Part shown: one piece after another, positions 1-64,000 of the stretch
Position numbering within the stretch: the stretch's first letter is position 1
Layout: every line of letters starts with the position of its first letter
Assembly: GCA_012862495.1 (NCBI GenBank)
Contig: BLSG01000402.1
Location: 606,559 to 670,558, forward strand
Origin: Thraustochytrium aureum
Taxonomy: Eukaryota
Direction: 5' to 3'
DNA length: 64,000 bases
Made by a program: the position numbers and the translations under genes
The notes under the pieces: generated by a model
The model's database searches: none
Told to the model about the DNA's origin: nothing
The model's input: only the letters and a program-made list of their open reading frames with translations

Positions 1-104
1 GGTAGAGTTTGAAAGTAAGTACCTACTTGCATTTTTCGTTAGTGCAGTCAACAGATGGGCGATTGCGCCAAGTGGAAGGCAACGACAACAAGCGCCTGCC
101 TCGA

Positions 105-3100
105 TCAATCGCTCTCGTCCTCCTCATCGTCTTCATCGTCCTCGTCCTCCTCGTCGTGCGCGGCGCCACCCGCACGGCGAGAACCAGCCTTTGCGATGCT
201 CCCCGGGCCGTGCCCCTCCTCCTCGTCCTCGTCGTCGTCCTCGTCGTCGTCCTCGTCGTCGTGGGCATGCTGGGAGCTTGACTTGTCGGGACTCGTCTGT
301 CGGCCAAGACGAGCATTCGTACGCGTCCCTGCAGCCCTCGTGACCGAGCTGTCGCCCAGGGTGGACTGAAGCCAAGGGTGGTCGAGGCACTGGAGCGCCG
401 TCGAACGCTCCTTTGGGTTGTAGCGCAACATGCCGGTGAGGAAGGAGGAAAACTCACGTGCCACCGCCCTGTCGAAGTTGTACTTCTCCACGAGCACCTC
501 CACCAACGGCCAGTACTTGAGCTGTTGGATGTGCTTGAGCCTGGCCTTGCGGTTGAAAAACTTTTTCGACTGCTTGCCGCTGAGCGCAAAGTTCCGGTTC
601 ATCTCGCCTTGCAACTCGATCATCAGAGCGAGGTGGTCCTCGTCTCGATCGTAGTTGGCGCCTGGTTTCGGATCGAACAAGAGGTCGCCCGTCGCAAGCT
701 CAAAGACGACGCAAGCCAGCGACCAGATGTCCGCTGGCGTGTCGTAGCCAGCGCCGATGATAACCTCGGGACAACGGTACTGCCGCGTCTGAATGTCCTC
801 CGAAAAGTGCTCGTGCGTCCAGCAGGCATTGCCCAAGTCGACAACCTTGCAGACGATCTCCGCCGGCGTCACATTATCGATCGACGGAGCCTGCAGCCCG
901 ACCTCTCGGATACCGTGGGCAGCGGTCCGCTTGTTGGTCGTCTTTGGGCCCGTGCGCCTTTGTTTCGAGGTGCATGCGCCTGGGGTGACCCCCGCGTTCT
1001 CCTTGACCCAACCTGCATCAGACCGCGTGGCTGACAGCTCCGTCTTGGCGGGAGCCTTGGCGGAGTCGTCAAAGGCGGAGTGGACGCTCGAGTCCCGCCC
1101 AACAGCAGAGAGAGTGGGCTTGGTGCTCTTACTGCGTAAAGCACCGGCCGTCCCTGACGCAGTTTGCACCGTCAGCGAGGCAATGCTCCCAGCGCCGCGA
1201 GCGGCCGCTGTTGGGGTCAGAGCTTTGCCGGAACTGCGCACATAGGAGGGCGAGGGGATTGGCGACATCGTGCGAGCCGATTTGCGCGGCATAGTGCTTG
1301 GGCCCACGGTCCACGCCAGTCGAGCTCCGCGGGAGTCGCCGGCGCTGGCCCCTGGACCAGCCTCGTCAGCCAAGGATAGCCGGCGCACGTTGGCCCTCAA
1401 GTCGACAGCGTTCTCAGGGAACGGCGCCGCGAGCGCAAAGGCGATCACCTTCTCGGCGGCCGAGCGAAATCCGCTGCTCTGGAGTCGGAGGCCCTTGATG
1501 TGCCCCGACATTTCACTGCGCGTCGCGAGGTGCGTACCAGCCCGGAAAGACCGGCAGATGGCGCGCATCAGCGTCGAGTTTGCGAGCGGGGCGGGCTGCG
1601 CCGAGCTCTTGCCGCCCTTCTTCGAGACCAAAGAGGATGCAGCCGACGCTTGGCCGCCAGAGCCGCCCTGAATCAGCTGCTCGGCGATCCTCGCGGCGCT
1701 CATGTCCTCGGTAGCGTATTCCAACGGGAGAGGCGGCGCCCCGACGAACGTAATTCCCAGCGCGCTCTCCCCTTCGAGAGCCTCGAGAACCAAGCCAAGG
1801 CAGCGCTCGTCGCAGCGCACGGTCCACTCGCACGCGCGCTCGTGCGCGGCCCCGCTCAGCTCGACTGATGGCACAGGAAGTCTTAGCAACGCAAACGCGT
1901 GCAAGGTCGCACCAAGGGCGACATTGGCCATGCTCGGCGGCTCGGCGCCGCGGCCCCGAAGAAGGCAGTGCCCGTGAGGAACGGGCTTGCCCTTGGCGTC
2001 CACGAGCCGAAGCTCCCATTGTGCGAACGACGTGAGCTTGTCGGAAGGCTCTGCTTTGGAAGGGAGCGACACGGGTACGTTGTTCGGTTTGCCAAAGGCC
2101 TCCTCGAGCGCAGCGAAAGGGGCCAGCATGGACACGCGGCAGCACCGTTTGTCGTCGATCTCGATCACGCCAGCGCCGGCCTCGCCCTCCTTGACGCAGC
2201 GGAGGGCTACATGCGGCGCGCGGGACGACGTCTTTCCGCCACTTGGGCTCGCTGTGAAGTTGCCGTACAAGAAATGCTCGTACCACTGGGTCGCTGGGTC
2301 CGCGAAAGAGGGCTTGCTCGGGAGTGCAGGCCAGAGTGGCCCTGCACTAGCGGCGCCCTGGGTCGCGCTGCGTTCGCTGTGGTCAGCGAGGTCGAGCCGC
2401 GCGAGGCTGCCGGCGAGGTCGATCTCGGCGTCGGCGCCTGCGTCGGACCCCGAGATCGACCTTGGCGTCGCGAGCGGCGAGCTTGCCCGCGAAGAGGCGG
2501 AGAGGCGGTTTTGCGGAGCGGCCATTGGCGGCTCGGCCGGCCCGCGAAGCTTGCGCTTCTGCCTGAGCTTCTTGAGCTTGCGGCGAAGCTTCTTCCGGTC
2601 CTCCGCACTCAGCGTTCCGCCCTTTGACTTGCCCGAGCGCGGGTCCACCGGGTTGCACAGCAGCTCCTTCTCGATGTGCGCTATGGCCGCGTCGAGGTCG
2701 ATGATGGCTCCGTTCTCGTCCCTGTCGATGATGTCAGCTAGAATCCCAGAGCTCGGTTTCGGAGCGGGGCGGCGCCGGCCACCGCCGACCACCTTTTGTT
2801 CGCAGGCGCGCGCATAGGCCTTCAAGGCCGGGAGGGCTGGGAGGAGTTGCTCGACGATCTCGCCGTGCAGGCCTGCGACGAGGATGTTTTCCGGCTTGAG
2901 GTCCGTGTGAATTATATGACAGTCGACATGGAGGAAGTGGAGCGCGACGCAGATTTGGTAGGTGATCTGGCGCACAAGCCGGAGCGGGATGCCCTGGTAC
3001 TTGTAGTGCTTTATAAGCGTGAGCAGGTTGTCGCCCAGGACCTCAAACACCATGCAGACGTGCTTCCCATGCAGCCCGCGATGCGAAAAATGGTCGATAA

Positions 3101-3436
3101 GCTGCACCACGAACACGTCTTCGCTCTGCTTGCCCGTTACCGGGTCGTGCGCCTTCTCGGCAACCGTGCGCAGGAGCTTGATTTCGTCCCATGCAGCCTC
3201 GGTGTAGGACTTTGCGCTCTTTTGCACCTTGAGAGCGCCGTACTGGGCCCTTTCCCGATCGTATACGAGCCAGACGGTGGAGAAGTGGCCCCATCCCAGC
3301 TTTTCCTCGACCACGAACCGGCCGCCATTGTACTCCTCCCCGACGCGAACACGGTGATACCCACCGTACTTGTAGCCCTCTTCGCCCTCATCCTCGTCAT
3401 CGGAGTAGTCCTCGTTACTCTCGTTGGCCTTTTCAT

Positions 3437-3470
<34 letters not shown>

Positions 3471-4202
3471 GCCGTTGTCGCTGTCGCCGCTCCCACGTGC
3501 GGCATCATCGTCATCGCCGTTCTCCAGCTCGTACGCGTCGCCACCTTTCCCGTCGCCCTCGTCCTCCTCGTCTTCCGTGTCGTCCATTCGGGGCTGTCCC
3601 TTGCGCGGGCCGCTCTTATTTGCCGTGTCGCTTGCCGACTGAAACCCATCCAGGTCCGAGTCGGCGTCGGCGTCTACTGTCGAGGCCTTGCTGAAGGTCG
3701 AGCCGCGCTTGTGCCCTGGTGCCTGCGGCAAGCGAACTGGCTGCGCAGCTTCAAGGCTTTCCTCGTCCAGGTCGGTGTCGTCTGCGTTGCCGAAGGCGCT
3801 GCCAGCGCTGCCAGCCGCGCCCAGCGGGGCCTCGGGGGATACAAACTGGCTTTTTAGCGACCTCGAGGTGACGCTCTTGGTGGGTTTCGCAGGCTTGCTC
3901 CGTTCCTCCTTTGGCTTTGATGTGCTACTCCCGCTACTCGCGAGTCGCTTGGATTTGCTCTTTGCCGCAGACTCGTCGGGGGCGCTGGTTCGTTCCAGAC
4001 TTGCCGGCTTCTTCTTCTTCTCTGGCGCGGCTTCCGCGGCGGGCTTTTTCCTCCCTTCGAGCTTCACTTCAGCCGGCTTCTTTTTCTTGGCGCTTTTCTC
4101 CCCCGTCAAGCTCTTCGCGGACCTGTCCGAGCTGGCGCGCTGCACCACGGGGCGCTTGTCGCCCGCTTTCTCCGGAGCGGCGCCCCCCTTTTTCTTCTCC
4201 AT
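105..4202 (-). CDS. SRPK: SR protein kinase (SRPK/Sky1 family) with very long spacer insert
   Basis: Motifs YKYGGYHRV, KLGWGHFSTVWL, ALKVQKSAKSYTEAAWDEIKLL, IIHTDLKPENIL, VDLGNACW, DIQTRQYRCPEVI, DEDHLALMIEL. Start placed at ATG 4202 (MEKKKGG), just after a (GCAG)n tract. Confidence 0.93.
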
Positions 4203-4205
4203 GGC

Positions 4206-4206
4206 G

Positions 4207-4242
<36 letters not shown>

Positions 4243-4243
4243 C
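4206..4243. repeat. (CCTG)n/(CAGG)n tetranucleotide microsatellite abutting the SRPK start codon
   Basis: About 9 perfect CCTG units read directly. Confidence 0.95.
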
Positions 4244-4836
4244 AGCGTCCGCACCTCGTGCGAGCCGGCCTGCGCGCAGCCCAGCGGTCGAGGAGCAGCT
4301 GAGCAGCACGGGGCCCAGCGGTCGAGCAGTATCTGCCCGAGTGGCGGAGCAGCAGCCGCCCCAGCGCGCGAGCGTCGCGCGAGGGTTCTCCCCGCACTCT
4401 CGGGCGCTCGCGCGTGCTGGCCTCCCGTGGCACCCTGCCTGCCTGCCTGCCTGTCTGTCTGCCACTGCCTTGGGCTCTGCCCCGGCCTCCTTCCCTTTGT
4501 TCTCCACCCACCTGCTCATCACTCACGACCACGTCACTCCTGGTGCCCCTGTGACGAGATCGCTGTGCGCAGGAGCTGTACTACTCTGGCCCGCATGGAG
4601 CTCCTCGGCGCGAACGGAGCCGCAGCACAGCAGGCAGCCAGGCAGCACAGCACGTAGCCAGGCAGCACGGCAGGCAGGCGTTGGTGAGACTCATGAAGGA
4701 AAGGGGCCGGCCCCGTTCTCGAGCACCGATCCCTGACACCAGTGGCCCCCCTCGCCGCGAAGGTGAGCGAGCGCTCGTCTTCTCTCAACGAACGCGAGTG
4801 GCGAGACCATTCGAGTACAGACGCTCCTTCCAACGT

Positions 4837-4838
4837 GG

Positions 4839-4882
<44 letters not shown>
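4837..4882. repeat. (GGCA)n microsatellite in the divergent SRPK/DnaJ intergenic region
   Basis: About 11 GGCA units; a (GCAC)n tract follows near 4948-4970. Confidence 0.95.
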
Positions 4883-4883
<1 letters not shown>

Positions 4884-5087
4884 GCCCGAAACCGAAGTGG
4901 GGTGCATGTACCCTGGAGCGCGCAGGCGAGCGAGCAAGCCATCCATCGCACGCACGCACGCACGCACGCAAGCAAGCACGAAGGGCGAAAGGAAGGCAGG
5001 CGATAGACGCGTCAGGCCCGCAGAAGCGCGGTCAGGTGGGCCGGTGGCGTGCGGCTAGGCACGCGAAAAGCTGCCAGACTGGCAAGG

Positions 5088-6737
5088 ATGAGGCGGGGCC
5101 GGAGGAGGGCGACGCCGCAAGGGCTGGCGGTCCTCGTGGTTGCTGCGCTGGTCTGCACGCGGCCCTGCGACGCGCTGTTCGGCTGGGGCGGCGGTGGGAA
5201 CGCAGACGCCGACGCCGGCCTGGTCAAGTCGAACAAGTTCGGGTGCGTGGCGTGGAAAGGCGGCGACGGGCGCGAGGCCGACTGCCACGCGCGCATCAAC
5301 CCGCGGCAGCTGCGCGGCAAGTGCAACTGCGCGTGGGGGGAGCTGGAGAGCGACCAAACAGTGCCGTACACATGCGAGCAAGTCTGCTATGAAAAATTCC
5401 CGGTGGGCGAAGCCGGCGCGGAGGAGCGGTTCATCATCAACACGCAGTGGTTCTGGAATAACTGGCGCGACGTGCACTTCTTGCGCGGCGGGCTCTTCAT
5501 CGCGCCAACGGACGATTGCCAGCAAGAAGAATGCTATTGGTTTGCCGCCAAAGGCGTTGTGTACATCATGTGGGGCGACGCCGGCCTCCACTCGGCCAAG
5601 CTGGACGCAGACAAAAGGACCATGTCAGGCATCCGGCACGATGGCCAAAAGGTGAAAGCGGAGATGAGGGGCCGCAGCGAGCTTGCAGACGATAGCGACG
5701 GCGAGGAAGCGGAGGAAGCGGACGACGACGAAGACCTCTACGAGCTCCTGGGACTCGAGCTGGAGTGCACGGACGCGGACATCAAGAAGGCGTTTCGCAA
5801 GCTGTCGCGCGACTACCACCCAGACAGGGCAAAGGCCACGGGCCTCAGCCCTGAAGAGGCGGAGCGTATGTTCAACAGGGTGCGGAGCGCATACGAAGTG
5901 TTGTCAGACTCGGACAAGCGGCTCCTCTACGACATGGGCGGCATGGAGGCCGTTAAAAAATTCGTCCAAGAGGGCGGCCGCGAGGGCCGAGGCGAGCTCG
6001 ACCCGTTTCAGAGAATGTTTGGCGGCGGCGGCGGCCGCAACGCGAACCGCGGGCGTGACATGGAGTACTCGCTGCGCGTTTCGCTGGAGGACGCCTACAA
6101 GGGCAACACGCTGCGCACGAGCGTGCGCCGCCGTGTTGTGTGCCGTGGGTGTCGCAAGCTGACGGACAAGAACCGCGCTAGGTGCGCGCAGTGCGGGCCG
6201 TGCCCGCCAGAGGTGCGCATGGTTCACAAGCAGATGGGCGGCTTTATCGTGCAGCAGCGCGAGGAGGTCCCGTCCAAGGAGCGCTGCAAATCAGAGGACG
6301 CCGAGCTCAAGGTGACGATCGAAAAGGGCATGGACACCGGCGAGCGGATCGTGTTCGACAGGATGGCAGAACAGACCCCGGGCAAGATACCTGGCGACAT
6401 TGTCTTGGTCGTGCAAATGAACGACCACAACCAATTTAAACGGCAGGGGAGCGAGCTGAGCACGCACGTGCGCATGTCCCTTAAGGAGGCTCTCACGGGC
6501 TTTACCCACTCTTTCACCCACCTTGACGGCCACGTCGTGGAGATTGAGACCGATCCGCTCGCAAGCCCGGAGCAGATCATCAAGCCCCTGCAGGAGCACG
6601 TCATTCAGGGCGAGGGCATGCCGCTGCACAACGTCCCATCGCAGCGTGGCGACTTGCGCGTGCACTTTGAGGTCCTGTTTCCGCAGTCGCTCACGCCCGA
6701 GCAGGTGGCGCAGCTCCGCGAGGTCTTGCCAGAGTGA
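5088..6737 (+). CDS. Secretory-pathway DnaJ/Hsp40 (ERdj3/DNAJB11-like) with N-terminal extension
   Basis: Signal-peptide-like LAVLVVAALVC; J domain DLYELLGL...IKKAFRKLSRDYHPD...AYEVLSD; G/F stretch; CxxC motifs; C-terminal peptide-binding domain (PGDIV, SLKEALTGF, GEGMP, RGDL). Confidence 0.88.
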   Translation: MRRGRRRATPQGLAVLVVAALVCTRPCDALFGWGGGGNADADAGLVKSNKFGCVAWKGGDGREADCHARINPRQLRGKCNCAWGELESDQTVPYTCEQVCYEKFPVGEAGAEERFIINTQWFWNNWRDVHFLRGGLFIAPTDDCQQEECYWFAAKGVVYIMWGDAGLHSAKLDADKRTMSGIRHDGQKVKAEMRGRSELADDSDGEEAEEADDDEDLYELLGLELECTDADIKKAFRKLSRDYHPDRAKATGLSPEEAERMFNRVRSAYEVLSDSDKRLLYDMGGMEAVKKFVQEGGREGRGELDPFQRMFGGGGGRNANRGRDMEYSLRVSLEDAYKGNTLRTSVRRRVVCRGCRKLTDKNRARCAQCGPCPPEVRMVHKQMGGFIVQQREEVPSKERCKSEDAELKVTIEKGMDTGERIVFDRMAEQTPGKIPGDIVLVVQMNDHNQFKRQGSELSTHVRMSLKEALTGFTHSFTHLDGHVVEIETDPLASPEQIIKPLQEHVIQGEGMPLHNVPSQRGDLRVHFEVLFPQSLTPEQVAQLREVLPE

Positions 6738-7271
6738 GTTGCAAAGAACAATAAGCTGAAAATCGCACTCCTAAAGCGCCCCGATCGCGTTGTCTCGGCT
6801 GCCCAGAGCGCCACCACCTGCACGACCATGCGGGAACCGCAAGTTGCTGATCTGGTCCAGTGGTTGCTCAAGAAATGGACGGAAGGCGTGGCCTCCAAAA
6901 CCGACGTCAGGCGCTACCTATCTTTCCAGGGCAGCACCAACCGGGCGCTCGCTGCGCCACTGAGGCTGCGCGCAGGAGAGGACCCAGACCAGCGAAATGG
7001 CCAGCGAATGGCTAGCAAAGGTGCCAGATGATGCGAACAAACGTTTGACGGATGGCAGTCCTACGATGCTGAAACAAGACGTCCGAGGCAAACGTGTTGA
7101 CCTTGCACAGAGCCCTCCACAGAGCTCATAGAACGTCACAAAAACAAGTCGGCTCGCGTCGACCTGATTCGTTGACGATCATTTGCGCAGGGCCGCGACG
7201 CGCTGGCGAGCGACCCCCGCCAAACAGTGGCAGGCTCAATCAGCAAGAAAAGAAAGAAAGAATAAACTGCT

Positions 7272-8636
7272 TCAGAGGTCTGCGGGAATCATTCCGCCCT
7301 TGCAGATGATCGAGGCGCACTCGGGGTCCCCGTCAATGACCCGATTACCGCCGAGAAACTTGGGCAGGACATCTGCGTCGACATGCTTTAAGAGCTCGTC
7401 AGTGGCAGGCCCGGAGAAGATCCTGATCTTCTTGCGCGTATTCTCATGGAAAAAGTACTTTACCACGTTCCAGATGAACGAGAACACGCGCGGCGCGTTG
7501 ATGATGAAGGCCACTTTGAGCCGCTCGGGGTAAAAGTCGTCGTCGATCTTGGCGCCTTTCTTGAGCACTGCAAGGCCCTTGTTGTTAAAGTGGCGCATCG
7601 AGAGCCCGCGGAGGTCTTGGATGAGCAGCAGCTGATACTGGACTTTGCCCCAGCGCTGTTCGCTCTCGATGAACAGCTTGGTGTGCGTCTCTTGCCGTTT
7701 GATAATGAGTTGGAGGACCTCGTCCTCGTCGACTTTTTGGACGAGCCCTGGGACATCGAGCTGCCCGATCCGGTCGATAAACACCACGCTCCCCTCCTTG
7801 TCAAACCCTGCCCAGCCACCCGTCATGTACTGTTTGAGCACTGGCGATGGCTCAAACGTTGCCAAAATATGCTCTGGGTTTCGCTCTTGCCGGAAACGGA
7901 GGCTCTCTCGGAAAAGCGCTTCGGACTGAGCGACGGACTTGCGGGCGCGGACAAAGCGAATTAGGACCGGGTCGCTCAGGTTCAAGGGTCTCTCACGGCA
8001 AATGCTTGCCACGTCGGCGAGTCGCTCGCGCAGCTCTTCAACGGCAACGCGCTCTTCCTCGGTCTTGATCACCCACCCGTCAACGACGCTGGCGAAGACC
8101 GCGGCAGCTGGCTGAGGCTGTCCGCCTTCGGGGTGGGCTGCCGCCCCGCCCTCGAGCGAGGTTTGTCCCAAACCTGTCGTCGCCGCCGCCGCCGCGGCTG
8201 CTGCTGAGAGGTCTGCGGAGAACGACCTCCCGGCCGGGTCGACCGGCCTCTGATCGTTTGCGACGGCCGGGGCCGCCGCAGCCAGTGCTGTCGCGGCTTG
8301 TCGGGCACCTGCGCTTGCCGGCGAACGCCCCGTCGTGGCGGCGAGGCGGCTGGTGCGCTCCTCGCGGTGCGCCGTGGCCGCCTTTGAGTCCAGCAACACA
8401 AACCACAGCATGACAGCGCAGAACGCGGCACCTCCCGCCAGCTTGGCCTCATTGCTGGGAAGCAGCTCGGTGCCCACCTCGGCCGCAATGATCGCCAGAC
8501 AAAGCGCCAACAAGCTCCTGTTCAGCCTGTGCAGGTTGCGCTCCTGCGCCAGCCAGAGCGCCCTCGACGCGCCGCTGCCTTTGCCGCGCGCCAACTCGTT
8601 GGCCAGCGCGTCCATCTTCGCTTGCAGCTCCTCCAT
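7272..8636 (-). CDS. CRAL-TRIO/SEC14 lipid-binding protein with two N-terminal TM segments
   Basis: DPVLIRFVRARK, GFDKEGSVVFIDRIGQLD, DLRGLSM, YPERLKVAFIINAP, TRKKI, LPKFLGG; start at ATG 8636 (MEELQAKM). Confidence 0.88.
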   Translation of the reverse strand: MEELQAKMDALANELARGKGSGASRALWLAQERNLHRLNRSLLALCLAIIAAEVGTELLPSNEAKLAGGAAFCAVMLWFVLLDSKAATAHREERTSRLAATTGRSPASAGARQAATALAAAAPAVANDQRPVDPAGRSFSADLSAAAAAAAATTGLGQTSLEGGAAAHPEGGQPQPAAAVFASVVDGWVIKTEEERVAVEELRERLADVASICRERPLNLSDPVLIRFVRARKSVAQSEALFRESLRFRQERNPEHILATFEPSPVLKQYMTGGWAGFDKEGSVVFIDRIGQLDVPGLVQKVDEDEVLQLIIKRQETHTKLFIESEQRWGKVQYQLLLIQDLRGLSMRHFNNKGLAVLKKGAKIDDDFYPERLKVAFIINAPRVFSFIWNVVKYFFHENTRKKIRIFSGPATDELLKHVDADVLPKFLGGNRVIDGDPECASIICKGGMIPADL

Positions 8637-9265
8637 CGTTCCTGCGGCGCCGGAGCCGTGCGTCCGCCAGCCGCGCCGCGCCCTGCGCAGGACTGCCGCG
8701 CAGCGACGAGTACCTCCTCTGCGCGTCCCGACCGCGGCTCGTTCCTTTGCTCGTCCTCCTGCCGCAGGACCGGTGACCGAGTCAAGAACGACAAGCAGGA
8801 GCGCCGAGTCTCTCTGGAGAGTCAATGAGCCCGCTGGCCACGAGCAGGCCTCCGCCCTCCCTCGTGGCCGGCCGCCGCAGCGGCGTTGAGCTCGCAGCGC
8901 ATCCAACGCGACGAAGCACTGGCAGAACAATGCCCCCGAGACGGGGAGCGCCCTCTCCCCCTGCCTGGGCGCGACACCGTGCGTGCAGACTGTCGCGCGT
9001 TGGCGTGGAGCGCGCCGCCTTGGCTCGCGGCGGCAGACGCCGCGGCAGAGCAGGTCCCGAGGCGGCCAGCGGTGCGAGCAAGGAGGATCCTCCTTGGGTC
9101 ACACGACGGACCCGCTTGACTGAATGACTCCGAGTCGGGCGTGAGCCATGCGCTCGCTCGCTGCTGCCAGAGCCGGCTTGCGGCTCTCCTCGACGAGCGC
9201 TCCTGCGCCCGGCCGCCAGCAGGACCGAGGAGGAGAGCAAGTCCACTCTGTCCACTCCGGAGGAG

Positions 9266-9271
9266 NNNNNN
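9266..9271. other. Short assembly gap (N)
   Basis: Run of N. Confidence 1.
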
Positions 9272-9797
9272 GGGCAAGCCTTTTCATTGAAGTTTTCAAG
9301 GCCTTCCCGCTCGCACGCACGCCACTCGTGGCGTCGTTCGTGTTCTGGTGCGCGCGCACAGCGCATCGGCGAGGGTATTTTCGGTGCCGGCCCTGCAGCG
9401 CCGTATGCGCGAGCAGGGGTCTGCGGAACGCGTCTCGCTGAGCGCAACTGCGAATCGAGATTGACTCCTCGTGAGAGCGCGTGAGTCCACTGCGGCGTTT
9501 GCGGGAATTCCGCCCAAGACTGCACGCAAGCAAGCACGCAAGAAAGCACGCAGGCAAGCACGCAGGCAAGCACGAAAGCACGCACGCACGCACGCACGGA
9601 GCCGCACGGCGCTGTGAGCCGGCAGTCGCTGCGAGGTCGGCCGTCAGCGCTCCCCGGGGATCGCGCGGTGCTCGCTAGGTTGAGGCGAGGCAGCGTTTTT
9701 GTGGCACAGGCGAGGAAGGCCGCGGCCTGGCTGCTGGTCTCGCGCCCAGTCCCGCCAACAGGGCGACAGACAGCGGCGCAAGAGCCGAGGAAGGGCC

Positions 9798-11986
9798 ATG
9801 CTTGACGACGCGCTCGTCGAGGAGCTGCGAGCAGCGGCCGGCGGCGAGCAACAGGTTGCTACAACGCTTGCCGTCGACTTTCTGTTCTCGCACGGCCTTG
9901 TTCTGGATGGCGCCGAGGCCGAGGTGGTCTGCGACCGCTGGGCAGCGCGGGGCCTCGTTATCACGAATGAGGCCGACCAAACAAGGCGCGAGCGAAGCAG
10001 CTCGGGGGACAGCACGGGGACAATGGTGGACCTCAGCGCAAGCGGCGCGTTCGAGCCCGCAGGGCTCTTTGCTGGAACTGGGGACGCACAACCCCCCCAC
10101 GAGGAGGCAGCGCAGCCACCGAACAACGCGCGCAGCGACGCGGGGCTGGAAACGCACCTGGAGTCGGAAACGCTTCGGCGCGCGCTTCAAGTGCGCCACC
10201 CTGGGCTGCACGAGGTCGCGGGCGGCGGCATGGGTGGGCGAAGGCGGAGCACCTCGCAACACAAGGCTCTTCGCCAAGGCGACTCGCTCTCGCTCAGCGC
10301 GTCCGGCTTGTGGGTCTCAACACTGCGCGGGCCCCGCGGCGCCCTTCAACGGGCGGGATCGGCGACCAAGGGCCTCTTCTTGCAACCCGACAGCGCCAAA
10401 TCAGAGTGCTTTCACGTTGCGACAAGCGAGCGGTCCGGGCGCGCGCCAAGCGCCTCTGCGGTAAATCCGACAGGCGTTGTACACTTTGGGGACTATGTTT
10501 GGCTTCAGAACGACCGCGGGGATACATGGCAAGTGCAATTCGTGTGCCCAGGCCAAGTTGGGCCAGTTCGCATGGGTTGCCACGTAGTCATCATCGACGT
10601 GCACGAGGATGCGCGGACAGATTCGACGAGGGCCAAGCCGAGTTGGGGCATGGCTGCGGCTCAAAGTGCTCTCTGCGCAGGAACGCCAATCGTCCTCAAC
10701 AAGGTATGCAACGGGCGCACACGTGCTCCTGTCGTGTTCACAATACATCCGGACGACTTCACCGGCGGCGCTCGGCGCTTGAGCGACATGCACCGGCCGT
10801 CGCTCGAGCCGCTCGGGCAATCGCGGCGCAGCCCAACAAGCTCTGCGCAACCGGAACCCGCATCCACGCTGAGCGTGCTTGTGTACAACGTGTGGATGCT
10901 GCCGGGCCCTGTAACCTGCTGGGCAACGCCCATGTTTGGTACGTCCCCCAAAAAGATGACCCGTGCCCGGCTCATCCCCTTGACGCTCCGGGCCGCGGTC
11001 GAGTCGGTTTGCTCTACGACAGCGCTCCCCGATATCGCAGTCCTCTGCGGCGCGCAGTGCGAGGAGGCGACGCCGGTCCTTAAGGCCGGGCTCAAGCGCG
11101 AGCTCGGGCTGCACTTTGAGACCGTCGTGCTCGGCGCCGGACTACTCTTCAGCAAGGCCGCCAAGCCAGCCAGCGGCGGCGTCGCCGTGCTTAGCAAGTA
11201 CCCGATCCTGCGCACGGCGCACCACGTATTCCGCAACTCTACCGCCGAAGACCGCTTTGTCGCAAAGGGGGTTACGTATGCGTGCGTTCACAAGAACGGG
11301 CGAAACATCCACGTTCTGGCAATGCACCTCCAGACCGGCCCAGGGAGGCGGCCGTGCGAGTGCGCGAGCTGCAGTTGCAGGAAGCCCGCCGCTTCTCGCA
11401 AGAGCTTGCCCTACCCACCAATGAGCTCGTGCTCTTCGTTGGCGACCTCAACGTGTGCAAATTCAAGGACATGCTCGAGCACGAACGTCTGCTGGACAGC
11501 CTGGGTGCCGTGGACACGACGGACCCGGTTCCTCCCGAGCTGCTTGCCGAAGCGCGCGAGCGCCTCAGCACGTCCGAGCAGGGAGCGCCGCAGTCGCGCG
11601 AGCTGGTTTCGGTGACAGGCGACAACTTGCTCGCTCGCCGGGGTAGCGGCCGCAAAGTCGCCAACTCGCCTCCGCTGCGGCACTCGAGCGGCGACAGCAA
11701 GCTCATGCACTCTGTCAAGCGACAGCCGGGGTTTGTTCAGCTCAACGCCGACAAACTCTTCAGTTTCAATCCGAACCACAACACCTTGGCGGGTTTGGGC
11801 TTGCGCGGCCGCCGCGTGCCGGGCCTGCTGGACTACGTTTTGTACTCGCGGCACCACCTCCAGCCCGTCTCGGCGCAGACCCGCGTGCTGCATCGCGTCA
11901 AGGCGCAGTCAGACATTGTCGTGCGTGGCCAGCCCGTCCGCGACCTCTCGTCTCACTTCCCAGTGCTCTGCACCATCGAGTTTTGA
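9798..11986 (+). CDS. EEP-superfamily (sphingomyelinase C-like) protein, frameshifted near 11340
   Basis: VLVYNVWML, SGGVAVLSKYPI, DRFVAKG, MHLQ in the first frame; GDLNV, LDYVLY, SSHFPV in a second frame. One extra C or G at ccc/ggg ~11339-11345 joins them. Confidence 0.75.
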
Positions 11987-12480
11987 TCGACCTCGGGACT
12001 GGCGGCAGAACAACACCTTCGTGGCGCTCCTGCCTGCGGACTGTCCCTCGCCGGGGCTTTTTTATGCGCGGCGTGTCGGCCGCCAGTCCGCGACGTGCCG
12101 CAGCGAGGCTTGACGTCAGGCTCGCGCCGGGGCAGCCACCCGCTGACCCATCCTCGCAGCAGCCGCCCTCGTCTGGCTCGTGCAGGTCTCGATCATTTGT
12201 CCAGAATAAAACCAAACTCTGCTCTCTGCTCGTCAAACAGCGCGATCATGGCGATCGATCACCATGTCATGTCCCGCGCGCGTGCCTCGAGCTCCTTTTC
12301 CGAGTCAATCTTGATCAATCAAAAAAGAAGCCGCAACAACGACGAGGCCGAGGCTCTCGCTCTCGCGCGCCAGACCTCTGCCAGCCCAGCTCCGCGCCGG
12401 CCGGCACGAGAGCGAGTGCCCCCTCTCTACCGCCACGGAGGGCGGGCCTGGCTCAGGGCTCGCAGCGGCAAGAGGGCTTG

Positions 12481-12482
12481 GC

Positions 12483-12520
<38 letters not shown>
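12481..12520. repeat. (GGCT)n microsatellite just upstream of the MutY start
   Basis: About 9 GGCT units. Confidence 0.95.
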
Positions 12521-12535
12521 GGCAAGCGCCTGGCG

Positions 12536-14110
12536 ATGGACGACATTGAGGATCTGGTCAAGCCGTCGCGGCTCTTGCAGCCCGCGGCCGAGCTCGCGCA
12601 CGCACTCACGGAATGGTTTGACGGCAACAGGAGACTCTTGCCGTGGCGAGGCGATGCGGTGGCGAGTGACCTCCCGCTGACGAAAACCGGAGCGTCGCCT
12701 GGCAGCGCGAAGGACAAGGCCCGCACGACAAAGGGCAAGGGCAGGCCCGAGCCAGCCAAACAAGCCTCGGCGCTCTCTGCGGAAGAGCGAGCCGCAGCAG
12801 AAGCGGCGAGGAGCCAAGTGACGCCGTACCAGACTTGGGTTTCCGAGGTGATGCTGCAGCAGACGCGCGTCGAAACGGTGATCGCATACTTCAACCGGTG
12901 GATGTCCGCGTTCCCCACCGTGGAGGCGCTAGCCGCAGCGAGCGAGGACGAGGTCAACGCGATGTGGGCCGGGCTGGGCTACTACCGCCGAGCTCGCAAC
13001 CTCCACAGTGGCGCCAAAAAAGTCTCAGAAGAGATGGGCGGCGTTTTGCCCGACTCGGTCAAGGGTTTGCTCGAGATCCCAGGAATTGGCGAGTACACTG
13101 CCGGCGCCATCGCCTCGATCGCGTTCAAGCGGGCGGTGCCGCTCGTTGACGGCAACGTCATCCGTGTCTTTTCGCGACTATGCGCCTGCCCCGCCGACGC
13201 GAAAGACCCCAAGCTCGCCAAGGCGTGCTGGGCAATGGCGCGGGAGCTGGTGCCGGCCAAGCGGCCCGGCGACTTCAACCAGGCCCTGATGGAGCTTGGA
13301 GCAACCATTTGCACCCCCAAAGTAGCAAAGTGCGGCGAGTGTCCAGCTCGAGGGTTTTGTCGGGCGTTCGCCGCAGGTCCAGGCGAAGTGACGCGGTTCC
13401 CTGCCAAGACAAAGGCCAAAGTGCTGCCGGAAGAGACGTACGCAGTTGGTGTTGTTTCACGGACGGGCATAAGCCAGTGCGACATGCCCCCCCGTGCAAA
13501 GCGCCATCGCGCATTGCGAAATCAGCCAGAGGCGGGGCTCGAATACCTCCTCACGCGCCGCCCACCCAAAGGTCTGCTGGCGGGGCAGTGGGAGTTTGTC
13601 TCTGTCCGGGCTCCTGCACACCAAGTGTCGCTTGAGTCGCGCAGGGCGCTCTTGAACCAGCGCCTCTCTGACGATCCAGCCCTTGCCGGTCTTTTGCCCT
13701 GTGTCGCCTGCCTCGAGTCTAGCCGGCGCGAGGACAGAGGCGCTTTTACGCATACATTTTCGCACCTACGGCATCACTTGCACATCGAGAGCCTCGAGGT
13801 AGTGGCCGCATGCCGCTCGTGTAGCGGTTCAGGGGTCCTGCCAGTGCCGCGCTCGTCGGACTCCGTTGCTTGGATGACTCTGGAGGAAATGGCCAAAGTG
13901 GGACTGACCACCGCGACGCGGACTTGTCTCGAGTTGGCAAGAGCTGAACCGCCCAGCGGCGGCGTCGGAGCCAATCCTGCGCCCAAGCGCGCGCGCACGA
14001 CGGCCCGCAAATCTGTCGCGCAGCCAACGGGCCAGAAGCTGCTGACTGCTTTCCTGAAGCCGGAGCCCGCCTCAAGCAACAACGACGCGTGCGTAGCTAG
14101 AGAAAAGTAA
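12536..14110 (+). CDS. MUTYH: A/G-specific adenine DNA glycosylase (MutY/MUTYH)
   Basis: LPWR, WVSEVMLQQTRV, WAGLGYYRRARNL, HhH LLEIPGIGEYTAGAIASIAF, VDGNVIRV, DFNQALMELGATIC, 4Fe-4S motif C-x6-C-x2-C-x5-C, NUDIX-like GLLAGQWEF; C-terminal QKLLTAFL resembles a PIP box. Confidence 0.95.
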   Translation: MDDIEDLVKPSRLLQPAAELAHALTEWFDGNRRLLPWRGDAVASDLPLTKTGASPGSAKDKARTTKGKGRPEPAKQASALSAEERAAAEAARSQVTPYQTWVSEVMLQQTRVETVIAYFNRWMSAFPTVEALAAASEDEVNAMWAGLGYYRRARNLHSGAKKVSEEMGGVLPDSVKGLLEIPGIGEYTAGAIASIAFKRAVPLVDGNVIRVFSRLCACPADAKDPKLAKACWAMARELVPAKRPGDFNQALMELGATICTPKVAKCGECPARGFCRAFAAGPGEVTRFPAKTKAKVLPEETYAVGVVSRTGISQCDMPPRAKRHRALRNQPEAGLEYLLTRRPPKGLLAGQWEFVSVRAPAHQVSLESRRALLNQRLSDDPALAGLLPCVACLESSRREDRGAFTHTFSHLRHHLHIESLEVVAACRSCSGSGVLPVPRSSDSVAWMTLEEMAKVGLTTATRTCLELARAEPPSGGVGANPAPKRARTTARKSVAQPTGQKLLTAFLKPEPASSNNDACVAREK

Positions 14111-14185
14111 CGCTATTTCGGGTGCGGCTCTGGTTGTATTCTTCTTCAGAAAGCAAGACTCGTCGCTGAGCGAGCTGTTGCAGAA

Positions 14186-14258
14186 CGCTGCAGTCGGACG
14201 CCGCAGTCGGACGCCGCGAGCGGACGCGGCAGTCGGACGCTGCGATCGGACGCTGCAG
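14186..14258. repeat. Degenerate 13-bp tandem repeat (GCAGTCGGACGCY) between the convergent MutY and PGK 3' ends
   Basis: About 5-6 units read directly. Confidence 0.85.
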
Positions 14259-14277
14259 CGCCCCCGACGCACACGCT

Positions 14278-15750
14278 TCACTTGTCGCTGAGAGCGGCTA
14301 CGCCAGGGAGATTCTTGCCCTCCTGAAAGCGGAACAACGATAAATACGAGTGTCAGCACAAAGCAACGCCAGGCAAAGGTCCCGTCCCTCCAAGGAGGCG
14401 AGCCAGCACGGCAAGCAGCAAGCAACGAGTAAACGCACCAAAAGCTCAAGGCTGGCCCCGCCACCAGTCGAAATGTGGCTCAAGCTCCACGCAGCGACTC
14501 CAGCTGGCGGAGTAAACGTTTTCACGCACGTGGCCGTGTCACCGCCGCCGATTATGGACACCGCGCCGCCTTCAGTGGCCTGCGACACAGCTTGCAAAAC
14601 CGCCTTGCTACCATCCGCAAAACGTTCCCACTCGAAAACGCCCATGGGCCCGTTCCAGACGATCAGCTTGGCGCGCTTCACCGCGGCAACAAACTGCTCC
14701 GTGCTCGCCGGGCCGATGTCGAGGCCCAGCCAGCCGTCAGGAATACCTTCGGCGTCCGTGACCACACGTGCCTCTGCCGCGGCGTCAAACGCGCTCGCGG
14801 CCACATAGTCGCTCGGAAGGTGAATGGTAACGCCCTTTGCGCGGGCTTTGGCCATTATGCCCGGCACAAGCTTGGAGCCAGGCTCGTCAAAGAGCGAGGC
14901 GCCGATCCGGGAACCGTCCAGCACCGCCTTGAAGGTGAAGGCCATGGCGCCTCCGATGACCATCTCGTCCACACGGTCAAGCAGGTTGTCAATGAGCTGG
15001 ATCTTGTCGGCCACCTTGGCGCCGCCTAGAATGGTGAGAAACGGGCGCGGGGGGGTCCTCTAGGGCGGTGCCAAAGTAGGTGAGCTCCTTCTTGAGCAAC
15101 AGCCCAGCCACGCGCTCCTCCAGGTCAACTCCTACCATGCTCGAGTGAGCGCGGTGGGCAGTCCCAAACGCGTCGTTCACGTAGATGTCGCCCAGCTGCG
15201 AGAGCGAGGCGCGAAACCGAGCAACCGCTTGAGGATCTGCCTTGATCTTTTCGCCCTTGACCTCTGCCTTGCCCTCCTCCTCGGGGTGGAAGCGGAGGTT
15301 TTCGAGCAAGAGCACAGAGCCTGCTGGCGCTGCTGCGCAAGCTTGCAGGACGGCGTCGCCCACGCAGTCTTCCACAAAGGTCCCCTCTTTACCGAGCAGC
15401 TCCCAGAGCCTTGCCGCGACTGGTTTTAGCGAATACTTGGCAATTGCGCTTCCCTTCGGCCTCCCGAGGTGCGACATGAGGACGACGCGGTCCGCGCCGT
15501 CTTCGAGGATGCGTTGGATCGTCGGCAGGGCTTCGCGGATGCGTTGGTCGTTGCTAATCTCGCCCTTCCCGTCGAACGGCACGTTAAAGTCCACGCGGAC
15601 CACCGCCTTCCTTCCGGCGAAGCAAACGTCTTCCACGCTCTTCTTTTCCCGCAGCGACGCGACCCGTCCCGCGGACGAGGCCTTCCTGCGGCCCCACGCT
15701 GCGGCGCTGCGCACCCCCGCGCCTCTCCCAGTCCTGGAGAGCAGCAGCAT
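14278..15750 (-). CDS. PGK: Phosphoglycerate kinase with N-terminal presequence; one intron (14323-14438) and a homopolymer frameshift (~15049-15055)
   Basis: [79 protein letters not shown] intron restores the canonical end [14 protein letters not shown]. Removing one G from the G7 run gives EDPPRPFL. Confidence 0.93.
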
Positions 15751-16437
15751 CCTCTGCTCGCTCTCCGCTGGGCTGTGCCACACGGCGCAGGTCTGGCAGC
15801 TCTGACGAAGCGCGCCTCGCGAGCGTGCGGTCTGGCAGTTGAGTATGCGCTTGCTCTGGGGGCCTCGGGGCCTGGCTGGCTGCCCAACTGCCTGCCTGCT
15901 TGGCTGCCTGCCTGCTTGGCTGCCTGCCTGCTTGCTCGGCTGCTGATGACAAGCTCGAATGGGGCCTGTTGCGTCGCAAGGGGTTGACTGCGCCGCACTC
16001 GCGGTACGAGTACCTTCGAGGTCAAGGAAGTAGGTACTAGTAGGCTCAAGCACGGAGGCTCGAGTACTGGTAGGTTTTGATCGAGAGTGGAGCAGGGAGA
16101 GTAAGGTAAGGTACCACCTCTACACGTCCACTTTCTATCCAACTCTTCTTCCGCGTCAACGCAACCAGCGCAACGGCCACTGACAGCCATCGCTCATCAC
16201 ACTCGATCAAGAGGAATCTGTAGACTTGCAGGACGCAGGATACTACTCCAGTTCACTGTTCTCGACAGCCGCGCGTTTCGGGGACGGCTCGCCCTCGGCG
16301 CTTCTGGGCGCGCCAGCGAGTACCTATACGCCTGCCAGGTGTGGACGCTGCGCTTGTCCTCCTGCAGTGCGCGATCAGAAGCGAGGCGCGGTCGCTGCGG
16401 CTGTTCTCCTGCAGAGCACGACCGGGGAGGAAGCACG

Positions 16438-17916
16438 ATGGCGACGCGAGAAAATGCGCGGTTTGAACGCGCCGTGGACCTGTCAGGCGAGGCGTTCGAC
16501 AAAGTCGTGCAACTGGAGGCGCAGAGCTACCCGGCGGACGAAGGTGCTTCGGCGGGGACGATGACAATGCGACGCACGAGCGCGCCAGATCTGTTCAGGG
16601 TTGCGCTGACCGCGCAAGGAGAAGCCGTGGGCTTTGTGAACGGCACACTGACCAGCGCTGAGCAGCTCACAGAAGCGACCATGTCCGAGCACGAGCCGGA
16701 AGGTGCCATGCTGTGCATCCACTCGGTTGTCGTCGCACCAGAACGTCGCAAACAGGGCCTTGCCCGAGCGATGCTGCGGCGATACCTCGAACTCGTTGCA
16801 GCGAGCCAGGAGCACGTCACCAGCGTCGCTCTCCTCGCCAAGGCCAACCTGGTGCCATTCTACGAGTCGTGCGGCTTCGCGTGCATGGGTCCTTCGCCCG
16901 TAAAGCACGGGAAAGACACGTGGTTCGAGCTGTCGCTGGACCTTCGCCGCATCGCATTGGCCTGCGTCAACGCGTTCTCAGACGTCACCACGCGGTTCAG
17001 CGGCAACCCCGCCGCAGTCTGCCTCGTTCCGTTTCGAACCCGGTCCTTAGGCCTTGACAGCGCCCACGGATGCGGGTGGGTGCTCGATGGCGTGGAGCTT
17101 GAGGCCGCTTACGAGGCATGGGCCTCTCGTGTGGCCGAGCAGATGAACCTGAGCGAAACCGCGTTTCTGCGCGACCTCGGGGCAGCTGGCGAGGAAGCGC
17201 ACAGGTTTGAGCTCCGCTGGCTGACTCCTTCAAGCGAGGTGCTTCTTTGTGGCCACGCCACGCTTGCGAGCGCAGCGGCTCTGTGGTCCGCCGACGCGGG
17301 GCTTCGGCGCCCTGGGTCCGCGGACCTAGGCAGGGTGAAGAAGCTGGTGTTCGAGTCTCGGAGCGGCGAGCTCTTCGCGGAGCGCGAGGCCGATGGGCGC
17401 ATCGCGCTAACGTTCCCTAAAGAGACGCTCGAGCCGCTCGGGGACGCTGCGCAGCGCTCTGCTCTGCTCGTCGCCCTTGGGCTCGCTCAGGACGACCCGC
17501 TCGTGGTCCACATTGCGAAAAACCGGATGGACATCATGGTTCACCTCTCCTCGCGCGACGCGGTTGAAGCCCTTGCGCCGGACCTCAAAGCACTCGCGGC
17601 GATCCAGACGCGCGGCGTGACGGTCACAGCAGAGGCGCGAGACGGCGAGTCGTATGATTTCGTTAGCAGGTTTTTCGGGCCTGGGGTCGGCGTCGACGAA
17701 GACCCCTTCACGGGTAGCGCGCACTGCTACCTCGCGCCGTACTGGGCGGGCCGCCTCGGCAAGGCGACTCTTCAGGCTTTCCAGGCTAGCAAGCGCGGCG
17801 GCATGGCGCTGCTCGAGGTCGACGAGGCGGCCAGCCGAGTGCGACTCGTGGGAAGTTCCGAGCTCTCTTGGACTGGGGCGGCGCACAGCACGCCGTTCTC
17901 CCCGCTCACCAAGTAG
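16438..17916 (+). CDS. Fusion of a GNAT N-acetyltransferase (AANAT/Paa1-like) and a PhzF/PBLD-family isomerase
   Basis: N-part: LEAQSYPADE, GFVNGT, CIHSVVVAPERRKQGLA, LVPFYESCGF. C-part: NAFS...FSGNPAAV, NLSETAF, LCGHATLA, FVSRFFGPGVGVDEDPFTGSAHC, QASKRGG. Confidence 0.9.
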   Translation: MATRENARFERAVDLSGEAFDKVVQLEAQSYPADEGASAGTMTMRRTSAPDLFRVALTAQGEAVGFVNGTLTSAEQLTEATMSEHEPEGAMLCIHSVVVAPERRKQGLARAMLRRYLELVAASQEHVTSVALLAKANLVPFYESCGFACMGPSPVKHGKDTWFELSLDLRRIALACVNAFSDVTTRFSGNPAAVCLVPFRTRSLGLDSAHGCGWVLDGVELEAAYEAWASRVAEQMNLSETAFLRDLGAAGEEAHRFELRWLTPSSEVLLCGHATLASAAALWSADAGLRRPGSADLGRVKKLVFESRSGELFAEREADGRIALTFPKETLEPLGDAAQRSALLVALGLAQDDPLVVHIAKNRMDIMVHLSSRDAVEALAPDLKALAAIQTRGVTVTAEARDGESYDFVSRFFGPGVGVDEDPFTGSAHCYLAPYWAGRLGKATLQAFQASKRGGMALLEVDEAASRVRLVGSSELSWTGAAHSTPFSPLTK

Positions 17917-17975
17917 AAGGCACTTCGCGCTCTCCGAAAAGAGGCCGAAAGAGGCCGACAGGGCAGCGCGCGAGC

Positions 17976-18930
17976 TCAGCTAGCGGCCAGCCTCTGCCTG
18001 AGATTGCGGTACCTCGTCCTCAGGGACGCGTTCTCCGCGCGCACTCGCTCGAGCTAGGCACGCGTCAGCGCACTGGCCGAAGGGCCACGCAAAAAGGCAG
18101 CCTGGAATGAAAACCAGCACCCCCCCACTTACCTCGCGCTCGGTCTCCTTTCTGAGAGCAACCTCCTTGCCGAGCTTGTCCTTCATCCTCTGTGGCGCGG
18201 CAAACGCGCACAGCTTGGCGCGTTCCCCCTCGGCGAGCCGCTGCACCTGTGGGGCATTGGGATCCACGTTCTCTGCATCAGCGTGGCGTGCTGGGCGGCT
18301 GCGGATTTTGGCCTTGCTCAGCTCCGATCGCAGCGCAACAGCCTCCGCCAACGCGCGGTCCCGCTCCTTGACCAACAGTACAACGTAGCGCTCTTTCTGA
18401 TCTTTCGCTTTTCCAAGCGCATCGGCGCGGTCGCGCTCGCGCTCGGATCGCGCCTCGGCCCTCTCGGCGCGCTCTTCGACGAGGTCGTACTGGGCCTGAA
18501 TGACCTGGCACTCCGAGTGCGCGCTTGCGAGAGCCTCCTCAGTGCGTGCGTGCGCTTCGATCTCGTCTCGAAGTCGCCGATCGGTCGAGACGAGGGTCTC
18601 CCTGACCTGCTGCAGCTCGGCCCGGAGCCCTGCGGCGTCTCGCTCGATCAGCGCCTTGGCGTGCAGCGCCTCCTGCCTCGTGGCCTGTGCAGCTTGCTCC
18701 GACTTGCAGAGCTCTGCGACCCTCAGCGCTTGGACGCCGAAGGCGCTCTGCACCTGCTTGAGCTGCAGCCCCATCCGGTCCTTCTCGCGCTCCGCCGTCC
18801 CCAGCACGGCCTTTACGCTTTCAAGCTCGGCGCTGAGCTGCCGCACCGTGCGCTGCAGCGCGTCGTGCTTATCGGCGGCCAGTTTCCAAGCTCCGCCGAG
18901 CTTGACTTGGGTCTCGTTCGTCTCGCTCAT
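17976..18930 (-). CDS. Coiled-coil protein of unknown function; one intron 18054-18132
   Basis: Heptad E/Q/R/K/L/A-rich sequence. GTAAGT donor at 18132 and TAG acceptor at 18054 give the in-frame terminal exon LERVRAENASLRTRYRNLRQRLAAS*. Confidence 0.7.
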
Positions 18931-19009
18931 CGCGCTGTCGAACGGCGCGAAGTAGGCGATCGGCGAGTCTGCACGGACGGCCCAAACTGCCGCTCTGCCC
19001 AACAACCAG

Positions 19010-19101
19010 CCTGCTGCTGCTGCTGGTGCTGGTGCTGGTGCTGCTGCTGCTATTGCTGCTGGTGCTGCTGCTGCTGCTGCTATTGCTGCTCGTGCTGCTG
19101 C
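19010..19101. repeat. (TGC/TGG)n trinucleotide repeat between divergent genes
   Basis: Direct reading. Confidence 0.9.
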
Positions 19102-19389
19102 AATTCTTGTCCAGGGACAACCGCCGGCCGCTGGTGTGCATGTTGAGTGAGCGGTCTTCAACGAAACACGCGCACACCTTGAGTTGACTTTCAAGGAAAC
19201 GAGCGCGCCCACGCCTGCAACGGTCGTGGGTTTGCAGAGTCGCATCATCAACAGTCCAGGCTGCCCGGCAGAACGCCAGGACCACAGAGCGCCAGGGCAG
19301 AGCCTGCCTTCGTGCTGTCGCGCCGCTCTGGACGGCCTGCGCACGCGCTGCTCACCCTGCTCGACGCCTGCCTTCGACCCAGTTCCAGG

Positions 19390-22300
19390 ATGGTGATGTG
19401 GGCCCGAGTCACCGCATGCGCCGTCGTGGCGATCCTAGCGGCTTTGGTGGGGAAGGCGCGTGGCCTACGGTTTAGAGTGGCGAGTAGGAATCGCGCGAGC
19501 AGGCTGCTTCACGCCGGGGACGCGATCGAGGTGACGTGCATATCGTGCCTGGACGGGACGGCCAACCTCACGGGGTGGGACACGTTCGACCAGGCCATCA
19601 CGGTCCTGAATGAGACCGAAACATCATTGGTGCTTCGGGCCGACGATGCCGGGCTCGTGATTGTCCAGGCGGTTGTGGAAGGGGAGAGCGACGCGAGCTC
19701 GAGCAACGTGGCCGTGCTCGCTTTAAGCGAGGCCTCCGCGTCGTGCTACGTGTGGAAAGGCTGCTTGACGCACACTCCAACAAGGAACGCACCCTGCGTT
19801 CGCTCCTGGGGCAACCACTCGAGCCCTGATGCGCGAATATACCTTCGCCTTTGGCTCGGGAAATCCGCCAGGGAGAGCGCCGCTGACGGCGTCTGGGTTG
19901 CCAACTTCGGGGACATCAGCGAGGAGGAGCACTCTCTTACCGATGAACTTTACTCACTCGGAGAGTCTCCCTCAATATCCATTTCGGGCCCCGTGTTTAG
20001 CACGCGGACCGACCCGCCCCTGCTCTTGGTGAACAACAGCAGCAACAGCGGATTCGTGCAAGACGGAAAGTACTGGGTATTTGAGCTGGCGTCGCGGGCG
20101 ATGTTTGACTCCTCAACGATGATTGCTGGCGGGTCAGCGCAGGTGATAGTGCGCGGTAAGGCCGTCAACACAATGGGCTGCTCAGCTGGGGAGTCCAACA
20201 TCATGGTCGACCTTGTCAAGTACGCCCTTGACGCCGTACCGCTCGCTCCTTCGCCTAGCGCGCCGACAGGACAAGCCGAAGTGTCTTTTGACCCGTGCTC
20301 CTCGACTATGTTGGCCCACAGCCCTGGCGCACCAGCCCTTTGGCTCTCCCAGTCTGTCATTGCTGACGCAGAGCTCGCCAACGTGCTTGGGTCTTTCGCA
20401 GACCTTGTACAAATTCTCCCGCTTCCGGGCGGTGAAGCTGTCTATAGCGCGGCACACTCGCGCGAGGGCCTTGTACTGCTGGCCCCAAGCGGGGTCTACC
20501 ACGTCCCGTCGCTCTTCCAGAACGCAGCGTTGCCAGAATCAGGCTTGACGCGTATAGCCGACTCTCCTGCAGGGTTCACCAAGCTCAGCAGCGCGGCTGG
20601 CTGCGACTGGCTCTTGAACCACGACAACAGGACCGGAAACGACATCATCGTAGCCTGGAACCCAAGCTCAGACGGCGCAAACACCATCGCGACAAGTCAA
20701 GACAGCGGGGCATCCTTCGAGCGTCTTGATGTCCGGCCAAACGGCACGGGGTCTGCGTCAAACTTCGAAATCCACCACGCTCTCCCTCTACTCAGCGTTT
20801 CGCAGGTCGTTGTTCTCGCCTCGGACACGGACACTGGACACGACTGCGTCCTGCTCGTTTCCCCGAGCTTGGGTACCTCGACCCGCCTGGCCTCGTTCGG
20901 CCCAGGCGCCAGTCTGCCGGCTCTCGGAGCGTCCAAGGGGCTCGTGTCCCCAGTTGCGCCGAGCGGAGAGCTCCTTGTGTGGGGCGAAACCGCAGTCTAT
21001 TACTCGCCCAGCACCGGCCGCTCGTGGCACAAGATCGAATTCAAGGCTTTCAACCTCACGAAGAAGGAGTTCGTCGAGGTTGAGCTCAGCTCTCCAGACA
21101 CGATTATCACGGTTTACACCTCGCGCAAAGGCGACTTTGCTGTGCTCGCTCGCTCAGGGCGCATCTTTCTGGGCAAGTTGGGCTTGGCCGTGGCATACGA
21201 AACGTACTCCCCACTAGGGGACGCAAACGGTGCGCTTCGGTCGCTGGCTTATCGGCCGGACGGTTCTCTGTTGGCGCTCCTTTTCCATGACGCACCTGGG
21301 GCCAAGCTGCAGTTTTTGCAAGTGCCCGTTCTTGTACGCCAAATTGCCGACGGGTCCCCAGTAGACGTGTCGCCCGCCGGGCGCGAAGCCACCCTCGCTG
21401 CGTGGGTGGCCCCGTTCTTCTGCCCGTTTCTCGACTGGCAGCGCACAATGCCCGACGCGGACTCGTTCTACGCGGACATGAACGACCAAATCGACATTCA
21501 CATGTCGCTCACGCACCCCACACAACTTCAAGGGCAGCACATCTCGTTCCAAACCACAGACCGCGTGCTGATCAGCATGTTGCCGGAGGAAGAGACAGTG
21601 GAGGCCAACTGGGACGGCTCGATCGTGGTGCGCTCGCGACGAGTGCATCTCAGGGTCCCGCCGCAGATCAGCGCCGCCACCGGTGTTGGCAAGCAGCACG
21701 AGGCGTCAGGAACCGTGGTCGTCCGTGCAATACCCACACAGTTTTCGCCCGGCTGTTCAGACCATGCCAAAATGATCCAGATCAAGGTTGGTTGTCCGCG
21801 TGGGCGTCACCTCCGGTACCGTGCCCCGCCCGCCCTTGTCTACCCATCCTCGTCCGTTGTGACTGCAGAGTGCGAGGCTGCGGCGGAGGGCCTCCCGAGC
21901 GCAGAGCGCCAGGAAAGCCTTGCAAAGTGCACGTGCGCCAGGTACCAGGGCGCTCCGCGTTTTGCCCTGCCGAAGGAGACGGTCGACCTGAGCCGAATGC
22001 GGACCTACTACGACGGTCGCCGCGTACCCGCTGCGGTGACGGGGCTGGACGACGAGGAGGCCCTCGCAGTGGAGTTTTCCTTTGACTATGAGGAGTTTGG
22101 ATGCCCGACTTTCGTCCCGTTCACCGACAAGTTCAAGCCCCTTTTGGAGATCTGGGACGGCAACGTCAAGGTCAAGGACGTCGACTCTGACTTTGTGGTT
22201 GTCGAAGCGCACGGTCGAACCGAGATGTCTTTCGGCCTCACTGCGGCGGAGGCGGGCTGCTTGCGCGCCCCACACACGTGGGAGTCCAAACTCGCGGCGG

Positions 22301-22701
22301 ACACTAATTTCTCGAGGTCTTGGAGCTCCGCAAATCACCACCACTGCTTTGTCTCCAACTCGACAAATGCGACGGCGGAAGCGGCTGCGTCGGAGTGGGG
22401 CATGCGCAACTATGAGATTCTGAACGCGACGTCTGGCAACTACATCGCTCTGTCGAGGGATTCGCTGGAGGTCCCGCTGCTGTTTTACGTGACTGTGGTG
22501 GACCCGGACTACAGCTTTTGCGCGCTCTCGACCACCTTTGCCATCGAGCCTTACGGTATGCCGATGGATGCCTGGAGTACGTTTGTGATTATTCTCTACG
22601 TCGTACTGGGGAGCCTCGTGCTGTTGTGGGGCACCTACTTGGTGCACAGGCGCGAGATCTTGGCCGCCGCAGCAAGGGACGAGGCCAAGAAGAGCGACTA
22701 G
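19390..22701 (+). CDS. CATSPERE: CatSper auxiliary subunit epsilon-like (CATSPERD/E family) type I membrane protein
   Basis: Signal peptide; large beta-rich ectodomain; C-terminal motifs VGCP, YEEFGCP, FKPLLEIWDG, FVVVEAHGR, AGC, YEILN, VVDPDYSFCALSTTFAIEPYG then one TM helix and a short tail. This mirrors my recollection of the CATSPERE C-terminal domain (EIHGR..SGC..YEIIN..LDPNYSFC..FAIE). Confidence 0.8.
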   Translation: MVMWARVTACAVVAILAALVGKARGLRFRVASRNRASRLLHAGDAIEVTCISCLDGTANLTGWDTFDQAITVLNETETSLVLRADDAGLVIVQAVVEGESDASSSNVAVLALSEASASCYVWKGCLTHTPTRNAPCVRSWGNHSSPDARIYLRLWLGKSARESAADGVWVANFGDISEEEHSLTDELYSLGESPSISISGPVFSTRTDPPLLLVNNSSNSGFVQDGKYWVFELASRAMFDSSTMIAGGSAQVIVRGKAVNTMGCSAGESNIMVDLVKYALDAVPLAPSPSAPTGQAEVSFDPCSSTMLAHSPGAPALWLSQSVIADAELANVLGSFADLVQILPLPGGEAVYSAAHSREGLVLLAPSGVYHVPSLFQNAALPESGLTRIADSPAGFTKLSSAAGCDWLLNHDNRTGNDIIVAWNPSSDGANTIATSQDSGASFERLDVRPNGTGSASNFEIHHALPLLSVSQVVVLASDTDTGHDCVLLVSPSLGTSTRLASFGPGASLPALGASKGLVSPVAPSGELLVWGETAVYYSPSTGRSWHKIEFKAFNLTKKEFVEVELSSPDTIITVYTSRKGDFAVLARSGRIFLGKLGLAVAYETYSPLGDANGALRSLAYRPDGSLLALLFHDAPGAKLQFLQVPVLVRQIADGSPVDVSPAGREATLAAWVAPFFCPFLDWQRTMPDADSFYADMNDQIDIHMSLTHPTQLQGQHISFQTTDRVLISMLPEEETVEANWDGSIVVRSRRVHLRVPPQISAATGVGKQHEASGTVVVRAIPTQFSPGCSDHAKMIQIKVGCPRGRHLRYRAPPALVYPSSSVVTAECEAAAEGLPSAERQESLAKCTCARYQGAPRFALPKETVDLSRMRTYYDGRRVPAAVTGLDDEEALAVEFSFDYEEFGCPTFVPFTDKFKPLLEIWDGNVKVKDVDSDFVVVEAHGRTEMSFGLTAAEAGCLRAPHTWESKLAADTNFSRSWSSANHHHCFVSNSTNATAEAAASEWGMRNYEILNATSGNYIALSRDSLEVPLLFYVTVVDPDYSFCALSTTFAIEPYGMPMDAWSTFVIILYVVLGSLVLLWGTYLVHRREILAAAARDEAKKSD

Positions 22702-22721
22702 CCCCGGGAGGCAAAAGGGAG

Positions 22722-22819
22722 CAAAAGGAGGTCAACAGCGTGCCGTTTGAAGGGGACAAAAGGAGGTCAACAGCGTGCCGTTTGAAGGGGACAAAAGGAG
22801 GTCAACAGCGTGCCGTTTG
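22722..22819. repeat. 35-bp tandem repeat (CAAAAGGAGGTCAACAGCGTGCCGTTTGAAGGGGA) x ~2.8
   Basis: GTCAACAGCG recurs at 22731, 22766 and 22801. Confidence 0.95.
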
Positions 22820-23040
22820 TTCGGCCGGCGAGACATCGGGTCGTGCCTTGGGCGTCGGGGGGATCGCGAAAGCTCGCCCGCCGCTCTTGCGCCGGGCTAA
22901 CTCGCGGCGGCGAGCCCGCAGCATCGGCGCTTGCAAAGGGCCTGCTTCGTTATCTTGGAATGGATCAGAGAGGGAAAATCTACTGCACTCTGCAATGCAG
23001 GAGGGATGTGCTCGCCACGCGGAGCCAAGTGGTGTGCGAA

Positions 23041-24825
23041 CTAGTCGTCCAACTCGCGCAGAAAGCGCATCCGCGCGTTCTGGTAGCGCAACTGGTCCCG
23101 CCCGTCGTGCGTATGCGGGGAGGCATCCTCCACAGTGTCGTCCCCGCCCTCTGGCGGCGTCTGCGAGTTGTGGCAAAGCGGGGACGACATGAGGCGGCGT
23201 CGAGACCACTTTCGAAAGCTCTTGGCAACGGTCTCGCGCGCCTGCATCGACTTGGCAAACACGCGCACACCATTGACGCCCATACGCTGCGGCAGGAGCG
23301 CCCCGCCGTACTTTTCTTGCGAGATTTTGAAACAGCGCTTCCCTCCAGCAGTGAGCGTGGAGCGCACCGACGACTGGGACAGTGAAGGCGAGTCAAACCC
23401 TGCAAAGTTGCCGCCAGATCCGCGAGGCGTCTCCAGGGAGACCCGACCCGTTCCCTTTGTGTAGAAGCGCAGCCCGTCCACCGGGTTGCTCGATCCCTTG
23501 CCGTGGTGCACGAGCATCACCTCGACGATAAAGTCGTCCGGAGCAAGAGCGAGGCCCTCCTCGTGGGCGATTTCGAGCATCTCGCGCGCAATGGACGCTC
23601 CCTTGGACTCCTTTGCGCTGTTGGGAATGCGCTCGGGGAGCTCGACGCGGCCGCAACAGCGGTACAGGTCCCGCTTGCTAAGGCGTTCCAGGAGGATCTG
23701 CGCCGACCGCATGGCTGGGTCCTGGCTGTGCTCGATGAGGTCAAGCACAGAGTCTTTGAGCTGCGCAAATACAGACATGTCGTCCACCGACTCGGACATC
23801 GTCAGCAAGCGGCCGGTCACCTTGCTTCGGAATTTGAGCACCGCGTTCGCCGCGTTGAGGATGTCGCGAATCATGTACTCGCAGGCTTTGACCACCTTGT
23901 GCTGGTACACGATGCTGTGAAGCCAGACGCGCGCGTGGAACACTCCAAACATGTTGTGCACGGCCTTCTCCGGGAAGCTGATTGTGAGGACCTGGTTCTC
24001 GTCCGGGAGGACGCGGGCCATTTGCGCGATTCGGTCCACGTTCATCCCCGTCGTGATCTGCACCCCGGTATAGTACGAGTCGCGCAGGATGTAATCGAGC
24101 TTGTCAACGTCAAAGCCGCTCCGCTCGTTGTTGATAATGTCGTACAAAAACGATTTGCTCTGGTCGCGGCCCGACCGGTGTGCGGTCCCGCCTTGGATCT
24201 TGTTGCCCAGGATGAGCTCCTCGACGAACAGCAAGTCCTTGCTCGAAAACCCGTACAGAGTTTTCAAGTCGATTCGGTTCGCGGCCAGTAAGTGGCGGAG
24301 CATCTGGACCGAACCTTGCTCGTGCGTCCAGTTGCGGCCGCGGAGGAACTCGCCGTCGAAAAGGTGCGAGAAGGGGCCATGACCAAGGTCATGGCAGAGG
24401 CCTGCAAGGCCAACGCAGAGAACGTCCATTTCGGTCAAGCCAAGCTCCGGCTGCTTTTCCTTGATGGCCTTGACAAACTTGATGCCGAGATGCGCAACGC
24501 CGATCGAGTGCTCGAAGCGAGTGTGGGTTGCCGCTGGGAAAACAAACTGCGTTGCGCCAAGCTGCTTGAGTCCTTTCAGTCGCTGGAACTCTGGTGTATC
24601 GATCACGGTCAGCAGGCAAGCCGGAACCTCGATCGAGGAGTGGACTGGATCGTTGATCACTTTCTCGGAGGTATGAAAGGTCTGGTTTGCGCTTGCGCCG
24701 AGCGTCAGCGCCGCAAGCGCGTTGCCCCGCGGCTCGTTCGAGGCGCTCACCTCGTCGTCCCATCCCTCGTCAGCCGAGCTCGTCCGCTGCCTTTTGAGCA
24801 CGGGCAGTGCGGCAACGTGCTCCAT
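23041..24825 (-). CDS. SAMHD1-like HD-domain dNTP triphosphohydrolase (no SAM domain)
   Basis: INDPVH, IDTPEFQRLKGLKQLG, VFPAATHTRFEHSIGVAHL, GLCHDLGHGPFSHLF, WTHEQGS, DVDKLDYILRD, VYQHK, NPVD. Confidence 0.92.
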   Translation of the reverse strand: MEHVAALPVLKRQRTSSADEGWDDEVSASNEPRGNALAALTLGASANQTFHTSEKVINDPVHSSIEVPACLLTVIDTPEFQRLKGLKQLGATQFVFPAATHTRFEHSIGVAHLGIKFVKAIKEKQPELGLTEMDVLCVGLAGLCHDLGHGPFSHLFDGEFLRGRNWTHEQGSVQMLRHLLAANRIDLKTLYGFSSKDLLFVEELILGNKIQGGTAHRSGRDQSKSFLYDIINNERSGFDVDKLDYILRDSYYTGVQITTGMNVDRIAQMARVLPDENQVLTISFPEKAVHNMFGVFHARVWLHSIVYQHKVVKACEYMIRDILNAANAVLKFRSKVTGRLLTMSESVDDMSVFAQLKDSVLDLIEHSQDPAMRSAQILLERLSKRDLYRCCGRVELPERIPNSAKESKGASIAREMLEIAHEEGLALAPDDFIVEVMLVHHGKGSSNPVDGLRFYTKGTGRVSLETPRGSGGNFAGFDSPSLSQSSVRSTLTAGGKRCFKISQEKYGGALLPQRMGVNGVRVFAKSMQARETVAKSFRKWSRRRLMSSPLCHNSQTPPEGGDDTVEDASPHTHDGRDQLRYQNARMRFLRELDD

Positions 24826-25088
24826 CGCGGTCGCGGCCTCGGCGCTTCGCCAAAGGGGTGGTGTCCAAGTTTGAAAATCGCGAGTCCTGCCACTCTGCGA
24901 CCTCGGAGGCCCGTGCGCTCCTCCCCTGCGACCGCTTCTCCGTATTCTAGGAGGACTGACTCTCTACCGTCGGTTGTGCGCCAGACCAGCTGGTCTCGTC
25001 GCTGGTCGCACTCGTCGCGCCTTGCGGCTCTGCGAGTGTGGGCGCCGGTGCTGGTTTGCGCCTCGCTTTTTTCCGCGCTCCTCTTGTC

Positions 25089-25347
25089 NNNNNNNNNNNN
25101 NNNNNNNNNNNNNNNNNNNNNNNNNNNNNNNNNNNNNNNNNNNNNNNNNNNNNNNNNNNNNNNNNNNNNNNNNNNNNNNNNNNNNNNNNNNNNNNNNNNN
25201 NNNNNNNNNNNNNNNNNNNNNNNNNNNNNNNNNNNNNNNNNNNNNNNNNNNNNNNNNNNNNNNNNNNNNNNNNNNNNNNNNNNNNNNNNNNNNNNNNNNN
25301 NNNNNNNNNNNNNNNNNNNNNNNNNNNNNNNNNNNNNNNNNNNNNNN
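25089..25347. other. Assembly gap (N)
   Basis: Run of N. Confidence 1.
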
Positions 25348-25601
25348 TTTTTTTTTTGGATAGATTGGTGAACCGGGTTGCCCGCCCACCTGCTCGCACA
25401 ATTCGGCGCCGGTTGCTGAGGCAGCGTTGCTAGCGGAGTGCACAGCGCTCTCGAAGGAGAGCGCGCGTAGCGCCGGCAACTGGAGGCGCAGCAGACGTTT
25501 GCGTCAACGACCACAACAGATAGCACTTTGTGCCAGCAATCGCACAACAGATTTCAAGGAATTGGTGCTCCGAGTCCAAGTCAAAATCATTTACAAGGCC
25601 A

Positions 25602-25672
25602 TGCCAGCCAGCCAGCCAGCCAGCCAGCCAGAGTGGCCATGCCAGCCAGAGTGGCCATGCCAGCCAGAGTGG
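25602..25672. repeat. (CCAG)n tract plus 18-bp tandem repeat GCCAGCCAGAGTGGCCAT
   Basis: Direct reading, about 3 units. Confidence 0.85.
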
Positions 25673-25734
25673 GCCGCCCGCGTCCGCGTTGGGCTCGGCA
25701 GCGCTTGCACGTCCCTGGGCGAGGGCCCCCTTCG

Positions 25735-26310
25735 CTACAAGTTGTCAGGTTGGAAAGGCTCGGTTGCCTCGTCGGTGAGTCGCAAGGCGCCTACAGCGCC
25801 TTCGATCTCTGCTGGAGCCGCTGTGATTTGCATGATCCTCCCCTGAACGTTGAAGTGGACCCCACGCTGCGCGAACAGCAGGCCAAGAATGAACGCCGCT
25901 TGTGCGCCAGCAAGGAGAACCATGCAAACCTGCACGGCTATCGTGGCGGGGTAGTAGTCTTTTGAGGCGGTCGCGTCAGCTGGTTCGTGGAACGTCAGAA
26001 TGGCCCAGAGCAGCCAGACCGTGAATGCGATTGACCAACCAGAAATGGCGAGAGCAATGATCATTGCAGAAACGAGGAACGCGAGTTGCACCGCAACGAT
26101 CCCCAGGGCCGACCCGCCGAGCGCGAGCCAGATCAACATGTCGGTCTGCACGTCGCGCAGGTCTGGAAACCGCTCTGGCGTCACGAGCAGAGCGAACTGG
26201 ATGGGTACGAGAACCACAAACGCGAACGCGGCGACGAAGAAGCGTCGCTTCCACCTCGAGAGCTTCAGCCGGGTCGCCACGAGGAGCTGCGCGTCCACCC
26301 TTGCCAGCAT
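25735..26310 (-). CDS. Multi-pass membrane protein of unknown function; the N-terminus may extend to ATG 26498 via a frameshift
   Basis: About four hydrophobic segments (FFVAAFAFVVLVPIQFALLV, LIWLALGGSALGIVAVQLAFLV, WSIAFTVWLLWAIL, IAVQVCMVLLAGAQAAFILGLLF). Confidence 0.6.
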   Translation of the reverse strand: MLARVDAQLLVATRLKLSRWKRRFFVAAFAFVVLVPIQFALLVTPERFPDLRDVQTDMLIWLALGGSALGIVAVQLAFLVSAMIIALAISGWSIAFTVWLLWAILTFHEPADATASKDYYPATIAVQVCMVLLAGAQAAFILGLLFAQRGVHFNVQGRIMQITAAPAEIEGAVGALRLTDEATEPFQPDNL

Positions 26311-26641
26311 CCCTGCTTCCAGCCCGGCGTGACGCCCGCCGGCGCTCTCTTCTTGCCGGTCACGGGTCCAGGGCTCGTCGGGACCCTGCGCGTCCGAGAG
26401 CGCGTCTGTTCGTTCGCCTCGCCGGACGCGCGATTCCTATTGCTCTCGAGAGAAAGTACTCGCTGCTCGAAGTACTCTACTACTTCGAAGGAGTACATGT
26501 TCGGAGTGGCAATAAGCCCAACGCGCCCACCTCACTCAGCAGTTGAGGCAGACGATGGTCAGTGGCCCGCCGCTGATGGGTGTCGCGGCTGCGCACCGCT
26601 CGGCCTAGGCAGGGCGTCTGTTTTTGTCCTGGGAAGGAGGG

Positions 26642-27787
26642 ATGGGACGCTGCAGTGCGCGGGACGCGGCCCGCGTCGGGCTGGTCTTGCTTGACGCTGG
26701 ACTGCACGGCGAGGCCGTGGCGCTGCTCTGCGCTGCAGTCGGCGCTGACGCAGTGCGGCGCAGCGTCGACTTGGACCTTGTCGTTCACGTCGTCAGACGC
26801 GTCAATGCGGCGTGCGGCGTGCACCCGGTGCTCCGCATTCGACTGGTCTTGGCCTGCACTGCCTCACGGGACGGCTCGCTCGTCGAAGCGTTGCAGGCTG
26901 GCCTGAAAGCGCACGCGTCGACTGACTTGCATAGCGACGGCTGCGAGACGTGCGCTCAGGTGTGCCCGCACGAAGCGCTGACGGTGTGGAACGCGGTTTG
27001 CCCCAGCCTGAGCCAAGCCTTGCACAGCATCGAGGAGCAACTCGGTATACCTTTGCGCTTGTCCGGCACGCTTGCCCGTGCTGATCAAGTTGGGCTTGTA
27101 CCCCACTCCGAGTGGGGAACAACCATGCAAGAGTGGGCGGCCTCTGAAGGGCTGGCCCACGCTGCGGCGCTCCAAAGGGCAGAGCGAGAGATCAAGGAGC
27201 TCGCGCTCGGGACGGAGTGCCTGCGCCTCTGCTCCAGCCACAGATGGGCTTGGGCGCTGCCCTGCGAGGAGGCGGCCCGCGCCATTGCGAAGGCTGTGCC
27301 AAGCCAAGGTGTCGTTCTTGATGTGGGTTGCGGATCTGGGCTTTGGGTAAGGGCTCTTGCACGCGCCGGCGTGTCGACGGCCGGCATCGACATGGAGAGA
27401 GTTCCGGGCCTCAAAGGTTCGGTGCGCAATCCGTACGTTTGGAACCCGGTTGCCTCAAGAAATTGCTGCAGCAAGGTGACGCTTGTGCGAGAGACCGTGG
27501 AGATCGAGGATGCTTGCCGAACAGCTCGTGCGCTCCTGTTCTGCTGGGTCCCGCCCGAGCAAGCCACCTCGCAGGACTTCGCCAGGTACCTCGCGGCGTT
27601 CCGAGGAGACGTCCTGTTTCTTGTTGACGATGGGGACCCGCAGCACTGCCGAGGGGCGCCGCTGCGCGAAGCGTTGCGCCTTGGCTGGTCGATGGAGAGT
27701 GGGGGCCGCCTTCCGCTCCCCTCTTACCCGGACCGCAAGGACCACCTAGAAGTTCTCCGACGGAGAACAGGCGAGCGCACCTACTAG
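26642..27787 (+). CDS. Class I SAM-dependent methyltransferase-like protein
   Basis: WAWALP..EA, VLDVGCGSGLW (motif I), GID, LLFCWVP, YLAAFRGD, PLPSYP..DHL. Confidence 0.75.
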   Translation: MGRCSARDAARVGLVLLDAGLHGEAVALLCAAVGADAVRRSVDLDLVVHVVRRVNAACGVHPVLRIRLVLACTASRDGSLVEALQAGLKAHASTDLHSDGCETCAQVCPHEALTVWNAVCPSLSQALHSIEEQLGIPLRLSGTLARADQVGLVPHSEWGTTMQEWAASEGLAHAAALQRAEREIKELALGTECLRLCSSHRWAWALPCEEAARAIAKAVPSQGVVLDVGCGSGLWVRALARAGVSTAGIDMERVPGLKGSVRNPYVWNPVASRNCCSKVTLVRETVEIEDACRTARALLFCWVPPEQATSQDFARYLAAFRGDVLFLVDDGDPQHCRGAPLREALRLGWSMESGGRLPLPSYPDRKDHLEVLRRRTGERTY

Positions 27788-28057
27788 CAAGCTCTAGCGA
27801 TAACGTAACGAAATGGAAGGTGCTCTAAAAACGGTCGGCTGCCCGTGCGCGGGCCACGCAGCCCGCGCACGGGCAAGCCAACAAAGGGTTTCCTACGAAA
27901 GAAAGGCAGCGAACAGAGTCGCGTTTCGACCCGCTCGCCCACTACTAGATCAACAGCGCAGTGACAGCCGCCGCACTGGCGGCAGCACAAGGCGCAAAAG
28001 CCAACCTCGGGACCCTGACCGCGAAGAACAGGGCCCCTCGCCGAAAAAACAACTCAC

Positions 28058-28703
28058 TCAGAGCAGGAGGTACACCATCGACAACAACGCGACAAACACA
28101 ACAGAGACGAGAATAACCCAGTCCTGGCGATGATGAGTCCACCGATCCTCGACCGCAGAAGAGAAAAACCCAAAGTGCTCGTCGACGTCCTGGTACGAGT
28201 CTGCATCCCCCACAGGGCAACAACGAAGCGAGCCAGGCTGGGTCTGGTTCCTTCTTGCAAGCACGTCGCTAGAGTCGTCGCCGCTATCGTCGCCGCTCGT
28301 GTCCTCGTCCTCGTCCGCGGGTGGGGCTTGCGCCGCGGCGGCGCCAGGGCCTCCCTGGCACAGCAGAGCCGGGCGCCGGCCTCTTCTTTTCTCTTGACGG
28401 CACATCCTGTGCCGCCGCTGCGTGCGCCGCCGCTGCGTGCTGCGCAGGCGCCGAGTAAGTGACAACGCCGTTTTCGGGAATCGGCTCAAGGTTGGAGGTG
28501 CGCAAGAGCCCGCTGCGCTTGAACAGCGCACGAGAGTACGCCCTGTAGCGCGATCGCAGCCGCGGCGAAAAGCAGGAAAGTATTGGTCCATTGGCCTGGA
28601 GCACCCCCGTCCCGTCGTCCGAGCTCTCCGCAGCCGCCATCACCAGATTCCTAAGCCTCTGTGCCGCCGCCGCAGCCGCCGCCGCTTGGGCTTGCGGGGG
28701 CAT
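28058..28703 (-). CDS. Hypothetical tail-anchored protein, apparently frameshifted near 28350
   Basis: Two overlapping protein-like ORFs; the distal frame has an acidic stretch and a C-terminal TM (WVILVSVVFVALLSMVYLLL*). Confidence 0.4.
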
Positions 28704-29383
28704 CGGCAGCACGAGGTCCGCCCAGCCCAGAATCCCGCAACCTCGACGCGAGCCAGCAAACGCAAGGCACCTCGATCAAACTCGCTCAGGAGCCCGCGCC
28801 GACCGTCCGCGCCGGGCGAGCGAGCTCCCTGGCCCACGCCGGGGCGCTCCCTTTCGCCGTTCGCCCCAGCGCCCTCCGCTCGCACAGCCGCCTGCTCGCC
28901 GCGCGCACCTCGCGCATTCGTACCTGCCGCAAGAGCGGTGAATGCCTGAGTGGCAGGCAGTGTCTGCCCAACAACAGGAGAGTCCGCCTGCCCTCGCAAA
29001 TCCCTCTAGGAGCGCACACCGCCCCCCGAGCGCCGGCGCCCTCGAAAGGCCCTCTGGAAGGTGCGCCCTGTGGCGGCAGCAGAGTCCGGCCGCCGGCGGC
29101 AGATCCCCTGAGCGCTTGTCCGGTTGATCCGTTAGGCGCGCGACGTGCGTCACGCAGAGCGCGGCGTGGCTGGGTGGCGTCAGCGGCGCGTGGCGCGGAG
29201 GCGCCGAGGGAGAGGGAGAGAGGGAGAGAGGGAGAGAGGGAGAGAGGGAGAGGAAGTGGCGATTGGCGCAGGTCACGGGCCAGACCGATCAAATCGACGG
29301 CCCAGACCGGTCGAATCGACGCAACGAACAGCGCGCCAGCCCGCGCGCCCGTCTGCCATCCAGCCTGCCTGCTCGCCAAGCCG

Positions 29384-29384
29384 G

Positions 29385-29432
<48 letters not shown>
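29384..29432. repeat. (CCTG)n microsatellite upstream of the ankyrin/WW gene (GA-rich tract at ~29206-29252)
   Basis: Direct reading. Confidence 0.95.
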
Positions 29433-29545
29433 CCGGCCTGCTCGCCTGCCTGCGGCGCGGCGGACGAAAAGGCGCGTGCAGCGCTGGGAAAGCGGCGGAA
29501 GCGGGGCTCCGGCCCCCAACCACCCGCTTGCGGCGTGGCAGGGAC

Positions 29546-31994
29546 ATGGACGCGCTGCTCAAGCCGGCGTTTGAGCCTGGCAGCGCTGCCGTGCTAGGCG
29601 GGAATGCGCGCAGCCTTCCACCAGTGTCCCCGCGCAGTCAACTCCCATTGCGGAACCCAGCGCGGGGAAAGAAGGCTGAGAACAGCCTTGCAGAGGTGGA
29701 GCTTGAACGCAAGGCCGAGGAGGAGTACGACGCCCAATTTCGTGTACACGTGGCTGCGCACGAAGGAAACGCGCGCGAGCTCCAGGACGCGCTAGACTGC
29801 AACGCAAACTTCAACCCGTACGATGAATCGATGAGGACACCCCTCTACTATTGTGCCGCAGCGAGCAACCTCGAGTGCGTCCAGCTGCTGTGCGAGCGGC
29901 GGCCAGACATAATCAACATGGGCGACGGGGAAGGTGACACGGCGCTCCACATTTCGTCGTACTATGGGCACACAGAAGTGCTCGCGCTATTGCTCCGCTT
30001 CAAGGCCGACGTGAACGCAAGAAACAGCAAGGGGTTTGCCCCGCTTCACGTCTGCTCCAGCGTCGAGTGCTGCAACCTGCTTATGGACTACGGCGGCGAT
30101 CTCTTCGCGCAGGACGAGCACGGCCGCGTCCCCCTATTCAGCGCATGCGCGACGGACAAGATGCGAATCGTGACCGAGATCCTCAACAACCCGCGCGCAG
30201 ACGCGGCGCAAATGCTCATGGTGCAAGACTCGTTCGGGGACAGCGCGCTCCACGCAGCGGCCTGCAATGGCAGCTTGGATTGCATCAAGGCCTTCAAGGG
30301 TTGGATCGACCTGACGCTGATCCGGCTCGCAAACAACCGCGGGTTTACCGCGGAGGACCTGGCGCGCATGAACCAGCAAGAAGAGTGCGCGCGGTATATC
30401 CACGACCTTATGCTCACGCTGTACAAGTCGCAAGATGACCGCCTGCGGTCAGCCGGCGGCGTGGACCCGCGGCGATTTTCCATGTTCCATCAGGGCACGG
30501 CATGGTCGCAAGCGCCTCACGGGTTTGCAGACTCTATCGGCTTCGGGATGGGTGCAGCAGCCGGTGCCGGCTACCCCGGCGCGTTCGAGGCGCGGCCGAC
30601 GACGGCTGGCGGGGCCGGCAGCTTTTTCCCGGGCGAGATGATGCTTGGGCACGGGGCTTTCGGGCGCAACCAGTCTGAGGCGCTGTTCGACCCGTACGGG
30701 CAACAGAGGCGGCCTCAGTCTGCTCTCTCGTACAACCGCGACTACTCGCTTCCAGCGATCGGTCTTGAGGCCGGGCAGGAAGAGGCCGACGTGTGGAATG
30801 TATTCAGCAAGCCGTACGAGGACCCGCGCTCGTACGCGGCGGGCTCGAGCTACGCCGGCCAAGGTACAACCTATGGCGGGGGCGCTCAGGCCGGCGCGTT
30901 CGGCCTCGAGGACCTTGACGAAGACCCAGATAGACCCAAGACGCCGTGGACGCTGAGACGCGAGAACGCAACCATGGAGGACTGGCACGGCGAGTGGGCC
31001 CAGTTCGTGGACGCAGACACTGGGCAGCCGTTCTGGTGGAACGCCATTTCTGGCGAGTGCCGCTGGGAGGCGCCGGAGCGCGTTTTGCAGCAAATGCAAG
31101 GAGGCGCCGGGACGGACGGCCAGTACCTTCACGACCACGGTCTGACCGAGACGGGCTCGCCCATGAGCCCAGGCTCGCCGTACGAGGACGGAGCCGTCTC
31201 GGAAGCGGATCAGATTCGCCAGCGCGCCTTTGTCCTCGACAGAATAGGCGAGTGGTCCGAGTGCCAAGACCCTGTCACCGGCGATGTGTTTTACTACAAC
31301 AACGAGTCGGGCGAGTGCGAGTGGGAGCTTCCCCCGGAGGTCGAGGAGGAGCGCGAGGCGGAGCGCGAGCGCAAAGCAGAGGAAATGCGGCGCCAGGCCG
31401 AGGCAGAGGCCCAAGAATGGGTTCTCAAGATGCGCAAGTCCACGGAGGAGCAGGTCGCTGGGACCGCTCTTGGCAAGCTGCTGGAGGAGACCAGCTGGTC
31501 TCTCGCCAAGGACGAGGCCTCGGGGGCCACGTTTTATGTGCACAAGACCACGGGAGAGACGCGCTGGGGCGAGCCCGAGGAGGTCACCGAGGCAAAAGAG
31601 CGCGCCGCGGAGCAAAAGCGGGAGGAGGACCTCGCCGAGCTCAAGGAGAAGCTCAAGCTCGAGGCCGCGGCCCAGATCGCCGAGCAAGTCAAGGCGGCCA
31701 TCTCGAGCACAGAGGAGGAACGCGAGCGAATGCGGCGCGAGTTTGACGAAAAGATGAAGAAGACCGAGGAGCAGACCAAACTCCTCGCCGAGAGGCTCGA
31801 AGGCGAGTCGGACGCGGCCCAAAAACGGCGCGAGGCCGAGATCTTGAAGCTCCGGGACAAGGACTTTGAGCGCGAGGAGAAATCAAAGCGGACTGAGGAG
31901 AAGGCCGAGATCCTTGCCGAGCACGGCGAGGAGCTCAAGCAGCTCGCGAGCGTGCTGAGCGCAGACCGGATGCGGCAGAACGAGAAGCTTCAAG
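29546..31994 (+). CDS. Ankyrin-repeat + three WW domain + coiled-coil protein (runs into gap)
   Basis: Ankyrin TPLYYCA, GDTALHISSYYGH, GFAPLH, GDSALHAAA; WW domains WAQFVDADTGQPFWWNAISGECRWEAP, WSECQDPVTGDVFYYNNESGECEWELP, WSLAKDEASGATFYVHKTTGETRWGEP. Confidence 0.88.
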
Positions 31995-32186
31995 NNNNNN
32001 NNNNNNNNNNNNNNNNNNNNNNNNNNNNNNNNNNNNNNNNNNNNNNNNNNNNNNNNNNNNNNNNNNNNNNNNNNNNNNNNNNNNNNNNNNNNNNNNNNNN
32101 NNNNNNNNNNNNNNNNNNNNNNNNNNNNNNNNNNNNNNNNNNNNNNNNNNNNNNNNNNNNNNNNNNNNNNNNNNNNNNNNNNNNNN
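31995..32186. other. Assembly gap (N)
   Basis: Run of N. Confidence 1.
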
Positions 32187-33338
32187 CTCTCACCCAAGGC
32201 TCTGCCGCTTGGCTCGCCCACGCGCTTGGGGCCCGGGCAGGGCCCACTCGGGATCGGCGCTTCGTCGACGCCGGTAGGTAGCCAAGGGGGCGGTCGTGGA
32301 GACGACGAGGGCCTCACGGCCGCACCACGTTCGCTGAGCGACTTGTTCTCGCAAGAGTGCGCGGACGTCATGGCCAACGCAGTGAAGCAGACCAAGCAAG
32401 TCGGCGTGCTCGCTACCGTGCACGCGCAGTACTTGGCTGTGAAGGAAGCGGAGGCAGCCACGCAGGCGCTGCTCGCGGCTGGGGCCCCTGAGGCAGGCAT
32501 CCGCGCGTTGCTCCCTGTGTTGTGGGCAATCTTTCGCACGTTTGCGGCGGAGAACCGCAAAAGCGCGCTCCCGAACAAGGTCAACGCGGACGCCCTCCAG
32601 TTGCTCCTGGACCAGGGCGACCTCAAGCTTCCGCTGGCCGCGCGGGACGGGATTATCGCAGAAGTGTTCCCCAACCCGGAGGACAAGCACATCAAGTTCG
32701 CTCCCTTCTTGCACGCGCTGGTCAACTTGCTGAGCAAGTTGGGCTGCCCGCCTGAGGCCCTTTACAAGTCGACATTTGTCCCGGTTTGCGTCAAGGCGAG
32801 CCGCGCAATGGAGGAGCGCGCGCGCATTTACCAACGAGAATCGAAGCGGCTGGCCACCAACCCCGTGCGCCGCGTGCTGCAGATCAATGTCTCGCAGCTC
32901 AAGATCGTCTACCTGTACTACGCGCTGGTGGCAGAGAAGCGCAAGAGCCCCTGCCCGAAGAAGACGTTCACCATGGAGGAGATGGTGCTCTTTGCCAAGG
33001 ACTTTGCGCTCATCCCAAAGATCTGCTCCGTTCGCCAGCTCGTCGAAGTATTTAGCGACATGTCGCTGCGCAAGCCCGGGGAGGCGGGGAGCTTGAGCAC
33101 CTACACGCTTCCCTTCAACCACTGGGTGCAACTTCTCTTTCATGCCTCGCTTCGCTTCTTCGCGCCGGCTCAGGCAGGGACAGCGGTCGCTGAGACGGAA
33201 GAGAACGCGCACCATCAAATTATCGCGTTGCTGGAGCATATGGATAAGAGCGGCGGCAAATCCCGCATCAAGGCCAAGGGGATCCAGCCGTTCATTTGTG
33301 TAATTGGTGCCGAGTGCGAGGAGAGCGCAGTGCTCTGA
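32187..33338 (+). CDS. Helical (EF-hand-like/p25-like) region, probably the C-terminal part of the ankyrin/WW gene
   Basis: Long ORF with coding-like codon bias, same strand, directly after the gap; motif FAKDFALIP...LVEVF. Confidence 0.6.
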   Translation, partial: LSPKALPLGSPTRLGPGQGPLGIGASSTPVGSQGGGRGDDEGLTAAPRSLSDLFSQECADVMANAVKQTKQVGVLATVHAQYLAVKEAEAATQALLAAGAPEAGIRALLPVLWAIFRTFAAENRKSALPNKVNADALQLLLDQGDLKLPLAARDGIIAEVFPNPEDKHIKFAPFLHALVNLLSKLGCPPEALYKSTFVPVCVKASRAMEERARIYQRESKRLATNPVRRVLQINVSQLKIVYLYYALVAEKRKSPCPKKTFTMEEMVLFAKDFALIPKICSVRQLVEVFSDMSLRKPGEAGSLSTYTLPFNHWVQLLFHASLRFFAPAQAGTAVAETEENAHHQIIALLEHMDKSGGKSRIKAKGIQPFICVIGAECEESAVL

Positions 33339-33347
33339 GACCGAGAT

Positions 33348-33671
33348 CGGGCCAAGCAAGGTCCAAGGTTGTGTGGTAGAGTACTCTACTGATGTTTCTC
33401 CTTCTTCTTCTTCGGTTTGTTGTAATAACTACTACTAGAGTGCGGCTCCACGGCAGCGGCTCGGCGGCCGCGCCGCTGCACAGGGTCGGTTTAATTAAAG
33501 GCGAGAACGACGGCACATCCCGCATCATCGGGCCTTGCCAAGGTCCAAGGTCATGTGGTGGAGTACTGATGTTTCTCCTTCTTCTTCTTCGTTTTGTTGA
33601 ACTACTAGAGTGCGGCTCCACGGCAGCGGCTCGGCGGCCGCGCCGCTGCACAGGGTCGGTTTAAAGGCGAG
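33348..33671. repeat. Diverged direct repeat (two copies, ~33348-33505 and ~33530-33671) containing a GC hairpin
   Basis: Both copies share CAAGGTCCAAGG, TACTGATGTTTCTCCTTCTTCTTCTTCG and ACTACTAGAGTGCGGCTCCACGGCAGCGGCTCGGCGGCCGCGCCGCTGCACAGGGTCGGTTTAA. Confidence 0.92.
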
Positions 33672-33682
33672 GCACTCCAGGT

Positions 33683-33943
33683 CTAGTCATCAAAGGCGAG
33701 GCCCTTGAGCACGCCGACGGCAAAGTGGTCAGCGTCCTTGGGCTCGAAGTTGCCGCGCCACTGCATGCCCTTGAAGCGGTCGTCCTTCTTGACCTTGGCA
33801 AAGTCGCCACCGCAGTCCTTCCAGATCTTCTTGAACGGCTTCTTGTCCTCCTCGGCCACGTCGCCAGAGGCCTCGTTGGTCTTGACCTTGTTGAGCTTGG
33901 CCTTCGCCAGGTCCGAGGCCTTGGGTGCGTCCGGGGTCGACAT
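33683..33943 (-). CDS. Small 86-aa protein with WH2/beta-thymosin-like motif
   Basis: Clean ATG..TGA; strong codon bias (AAG, GAC, GCC, TTC); DLAKAKLNKVKT resembles the WH2 helix-LKKT. Confidence 0.7.
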   Translation of the reverse strand: MSTPDAPKASDLAKAKLNKVKTNEASGDVAEEDKKPFKKIWKDCGGDFAKVKKDDRFKGMQWRGNFEPKDADHFAVGVLKGLAFDD

Positions 33944-34259
33944 CTATTCGTTTCCGGATTCGCGGGAGATGCGTTAGTCGTCGGAAGATTTGTGCAAGCG
34001 GGACACCCAACCAACAGCCGCAGCCACCTCCTCCCTCCCTTTCCCTCTCGCACTCCTTTGCAGAGTGCGCACCCCCTCTGCGCACACTCTGGAAAAACCA
34101 ACGAGTTTGCCCTCGTTGCACAACAACGCAAGATCGATGTGACACCGTGGCCGATCACCGAGCTGTTCGTTACTCGTTGGTCAAGATAATCGAGATAATC
34201 TTCATGCCTTGCCCAGGCCGGCCTGCCGTGCTGGCGGCCGGCCACGGCCCGTCCGATCC

Positions 34260-34648
34260 NNNNNNNNNNNNNNNNNNNNNNNNNNNNNNNNNNNNNNNNN
34301 NNNNNNNNNNNNNNNNNNNNNNNNNNNNNNNNNNNNNNNNNNNNNNNNNNNNNNNNNNNNNNNNNNNNNNNNNNNNNNNNNNNNNNNNNNNNNNNNNNNN
34401 NNNNNNNNNNNNNNNNNNNNNNNNNNNNNNNNNNNNNNNNNNNNNNNNNNNNNNNNNNNNNNNNNNNNNNNNNNNNNNNNNNNNNNNNNNNNNNNNNNNN
34501 NNNNNNNNNNNNNNNNNNNNNNNNNNNNNNNNNNNNNNNNNNNNNNNNNNNNNNNNNNNNNNNNNNNNNNNNNNNNNNNNNNNNNNNNNNNNNNNNNNNN
34601 NNNNNNNNNNNNNNNNNNNNNNNNNNNNNNNNNNNNNNNNNNNNNNNN
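34260..34648. other. Assembly gap (N)
   Basis: Run of N. Confidence 1.
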
Positions 34649-37091
34649 GCTTGCTGCGCAGCCCGCGGTTGCGCCGCGCGGAGGAGGACGCGCGGCCCGA
34701 GCGGGATGCCCGCCGCCTCCATGTCCTGCTCGGTGAGGACTGCTAGCGACTCGACGCGGAGCATCTGCTTGTGAACGAGTGAGTTGATCAGTCCGGCCAG
34801 CGAACTCGGCCCTTCCGCCGGAGCCCCTTGGAGCCAAACGTCCTCCAGGAAGCGGCGCGCCTCTTCGGCAGCAGCTGCGTCCGCGTCCGGCTCGCCGACC
34901 CCACCTTGGACGAACACGTTTTCTTCCTGCAAGTCCCCGTGCAGACTAAACTCGAACGCATGCGCAGGTTGACCGAGCACCAGCGGGAGCAAGCGGTCCG
35001 CAAAGGCGTCCATGGCAACGAGGAGCTTCTTGCAAAGCTTGCCACGCCTCCAGTGTGACGAGAGCGCGTGCCGACGCTGCATTTCAAGCCACTCACCAAA
35101 GCTCCACGGGCGAGCCTGGCGGAGTGCAAGCGACAGGCCCGCGTCTTGGCGAGCAAGGTCGTGGACCCTTGCAACGACGCCGCCGAGCGCCTCAGCCACG
35201 GCCCCGAGTGCGCTGCGCAGCTTCCAGCGACCAGCTGACGTCGCAGAGAAGACAGGCCGGCGCCGCACTGCAGCCAACGACTCGCCCTCGGACCGCCGGC
35301 TCACAATGTATGGCCAGCGCCACGGCGCGCCGTAGCCTTCGCCGTAGAATACTGAAGACCCCACAAGCCCTGGGACGCGGCGCACAAGGTGATGCACACG
35401 GCCGGCCGCGCGGAGCATCGCAGTTTCCGCTTGGTGCGCATGTGACCCGCTCGTCGACACGCAAGCCTCGATCGCGGCGCTGCCGAACCCGGCATCACCT
35501 GGCCCAAAGTGAGAATAAAGCTTGATCACAACCATGGCTTGCGGGCACCAGAAAACCGGGTTGAGGCGCTTTGCCATTGGCTTGTACGGCGTTTCGTCCG
35601 ACATGCCATTTGCGGCTGGGCAGCGGCCTTTGCGTCCGAATGCCTTGCCTGTCGCGCCTGCAAGCCTGTGGTGGCCCAAAATGCGGTCCAGGCGGCCCTG
35701 CCAGCGCGCAACGTCGCGGAAAGAAAGGGCAAACTCGCGCTCGGACTCGAAGCCCTCCTGGAGCGCTCCAGCGATCGGCTCGAGCTGCCGACAGAGCGTT
35801 GGGCTGGCGCGCTGAAGGCCGAGCTTGAACTCCTCAATAAAGGCGCCACCGCCCTCCTCGTACAGGTCTCGGACCGCGCTTCGCAGGTTGCCAGCGCTCA
35901 CAAAGTTGTGAGTCACGCTCAGTGTCCACTCCAAATTGAGTACCATGTGCCACCAGCCGGCTGGGATGAAAATGACGTCGCCGGCGTGCTGGATGATCTC
36001 GAGCGGCCGCTCTTCTTCACTCAGCTTTGGATAAACGTCAAGATACCACTCGAGCGAGCTGGGGGAGTCAAAGTGAGCCACGTCGACCTCGTCTTCATCG
36101 ACGAACTCTACGTACACGCCGGGGGGGGGCTTGGCGGGCGGGTACAGCGCCCAACGCTTGCGCCCCTGCAAGAGCGCGTTCCAGGCACTAGTGCTCGTCG
36201 GGTCCTTGTGCCAGGGGGCCCCCGTCCGTGCCGGCCCGGCTACAACCCACCTGTGCGGCGGCCGCTTGTCGAGCACACTAAGGGCGTCCTCGACGAAGAC
36301 GCCTCCGATTGTCGCGTCGTACTCGTCGAGGAGTGCAGGCGCCTTGGTGCCAAACTCGGCGTCGAAGATGTACAAGGGGGTCTCGTCACACTGGTGCGCC
36401 ACATACCGTGCGTAGTCAGCCATTGACATGTTCAGTCGGTCGAGCGAGTCAACCCCGTGGCTGATCTGCCACTTGACTTGGCCAAATCTGCGCACAAAGT
36501 TGTCCAGCGACCAAGCTTGCCCTGGGGTCCCGCAACGGGCAGGCCAACCTTCCGTTGCGCCGACAATGGCCACAGGCTTGCGAGGCCGGTCGAACTCGAT
36601 CTGGAAAGCACCGGGGGCTAGCCGGGCGTCACCGAAGCGCACTCGCTCCACAAGCTCAACATCTGGAATGAATTCGCTCAAAACTGCGTGGCACCTGAAC
36701 CAGCGATCGGCGAGATACTGCGACTTGAGACCCGCGCAAGAATTCAAATGCTGCGATCGCGCAGAGGCGACATGGCCGAGCGCCTTGGCAACCCACGTCG
36801 CCTTCCATGTGGCAGCTCTAGAAACGGAGCCGCCCCAGCGCCTCAAAACGATCAGCATCCACAGCGGCTCCGCGTCAGCGAGCGCTCGTAGCCCGTGGCT
36901 CGCGCAGGCGATCGCGCCAAGGTCCACCCCGTAAGGTACGAGAGCAGGTCCTGCACGACACGGTGTGGGAGGCCACCCAGGACATTGGTGTCGCCGTCTG
37001 GCAAGACCACACCTTTCTGCGTCGCACGTGCTAGCGCCGGCGGGTCGCCGCGGTTGTGCTCAAGGCTGGGTGGGCTTGACCGCGGAGCCAT
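34649..37091 (-). CDS. F-box + JmjC (JMJD6-like) + APH/choline-kinase-like + SAM domain protein; frameshift near 36927; 3' end lost in the gap
   Basis: F-box-like LGGLPHRVVQDLLSYL|DLGAIAC..ADAEPLW (one G missing in a G run); JmjC DETPLYIFD, GPARTGAPWHKDP, WNALLQGRKRWALYPP, IPAGWWHMVLNL; HGDLQEENVF; SAM-like LTEQDMEAAGIPLGPRVLL. Confidence 0.85.
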
Positions 37092-37706
37092 CCTCGTTCA
37101 CCGCCGCCACCGCGCCGTCCAGCGGGTCTGGGTGGCGTTGTTGCGGGCTGCGGGCTGCGGGCTGTCCTGCCTTCCGAACTCTGACAGCGCAGTGTTCTTG
37201 AGATCAAAATCAATACTCCACCATGGTGTTACTGGGGAAAGAAAAAATCGTTTCAGTCCCGCCCGCGAGCGGCAGCAGCATGCAGCGGCGGCAGCAAGCA
37301 GGAGACAAGCGCATGGCGGGCTGGCTGCATGGCTGGCCGCAAGTGCGCTCCTGCCCACCTCCATCTTGGCCTCGCTTCGGTGGGTTTCAACAGCAGCTCC
37401 AGCGCCAGCGGTGCTGCAAGGTGGGTACTCTACCATTCAATCAAACGATTCAAACGATTCCCGCCCATCACAGCCAGCGCGATCACCCGCCCGCTCGTGG
37501 CGCAAGTGCGCTTTCACGCTGCCATTCCCTGGTGAGCGGGGCCAGTCCCTCATCGCCGGCATCGCCAGCACATGGGCCATAAATGTTCGTAACGGCCATT
37601 TCTTCTGGTACCACGCAAGGCGCGAGCGAGCGAGCGAGCGAGCGACAGCGGCCCAATCGGCCGCGGCACAGGAGAGCAGGGCCCTGGCGAGCTCTCGCGC
37701 GCCACG

Positions 37707-39987
37707 ATGCTGTGCGGCACGTCGAAGACGAAGGCCTACATGAAGGTACGTTTCAAGTCGTCTATGCGCGCACCATGCGAAAGGCGCGAGCTGACGAGGG
37801 GAGGGTTGCGACGCAGGGCTTGTCGCCGAGGCAGTACTTTGAGCTCCAGGTCGCACCCAAGATGCAGGAAACCTTTGAGTCGATTAACAGTACGTGTTGG
37901 CCGCCGCCTTGGCTGGCACAAGCGAAACGAGGCCAGCGCGCATGAGCTGACTGCGCAGAACCTTGCAGTGATCGACCCGAAGCTCGCCATGGCGCGGCGG
38001 TGGTACGACTACTTTGCCCAAGTTGACGCAGAGTAAGTGGCAAGTCGCACAAGTGCAGCTCGCTTGCTGGACCACAACCGTGGAGGGCCGATCTGACTCG
38101 AATGGCTCGGTTGGAGCGGGCAGCGGCTCAGGCCAGGTGGGGCTGGACGAGTTTTACCTCCACTACGGAATCAAGCCCACGAAGTTTGTTGAGCGCATGT
38201 TTGCATACTTTGATCTTGACCGCAGCCGCGAGCTGAGCTTCCAAGAGTATGTCGTTGGCCTTTGGAACCTGTTGACGTTCAGTTCGATGAGGATGTGCCA
38301 GTTCGCGGCAAGCGTATTCGACCTCGACGGCTCGTGCATGATGGACAAATACAAGTGCGACGCGCTTGTGCGGATGGTGCACGGCGTGGAGGAGACTCCC
38401 GAGCACCTTGTCGCGCTAGTGCGGGAGATGGCGACCGACAGCAATCCCACGGGGCGCATGGAATTGTCGGTTTTCACCGGGTTTGTGGAAATGCACCCAG
38501 CGCTGCTCGAGCCAGCCTTTCATGTGCAAAGCAACCTACGCGAACGACTGTTTGGCGTCACGTTTTGGAAAGAAAGGACAAAGGAGCGCACCGAGCTGTT
38601 TGGCGAACTTGAATCGGCCGAGGCCATCTTGCTCCGCAACCGAAAGGTGGAGCTAGCAGAGCTACGGAGCCAGACTGCGCGCAAGCTCAAGACCGCTCGG
38701 AGCGTGCGCGTTCGACCTGACATTTCACAGAGCGCCTCGAGCGTGTTGAGCGGCGCCTCGGTCGGCAGCCAGGCTTCTCGGGACGGGGACGAGAGCGTGC
38801 GCAAGGCATCCAGCCAAAGCGAACCCGCGACGCAGCAGCAGGCTGACGAGGGTTCTGGATCCGACGAGTCAAGCGCTGAAGATGGCGAGCTCCCGCTGAG
38901 CATTTACCGCACATCGCCGCCCGGCGAGGCCTTGACAACAAAGCAGACAGCCTCCTTACGATTGGAGCGTCGCGTACAGAAGCGGCAGCATGCCCTTCGT
39001 GCGCTGCTCCTTGCCTACCGCGACAAGGAGCTCGACTTGTACAGCAAACGCAGCGAAGCGGCGTCCATCGCGCCGGAGCGGCTGCAACAATCGGTTGAGG
39101 AGTACGAGTCGCTCGTGCTCGACGCGGCGCGTGCCAAGCACGCCCTAGCGGAGGCGGTTAACGACCTCGAGGTGAGCGGCGGCGAGGCGCTGAGCGAGGG
39201 CGAGCGGCAAGCCTTCGTGCGCTGCCTCAAGGAGGTGGAAGCGACTGCCGAGGCCTGGTTGGGGAGCAAGGAGGGGAAAAACTACCTCAAGGTGGTCGGC
39301 AAGGAACACGCCATGCGCGACTCGAGCTCGGAAGCTATCATGGGAATTCTGCCGCGCAAGGCCATCATGGCCGGCGAGGTCAAGGCTCGCAACGAGTACA
39401 TCGCGCGCAAAGGGCGGGAGCGGTCGTCCGAGGTAGCGGCAGATTTTGCCGAGCGTAAAGCCTCGCACGTCGCCGCGCTCAAGGCCATGCGCAAGCAGTT
39501 CGAGCTGCTGACCGAGGACCAGGAAGAGCACGTGCCGCGCTGGCAATGGCAGAAACTTAAAGAGGCTGCTACAGAGGTGGTGTATTATCATTGCCCCGCA
39601 ATCGAGGCATCGCTGTGGGCAGAGCCGTTCTTGCTCAACAGCTCTGGGCAGTGTGAAGACAATTCGTGCCAGGAAGAGGCGGTCGTCCGGTGCGTCAGCT
39701 GCAACCACGAGTACTGTGCCAGCTGTGACATGGTTGTGCATGCCTACGGGGCGCAGCGCAACCACATTAAGCGTGGGCCCATCCCGCCCCAGGAGGTCGA
39801 GTGGCGCAAACGCGTTCGCGCCGAGGTGCCCAAGCGCTTCCGCGCCGACGCGACAAAGGCTGTTTGCGCCGACCCTGTCGAACTTGCGCGCCGCCACTTG
39901 GTCGAGCAGGCCCGCGCCGAGCGAGACCTTTTTGGCGCCAGCACTGGTGAAGGCGACATGGCGGCCCCTGGTCTGCAATTCGCCTAA
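37707..39987 (+). CDS. EF-hand + coiled-coil + WW-like + B-box protein; introns 37746-37816, 37890-37968, 38033-38123
   Basis: Three GT..AG introns with compatible phases; splicing rebuilds the EF-hand DADGSGQVGLDE. Further EF loops DLDRSRELSFQE and DLDGSC; WQKL..VYYHC..SLWAEP; B-box C..C..C..C..YC..CD..H..H. Confidence 0.85.
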
Positions 39988-41390
39988 CAGGAGTCGGCGG
40001 CGAGCTGTGTCCCTGCCGCGAGCTGTGTCCCTGCCGCGAGCTGTGTCCCTGCCGACTGGCCTGACTGCTCGACCGAGTTGCACCGCGCGCACTCGCAGGT
40101 GATGCTGTACGTTTCGAAGAGTGCTGCTTTGCGCTGCTCCTGCTCGACGTGTCGCAGGTAGTCGTGCGTAAGCTCTTCGCCAGCAGCGATGTCTCGAAGC
40201 GCGACTACGCGCAGCGTGGAGTTGGAGGCGTACTCGATGGCCACGTTTGGGTCGCATGAGTGGTTCATGACGCAGGCTATCCGAAACAGCCCCTCTCCGT
40301 CCACTGGAGGGAACGAGTCTTGAGCGTCGTCGAGGAGATCTTCGGCGGTCTGAGGGGCGTACTCGCAGTCGTCGCTGGCGTCGTCGCTGGCGTCGTCGCT
40401 GGGGTTGTCGTTGGCGTCGTCGTTGGCGTCTTCGCTGGCGTCGTCGTTGGCGTCTTCGCTGGCGTCGTCGTTGGCGTCGTTGGCGTCATGACTCTTGCAG
40501 CTCCCGCCTGTGCAACACACGCTGGCGCGCTCAGGGGCAGCCTCGGCGCCCAGGTCTCCAGTAAATAGACCCACCAAGGGGGCCAGTGCAGCGAGCACTA
40601 GTTTACTGTCAGCCTGGTCGGCAGTTAGTCCCACCGCCACGGGGTTCTGGATCCTAATCCCCATGTTGTTTCTTTCAAACTTGTCGAGAAGTCCTTGAAA
40701 TCGCTCAGGAGTCACTATCGCCTCGACAACGTCGGCATCGGCCTGGGGATGAGATTTTAGTGCCGCCCGCAAGAGTTCGATCGAGGCGATGGCCTCCTCG
40801 CTGAGCAGCACAGCGCCGGGCGCTTGGTCGGCTTGTCTAGGCTGGACTTGGTCCAGGCAGTTTGCCCAGAGGTCAACCTCTGGCGCGGCGAGCGCTTGGG
40901 CGAAGACCGCGCTCGCTAGCAAGTAGCGCTCGTCGGTCTGCATCGCGTGGACCTTGAACTGGATGAGGGCGTCGTCCTCGCTTTCGCACCGGCCGGCGCA
41001 CAACCAACCGTGTCCGAGTCGGGCGGCGTCGCTCAAGCACGACTCGGTGCAGTACAGCTGCCCGCATCCGCCAGGGCACTCGAACCAGCCGCCCGGTGCG
41101 CGTGCGGCATCAAGCGCGCTAAGCGCGTCGAACTGGTCCAGCTCGGGCGAGGCTACTACGTCCTGTCTGGCCACCACGTTCAGCGCGACAGCAGCGAGCT
41201 GGCCAAGCGAGCCGAGAAAACGCAAGCACTGCTCGCACGACAGGCACGCTGCCTTGTTGCTGTGGACCGCCACAAGCGGCGCCTCGTCAAACACGACCTC
41301 GCCCGCTGCCGCGTTCTGCGCGGCGACCAGAGCGCGTTGCCCTGTCCCGGCGACCAGGCCTGTGTCGCGCTCCACTCGTACTCGGTCCAT
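39984..41390 (-). CDS. SET-domain lysine methyltransferase (SMYD5-like) with Cys-rich MYND-type insert
   Basis: RALVA..GEVVFDEAPLV, CEQC, CPGGC..YCTESC, EGLF...MNHSCDPN, ALRDIAAGEELTHDYL, post-SET CECARC; acidic internal repeats; C-terminal 3x GTQLAA. Confidence 0.88.
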   Translation of the reverse strand: MDRVRVERDTGLVAGTGQRALVAAQNAAAGEVVFDEAPLVAVHSNKAACLSCEQCLRFLGSLGQLAAVALNVVARQDVVASPELDQFDALSALDAARAPGGWFECPGGCGQLYCTESCLSDAARLGHGWLCAGRCESEDDALIQFKVHAMQTDERYLLASAVFAQALAAPEVDLWANCLDQVQPRQADQAPGAVLLSEEAIASIELLRAALKSHPQADADVVEAIVTPERFQGLLDKFERNNMGIRIQNPVAVGLTADQADSKLVLAALAPLVGLFTGDLGAEAAPERASVCCTGGSCKSHDANDANDDASEDANDDASEDANDDANDNPSDDASDDASDDCEYAPQTAEDLLDDAQDSFPPVDGEGLFRIACVMNHSCDPNVAIEYASNSTLRVVALRDIAAGEELTHDYLRHVEQEQRKAALFETYSITCECARCNSVEQSGQSAGTQLAAGTQLAAGTQLAADSC

Positions 41391-42564
41391 CGCAACCTGG
41401 CAGCGAGACGCACCAAGCGCAAGCACCTGCGCCAACCTCTGCAGGCAGGCAGGCAGGCAGGCAGGCACACAGGCAGGCACACAGGCAGGCAGACAGGCAG
41501 GCAGGCAGGCAGGCAGGAGTCTTTCGTGCGTAGCGCCAACGGAGCTGCTCGTGTGTGGTCTGGCAGCCAGAGGCCACAACACTGTTCTGTTCGTCAAACG
41601 CACTGCTCGAAAGCCTGTGTGACGGTGACTCGCACGGGTCGCGGACGGCAAGGAGGGGCCTCGTCGGGCGTGGGGGCGGTATCGGGGAGGGCGGCACAGC
41701 GAGGAGGTCGACGAGGTCGTCCAAAACTGGACCACTCGCCAACCGCGGGGGAGCTAGCGACTCGGGCTGGTCCGTGGTGCTTGTGGGCCTGTTGTGGCGC
41801 CGGCACGCATCCCACGGCGGCGTGCAAGCCTGCTCGTGGAGCCGGCGCGGGACTGCACTCCTCGCCGCATCCTCCACACGCAGGTCGACGTCAGGCCTTG
41901 TTGTCTGTGGCTTGAGGCGCTTGCAGCGGCGCTCGTCAAAAACTGGCTGTTCCAGCACCCTCGAGGAAGGTAACTGAGGCACGATGAGTTTGTCAGTGCC
42001 TTGAGCGTAGTTTGGCTCGCCGTCATCGTCGAACAAGCCCAGAACCGCAGTGTGGCCATCTTGTTGGCGCCGTAGGTGCGAGCTCCTGCTCGCTTCGGGC
42101 AGACGTCGCGAGCCGCGCTCAAACTCGGCCTTGCCTCGAAACCCAGACTTGCCAATCAATATCGGTCTACCCGCTGCGTCAACGCGGCCAACAAAGCACG
42201 GCCATACCTGCTTTCGCCGGACCAACTGGACGAGGTCACGTTGCATGTCTTCGGGCAAGCACTTGCGAGAGTCGCGCCCTCGAAACAGCGCGAGAACGGC
42301 GTCCTTAAAGGCAGACTCGACGTTGCGAGGGCGCTGCCGGCGCGTGACGAGCCACTCCTGGAAGCACTGTGGCGACAGGCACCCCGACATGTCCCACGCG
42401 GCTGTGACGCGCCCTGGCTCGGAATAGGCCGGCCTTTTCCGCACATACTTCAAAAACAGGTTCATCGTGTTGTTCACGTACCCGATGCGAAGGTCGCAGG
42501 CCTCGCAGTCGGCCGCAGCCACGCTAAAGGCCGCACCCGTTGCATGCTCGTTAGCCCTGTGCAT
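41287..42564 (-). CDS. Hypothetical protein with a compact basic/aromatic domain; true 3' end uncertain
   Basis: Protein-like core LFLKYV...FQEWLVTRR..FKDAV..GRDSRK..KQVWPCF..IGKSGFRG. The ORF tail runs through the microsatellite and over the SET start, so it probably ends earlier. Confidence 0.5.
   Translation of the reverse strand: MHRANEHATGAAFSVAAADCEACDLRIGYVNNTMNLFLKYVRKRPAYSEPGRVTAAWDMSGCLSPQCFQEWLVTRRQRPRNVESAFKDAVLALFRGRDSRKCLPEDMQRDLVQLVRRKQVWPCFVGRVDAAGRPILIGKSGFRGKAEFERGSRRLPEASRSSHLRRQQDGHTAVLGLFDDDGEPNYAQGTDKLIVPQLPSSRVLEQPVFDERRCKRLKPQTTRPDVDLRVEDAARSAVPRRLHEQACTPPWDACRRHNRPTSTTDQPESLAPPRLASGPVLDDLVDLLAVPPSPIPPPRPTRPLLAVRDPCESPSHRLSSSAFDEQNSVVASGCQTTHEQLRWRYARKTPACLPACLSACLCACLCACLPACLPAEVGAGACAWCVSLPGCDGPSTSGARHRPGRRDRATRSGRRAERGSGRGRV
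41441..41517. repeat. (GCAG)n microsatellite with GCAC/AGAC variants upstream of the SET gene
   Basis: Direct reading. Confidence 0.92.
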
Positions 42565-43228
42565 GGCGGGCGTTTGCGGCGCTCCAAGTGCGAAGATATC
42601 GCCAGACTGGGGCTCCAGCGCCGACCCAGGACGGTGCGAGCCAGCTCTTACCCAAGCCTCCAACACGCAGCGTGAATTGGAATTTGCTTCGTTCCAGGCT
42701 GGTCTGCGCGTTCGCGCTGCCACATACTGGGGATAGAGTAAGGTAGTGAGTGACTCGAAAGATGGTCTGCAGGCGTTTGGCTGCGCTGGCTCGGGCAGCA
42801 CAAGCGCCCGGAACTGAATGCAACGATGTGGCTCTGAATCGTGGCGACGACTTGGCCCAAATCGAAAGTCCAAAACAGGGGGCAACAGGGGGCTCAATCA
42901 AATAGTGGTAGAGACTCGCGCGAAAACGCGCGCCACATATCTTCCTACTAGTCAAGCTAGTACCTGTAGACTTACTCTATCTACTAGTACCTACAGCCTC
43001 AACAGAGCGAGCGAAGCGCTGAAACCGGCCCAGTTGCAGGAGGGTGTCCTCGTGCGCTGACTCGCGCGCCGCTCGCGCGCCGTGCACGAGAGAAAACAGC
43101 TTCGAGTGTTGCGCCGAAAGTGACGCTGCAAGGCGGAGTTCAGTGGGCGAGCAAAACGAACAATAGGATCTGCCTTTTTCGTTGGGGGCTCTGCCGCGCC
43201 TAATTCCTTGGTTGGGGCTCCGAGTTGG

Positions 43229-45094
43229 TCACTCAGGCTTGCTGTCGCTCTGCGGGTCGTTGCCCTCCTCGCTGTCGGCATTGGAGGCGGTGCCAGCTTC
43301 GGCCTCGAGAGCCGCCACCGCGCCTTCTCTGTACTCGTCGATACTTATGCCGACCTTAGCAGGCACGGATGCGGCCTCGGCGATCGCAAGGACCGCTTCC
43401 TTCGCTTTTTCTGGGTTGTGCTGGGCCGCCCCAATGACCTCTTGGACCCAGCCCACCTCCACAACCTTCTTGCCCTCGTCCTTGCCAGCTTCTGGGCCGA
43501 GCACCTTGACGGTTCGAAACGTTATTTTCGCCACCGTCCGCCGGAGGAACGCCCGTGCCACCGACCGACGCACCTTCGCGCCAAACTTCGGGAGCTCCTT
43601 TTGCAAGGCAGCAGAGATTTTGCCCGACTCGAGCGCTTCAACGACAAGGTCAAGGAAACGAGCGACGCTTTCCGGATCCTTCTTGGAGCGCGCGGTGTCG
43701 CACAAGCGCCTCTCCGCCTCAAGGAGAACTGTGAAGACCCAACTCAAGTCCTCGCCCTCACTGGTCTCGCGCTCAATACGCACTTGCTCCTCTCTGATTG
43801 CGGGGAGGGCGTCTTGTGGCTTGCTTTCCCGCACCAAAACTGACGCTCTATTTGCTGTTCCAGCGACACTTTCGCGGTTCCGGGCATCTCGAACCCTCGG
43901 GTTTATCGGGGGGGGTTCATCGAGAGATGCGTCTCGGACACGGTCAACGCGTATTTGAACGTGGCACAGCTCGCTGCGGGCACTTCCCGTACGGTCTGTC
44001 TCGAGCAGAATGTCGAGCACGTGCACATCACTTTGCACTCCAGTTGGATTGGGTTGAACGAGGAACTTGACCGTGAACGACTTGGACTCCGACACGCCCA
44101 TGAGCGGAGCCTTCCAAGCTCGCTGGCTCGGGGTGGACTCCTTCAGAAGCGGTTGGAAGGTTCGAGCTAGCTTCTTGCTCAGCTTGATCTCGTCCACGGG
44201 GACGAACCCGGCTGCGGAGTCGGGCACCCGTACAACGAAGCGCGTCTGCGCGTCGCTCGGCGTTTCGGTCACGGCCTTGAGGTCGCCAAAGAGCTCGTCC
44301 TCGTCCGGCGAGTACCTATGTCCTGAAGAAGCGTCCGTCAGCTGCGTGAAGTAATCTTGGATCTCTGTGGTTGGCGCGATTGGAACAAACCCAAATTCGG
44401 GTGAGGGGACCACGTCGAAATCCTCGTATTTTGCTGCAGCAGTGTCCAGTTCGCGCAAGGTCCCATCTGGATCGTTGACCTCACCATCTGTTACGAGGTA
44501 GATTTGGAGGTGAGAGAGCCACCTCTTTGCGTTGCGCTCACGAGCGGCTTCGTCGATTTCGCCTGAGAGGGTGGTGCAGGCTTTGGCCACCTCGCCACTC
44601 AATCGCTCCTCCAGGAGCTTGATCTGCTCAAAGGCCTCTGTGAGACCAGCGATGGCGTCGGTGCTTCCTTCAGCCACGAGACCATCAACGTAGCCCTGGA
44701 GCTGCTGGAGGTTTCCAGGCGTGACGATCTCGAACCCGAAACGCAGAACGGCTTCCTCGGCGAATGCGACGAGACAGACATAGCAGTCTACTGCCTCGTC
44801 TGCAGCCGCTCTGGCGAGCCAGTCGCGCAAAAATTCTTTGGTTCCTTCGATCCTAGGGATCAAGATCTCGTTGCCTGCATCGTCCACCCGGCCACTTGGG
44901 GCCTTAACTTCAGTCATGCTCCAGCTGCAGTCGACCACCCACATGACGGCACGCCGAGGCTTTGGGGCTGGCTGGCGAAACTTGCCCGCTTCGATGGTGA
45001 TGGCCACTTCAATTTCATCGGGGCCAACCGCGCAGGCTCCGTTCCACTCTGCCTCGATCTTGAACAGGTCGTGGCCGTCCACCGCACGCACCAT
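43229..45094 (-). CDS. vWA-domain protein (paralog 1)
   Basis: MIDAS VVDCSWSM, GSTDAIAG, LVTDGE; followed by a beta-rich segment and a helical C-terminus. Confidence 0.85.
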   Translation of the reverse strand: MVRAVDGHDLFKIEAEWNGACAVGPDEIEVAITIEAGKFRQPAPKPRRAVMWVVDCSWSMTEVKAPSGRVDDAGNEILIPRIEGTKEFLRDWLARAAADEAVDCYVCLVAFAEEAVLRFGFEIVTPGNLQQLQGYVDGLVAEGSTDAIAGLTEAFEQIKLLEERLSGEVAKACTTLSGEIDEAARERNAKRWLSHLQIYLVTDGEVNDPDGTLRELDTAAAKYEDFDVVPSPEFGFVPIAPTTEIQDYFTQLTDASSGHRYSPDEDELFGDLKAVTETPSDAQTRFVVRVPDSAAGFVPVDEIKLSKKLARTFQPLLKESTPSQRAWKAPLMGVSESKSFTVKFLVQPNPTGVQSDVHVLDILLETDRTGSARSELCHVQIRVDRVRDASLDEPPPINPRVRDARNRESVAGTANRASVLVRESKPQDALPAIREEQVRIERETSEGEDLSWVFTVLLEAERRLCDTARSKKDPESVARFLDLVVEALESGKISAALQKELPKFGAKVRRSVARAFLRRTVAKITFRTVKVLGPEAGKDEGKKVVEVGWVQEVIGAAQHNPEKAKEAVLAIAEAASVPAKVGISIDEYREGAVAALEAEAGTASNADSEEGNDPQSDSKPE

Positions 45095-45850
45095 TTTCCC
45101 AGCGTCCTTGGCTTTTTCCAGCTATCGCGCGCCTGGCTCCGTCTTCTCGTCCAAGCTGTGGGTGTTCTTCCAGACCGACCTGTGGTCTTTTGGGGTCTGT
45201 TGCTACTCGTCGCGGAGCCGCTCGGCGCTTCACGCCAAGGTCGCACGACACGACTCGGAGGGCACAAGACCGACGACTGCCCGAATCCGCCCTGCGAGGG
45301 TGTGTGCTGCAATTGTGTCGGAGGGAGGAGGGTGGATCGCCTCGCAGCGCAACACGCCAATCCTCACCGGCTGGCGGGGTTGCGTCACTGGCAACTAGAG
45401 TACTTACTCGGTCGCCTCAGCGGCGCAAGTGCGGGTTGCCACGCGCGTTGCGCAAGCCCTGATGAGTGGAGAACAGCTCCGATCTCCTCCCGATCCGTGT
45501 CACTGGCTGGCTGCCTCATGAACAACCCAACCGGGCTGGGTTGCGCCAGAGGCTCTCCTGGCTCCCGTACTAGTAGTTGAAAGGAGGAGAAGGCAAGGGT
45601 GCGCGGGAGAAGCGCATGATTTGGGAGGGTGTGCGCGTCGGTCGAACACTGGCAACCAATCGGTCACGTGCCGCCTTGAGGAGGCCTGCTCAGGGAGAAT
45701 TGAGCTGCATCTCAGGCTGAGGCGGCAGGCAAGAGAATTGGCAGGCAGGATGAGAACTCATCAGTCGCGTTAGTAGTTCTTTAGGAGAGACTCATCAGGC
45801 AGAGGCGGCCTCCGCCGCGCCCTCCCTGCAGCTGCGGGCGGCGCTTGTAG

Positions 45851-47764
45851 CTAGGCGGGCTCGCCCCCGCCCAGTCCTTCGTCGTGGGCGTCCTCGGCCT
45901 CCGACTCTGCAGGGTCTGGAGCGCTCTGCGCTGCGTCCGCCTCCCCGTCCGCAAACTTGGCGATCTCTTCCTTCACCGCAGGAAAGATCGAAACGTCTTC
46001 TTCAATCAGCTCAACCAGCTTGTCCTTTGCGTGGCCAGGCCTGTGTCTGGCCGCTCCGCCCACCTCGTGAACCCACCCCGGCGAGACACGCTTTGTACTT
46101 TCCTCGCTTCCCGCGTCCTTTCCAGAGCCCTTGCCCTTGCCTTTGCCCGCCCCCTGCTGGAAGAATTGTTTGGCGGGGTCGGTAACCAGCCGCTTGAGCC
46201 ACGCCCGTGCAACGGATCGCCGCATTGTCGCTCCAACCTTTGGCAGTTCCTCCTGAAGCGAGGCTGAGACCTTGCCCGACTCTAGCGCTTCGACCACAAG
46301 GTCAAGAAACCGGGCGACGGCCTCGGCGTCTCGCTTGGAGCGCACGGTATCGCGCAGACGCCTCTCCGCCTCTACGAGAACGTTGAAAACCCAGCTCAGG
46401 GCCTTGCCTTCTTCAGTCTCGCCCTCGATGCGCTCTTGCTCGGCTCGGATGTCACCCATAGCTTCGACCACCCTCTCGTTGTTTTGGCTTCTGACCTTCT
46501 TCGATGCTTCGGACGCCGTGCCCGCGACCTTTTCGTGGTCTTCGATCTCTTTGACGTCGGGGTTCACAGCTGCAGGCTCATCAAGGACGCGATCGAGGAG
46601 GATTTGCACTCTGCACTCGTCACTTCGACCAAACCCCGAACGATCAGTCTCAAGAACGATGTCGAGAACGTGCACATTCCTCTGCTTGCCAGTTGGACTG
46701 GCATTCAGAACGAGCTTGATCGTGAACGCTTTGGTTTCAGAGATGCTCATTCGAGGGACTGCCCACCCTCGCTGGCTCGACGTGGACGCGTTTTGCAGCG
46801 GTTTGAAAGTTCGGGCTCGGCTCCTGTTCAGGCATATCTTTTCCACAGGGACGACTTGAGATTCTCCGTCGGGCACTCTGAGAATAAGGCGAACCCCTAA
46901 GTCAGTTGAAGCGATTGGAACCTCCTTGAGATCACCGAAAACGCGCTTGCCACCTGGCAAGTGCACTTGCCCATGGCATGCTTTGGCCATTCTCCGAAAC
47001 GTGTCTTTCATCTGCTCCATTTCTGGGGTTGTCGAGTCGATCGGATGGAACGGAACGAAACGAATGTCAAGGTGCTGGATCACTTTGAAGTCCTTGAACC
47101 TTGCAGGGGCACTCGCCAGTTTGGCTGTGGTTTCGGCTTCATCGTGGAGCAAGCCGTCGGTGACGAGGTAGAGACAAAGGTCTGCGAGACGGGTATTTGT
47201 GAGGCGACTGCAAGTGCTGTCGTCAATCACTCCGGGGCCCGAATCAGTGGCTCTGGCGCTGACCACCTCACCAAGTAGCTGTTCCTCCAAGAGCTCAATC
47301 TGCTCGAAGGCCTTGGAAATGCCTGGACAAGCGTACGTTTGGTCGTCTGCTTCCAAGTTTTCCACCTGAGTCTTTAGACCCTCGAGCGTCTCACTGGAAA
47401 GGACCGTAAATCCGAAACGGAGCTTCGCTACGGTGGAAAACGAGATCAAGCTCACGTAAAAGTCTGTTGACTTGTCTGCAGCCTTTTCGGTGAGCCAGTC
47501 CTTCACGAAAAGCTTGGCCTTGGCGATTCTAGAAGTCATAATAATGTTGCCCTGCTTGTCCGGGCTCTTGAGGTCACGCTCAGCCATGCTCCCGCTAACG
47601 TCAACGAGCCAAACCACGGCACGCCGAGGCTTCGGGGCGGGTTGGCGGTACTTGCCGGCTTCGATCGTAACAGCCACTTCGATCTCATCCGGGCCGTCCA
47701 GGCACTTTCTGTTCCACTTCGCCTCAAGTTTGAACAGGTCGTTGCCACTCACTGCCCTCGCCAT
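45851..47764 (-). CDS. vWA-domain protein (paralog 2, tandem duplicate of paralog 1)
   Basis: MIDAS LVDVSGSM, LVTDG; shared blocks GPDEIEVA.TIEAGK.RQPAPKPRRAV, HVLDI.LETDR, LSWVF.VL.EAERRL, VARFLDLVVEALESGK. Confidence 0.87.
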   Translation of the reverse strand: MARAVSGNDLFKLEAKWNRKCLDGPDEIEVAVTIEAGKYRQPAPKPRRAVVWLVDVSGSMAERDLKSPDKQGNIIMTSRIAKAKLFVKDWLTEKAADKSTDFYVSLISFSTVAKLRFGFTVLSSETLEGLKTQVENLEADDQTYACPGISKAFEQIELLEEQLLGEVVSARATDSGPGVIDDSTCSRLTNTRLADLCLYLVTDGLLHDEAETTAKLASAPARFKDFKVIQHLDIRFVPFHPIDSTTPEMEQMKDTFRRMAKACHGQVHLPGGKRVFGDLKEVPIASTDLGVRLILRVPDGESQVVPVEKICLNRSRARTFKPLQNASTSSQRGWAVPRMSISETKAFTIKLVLNASPTGKQRNVHVLDIVLETDRSGFGRSDECRVQILLDRVLDEPAAVNPDVKEIEDHEKVAGTASEASKKVRSQNNERVVEAMGDIRAEQERIEGETEEGKALSWVFNVLVEAERRLRDTVRSKRDAEAVARFLDLVVEALESGKVSASLQEELPKVGATMRRSVARAWLKRLVTDPAKQFFQQGAGKGKGKGSGKDAGSEESTKRVSPGWVHEVGGAARHRPGHAKDKLVELIEEDVSIFPAVKEEIAKFADGEADAAQSAPDPAESEAEDAHDEGLGGGEPA

Positions 47765-48606
47765 CGTGTCTCGCTTGTTGCGTCCTGCTTGCTCTACCCT
47801 GCTGGCTTTGCCGTGCTCTGCTCGCCCAGCTCTGCTTGGCAGCGCTGTGAACGTCTCCTCCGTTCTGGATCTGCCTGAATGGGTGCAGCAAGGACGTCAG
47901 ATTCTTCGGTTGCTTCCAGTCAGAGGCACGAATGGTGCCTCTAGAGCTAGCAGCAAGGAGGATCTAGCACAGGATCCTCTGGCAGCGTCGAAAATCGCTG
48001 ATGAGCGGACTTGCCTTTCCGCCAGTCGGGCCTGTCTTCGCAAATCTTTGCTAAAGCGCATGGGCCGCAAGCAGAGTCTCATCATAATTCACATCACAGG
48101 GAATCCTTGCCCAGTGCAGCTCCCCCCGGGCCTCACGAGCCCACGTGCCGGTGTGCAAGCTCACTTTGGACGACAGCAAGAGAAGGACCGCCTCGTGAGC
48201 CCGACCGGCATTCCACCGGTTGTCGCCGACGGTTGTTGGTGATGACGAACATCATTCATCATGATGTGAATGGCGAGAGTGAGCGTTTGCCGACGGACGG
48301 CGGCGCGTGACCACAAATCATCACAACATGCAGCACGTGAACGGCGTGACGTCGGCACGTGAACTGAAGCCGAGCAGGCGCTCCGCTCCGATTCGCCCTA
48401 CCATTCCTTCGCACTCGCGTGTGCACTCGGGGTGTGCATGCGCAGGGGTGTGCGACTACAAGAGCGCATGAACGAGCGCCCGTGATGATGATCGAGTACG
48501 GTGGATCCGCCTTACCGGACGCGGCATCGCGCCGGCGTGTGGAGAGCCAAGGCAAGCAAGGCAGCACCAAGGCAGCAGAGGCAATCAGCAGAAGGAGCTC
48601 GGGAGT

Positions 48607-49602
48607 ATGGGCGAAGAAGCGCTGAGGCTCGAGGTTGGTGACGCCGTGGGCGTGTGGAACGACGTGGCCGGGTTTGAGGATGCCAAAGTCGTGCGGATTG
48701 GGCCTGGCGACGGCCAACTCGTTGTCAAGGCAAAGCGCGGAGGCGGGAACAGGAGACTCGACCTGGCTGTGCGCGCCGACAGGGACTGCGTCGATTGGGC
48801 TGGCGTGACCGCGGCTCAGCCACTCTCGACGGCGGGCGCTGCCTGGACAAAGGTTCTCGGACTGGTCAGCAGCGCGCTGGCCTATCTGCGGCTCTGGCTC
48901 ATCAAAGAGCAGCGCAAAGTGGTATTTGCCAACGCCCGCACTCGTGCGCCGGCGTATATGGACGTTCTCGACATGTCGGAGCCGTACGTGCACGCTACGA
49001 AAACAGACGCGCCAAGTACTCCAGAGCCTGAGACGAGCGGTCCAGACGTCAGCGATTCAGAAGATGACGAGAGCGGCGCGGAGTTTGGCGTCGAGTCGGG
49101 CGAGGTGGAACTCGAGACCCGGTATGACGCGGCGCGTCAGCTTGCTGCGGCTTCTCCCGCCCTGCGCACGGAGGGCGCCAGATTTAGCGCACCTGCAGTC
49201 ATCCCCACGCCGCCCGAAAGGGGCTGGCGCTGGCGGCCAGCGGAGGTCCGGTTTGACCTGATCAGCGACGACGGCCGCGAACTTATCCACTGCAGGTACT
49301 TGGACGAGGCAGGTGGCGAGACTGCACTTCATGTCGATGAGGCGAACCGGCTCGCAAAGTACCAGTCCAAGTCGCGGCCCGGCCAGCGCCAGCATGCGCT
49401 TGCCACAGAATCCGTGGTTTCGGTGCGGTGGTTTCGAGCTGCGGAGGGCAAACTCTGGTCTGGCTGGGCGCCCGGCGCAGTGCTCGCAGCGACTGATTAC
49501 TTTTGCTTTGTCGAGGCCATTATTGAGGGCTTTGGCGATGGCCCGACCGTCCAGCGAACCTGGCTCCATGTTCTGGAGGATGCAGATAGACTCAACTACT
49601 AG
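48607..49602 (+). CDS. Hypothetical protein with putative Tudor/Agenet (SH3-like) repeats
   Basis: LEVGDAVGVW..FEDAKVVRI, WRPAEV...IHCRYLD, VSVRW...WAPGAVL resemble Tudor-like beta barrels. Confidence 0.55.
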   Translation: MGEEALRLEVGDAVGVWNDVAGFEDAKVVRIGPGDGQLVVKAKRGGGNRRLDLAVRADRDCVDWAGVTAAQPLSTAGAAWTKVLGLVSSALAYLRLWLIKEQRKVVFANARTRAPAYMDVLDMSEPYVHATKTDAPSTPEPETSGPDVSDSEDDESGAEFGVESGEVELETRYDAARQLAAASPALRTEGARFSAPAVIPTPPERGWRWRPAEVRFDLISDDGRELIHCRYLDEAGGETALHVDEANRLAKYQSKSRPGQRQHALATESVVSVRWFRAAEGKLWSGWAPGAVLAATDYFCFVEAIIEGFGDGPTVQRTWLHVLEDADRLNY

Positions 49603-49732
49603 CTCGCTCAAGCTAGTAGCGAGCTCGACAGAGCGAGGCCAGTTTGGCCGCTCACTTCGTGCGGGGCAAAGAACAGCACAATCCTGGTGGCTAGCTCATG
49701 GGAGTTGATTTTTATGTTCAAAAAAAGTGGGA

Positions 49733-51724
49733 TTAGAAAGGCCAGAGGTTCTTGAACAGGCCGCCGAAAATGCCACTGGCGGGTTCTTCGTCTGTGTCGC
49801 TTGTCCCATCGCCTCCAGAGCCCTCCACCCTGTCCGGCGACCCAAGGCTTTGCGTCGAAGCCGCTCTTTCGGCATGGGCGGGCTGTGAGCTCATGCTGGT
49901 CGAAGTCCTCCGACCCGACGAAACGCGTCGAATGACTGCACTGGCCACGTTGCCAACAGTTGACCGTCGTCTGGGTGCGCCCACTGATGCATTTCTCAGG
50001 GCGTTGTCGGAGAGACGTCGCTCCCCAGACGACTCCTCTTGCTCAGAATCAGCCTCCAGAACTCTCGCCATCTCGAACTCCTCAATCCTCCTCCGGACGT
50101 TGACCTCTCTCATGGCCTCTTGGATCTCTTTCTGCTTTTCAAGAAGGATCACGCGGAGTCGCGCTTTTGTCCCCGGATCCGCTTTGAACGAGCCGTCTTC
50201 AATCGCGACGAGCAGGTTGGCGATGAACTCGCTCGTTGAGGTACCGAAGGACATGGCTACCACAGACAAAGTGGTCATGGTTGCTACTCCGTGCAGCAGT
50301 GTATACGCGACATCGCGCAGAGCGATGTCCAACTTTTGAAGCCATAGCTCTGTATCGCCCCCCTGCACGGCAGCAGCTTGGACAGTTCTCACCAACTTCT
50401 GAACCTCCTTCAGCTGGAGGATTGCTGCTTTCTTGCAAAATGGCTTGCCCACTAGGCGCCTTTTCATAGTCCCCTCGACGACCTCGGCGACCTCGGCGAT
50501 CGCTCGCACAGCATGCTCTCGGCGGGAGCTGTTGTCGTCATGCGGTTCACGGACGATCAGTTCCTTTCGCAGCGCTGTGATCTTTCTGGCGGCAACAAAG
50601 CGCGTGTCGTGAGCCTCGGCCTTGTTGTGCAGGATGTGATCTCTGTCGGTTTCTACTGGGCTTTTGGTGCGCGGAACGCTCAAAACGCGTCTCTGGGGGA
50701 GTCGGCCAGGAATGCCGCCGCTGTACTCGAACGTGACCAGGTCCTGTCGCTTGGCAGCTCCTGGTTGGACGATGAGTGGCAGGGTGAACGTCAACTCCTT
50801 GCTTGCAGAGAAATTTCCCCAGGTGTACTTGAAAACACGACCTTTTTCGATCTCCTCCGGGTGAAAGCCGCAAGCAAAATCTTTCGGTCTCGGCGAAAAC
50901 CTTTTCGACTCTGCATCGATGGTTACGCCCTCTGCGGCGGTCACGGTCATGATGATCGGCTTGATGTCCAACGCCTCTCTGCTTTGCTCCCAAGCGAGGG
51001 CAAGTGCCAACGATGCCATGCCGACCTGGTCGTCAGCATCCAGCAAGTCAGTTGGGCAAGTAGGGTCTCCGCTTTTGGCAATCTCCGTCGCGAGAGTCTC
51101 AAGCGCCTCTGTATCGGCTTCCTCCCCGATGGCAAGAACCCAGAGTGTGGGGCAGTGCGCGAGCTCCGCATTGTCGGAGCGCTCAGAAATCATGTCGTTG
51201 ACTTTGTCGGCTAGCTCGGCCATGTTCCTCTCCCCGCGATTCACGTAGCCGTCACAGGCCAGGAAAATCGCCGGGTTCGGCCAGGACTCTTGCAGCTTGG
51301 TCAGCTCCTCGATGGCCAACGTGAGGCCAGCTTCGACGTTCGTGACTCCTGAGCAAGGGAGCGAGTGCGGGTTCTGGAGGACCTCCTTCCATCGTTGCTT
51401 GTTTTGACTGGTTGCGTGCTCGAAAGGGATGACCACGGAAGCGCTGGTGCTAAATCGGATCAGTGAAAAGCGGTCGCCTTCAGTCATGCAGTCCAAGAAA
51501 GAGGCCATGGCTTGCACCATGCTGGTGATTCGGGTCGCCGTCCCGTCGACCATACCAGCCATACTTCCGCTTGTGTCGAGCACGACGCAAAAGTCGGTGC
51601 CCTTCGACGCGTACTCGGCAACCTCTTTTGACACTTTCATCGTGCCGACGACTCTGATTTCCTCTTCGTCGCACGAAATCGTCCCTCGCGACAGCAGTGG
51701 TTGGACCTGCACGGGGAGCTCCAT
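49733..51724 (-). CDS. vWA-domain protein (paralog 3, divergent)
   Basis: DFCVVLDTSGSM, DRFSLIRFST, GVTNVEAGL, IFLACDGYVNRG, LAIG. Confidence 0.87.
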   Translation of the reverse strand: MELPVQVQPLLSRGTISCDEEEIRVVGTMKVSKEVAEYASKGTDFCVVLDTSGSMAGMVDGTATRITSMVQAMASFLDCMTEGDRFSLIRFSTSASVVIPFEHATSQNKQRWKEVLQNPHSLPCSGVTNVEAGLTLAIEELTKLQESWPNPAIFLACDGYVNRGERNMAELADKVNDMISERSDNAELAHCPTLWVLAIGEEADTEALETLATEIAKSGDPTCPTDLLDADDQVGMASLALALAWEQSREALDIKPIIMTVTAAEGVTIDAESKRFSPRPKDFACGFHPEEIEKGRVFKYTWGNFSASKELTFTLPLIVQPGAAKRQDLVTFEYSGGIPGRLPQRRVLSVPRTKSPVETDRDHILHNKAEAHDTRFVAARKITALRKELIVREPHDDNSSRREHAVRAIAEVAEVVEGTMKRRLVGKPFCKKAAILQLKEVQKLVRTVQAAAVQGGDTELWLQKLDIALRDVAYTLLHGVATMTTLSVVAMSFGTSTSEFIANLLVAIEDGSFKADPGTKARLRVILLEKQKEIQEAMREVNVRRRIEEFEMARVLEADSEQEESSGERRLSDNALRNASVGAPRRRSTVGNVASAVIRRVSSGRRTSTSMSSQPAHAERAASTQSLGSPDRVEGSGGDGTSDTDEEPASGIFGGLFKNLWPF

Positions 51725-51749
51725 CTCGCTGTGTCCAGAGGTTTGCTCG

Positions 51750-51933
51750 GCTTGCTGGTGCTGCTGGCGTATGTTGGTGCTGCTGGTGCTGCTGGCGTAT
51801 GTTGGTGCTGCTGGTGCTGCTGGCGTATGTTGGTGCTACTAGAGCTGCTAGTGCTGCTGGTGCTGCTAGAGCTGCTGGTGCTGCTGGTGCTGCTAGTGCT
51901 GCTGGTAGACTGCTGGTGCTGCTTGCACTGCTG
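51750..51933. repeat. CTG/GTG-based compound repeat (GCTGCTGGT; GCTGCTGGCGTATGTTGGT) immediately upstream of vWA paralog 3
   Basis: Direct reading. Confidence 0.9.
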
Positions 51934-52454
51934 GAGCTCGAATCCTTTCGGGAACTGCATGGCAACGTCTGGCTGGGCGTCGGTGCCACGCGGTCCGGTA
52001 GTATTCACATGAGCTCTTCGTGTCTTCTCAAGTGAAATCAAGATGAAAGCAAGGAAGGAACGACTCGGAGTAGGTAAAAGTTGCGCTTGTTCAAGCAAAA
52101 AGGTAGGTACTAGTAGGGAGTACTCTACCGGTCCTCTGCCGGCCGCGCACCGGTCGTGAGGGCATTCGCCTTTCCTCAGAACAGAAAACGGTGTGCGACA
52201 GATCCAGACTCTGCTGATGTGAGAGCGCAACCCAGGCCAGTGATCATGATGGATGACGCACGACCGACAAGCCGCCGCCTCGTCGTGGCCTTCGTGGCGA
52301 GAGCCGCGTGTGGCTCGTTCTCGACAGAACCCAAGGGTGACGGGCAAACCGAGTAAGCGACCAGCCGCCGAGCGGCTCGTGGCAGGACCTGGGTGGCGTG
52401 GGGACGCGCGCCTGCGTTTCAAGGCGTCAGAGCAGCGGGCTCGGCACGGTTGAG

Positions 52455-54383
52455 ATGGCCGAGTCTGTTGTGGCACTGATAAAGGCGGCAAAGGATCTGC
52501 GAGCCACGGCGAAGAAGGCCAAGAACCTTGGGGACGAAGCGAAGGACATCGTTGACACGGTCGAGGCAGTGATAGAGAACCTCGAGCTGATTCCACCCGG
52601 CCCGCTGAGCGAGAAAAATGGACAGTACATCCGCCAGCTCAGCGGAATGGTCAGCAGTTTGGAAAGCGCGTTTGCAGCAATGTCGAAGAGCAAGCTGGAC
52701 CTGCTCTGGGCAATGATAATGTTCAAGCGCAACAAGCGCAAGGTCCGACAACTAAACGAGAAGCTCATGAGAATGATGCTGATGATTCTGGTGGACGCCA
52801 GTATCAAGCCAAGCGATAGGCTTGAGAGGTTGGAGTCGTCATCGGGAGACCTTGCGGACGGCGATCAAGACGAGGAGGACGACGCAGAGGTTCTTACCTC
52901 GCTTCGCAGCATCTGTACGAGGGATTCGTCGCTGCTGTCTTACTCAGAAGAAACCGTCATTGGCACTTCTTCCGCTGCGCGCGTCGTGCGGGGTGTCTTT
53001 GTAGAGTCTGACGTTGCTGTCAAGATCATCCACATCAGTGGTGAGAAGAGCTCGCTGGAGGAGGAGCTGGAGGTCTTTCGTGCTGTTGCCGAGTGGAGGC
53101 ACTTTCACAACGAGTTCATGGCCCTCTGCCACGGCGTTGTCTCGCTTGGCGATCGCCATTCCGTCGCTGTCGTCGTTGACCTGGCTTCCTTTTCCCTGGC
53201 GGATTGCATCGGCACAGCACCAAGACAGAGCCTTAGTGACAACGAGATCCGTGCGGTCCTCGTAGACGCTGTGCGTGGGCTTGTCTTTCTGCACAGGGAG
53301 AAGCAGGCACATGGGCACTTGAAGCCGAACAATATCCTCGTCAAGGCCGGGCTTGGCCACCCCCGCGGGCTGCTGACGGACATCGGGATTAACAGCTCTC
53401 CGCATGACGCGCTTTACAGCCCTCCAGAGGCAGACATCTCGATCAAATCGGACATCTTCTCGCTCGGTGTGATCATTTTGGCGTGGCTTGCGCGTTCCGA
53501 CTTGTTTCCAAATCGTAGCGAGACAGATATCCGGAAGGCAATCGAGGGTGGCGAGCTTCCTACGCCCCATCCGAACGCTCCAAAACGACTCGTCGACCTT
53601 GCTCGGAGGTGCTGCGCCCTCAACCCTCTCGATCGCCCTCCAGTAGAAACCGTTCGAGTGACCTTGGCTTTGCCACTGCGGGAGCTCCCTCGAAGGCGTT
53701 CGTCTGGGCACACTGAGAGCTCGGATCAGCCGGCGCCTTTGCCGGAACCATCGGTTCCCCAACGACAAAGGCCCAAAACGATTCTCTGTTTGCTTATTGG
53801 CGACAAGGCAGCTTTGCTTCGAGAGCAACTCTATGCCAGTCTACAGGATCGCCCCCAACCACGCGAGACCGAACCGGCTTTGCTAGCTGGCACCGGTCGG
53901 TTCCAACAAACGGAAATCAAGGTCGAGGTTGAAGGCCACACTGCGCGAGTCCGAATCCGCTGCGTGCGGGCCGAGTGGGACGGAAAGGATGCACAAGCTT
54001 TGGGCAGGCTCACTGGAACCAGAGACAGGCCTCCAGCAACGGCCATCATTTCCTACAACACATCCGACGAGGCAAAAGCGTGGGCTGCCCGGGCTGCCCG
54101 CGCGATTCGCAACGAGCATCCGCGTACAATCATCACTCTCGTTGGCTCCGCTGACGAAGCCGAAGCCGGCGGCGAGGACGAGATCGATCGCGTCACGGCA
54201 GAGCTTGGCATTCTCTCGAACGTCTTTGATGGGTCACGAAGCGTCACTAACGCGATTCTGCACGAGGCTGTACTCCACACTCTGACCGAAGCGCAAGACA
54301 ACGACCCCAGCGCGGGGCCTCGATCGTCGCTGCGTCGATCGCTTGGGCGGCTTGCTGGGCGCATTTCTGGACAGCGCAGCTGA
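52455..54383 (+). CDS. MLKL-like protein: N-terminal helical bundle + pseudokinase + degenerate Ras/Rho-like domain
   Basis: About 120-aa amphipathic helical N-terminus; kinase fold with VAVK, GLVFLH, HGHLKPNNILV (no catalytic Asp), TDIG, YSPPE, SDIFSLG, CC..NP.DRP; C-terminal ILCLLIGD, VEVEG, IITLVG. Confidence 0.75.
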   Translation: MAESVVALIKAAKDLRATAKKAKNLGDEAKDIVDTVEAVIENLELIPPGPLSEKNGQYIRQLSGMVSSLESAFAAMSKSKLDLLWAMIMFKRNKRKVRQLNEKLMRMMLMILVDASIKPSDRLERLESSSGDLADGDQDEEDDAEVLTSLRSICTRDSSLLSYSEETVIGTSSAARVVRGVFVESDVAVKIIHISGEKSSLEEELEVFRAVAEWRHFHNEFMALCHGVVSLGDRHSVAVVVDLASFSLADCIGTAPRQSLSDNEIRAVLVDAVRGLVFLHREKQAHGHLKPNNILVKAGLGHPRGLLTDIGINSSPHDALYSPPEADISIKSDIFSLGVIILAWLARSDLFPNRSETDIRKAIEGGELPTPHPNAPKRLVDLARRCCALNPLDRPPVETVRVTLALPLRELPRRRSSGHTESSDQPAPLPEPSVPQRQRPKTILCLLIGDKAALLREQLYASLQDRPQPRETEPALLAGTGRFQQTEIKVEVEGHTARVRIRCVRAEWDGKDAQALGRLTGTRDRPPATAIISYNTSDEAKAWAARAARAIRNEHPRTIITLVGSADEAEAGGEDEIDRVTAELGILSNVFDGSRSVTNAILHEAVLHTLTEAQDNDPSAGPRSSLRRSLGRLAGRISGQRS

Positions 54384-54467
54384 GACATGTAAAACATTTT
54401 GATCGCAGTCTCTCGCCTTACTACTTGGCGGCACATCCGCCCAAAACCCTCAGCTACACCATGCCGG

Positions 54468-55427
54468 TCACTGGTAGAGCTTGATGAGCTCATCTGAAAC
54501 GGCCGAAGGCGTCAGCACGCCCAAGTCTGTGAAAATCAGCGTGATGTAAGCCGGCGGCGTGTAGTCAGTCAAGGGGTTTTCCACCAGGACGCCAGCTGCC
54601 TCGAGCTCGACACGGGCTCCTTCGTCGACGATGCTGGGGTCGTCACGCCTCTCCGGGGCGCGGTGATCCATGGCTGCCACCTCTCGCTGGCTCAGCGGAA
54701 AGGTGCGGGAAAACTTGAAGCTCTCGGCCGCGACGTAGAATGGCTTCATGTGCGCCTTGGCCATCACAGCAAGAGGATAGGTGCCGATTCGGTTTGCGAC
54801 GCCGCCATTCTCCATGATGCCTTCCGCGCCAACCACGACCAGATCGACACGCTCCATAACAAAGCCCACAGCGGAGTCGGGGACAACGGCGACCGGTATC
54901 CCCATCGCGGCCACGGTCTTGGCGAATCGGCAGCCCTCTGGCTTGCCCTCCATCACAATCGCGTCAAAGTTGCGTCCCTTTTCCAGCGCGCGACGCAGCA
55001 CAGTCACCACTGCGCGAGAGTACCCGTGGCAGAGGACGGTTTGGCCATCACCGATAAACTTTGCACCAAAGCGAGCGACGCGGTCGCGGCTGGCCACGAG
55101 ACGCTCGGCGAAGAGCTCGCCCCGTTGGATCAGCACACCTTTGAGGGCCTCGAAGTCGCCTTGCAGCACAAGGGCGCTCGAGCTGCGCGTCACGAACTTG
55201 AGAAACATCTCGCACGCCGCTTGCACGGGCACGGAAAAGTGCGCCCCAAAGCTCTCTCTCCCGTGCAGTGTCAGCTGCTGCGCCGCGTCGCGCAGCTCGT
55301 CGCCCAGACCCATGAGCGTCGCTGCGCGAGTAGCGACTAGCACGCCTCTCAGCGCCTTGATGGCAGCGATTGGCGGGGACACATCCGCCTCGCCGAGGGC
55401 GCGCGTGAAGTCGTCGACCACGCCCAT
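54468..55427 (-). CDS. EIF2B1: Translation initiation factor eIF2B alpha subunit
   Basis: IAAIKAL, FIGDGQTVLCHGYSRAV, VVVGAEGIMENGGVANRIGTY, KPFYVAAESFKFSR.FPL.Q, DYTPPAYITLIFTDLGVLTPSAVSDELIKLY. Confidence 0.95.
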   Translation of the reverse strand: MGVVDDFTRALGEADVSPPIAAIKALRGVLVATRAATLMGLGDELRDAAQQLTLHGRESFGAHFSVPVQAACEMFLKFVTRSSSALVLQGDFEALKGVLIQRGELFAERLVASRDRVARFGAKFIGDGQTVLCHGYSRAVVTVLRRALEKGRNFDAIVMEGKPEGCRFAKTVAAMGIPVAVVPDSAVGFVMERVDLVVVGAEGIMENGGVANRIGTYPLAVMAKAHMKPFYVAAESFKFSRTFPLSQREVAAMDHRAPERRDDPSIVDEGARVELEAAGVLVENPLTDYTPPAYITLIFTDLGVLTPSAVSDELIKLYQ

Positions 55428-55981
55428 CGCGCGTCTGGCCCAACCCTTCCAGGTTGCTCCTGCCCAACTCTCCTGTGGAACGCGCTGTGGAACACGCGGC
55501 GTCAGCCCGCCTGGTGCCGGGACCTGGCCGCCAGTGCGTCGAACGTCCTTGGGGGTCGAGGCTTACGCTGTCCTGTTGCTCGCGCTGTTGCTTGCGCTGT
55601 TGCTTGTCCTGTTGCTTGTTTGGTGGTGTCGAGATCGATCCAAGGTCGTTCGTGTGGCGCAGAGAGAGCGCGAAGCCGCTGCTCGGGTTTCGGGTCGATC
55701 CTCTGCCATTGGCCCGTGCCAGCCCAGCCACCAAGAGGGCAGGTGAGGACTCTGGAGCAAGCACATAGCTTTACAGCTACAGCTGTACTCAATTGAAAGT
55801 AGAGCAAGAAGCGCACTCTGCTGGTGCTCGGCAAGTCGCTGGCTAATCGACCGCCCGTTGAAAGGCTTCGAAGCGCAGTGCGACCAGGACCGAATTGATT
55901 CCTTCTCGAGCACTCTCCAACCAGGCTGGTTGGTTCGTTGAAGAGCGACTTGTATGTGCAATTTCTTACTCGAGTACTCAC

Positions 55982-58264
55982 TTATGGCCCAGGGCTCGCA
56001 TGCTGCACCGAGTCGCCGTCAAGGATGGGCCATTGAAAGCCGCCGGAAAAGGCGGCCAGCGAAGCCTTGGCGTCTAACGTCGCGCCGCCCTCGAGCAACA
56101 CAACCTTGGGGTTGTCTGCAACAAGCAACTGCCAGGACGCTGACTCAACTCTGAGGTCGAGGTGAAGCAGCTCTCGCTGCACGGCTTGGATTGAAATTGT
56201 GGGCCGGTACGCACGGCACGCGTCCTGCAGCGAGCGGTACCGGACAAAGTCCACCAGGAGATCCATTAGCTTGCGACCCAGGCCAGGGGCGCGCTCGCGC
56301 AGCCTGAAAAAAAAGCTGTGAACGCGCCTCTCGATAGCGCTTTGCACGGCAAGCGCGTGGCGCACGCCGAAACAGTCGCGTACGTCTGAAGGCATCGCTG
56401 CCAACAGGCCAGATAGCTCAGACTTGGGCTGCCCATACTTGTAGTGAATGTACAAGAGGTACAGAACGTTGTAGCCTGCAAACTCTTCCCTGCCCGGCTC
56501 CTTGCCGAGCTCGGGCTCGAGATACAAGTCCTGCAGCTGCGTCATGCACTGGTTAAACTCTTTGAGGTCAGCCTCCTCAAGCGCGATTCTCGCGTGCGCT
56601 TCGTAAACCTTGACAGTGAACTGGTTCTTGATGTGCTGAATGGTCAGGTCCTGCCGAATCGACTTGAGCTGCTCGCAGATCCAAAGGTACGCGCACCCTG
56701 GCACTTCCCTTGCCTCTACCCGCTCACGTGAGGCTCGGTTTTGCGCCGACTTGACCCATCGCTCGACCGCCCAGGCCAGTGCGCGCTCAAGCACGTCTTG
56801 CGGGCGGACAGTGTCTGGGTCTGGAACCCCGGTGAGGCGCAGGTACCGCTTTTCAAGTGTCTGACAGGTTCCCTTGACTGCAAACGAGCTCAGGTCCAGC
56901 TCCTCGCCTTCATCTTGAGCGCGCCGCATCGCTCGGTGCACCATCCGCGCCTGCCGCGTCGCTGCGAGCGGGTCGAACGGCGTGCTGGACGTAGCCATCG
57001 CCGAATCTCGCGAGTCTGCTTCAAAGCGAGCTGCGCGCCGGTTGCGCGCCTGGATTTCAGCTCGCGTCAGCTCCCCGCCTTCATTCCCTGATCCGCGCTG
57101 CTTTCCCACGGGTCTGTCTCTGCCAGGACGCAGAGGAGCGCCAGAGTCACGGCCGTGAGAGGCGTACTGCCCCCAACGAGGGCTTTTCTTCGTTGGGCTG
57201 CCCAACGCGTCGCCCCACGCCGACGTAGCCACGGTCTCGGTTGGCCGGTCTACCGCCGGTGCATTCTCCCAGCGCCGCTTTCGTGGGGCATCGCGTCTGC
57301 TGGCACTGTTGCTCTGCTCCCGTTGCGCTAGGATCCTGGCCAGTGGCGTCGGCTCGGCGTCCCAGTCGTGCTTCCAAAGCTCGCCAGAGCGGACCTTGTG
57401 CTCTACAGCGCGCTCAAGTTCCAGTTCCATCTCTTTGGCAAGACCGGCTTGCTTGCCCTCTGCGAACGCGCGTTCCAAAAACGCTTTCAGCGATGGCGGC
57501 CAGGTCTGGGGTCCTGTGGGCGACGGGGTCCTCCTCGCTGTGGCGGCGGCCTCCCCAAGCCGGCTCGCTTCCGCCAGGTGCTGTTGGTGCTGCTGGCGCT
57601 GTTGGGGCGGCTGGACCTCGTTCCAGCTGCCCCAGCGGGGTCCATGGCCCCATCCTCCAGGCTGTGAAATGACCGTGGTGTCTACTTGGCTTTCGGCACC
57701 CCATTGCTGCTGGGCTACGTGCGCAGGCGGAGCAGGCTGGGGCGGCGCTTGTGCTTGCGTGGAAGCGATTTTATATTGTTGGGCTGGCGTCGCTTGTTGG
57801 GCTGGCGTCGTTTGTTGGGCTGGCGTCGCCTGGTGGCTGCCAACTGGAGGCCACACCGCCGGGCGCTCACTTGGGTATTTCAAGTAGTACTCTTCCCATT
57901 CCTGCAAACGTTTGTTGTACGCTGCCCACTGGGCAGCGTTGTCGGCGGCTTCACCAGCTTGGATTTGAGGTGCCCCATTCTGTTGGTGATGCTGGGCCTG
58001 GCTCTGCCAAGTGCCGCGAGCATGCCCTCCATCCCAGGACCCCCACGCTTGGTGTTCCCACGAAGGTAGCTGGCTTCCACCGTGCCCACTGGCGCCAGGC
58101 GCTTGACCACTCTGTGAAATTCCAGTCCACGTTGCCCCGGCGCCCCTGCTGTACCCGGCAGAACTTGGGTTTTGCTGCTGCCAGCGCGCCTCGCGTTGAG
58201 CTTGCGCGATGTGTGTCGGCGGCCCTCGTGCCCAGGCCCCCTGCGCGTTTGCGCCGCGGTCCAT
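55982..58264 (-). CDS. LENG8: SAC3/GANP/THP3-family protein (LENG8/Thp3-like)
   Basis: WPPSLKAFLERAF, VKGTCQTLEKRYLRLT..PDP..VRP, EQLKSIRQDLTIQHIKNQFTVKVYEAHARIALE..D..EFNQC; Q/P-rich N-terminus. Confidence 0.88.
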   Translation of the reverse strand: MDRGANAQGAWARGPPTHIAQAQREARWQQQNPSSAGYSRGAGATWTGISQSGQAPGASGHGGSQLPSWEHQAWGSWDGGHARGTWQSQAQHHQQNGAPQIQAGEAADNAAQWAAYNKRLQEWEEYYLKYPSERPAVWPPVGSHQATPAQQTTPAQQATPAQQYKIASTQAQAPPQPAPPAHVAQQQWGAESQVDTTVISQPGGWGHGPRWGSWNEVQPPQQRQQHQQHLAEASRLGEAAATARRTPSPTGPQTWPPSLKAFLERAFAEGKQAGLAKEMELELERAVEHKVRSGELWKHDWDAEPTPLARILAQREQSNSASRRDAPRKRRWENAPAVDRPTETVATSAWGDALGSPTKKSPRWGQYASHGRDSGAPLRPGRDRPVGKQRGSGNEGGELTRAEIQARNRRAARFEADSRDSAMATSSTPFDPLAATRQARMVHRAMRRAQDEGEELDLSSFAVKGTCQTLEKRYLRLTGVPDPDTVRPQDVLERALAWAVERWVKSAQNRASRERVEAREVPGCAYLWICEQLKSIRQDLTIQHIKNQFTVKVYEAHARIALEEADLKEFNQCMTQLQDLYLEPELGKEPGREEFAGYNVLYLLYIHYKYGQPKSELSGLLAAMPSDVRDCFGVRHALAVQSAIERRVHSFFFRLRERAPGLGRKLMDLLVDFVRYRSLQDACRAYRPTISIQAVQRELLHLDLRVESASWQLLVADNPKVVLLEGGATLDAKASLAAFSGGFQWPILDGDSVQHASPGP

Positions 58265-58507
58265 GCCCGCACAAGCCGCGCGCGCGGCGCGAGCCCGCCA
58301 GGCAGGAGCTCGGTCTATCTACCAACCAGCCTGCCAGGTGCCTTAGCGACCAGGTGCCTTGCGGCGGCCGCGGAAGCGCTGGGTCGCCGGCCCAAAGCGC
58401 GTCTGCTCCCTTTGGATGTCCTTCTGCCACACGCCATACACAAGCGAACAGAGCCCGAACAGGTCCCGCAGGAAAGGAAGAGAAAAGCCCAACCAACTCG
58501 TCCTGCC

Positions 58508-59749
58508 ATGGCGGCCACGCAAGGGCGCCGACTTGTGGCACGGCTGGGACAGCAGGTGGTGCGCGGCCATGCTTCTGCTGGCGCCACGAGGGCACCTGCG
58601 CCTAACGGCTCGCGGGCGCGCAGGTGGTCCAGAGCCGCGGCCACGCTCTCACCTCTTGCTCCCGTGTTCCTTGGCGTGCCAGTCGTCTACTATGTACCGA
58701 TGTTCGCCGAAACGCGCGAAGCCGTGTACATGGCCGTCAACTACCCCTACGACGTGCTGTACCGAAATGGGTGGGAAGAGGGCGCCTGGAAAGCGGCTGT
58801 CGGGCTCTCGGGCCTGACAGCGGCCTTCACCTCAGTGCGCGCAATCGCCATCAACGCGCACGTCATGAGCAACGTCGCAAGAACGGGTCTGTCACTGTTT
58901 GCCGGCGTCTTGACGGCCATGCTTTGCATCGATCAGAGCGGGCTGATCGTGTCTGCCGCGGTGCGCACCAGCAAGCTGTTCAAATACGGAATTGATGGCT
59001 TCATCGCAGACGTGGTCGGCAGACCGCCTGGCGGGCGGCCAGTTTGGGAAGAAAACGACAACATCACGAGACAAGGCATCGAGCTCTTGAAGGCGACTAG
59101 AGCCGCCCGCGCCGGTCCTGCAACAAGCATAAACGACGCAGCGGCCGCCAGGGAATCGCTGCTCGACAGCATCAGCTCATGGCCCTTTGATCGCGTAGCA
59201 GACGCTCTTCAGCAGGTGGAGAGTGGTGCGGACACGATCCTCGCTGATGCCGATGTGCAGAGCGAGCTCCGCGAGCGCCACCGCCGTCTCTTGGTGCGCC
59301 AGCTCGCAGAGCTCCGGCGCGAGCAAGAGCTGCTGCTTTCGCGGCGTGAAGCAACGCGGCTTCGTGCCGCCTCCGTGCTTGGCGACCGCTCTGAGCGGCT
59401 TCGTGCAAAGCGCGCCAACGACGAGCTCGAGGCGCGAGTGGCCGAGCTCGACGCTGCAAAGCAGGCTTTGAAAGACTCGTGCAAGCAGGTGCACGGCACC
59501 AGACTTAGCACCGTCTGGGACGAGCAGCTCCAGGGCGCAGTGGACCGCCTAAGCGAGCTGCGTCTCTGTCAGCGGGACCTTGCATACAGGGCGCACGGCG
59601 CGGGCGCAGACATGGCGCTCGTTCTCAGGCAGGAGCTTCGCGACATGGACGCCGAGAAGCGCAGGCTCAAGCGGGAGTCCAAGGAGGTATTCGGGGAGCG
59701 CATTGCGGGTCGCGCGAAGTCCGTTGAGCGCTGGGACCGTATACTTTAG
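58508..59749 (+). CDS. Hypothetical protein with putative mitochondrial presequence, TM segments and C-terminal coiled coil
   Basis: Arg/Ala-rich, acid-free N-terminus; hydrophobic segments; repeated LAEL..Q..L...EL...D..K..LK..K motif. Confidence 0.65.
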   Translation: MAATQGRRLVARLGQQVVRGHASAGATRAPAPNGSRARRWSRAAATLSPLAPVFLGVPVVYYVPMFAETREAVYMAVNYPYDVLYRNGWEEGAWKAAVGLSGLTAAFTSVRAIAINAHVMSNVARTGLSLFAGVLTAMLCIDQSGLIVSAAVRTSKLFKYGIDGFIADVVGRPPGGRPVWEENDNITRQGIELLKATRAARAGPATSINDAAAARESLLDSISSWPFDRVADALQQVESGADTILADADVQSELRERHRRLLVRQLAELRREQELLLSRREATRLRAASVLGDRSERLRAKRANDELEARVAELDAAKQALKDSCKQVHGTRLSTVWDEQLQGAVDRLSELRLCQRDLAYRAHGAGADMALVLRQELRDMDAEKRRLKRESKEVFGERIAGRAKSVERWDRIL

Positions 59750-59898
59750 AAAAGTAAGTTGACGCTGAGCCAGCTTCTCTTGATGTCCAGACCCATCTTG
59801 TTCATGCCCGAATGGGGTGTTGATTCTCCATGGCATGGGGTTAAAACTACGGAGAAAGTCTTTGAGCTCAGCTGCCTCCATGGGCAGCCAGTGGCGGG

Positions 59899-60397
59899 NN
59901 NNNNNNNNNNNNNNNNNNNNNNNNNNNNNNNNNNNNNNNNNNNNNNNNNNNNNNNNNNNNNNNNNNNNNNNNNNNNNNNNNNNNNNNNNNNNNNNNNNNN
60001 NNNNNNNNNNNNNNNNNNNNNNNNNNNNNNNNNNNNNNNNNNNNNNNNNNNNNNNNNNNNNNNNNNNNNNNNNNNNNNNNNNNNNNNNNNNNNNNNNNNN
60101 NNNNNNNNNNNNNNNNNNNNNNNNNNNNNNNNNNNNNNNNNNNNNNNNNNNNNNNNNNNNNNNNNNNNNNNNNNNNNNNNNNNNNNNNNNNNNNNNNNNN
60201 NNNNNNNNNNNNNNNNNNNNNNNNNNNNNNNNNNNNNNNNNNNNNNNNNNNNNNNNNNNNNNNNNNNNNNNNNNNNNNNNNNNNNNNNNNNNNNNNNNNN
60301 NNNNNNNNNNNNNNNNNNNNNNNNNNNNNNNNNNNNNNNNNNNNNNNNNNNNNNNNNNNNNNNNNNNNNNNNNNNNNNNNNNNNNNNNNNNNNNNNN
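59899..60397. other. Assembly gap (N)
   Basis: Run of N. Confidence 1.
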
Positions 60398-60648
60398 AAG
60401 GATCCAAAACCGCTGAGCTGAGGCTCGCCAAGGTAGGCAAGCACTTCGTATAGCAAACATACGAAAACTCCACTACATCCGTGGCAAATTGTCGACGATC
60501 GACCACCCGCGGATCGAAATAGTTGCACCAAGCAACCGCTTGGTGGAGCTGCCGAAGACAACCAGCTGGAGCCTGCGTGCCCCTGCCACCAGTGGCCTTG
60601 ATCGCGAGGGTCTCATTTCACAATCAAAAGAAAGAACAAACAAAATGA

Positions 60649-60790
60649 TCAAACAACCTCCCATCTTTTAGCGCTACGTAGAGTAACACCACCAACCACA
60701 TGGAGTTTCAAACAACCTCCCATCTTTTAGCGTCGCGTAGAGTACTAGCTAGTAACAACCCACACAAATGGAGTACATCAAACAACCTTC
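60649..60790. repeat. AC-rich degenerate tandem repeat (unit ~59-70 bp, head TCAAACAACCT)
   Basis: TCAAACAACCT at 60649, 60708 and 60778; the first two copies share CCCATCTTTTAGCG..CGTAGAGTA. Confidence 0.85.
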
Positions 60791-61229
60791 GTGTGCCTTT
60801 CAGCTTCGCGAGGCGCCACGCCAAAGCCGAAAGCCAACCTGACCCCCTCGGGTGAAGTAGGAGTTTACAGGAACCAGATCCTACGCGTAGGGTCAATCTA
60901 TCAGGTTGCCCAGGCTCCCAATGCGGATGGCCGAGTTGGAGTCCGCGCCCCCGACGCAGTCGGGGAGTGGATTCCACTTGGCACTGTGCCCGGGACGCCG
61001 TTCCGCGAGGTCGGCTGAGCAGCCCGCACAATCTACACGATGACCCGCTCATAGCTGACGACGACGACGGTAAGGGGCTTGAGCGTTGCCGCCGCGGCTG
61101 TAGCGTTGCATGAAAGCGACGATTGGCGACCAGGCGCGGTCTGGGCCACTTGCGAGCAGCAGAAATTCACGAAACGTCAAGTTCGTTTTCTGCGTTTCCT
61201 TTCTACTAGTACCTGTATTTCTTTCCCCA

Positions 61230-62171
61230 TCACTTTTTACCAGAGCTAGCGCGGAGTGGCGTGTTGTCGTAGTCGCGCTCCACGCGCGTCTCCTCGGGTT
61301 CGTACTCGAGCATCCGGCGCCGGAGGTCAGTGAGCTGATCGGTTTTTTGCGCGAGCGTCTTGCGAAGCTGCATGAACTGCTTGGATGTCTTGAAGGCGCT
61401 CGAGACCTGATCAAAGTCAATTCCACGCTCGCTGAGCAACAACTCGCGTGCGTCGCCAAGTTCGGCCCGCAACTGCGCTGCCAGCTCGCGTTCTGCGTCC
61501 AGCTCGCATTGAAGGGCAATCACGCCGTCGCCTGCTGGGAAACCAGCCCCACTGCGAGTCTTGCTTGCGTCCTTCTCCTCAGCGGCGCCCAGCTTGGCAG
61601 CCTCCAGCTGCCGCCGCAACGACTCGATCTCGTAGGTCGCGTTGGACATTTGCTGGTTGACTCTGTCGCGCTCGTCGTTCAGGCGCTCGGTATCTTCACG
61701 AAGGCGGCGCACCTGCTCCTCAAGGCGCAAATTTTGGTCAACGATGCGTTGCTGCTCGTCGCGCAGGGACACAAGTCGCCCAGTCTTGCGCGAGCCGTTG
61801 CCAACTGGGGCCTCAACACGGATCTTCTCCACCTCCTCGATAAGATGGCTGTCCTCAATCTTGGATGTGTCCATTTGTAGCTCTATGTCCTGCGCGTCAG
61901 CGTCCTCCAAAAGCTGTTGGATTGCCAGCACGCTCATGTTGACTGTCCGTCTCAGGTCCTCTTCAAAACTAGACTTGACGGAGTCGCCTAGGCTCCGCAA
62001 GATGTCTGCGGCCTCATCGGAGCTCAGCAGCGAACCCGAGTCGAGTTGAGTTTCAACTGCATCCGTAAAAAGCTCTTGAACCTCGGAGACCTGAACCTCG
62101 CGCTTGTTCCGAAAAAACTTGATGTACTTGGCGATCTGCTCGCGATGGAACTCACTCAATCGGTGCGCCAT
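61230..62171 (-). CDS. LZTFL1: Leucine zipper transcription factor-like 1 (BBSome regulator, BBS17)
   Basis: LSEFHREQIAKYIKFFRNKR, F.D, L...DE...L..L...V, QLL..A...IEL.MD.S.IED..LI, coiled coil, F.....F..L...L..K..Q..DLRRR..EYE. Confidence 0.82.
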   Translation of the reverse strand: MAHRLSEFHREQIAKYIKFFRNKREVQVSEVQELFTDAVETQLDSGSLLSSDEAADILRSLGDSVKSSFEEDLRRTVNMSVLAIQQLLEDADAQDIELQMDTSKIEDSHLIEEVEKIRVEAPVGNGSRKTGRLVSLRDEQQRIVDQNLRLEEQVRRLREDTERLNDERDRVNQQMSNATYEIESLRRQLEAAKLGAAEEKDASKTRSGAGFPAGDGVIALQCELDAERELAAQLRAELGDARELLLSERGIDFDQVSSAFKTSKQFMQLRKTLAQKTDQLTDLRRRMLEYEPEETRVERDYDNTPLRASSGKK

Positions 62172-63365
62172 CGCGACACGGCCTCCTTGGGTTGCTTGAC
62201 TGAGGCCGCCGTCACTCGCGTCACTCGCGCCACCTCACCTCCTCCTGATGGTCGATCAAACCCCAGCCTACTTGACTCCGCCGCCTGTCTGCGTTGCTTG
62301 CAGCCTGCTGCACCGCCGCGCGAGCAAGGTCTGTCGTGTGCCTGCAACAAGAGAAGCATGACCGTTACGTCGCACGAACAAAACGAATGTAGTTTTTCTA
62401 CGAGTCCAATGCACAGCTCGACAGGTCTGTGGCTGGACCAGTAGGTACTCGACGAAGTACTGTTCAGGCGGTAGGAGCGCTGCAGGCCTGCCAGGCAGGC
62501 AGGTGGGTGTCACTACTACTACTCGTGTACACACAACGGGCTTGGCCACTTAGTGAGCTATTGTAGATGCAGCTTTCTTTCAAGAGCTCAAGGCAGGCAG
62601 GCAGGCACACAACACCAAGACCGCCTGAGACGGGACGGCGGGAATATTCTCTGCGCGCGGCGGAGCGCAACCCCGTTCTATCCTCCCTCTTCTGCGGACG
62701 CTGCAAGACCGCTGCTATGCAATGCGACTTGTCGCTTTTAGCCGATTCTGGAGGAGACGGATGTGTTCCAGGTTGATCGACCATGCTGGTTGACCTCGGC
62801 CCGCCCAGCGCAGAACGACGGCCAGAATGAATACCCACGACGCTAACAGCAGCGTTGAGCACTTCGGTTTTCAGAATTATTGGCTTGGTGCACCAAGGCG
62901 CGAGTTTTGATTATTGGCCACGGCCTCAATCGTGTGAACTCTGACCGTCCCGTCGGCCAGGATTTGAAAGGCACTATCTCGCGAGGTCCACGACGTCCGC
63001 CTCGTCGTTGGACTCGACGCACTGGTAGCAAAGACAATCCTCGTTTGCCGGTACTAAGCTCATCGAAAAGGCTCGGTTGGCACACGCGTGCGGTCTTCCG
63101 GCGCCAAACAAATGTCGTGACCTCTTTTCTGTGGCAGATTCCCACTCTATGAAGGCGTCGTGTAGTCTCTCTGCCGTACAACTTGTGACTTCGAGCAAAC
63201 AGAACCCGAGTCAGGCAGGCCTCGGCGTGAACGGGCGGGCCGGCCCGGCCCTGAGACGCGCGTCAGTGGCAACCGAGTCTCGAGTGGCGGTTGTAAAGCC
63301 TTGCTGAGCACACTTGGTCGACGTCGTGTTTGACGGTTCCGCGCTGCTCGAGCACTGGTGCAACG

Positions 63366-64000
63366 ATGAACAAGGTCGCCGCATCAGTGACCACCGTCCT
63401 TGTTGTCACTGTTTTGGCGCTGGTTGGATTCACGTGGGTGACCGAGCGTCGCGGTGTCAAGGCGCCGCCATCGCTCGTATACGAGGTCCCGCTGGACAAG
63501 CTTGATGAGACGATCAGGAGCAAATGGGTGCAGCTCAGTGTGGACGAGGAAACAAAGGCTTTTGTGGACTCCTGCCAGCCCAACCCATTTCGTGTCTGGC
63601 TCGCAACTATGCTGCGTAAGGTGATGTCCCGCATGGACGCGAACGGCATCGCAGGCAGAGGCCAAATGTTTGTGCTGTCACGTGCCCAAATGTTGAGTCT
63701 AGTGCCTCGTATGACGCAGTCGGGCGGCGAGGCATTGTCGCTTCTGGACATCGGTAGTGGAGATGGTTCGATCGCAGAGCGCTTTAGCGACGTTTTCGCC
63801 CGCGTTGTGAGCACAGAGACGTCGTGGGTGATGGCCCGCAAACTCCGCAGCCGTGGTTGGGAAGTCTACGAGCCACCTGGACAAGAGGTGCCACTGGAGC
63901 ACTTTGACGTGATCACCTGCTTCAACGTCCTGGACCGCGCCGACAAGCCGCTCTCGCTGCTCGAGATGATGAGGGATCGTCTACGTCCGGGGACAGGCAG
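63366..64000 (+). CDS. METTL9: METTL9/DREV-like protein-histidine methyltransferase (3' truncated; absent from the ORF track)
   Basis: Manual translation from ATG 63366: N-terminal hydrophobic segment, DEETKAF, SRMDANGIAGRGQMFVLS, LLDIGSGDG, TETS..M..L..RG, FDVITCFNVLDRADKP. Confidence 0.88.
   Translation, partial: MNKVAASVTTVLVVTVLALVGFTWVTERRGVKAPPSLVYEVPLDKLDETIRSKWVQLSVDEETKAFVDSCQPNPFRVWLATMLRKVMSRMDANGIAGRGQMFVLSRAQMLSLVPRMTQSGGEALSLLDIGSGDGSIAERFSDVFARVVSTETSWVMARKLRSRGWEVYEPPGQEVPLEHFDVITCFNVLDRADKPLSLLEMMRDRLRPGTG

What the first reader, a model, noticed from the sequence alone, without database searches (positions are those of the whole stretch)
52455..54383. MLKL-like death-effector architecture in a protist: helical bundle + pseudokinase + pseudo-GTPase
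Seen in sequence: a ~120-aa N-terminus of amphipathic helices (MAESVVALIKAAKDLRATAKKAKNLGDEAKDIVDTVEAVIENLE...KVRQLNEKL), then a kinase fold (~52955-53670). The kinase keeps the VAVK lysine but has HGH for HRD, DIG for DFG, no Gly-rich loop and a very short activation segment. Established knowledge: animal MLKL is a four-helix membrane-permeabilising bundle fused to a pseudokinase whose catalytic loop reads HG-K/N, and related HeLo/RPW8-type bundles execute cell death in fungi and plants. Inference: this is an MLKL-like executioner in a probable stramenopile with an extra C-terminal domain. I know of no described protein with this tripartite layout.
Basis: partly seen in the sequence, partly recalled or inferred. 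Interest (0 to 1): 0.88.

Follow-up and report, generated by a model that had tools for sequence, protein, structure and literature searches.

The report
Protist MLKL-like protein with dead GTPase
A single-celled eukaryote has one unbroken gene that joins a helical bundle related to the animal cell-death protein MLKL, a kinase that has lost its catalytic residue and a variable third domain predicted to be a disabled small GTPase, which likely makes a self-contained defence switch that would damage membranes when its bait domain is triggered.

Summary
In detail: one unbroken 642-aa ORF with three domains. The N-terminal bundle is a distant MLKL/HeLo relative. It misses Pfam's cut-off, but an independent profile of 13 bacterial MLKL_N domains ranks it first of 584 sequences (0 of 4000 shuffles as high), and MLKL is the top structural match. 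The kinase lacks the catalytic Asp but keeps the lysine and metal-binding residues, unlike MLKL; its 'HG' is common in related kinases and is no MLKL signature. The C-terminal domain is probably a pseudo-GTPase: 45 of 47 Foldseek rows are Ras-family and all G motifs are degraded, but the model is poor and sequence tests are weak. Public contigs show a second version about 6% diverged in the 3' half against 0.5% in the 5' half. No orthologue was found; killing is untested; the lineage is not proven. Bundle-kinase fusions are known and recur, also in stramenopiles. Ten paper searches found no such three-part layout, but this scan noted similar layouts on other DNA (peat moss; fungal HeLo-Rho fusions; unchecked). 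Verdict: new variant of a known kind, likely a decoy-controlled death or defence switch.

The parts
52455..54383 (+). Whole gene: single ORF, 642 aa, bundle - linker - pseudokinase - Pro-rich linker - GTPase-like domain - basic tail
   Evidence: no joints in contigs of three runs
52455..52796 (+). MLKL/HeLo-type four-helix bundle (residues 1-114); helix 1 amphipathic, not transmembrane-like; helix 4 carries 9 Lys/Arg
52797..52919 (+). Acidic linker (11 Asp/Glu in residues 117-143) between two short predicted helices (121-127, 142-153); possible brace equivalent
   Evidence: (pLDDT 30-43 here, low); the Pfam MLKL_N match runs to residue 144
52941..53663 (+). Pseudokinase domain (residues 163-403): VAVK Lys190 kept, Gly-rich loop degraded, catalytic Asp replaced by His288, Asn293 and Asp309 kept, short activation segment
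53310..53333 (+). Catalytic loop HGHLKPNN (residues 286-293)
   Evidence: read from the sequence
53664..53774 (+). Pro/Ser-rich linker (residues 404-440); a second version differs at 6 listed codons by amino-acid change and has a 9-base in-frame insertion
53775..54302 (+). Probable Ras-fold pseudo-GTPase (residues 441-616): strand/helix order of a small GTPase, no GxxxxGK[ST], WDGKD at the G3 position, GSAD at the G4 position; polymorphic
   Evidence: sequence-profile support weak
54312..54380 (+). Basic C-terminal tail (6 Lys/Arg, no acidic residue, predicted helix 625-639), no CaaX box; possible membrane-binding tail (inferred)

Best explanation
The gene encodes an MLKL-related four-helix bundle, a kinase domain without its catalytic aspartate and a predicted disabled small-GTPase domain, and likely works as an all-in-one defence switch in which the GTPase-like domain would act as bait and the released bundle would damage membranes. 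Steps: (1) at rest the acidic linker and the pseudokinase would hold the basic bundle shut (inferred from MLKL and from the charge pattern); (2) the pseudokinase probably still binds ATP-Mg but transfers no phosphate, and serves as a conformational switch (inferred from kept Lys190, Asn293, Asp309 and the lost catalytic Asp); (3) the nucleotide-free GTPase-like domain would be bound or modified by proteins of intracellular parasites that aim at host Rab/Rho GTPases (inferred from the fold and from the polymorphism concentrated in the 3' half); (4) this would release the bundle, which would cluster on acidic lipids through helices 1 and 4 and permeabilise the membrane (inferred by analogy). My odds per element: bundle is MLKL/HeLo-related 0.9; kinase catalytically dead or nearly so 0.85; third domain has the Ras fold 0.7; bundle is lytic 0.55; decoy trigger 0.4.
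For: Bundle: top Foldseek hit is MLKL 4btf (E 4.4e-4, next 1.7e-2); VIA ranks 4btf first of 48,161 chains (Z 11.6, rmsd 1.8, 97 residues) and human MLKL NTD second, with Rx-CC, NRG1.1, Sw-5b and AtMLKL3 also in the top 11. A profile from 13 bacterial MLKL_N domains, built without the query, ranks this ORF first of 584 (E 1.6e-4); 20.1 bits against maxima of 11.7 and 12.6 in 2000 residue and 2000 block shuffles; hhalign 0 of 250 shuffles. Those 13 plus the query find MLKL in the PDB at E 1.7e-13. Three Pfam families of the HeLo/MLKL group (MLKL_N over 134 residues, SesA, PigL_N) hit weakly, while 0 of 28 helical control chunks of the window hit any of them. Pseudokinase: motifs. GTPase fold: 45 of 47 listed Foldseek rows are Ras-superfamily entries, best E 3.1e-4; the G3-beta4 segment fits best at the expected register. 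Variation: a second version differs at 23 of 387 bases in the GTPase-like domain against 4 of 868 in the 5' half, without stops; three amino-acid changes fall in the switch-II-equivalent stretch 511-518, and residue 511 has three states; 4 of 4 listed changes in residues 1-123 are silent. Precedent for killing by the bundle of an MLKL-kinase: R3AK (10.64898/2026.08.07.743466, abstract and Discussion) and AtMLKL (10.1101/681015, passages).
Against: No function was tested. Both models are single-sequence and low in confidence (mean pLDDT 40.8 and 45.3). The bundle's Z of 11.6 is under the tool's caution level of about 13 for helical bundles, and Cbl's four-helix domain scores 10.6. Pfam MLKL_N gives 13.2 bits against a cut-off of 27; 1 of 28 control chunks hit Rx_N over 31 residues. 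The GTPase call has best VIA Z 5.6-6.1 with rmsd 4-5, background level, and ties with STAS and other alpha/beta folds. A profile of 107 small GTPases scores the domain 0.0 bits (23 and 66 of 2000 shuffles as high), hhalign is matched by 40 of 250 shuffles, pairwise alignment to one Rho-like domain is not significant, and the G4 segment fits best at residue 436, not at the expected 550. pN/pS of the second version is 0.48, so no positive selection is shown; divergence also covers part of the kinase C-lobe (8 of 190 bases) and the second version may be a paralogue. Helix 1 is less hydrophobic (mean 0.22) than in all 13 bacterial bundles (0.29-1.50). In Pm13 the bundle alone does not kill (PMC11297308, passages). 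No orthologue was found, so conservation of any residue could not be tested.
Confidence: 0.42

Rival explanations
1. Non-lytic signalling scaffold: the bundle is an autoinhibitory or protein-binding module, and the two dead enzyme domains dock partners (kinases, GEFs, GAPs) in ordinary membrane-trafficking or cytoskeletal signalling, as the pseudo-GTPase domains of p190RhoGAP do.
For: Pm13's MLKL_NTD does not kill and probably restrains the kinase (PMC11297308, passages); AtMLKL immunity can be separated from cell death (10.1101/681015, abstract and passages); the Cbl adaptor bundle scores within 1.0 Z of MLKL; known pseudo-GTPases act as scaffolds (PMC5593906 and PMC10211241, passages); helix 1 is only mildly hydrophobic.
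Against: The sequence profile ties the bundle to MLKL_N, at the extreme N-terminus where lytic bundles sit; the lack of any orthologue and the divergent second version fit fast-evolving defence genes better than housekeeping scaffolds.
Confidence: 0.28
2. Helper executioner: the bundle kills, but the trigger is a separate sensor or upstream kinase that phosphorylates the short activation segment (Ser314, Ser315, Tyr321, Ser322 are available), as RIPK3 does for MLKL; the C-terminal domain only localises or scaffolds the protein.
For: This is how animal MLKL works (PMC12881547, passages) and how wheat R3AK is paired with an NLR sensor; the activation segment holds Ser/Tyr residues; a basic tail could target membranes.
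Against: No kinase or NLR gene was seen next to it among the 8 neighbouring ORFs scanned, though the rest of the genome is not held; the variation is concentrated in the 3' half, as expected if sensing sits there.
Confidence: 0.2
3. Decaying or neutral remnant: an old fusion whose enzyme domains are eroding without a present function, or whose third domain is some other alpha/beta fold.
For: Both enzyme-like domains have lost key motifs; no orthologue; pN/pS 0.48 shows relaxed constraint; the GTPase assignment is weak by sequence.
Against: The 642-codon frame is intact in the window, the listed variants include no stop and the one insertion keeps the frame; 4 of 4 listed changes in residues 1-123 are silent, where about 0.23 of random changes would be; the kinase C-lobe core motifs are kept.
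Confidence: 0.1

Closest known systems
Vertebrate MLKL (mouse 4BTF, human N-terminal domain 6UX8)
   Same: N-terminal four-helix bundle, linker helices, then a pseudokinase that keeps the beta-3 lysine and lacks the catalytic Asp; top structural match.
   Different: Keeps the metal-binding Asn and Asp (MLKL's HRD and DFG motifs are both non-canonical and it binds ATP only without cations; PMC4718504, passages); has an acidic insert in the linker, a shortened activation segment and an extra C-terminal GTPase-like domain; common ancestry of the kinase domains not shown.
Plant MLKLs and MLKL-kinase fusions (AtMLKL1-3, wheat Pm13/MLKL-K, R3AK)
   Same: Bundle-brace-kinase layout that arose several times by fusion (PMC11297308 passages; 10.64898/2026.08.07.743466 Discussion); AtMLKL3 is among the structural matches.
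   Different: AtMLKLs end in a serine-rich region with no known fold; Pm13 has a putatively active kinase and does not kill through the bundle; none is described with a GTPase-like domain in the passages read.
MLKL_N-kinase proteins in databases: P0098 and L003-L017 (Coxiellaceae MAG and genomes of its order), P0122 (Ectocarpus sp.), P0008 (chytrid Polyrhizophydium)
   Same: MLKL_N-type bundle before a TKL-type kinase, sometimes degenerate and sometimes with a third domain (Sel1 repeats in P0098).
   Different: 11-16% identity in the bundle; most keep the catalytic Asp; none of the 62 hits scanned with Pfam combines MLKL_N, kinase and a Ras domain.
Pseudo-GTPase domains (p190RhoGAP pG1/pG2, CENP-M)
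   Same: Small-GTPase fold predicted with all G motifs degraded, the definition given in PMC5593906 (passages).
   Different: Those are scaffolds in GAP or kinetochore proteins, with solved structures and binding assays; here the fold is only predicted and is joined to a death-type bundle.
Fungal HeLo/HELL executioners (HET-S, HELLP)
   Same: Same bundle superfamily; weak SesA and PigL_N (PF17111) hits (PMC9815663, passages).
   Different: They rely on an N-terminal helix with transmembrane propensity and on amyloid signalling motifs; helix 1 here is amphipathic and charged, and the regulators are fused enzyme-like domains.

Membership tests
MLKL / MLKL_N (PF22215) | N-terminal four-helix bundle with the MLKL fold | tested here: met
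   Four helices predicted; MLKL ranks first in Foldseek and VIA. Caveat: pLDDT about 50-75 and Z 11.6, under the tool's caution level for bundles.
MLKL / MLKL_N (PF22215) | Score above Pfam's curated cut-off (27 bits) | tested here: not met
   13.2 bits, E 0.065, residues 11-144 on profile 7-141 of 142.
MLKL / MLKL_N (PF22215) | Remote sequence homology to bona fide MLKL_N domains beyond chance | tested here: met
   Independent 13-sequence profile: first of 584, 0 of 2000 and 0 of 2000 shuffles; 0 of 250; pairwise global Z 4.7-5.8 to P0098; 0 of 28 helical controls hit these families.
MLKL / MLKL_N (PF22215) | Brace helices between bundle and pseudokinase | tested here: inconclusive
   Two short helices (121-127, 142-153) split by an acidic stretch, pLDDT 30-43.
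MLKL / MLKL_N (PF22215) | Pseudokinase: catalytic Asp of HRD lost, beta-3 Lys kept | tested here: met
   HGH at 286-288, VAVK at 187-190.
MLKL / MLKL_N (PF22215) | Non-canonical DFG motif (loss of cation binding) as in vertebrate MLKL | tested here: not met
   Asp309 of DIG and Asn293 are kept; MLKL's state from PMC4718504 (passages).
MLKL / MLKL_N (PF22215) | Kinase domain of common descent with other MLKL-type kinases | tested here: inconclusive
   No supported placement in trees of 65 and 30 rows; AU tests reject none of three placements (p 0.27, 0.40, 0.37). Vertebrate MLKL itself was not in the trees.
MLKL / MLKL_N (PF22215) | Activation by phosphorylation and membrane permeabilisation by the bundle | not testable with these tools
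   Needs bench assays.
Pseudo-GTPases of the Ras superfamily | Small-GTPase fold | tested here: inconclusive
   For: element order, 45 of 47 Foldseek rows, G3 register. Against: TM 0.33-0.41, VIA Z at most 6.1, profile scores near chance.
Pseudo-GTPases of the Ras superfamily | One or more of the G1-G5 motifs degraded | tested here: met
   No GxxxxGK[ST], no DxxG and no [NT]KxD at the aligned positions.
Pseudo-GTPases of the Ras superfamily | No nucleotide binding or hydrolysis | not testable with these tools
   Needs binding assays.
Roco proteins (Roc-COR) | COR domain directly after the GTPase domain | tested here: not met
   The protein ends about 26 residues after the GTPase-like domain.
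Fungal HeLo/HELL executioners | N-terminal helix with transmembrane-level hydrophobicity | tested here: not met
   Mean hydropathy 0.22 for residues 1-21, with 5 Lys/Arg; best 19-residue window in the N-terminal part 1.08.
Fungal HeLo/HELL executioners | Amyloid signalling motif | not tested
   No motif scan was run.

The most novel reading that the evidence does not exclude
A stramenopile-type protist has built a one-gene necroptosis-like trap: a dead small GTPase serves as an integrated decoy for parasite proteins that hijack Rab/Rho GTPases, a pseudokinase relays the signal, and an MLKL-type bundle kills the cell. With the moss and fungal fusions noted elsewhere in this scan, 'death bundle guarded by a GTPase decoy' would be a recurring, undescribed class of immune receptor across eukaryotes.
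Probability: 0.25. Interest if true: 0.88.

Novelty: new variant of a known kind. Interest (0 to 1): 0.64.

Why it matters
A survey of 67 protists found no homologues of necroptosis regulators and took the pathway to be vertebrate-specific (PMC7539657, passages); comparative reviews treat MLKL-type death in animals, plants and fungi (PMC12881547, PMC9950082, passages). A bundle-pseudokinase protein in a unicellular eukaryote extends that layout to protists and gives a short, intronless gene with which to test lytic defence there. If the third domain is a GTPase decoy, it would show how a cell can guard its small GTPases, common targets of intracellular parasites, with a single protein.

Tried and rejected
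Homologue searches found no orthologue: word-index search of the whole protein (0 of 7988 candidates scored) and of residues 1-160 (0 of 1157); phmmer over 1.84 billion representatives gave 1240 hits, and the best stretch of nearly all 150 listed lies in the kinase domain, none covering the bundle or the whole third domain; metagenome and viral scans confirmed none of 434 and 24 stretches; scans with alignment A1 could not run. The exact sequence is in neither the protein collection nor the ESM Atlas. No whole genome is held, so paralogues, an upstream kinase and the lineage could not be checked. No RNA holder listed: the three runs that hold the stretch are only guessed to be RNA and come from one study. 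Homo-tetramer prediction of residues 1-155: no verdict (score 0.17, mark 0.32). Sequence searches of the PDB with the bundle alone (0 hits at E 10) and the third domain alone (3 unrelated weak hits), NCBIfam and the viral fold library (no match at E 0.001) added nothing. A word search with P0098's bundle returned only itself. Kinase trees did not place the query. Rejected: HGH as an MLKL signature; Roco membership (no COR); the weak Mur_ligase_C hit (E 0.04-0.15, 65 residues) as the identity of the third domain; positive selection (pN/pS 0.48). Correction: one search merged two different contigs at codon 511; one search separates them. Rows dropped: loci L005 (stop inside the match) and L011 (partial) were left out of the bundle profile, L014 was not recovered by the script, and genome G023 was not scored by the tool; 21 variant rows were not shown, so the 8 differences in the kinase C-lobe were not classified; 62 of the 150 kinase hits were scanned with Pfam. 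A paper search for CatSper in thraustochytrids did not list the paper I recalled.
Full report
1. The gene. Window 52455-54383 (+) translates without a stop into 642 residues, from the first Met of a frame that opens at 52341. It lies head-to-head with a vWA-domain gene and tail-to-tail with an eIF2B-family gene. Contigs of three public runs of one study cover nearly all of it without a joint. The window is eukaryotic and intron-poor (eIF2B, SAC3/GANP, CATSPERD/E domains). I could not prove the lineage because no genome is held. That CatSper genes were reported from a thraustochytrid is recalled and was not found; an unchecked note on another piece of this genome also says 'likely a thraustochytrid'.

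2. The N-terminal bundle. A single-sequence model predicts four helices at 2-21, 23-43, 53-76 and 80-114, the best-modelled part (block pLDDT 50-75). Foldseek's only hit at E 0.001 or better is mouse MLKL (4btf, E 4.4e-4). VIA ranks 4btf first of 48,161 chains (Z 11.6, rmsd 1.8, 97 residues), human MLKL NTD second (10.8), Cbl third (10.6), and 6 of the top 11 rows are MLKL or NLR N-terminal domains; the tool warns that helical bundles under Z 13 can be generic. Pfam gives sub-threshold hits to MLKL_N (13.2 bits, nearly the whole profile), SesA and PigL_N; 0 of 28 helix-rich control chunks of the window hit these families and 1 of 28 hit Rx_N over 31 residues. For an independent test I took P0098, a kinase hit with a clear MLKL_N domain (E 1.7e-16) from a Coxiellaceae MAG, found the domain in 10 of 63 scored genomes of that order, and built a profile from 13 of the 16 matches. 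It ranks the query first among 584 sequences (E 1.6e-4), aligns profile positions 2-110 with one gap, and no shuffle of 2000 (max 11.7 bits) or block shuffle of 2000 (max 12.6) reaches its 20.1 bits; hhalign agrees (0 of 250). These 13 with the query find MLKL in the PDB at E 1.7e-13. The bundle is therefore very likely a remote member of the MLKL/HeLo superfamily. Helix 1 is amphipathic, not transmembrane-like; helix 4 has 9 Lys/Arg; an acidic linker with 11 Asp/Glu follows.

3. The kinase. Pfam Pkinase matches 163-399 (E 7.7e-16). Lys190, Asn293 and Asp309 are kept, the catalytic Asp is His288, the Gly-rich loop keeps one glycine, and the activation segment is 17 residues against a median of 27. 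By the usual definition (PMC4718504, passages) this is a pseudokinase; weak residual activity is not excluded, since ErbB3 is listed as retaining some (PMC5593906, passages). It differs from MLKL, whose DFG motif is also non-canonical. Trees of 65 and 30 rows left the query unplaced, and AU tests rejected no placement; vertebrate MLKL was not in them.

4. The third domain. Residues 441-616 have the strand and helix order of a small GTPase in both models (mean pLDDT 45 for the domain alone). In Foldseek 45 of 47 listed rows are Ras-superfamily entries by my reading of their titles (best: Naegleria Rac, E 3.1e-4; TM 0.33-0.41). VIA gives best Z 5.6 in the wide search, with about 19 of 50 rows small GTPases and ties to other alpha/beta folds, and 6.1 on Foldseek's own list: background level. 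Sequence tests are weak: a profile of 107 small GTPases scores 0.0 bits (23 and 66 of 2000 shuffles as high), hhalign is matched by 40 of 250 shuffles, though it sets WDGKD and LVGSAD against the G3 and G4 regions. An ungapped G3-beta4 profile fits best at exactly the expected register (20 of 1000 shuffles and 2 of 155 window chunks as high), but the G4 profile fits best at the domain's first strand instead. No G1, G3 or G4 consensus is intact. I put the Ras fold at about 0.7.

5. Variation. In runs X1 and X2 two contigs of similar depth cover each of three stretches in the 3' half, one close to the window and one differing at 8 of 190 (kinase C-lobe), 13 of 224 and 10 of 170 bases; the 5' half is a single contig with 1 of 701 (X1) or 4 of 868 (X2) differences. 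For the GTPase-like domain this is 23 of 387 bases (5.9%) against 0.5% (Fisher p 5e-9), with the caveat that the more divergent contig was chosen and that assemblers merge small differences. There are no stops among the listed changes, a 9-base insertion in the linker keeps the frame, pN/pS is 0.48, and residue 511 in the switch-II-equivalent stretch has three states. All 4 listed changes in residues 1-123 are silent. This fits a constrained effector end and a variable sensor end, but does not show positive selection, rests on one study, and cannot tell allele from paralogue.

6. Mechanism. Most likely an all-in-one switch: closed bundle, pseudokinase relay, GTPase-like bait, membrane damage on release (0.42). 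Shown: the domain order, the motif losses, the bundle's homology, the variation. Predicted: the GTPase fold. Inferred: autoinhibition, decoy sensing, killing. Rivals: non-lytic scaffold (0.28), helper executioner switched on by a separate kinase or sensor (0.2), decaying remnant (0.1).

7. What is known. Bundle-kinase fusions are in print for animals and plants and arose repeatedly: AtMLKLs (10.1101/681015, passages), Pm13, whose bundle does not kill (PMC11297308, passages), and R3AK, whose bundle does (10.64898/2026.08.07.743466, abstract and Discussion). The HeLo/Goodbye/MLKL superfamily is described for fungi (PMC9815663, PMC12881547, PMC10197012, passages). In databases the layout reaches stramenopiles: Ectocarpus P0122 has a bundle (10.0 bits, 0 of 1000 shuffles; hhalign weaker, 5 of 60) before an intact kinase, and its nearest Atlas clusters include MLKL_N-bearing ones whose commonest phylum is Oomycota (score 0.91, MLKL_N on 10-22% of members). 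GTPase-kinase fusions also exist (P0023; 10.64898/2026.04.11.717937, passages). Ten searches of the held library (listings and abstract starts) showed no paper on a bundle-pseudokinase-pseudoGTPase protein or on an MLKL-like protein of a labyrinthulomycete; subscription papers are largely missing and I read no supplements, where domain tables could list such proteins. Also seen as passages only: PMC7539657, PMC10211241, PMC11218826, PMC10583209, PMC9950082, PMC3019232. Earlier notes of this scan, unchecked by me, report a peat-moss gene with bundle, active kinase and dead GTPase, fungal HeLo-Rho1 and bundle-dead-G-alpha fusions, and a protist Roc-COR-MLKL protein. They make the layout less unique and more interesting as a recurring design.

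8. Verdict. Real feature; works probably like an MLKL-type effector; not a proven MLKL orthologue; new variant of a known kind. Interest 0.64: all three domains have support and the combination was not found in print, but it is a single gene without orthologues, the GTPase call is moderate and function is untested.

Noticed in passing
window 43229-45121, 45851-47896, 49733-51835 (all - strand): Three tandem vWA-domain genes; the nearest lies head-to-head with the MLKL-like gene. Kinase-vWA fusions act in wheat immunity (PMC11297308, passages), so a functional link is possible but untested.
   Followed up: no
window 51760-51930: A short tandem repeat region upstream of the vWA frame; an upstream Met lies in another frame and contigs show loose ends here, so the start of that gene may be mis-assembled or variable.
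   Followed up: no
window 19183-22701 (+): A 1172-codon frame with a CATSPERD/E C-terminal domain (E 3.6e-32): a CatSper-channel auxiliary subunit in a protist.
   Followed up: partly
L002-L017 (genomes G001, G019, G020, G042, G043, G045-G048, G052): MLKL_N domains occur in 10 of 63 scored genomes of the order of a Coxiellaceae MAG; 10 of the 13 used are fused to TKL-type kinases, most with the catalytic Asp, two without. I did not search the literature for this specifically.
   Followed up: partly
proteins P0008 (chytrid, 2405 aa) and P0009 (2961 aa): Multi-kinase proteins that carry MLKL_N-like bundles between kinase domains, missed by Pfam.
   Followed up: partly
proteins P0024, P0026, P0031, P0033, P0039, P0040, P0046 and kin: A well-supported clade of 24 rows among the hits, many with HGx in the catalytic loop and no DFG; one is named 'TonB family protein' by its source. 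Apparently a bacterial pseudokinase family.
   Followed up: no
window 48472-49602 (+): An open frame of 376 codons between two vWA genes with no Pfam match.
   Followed up: no
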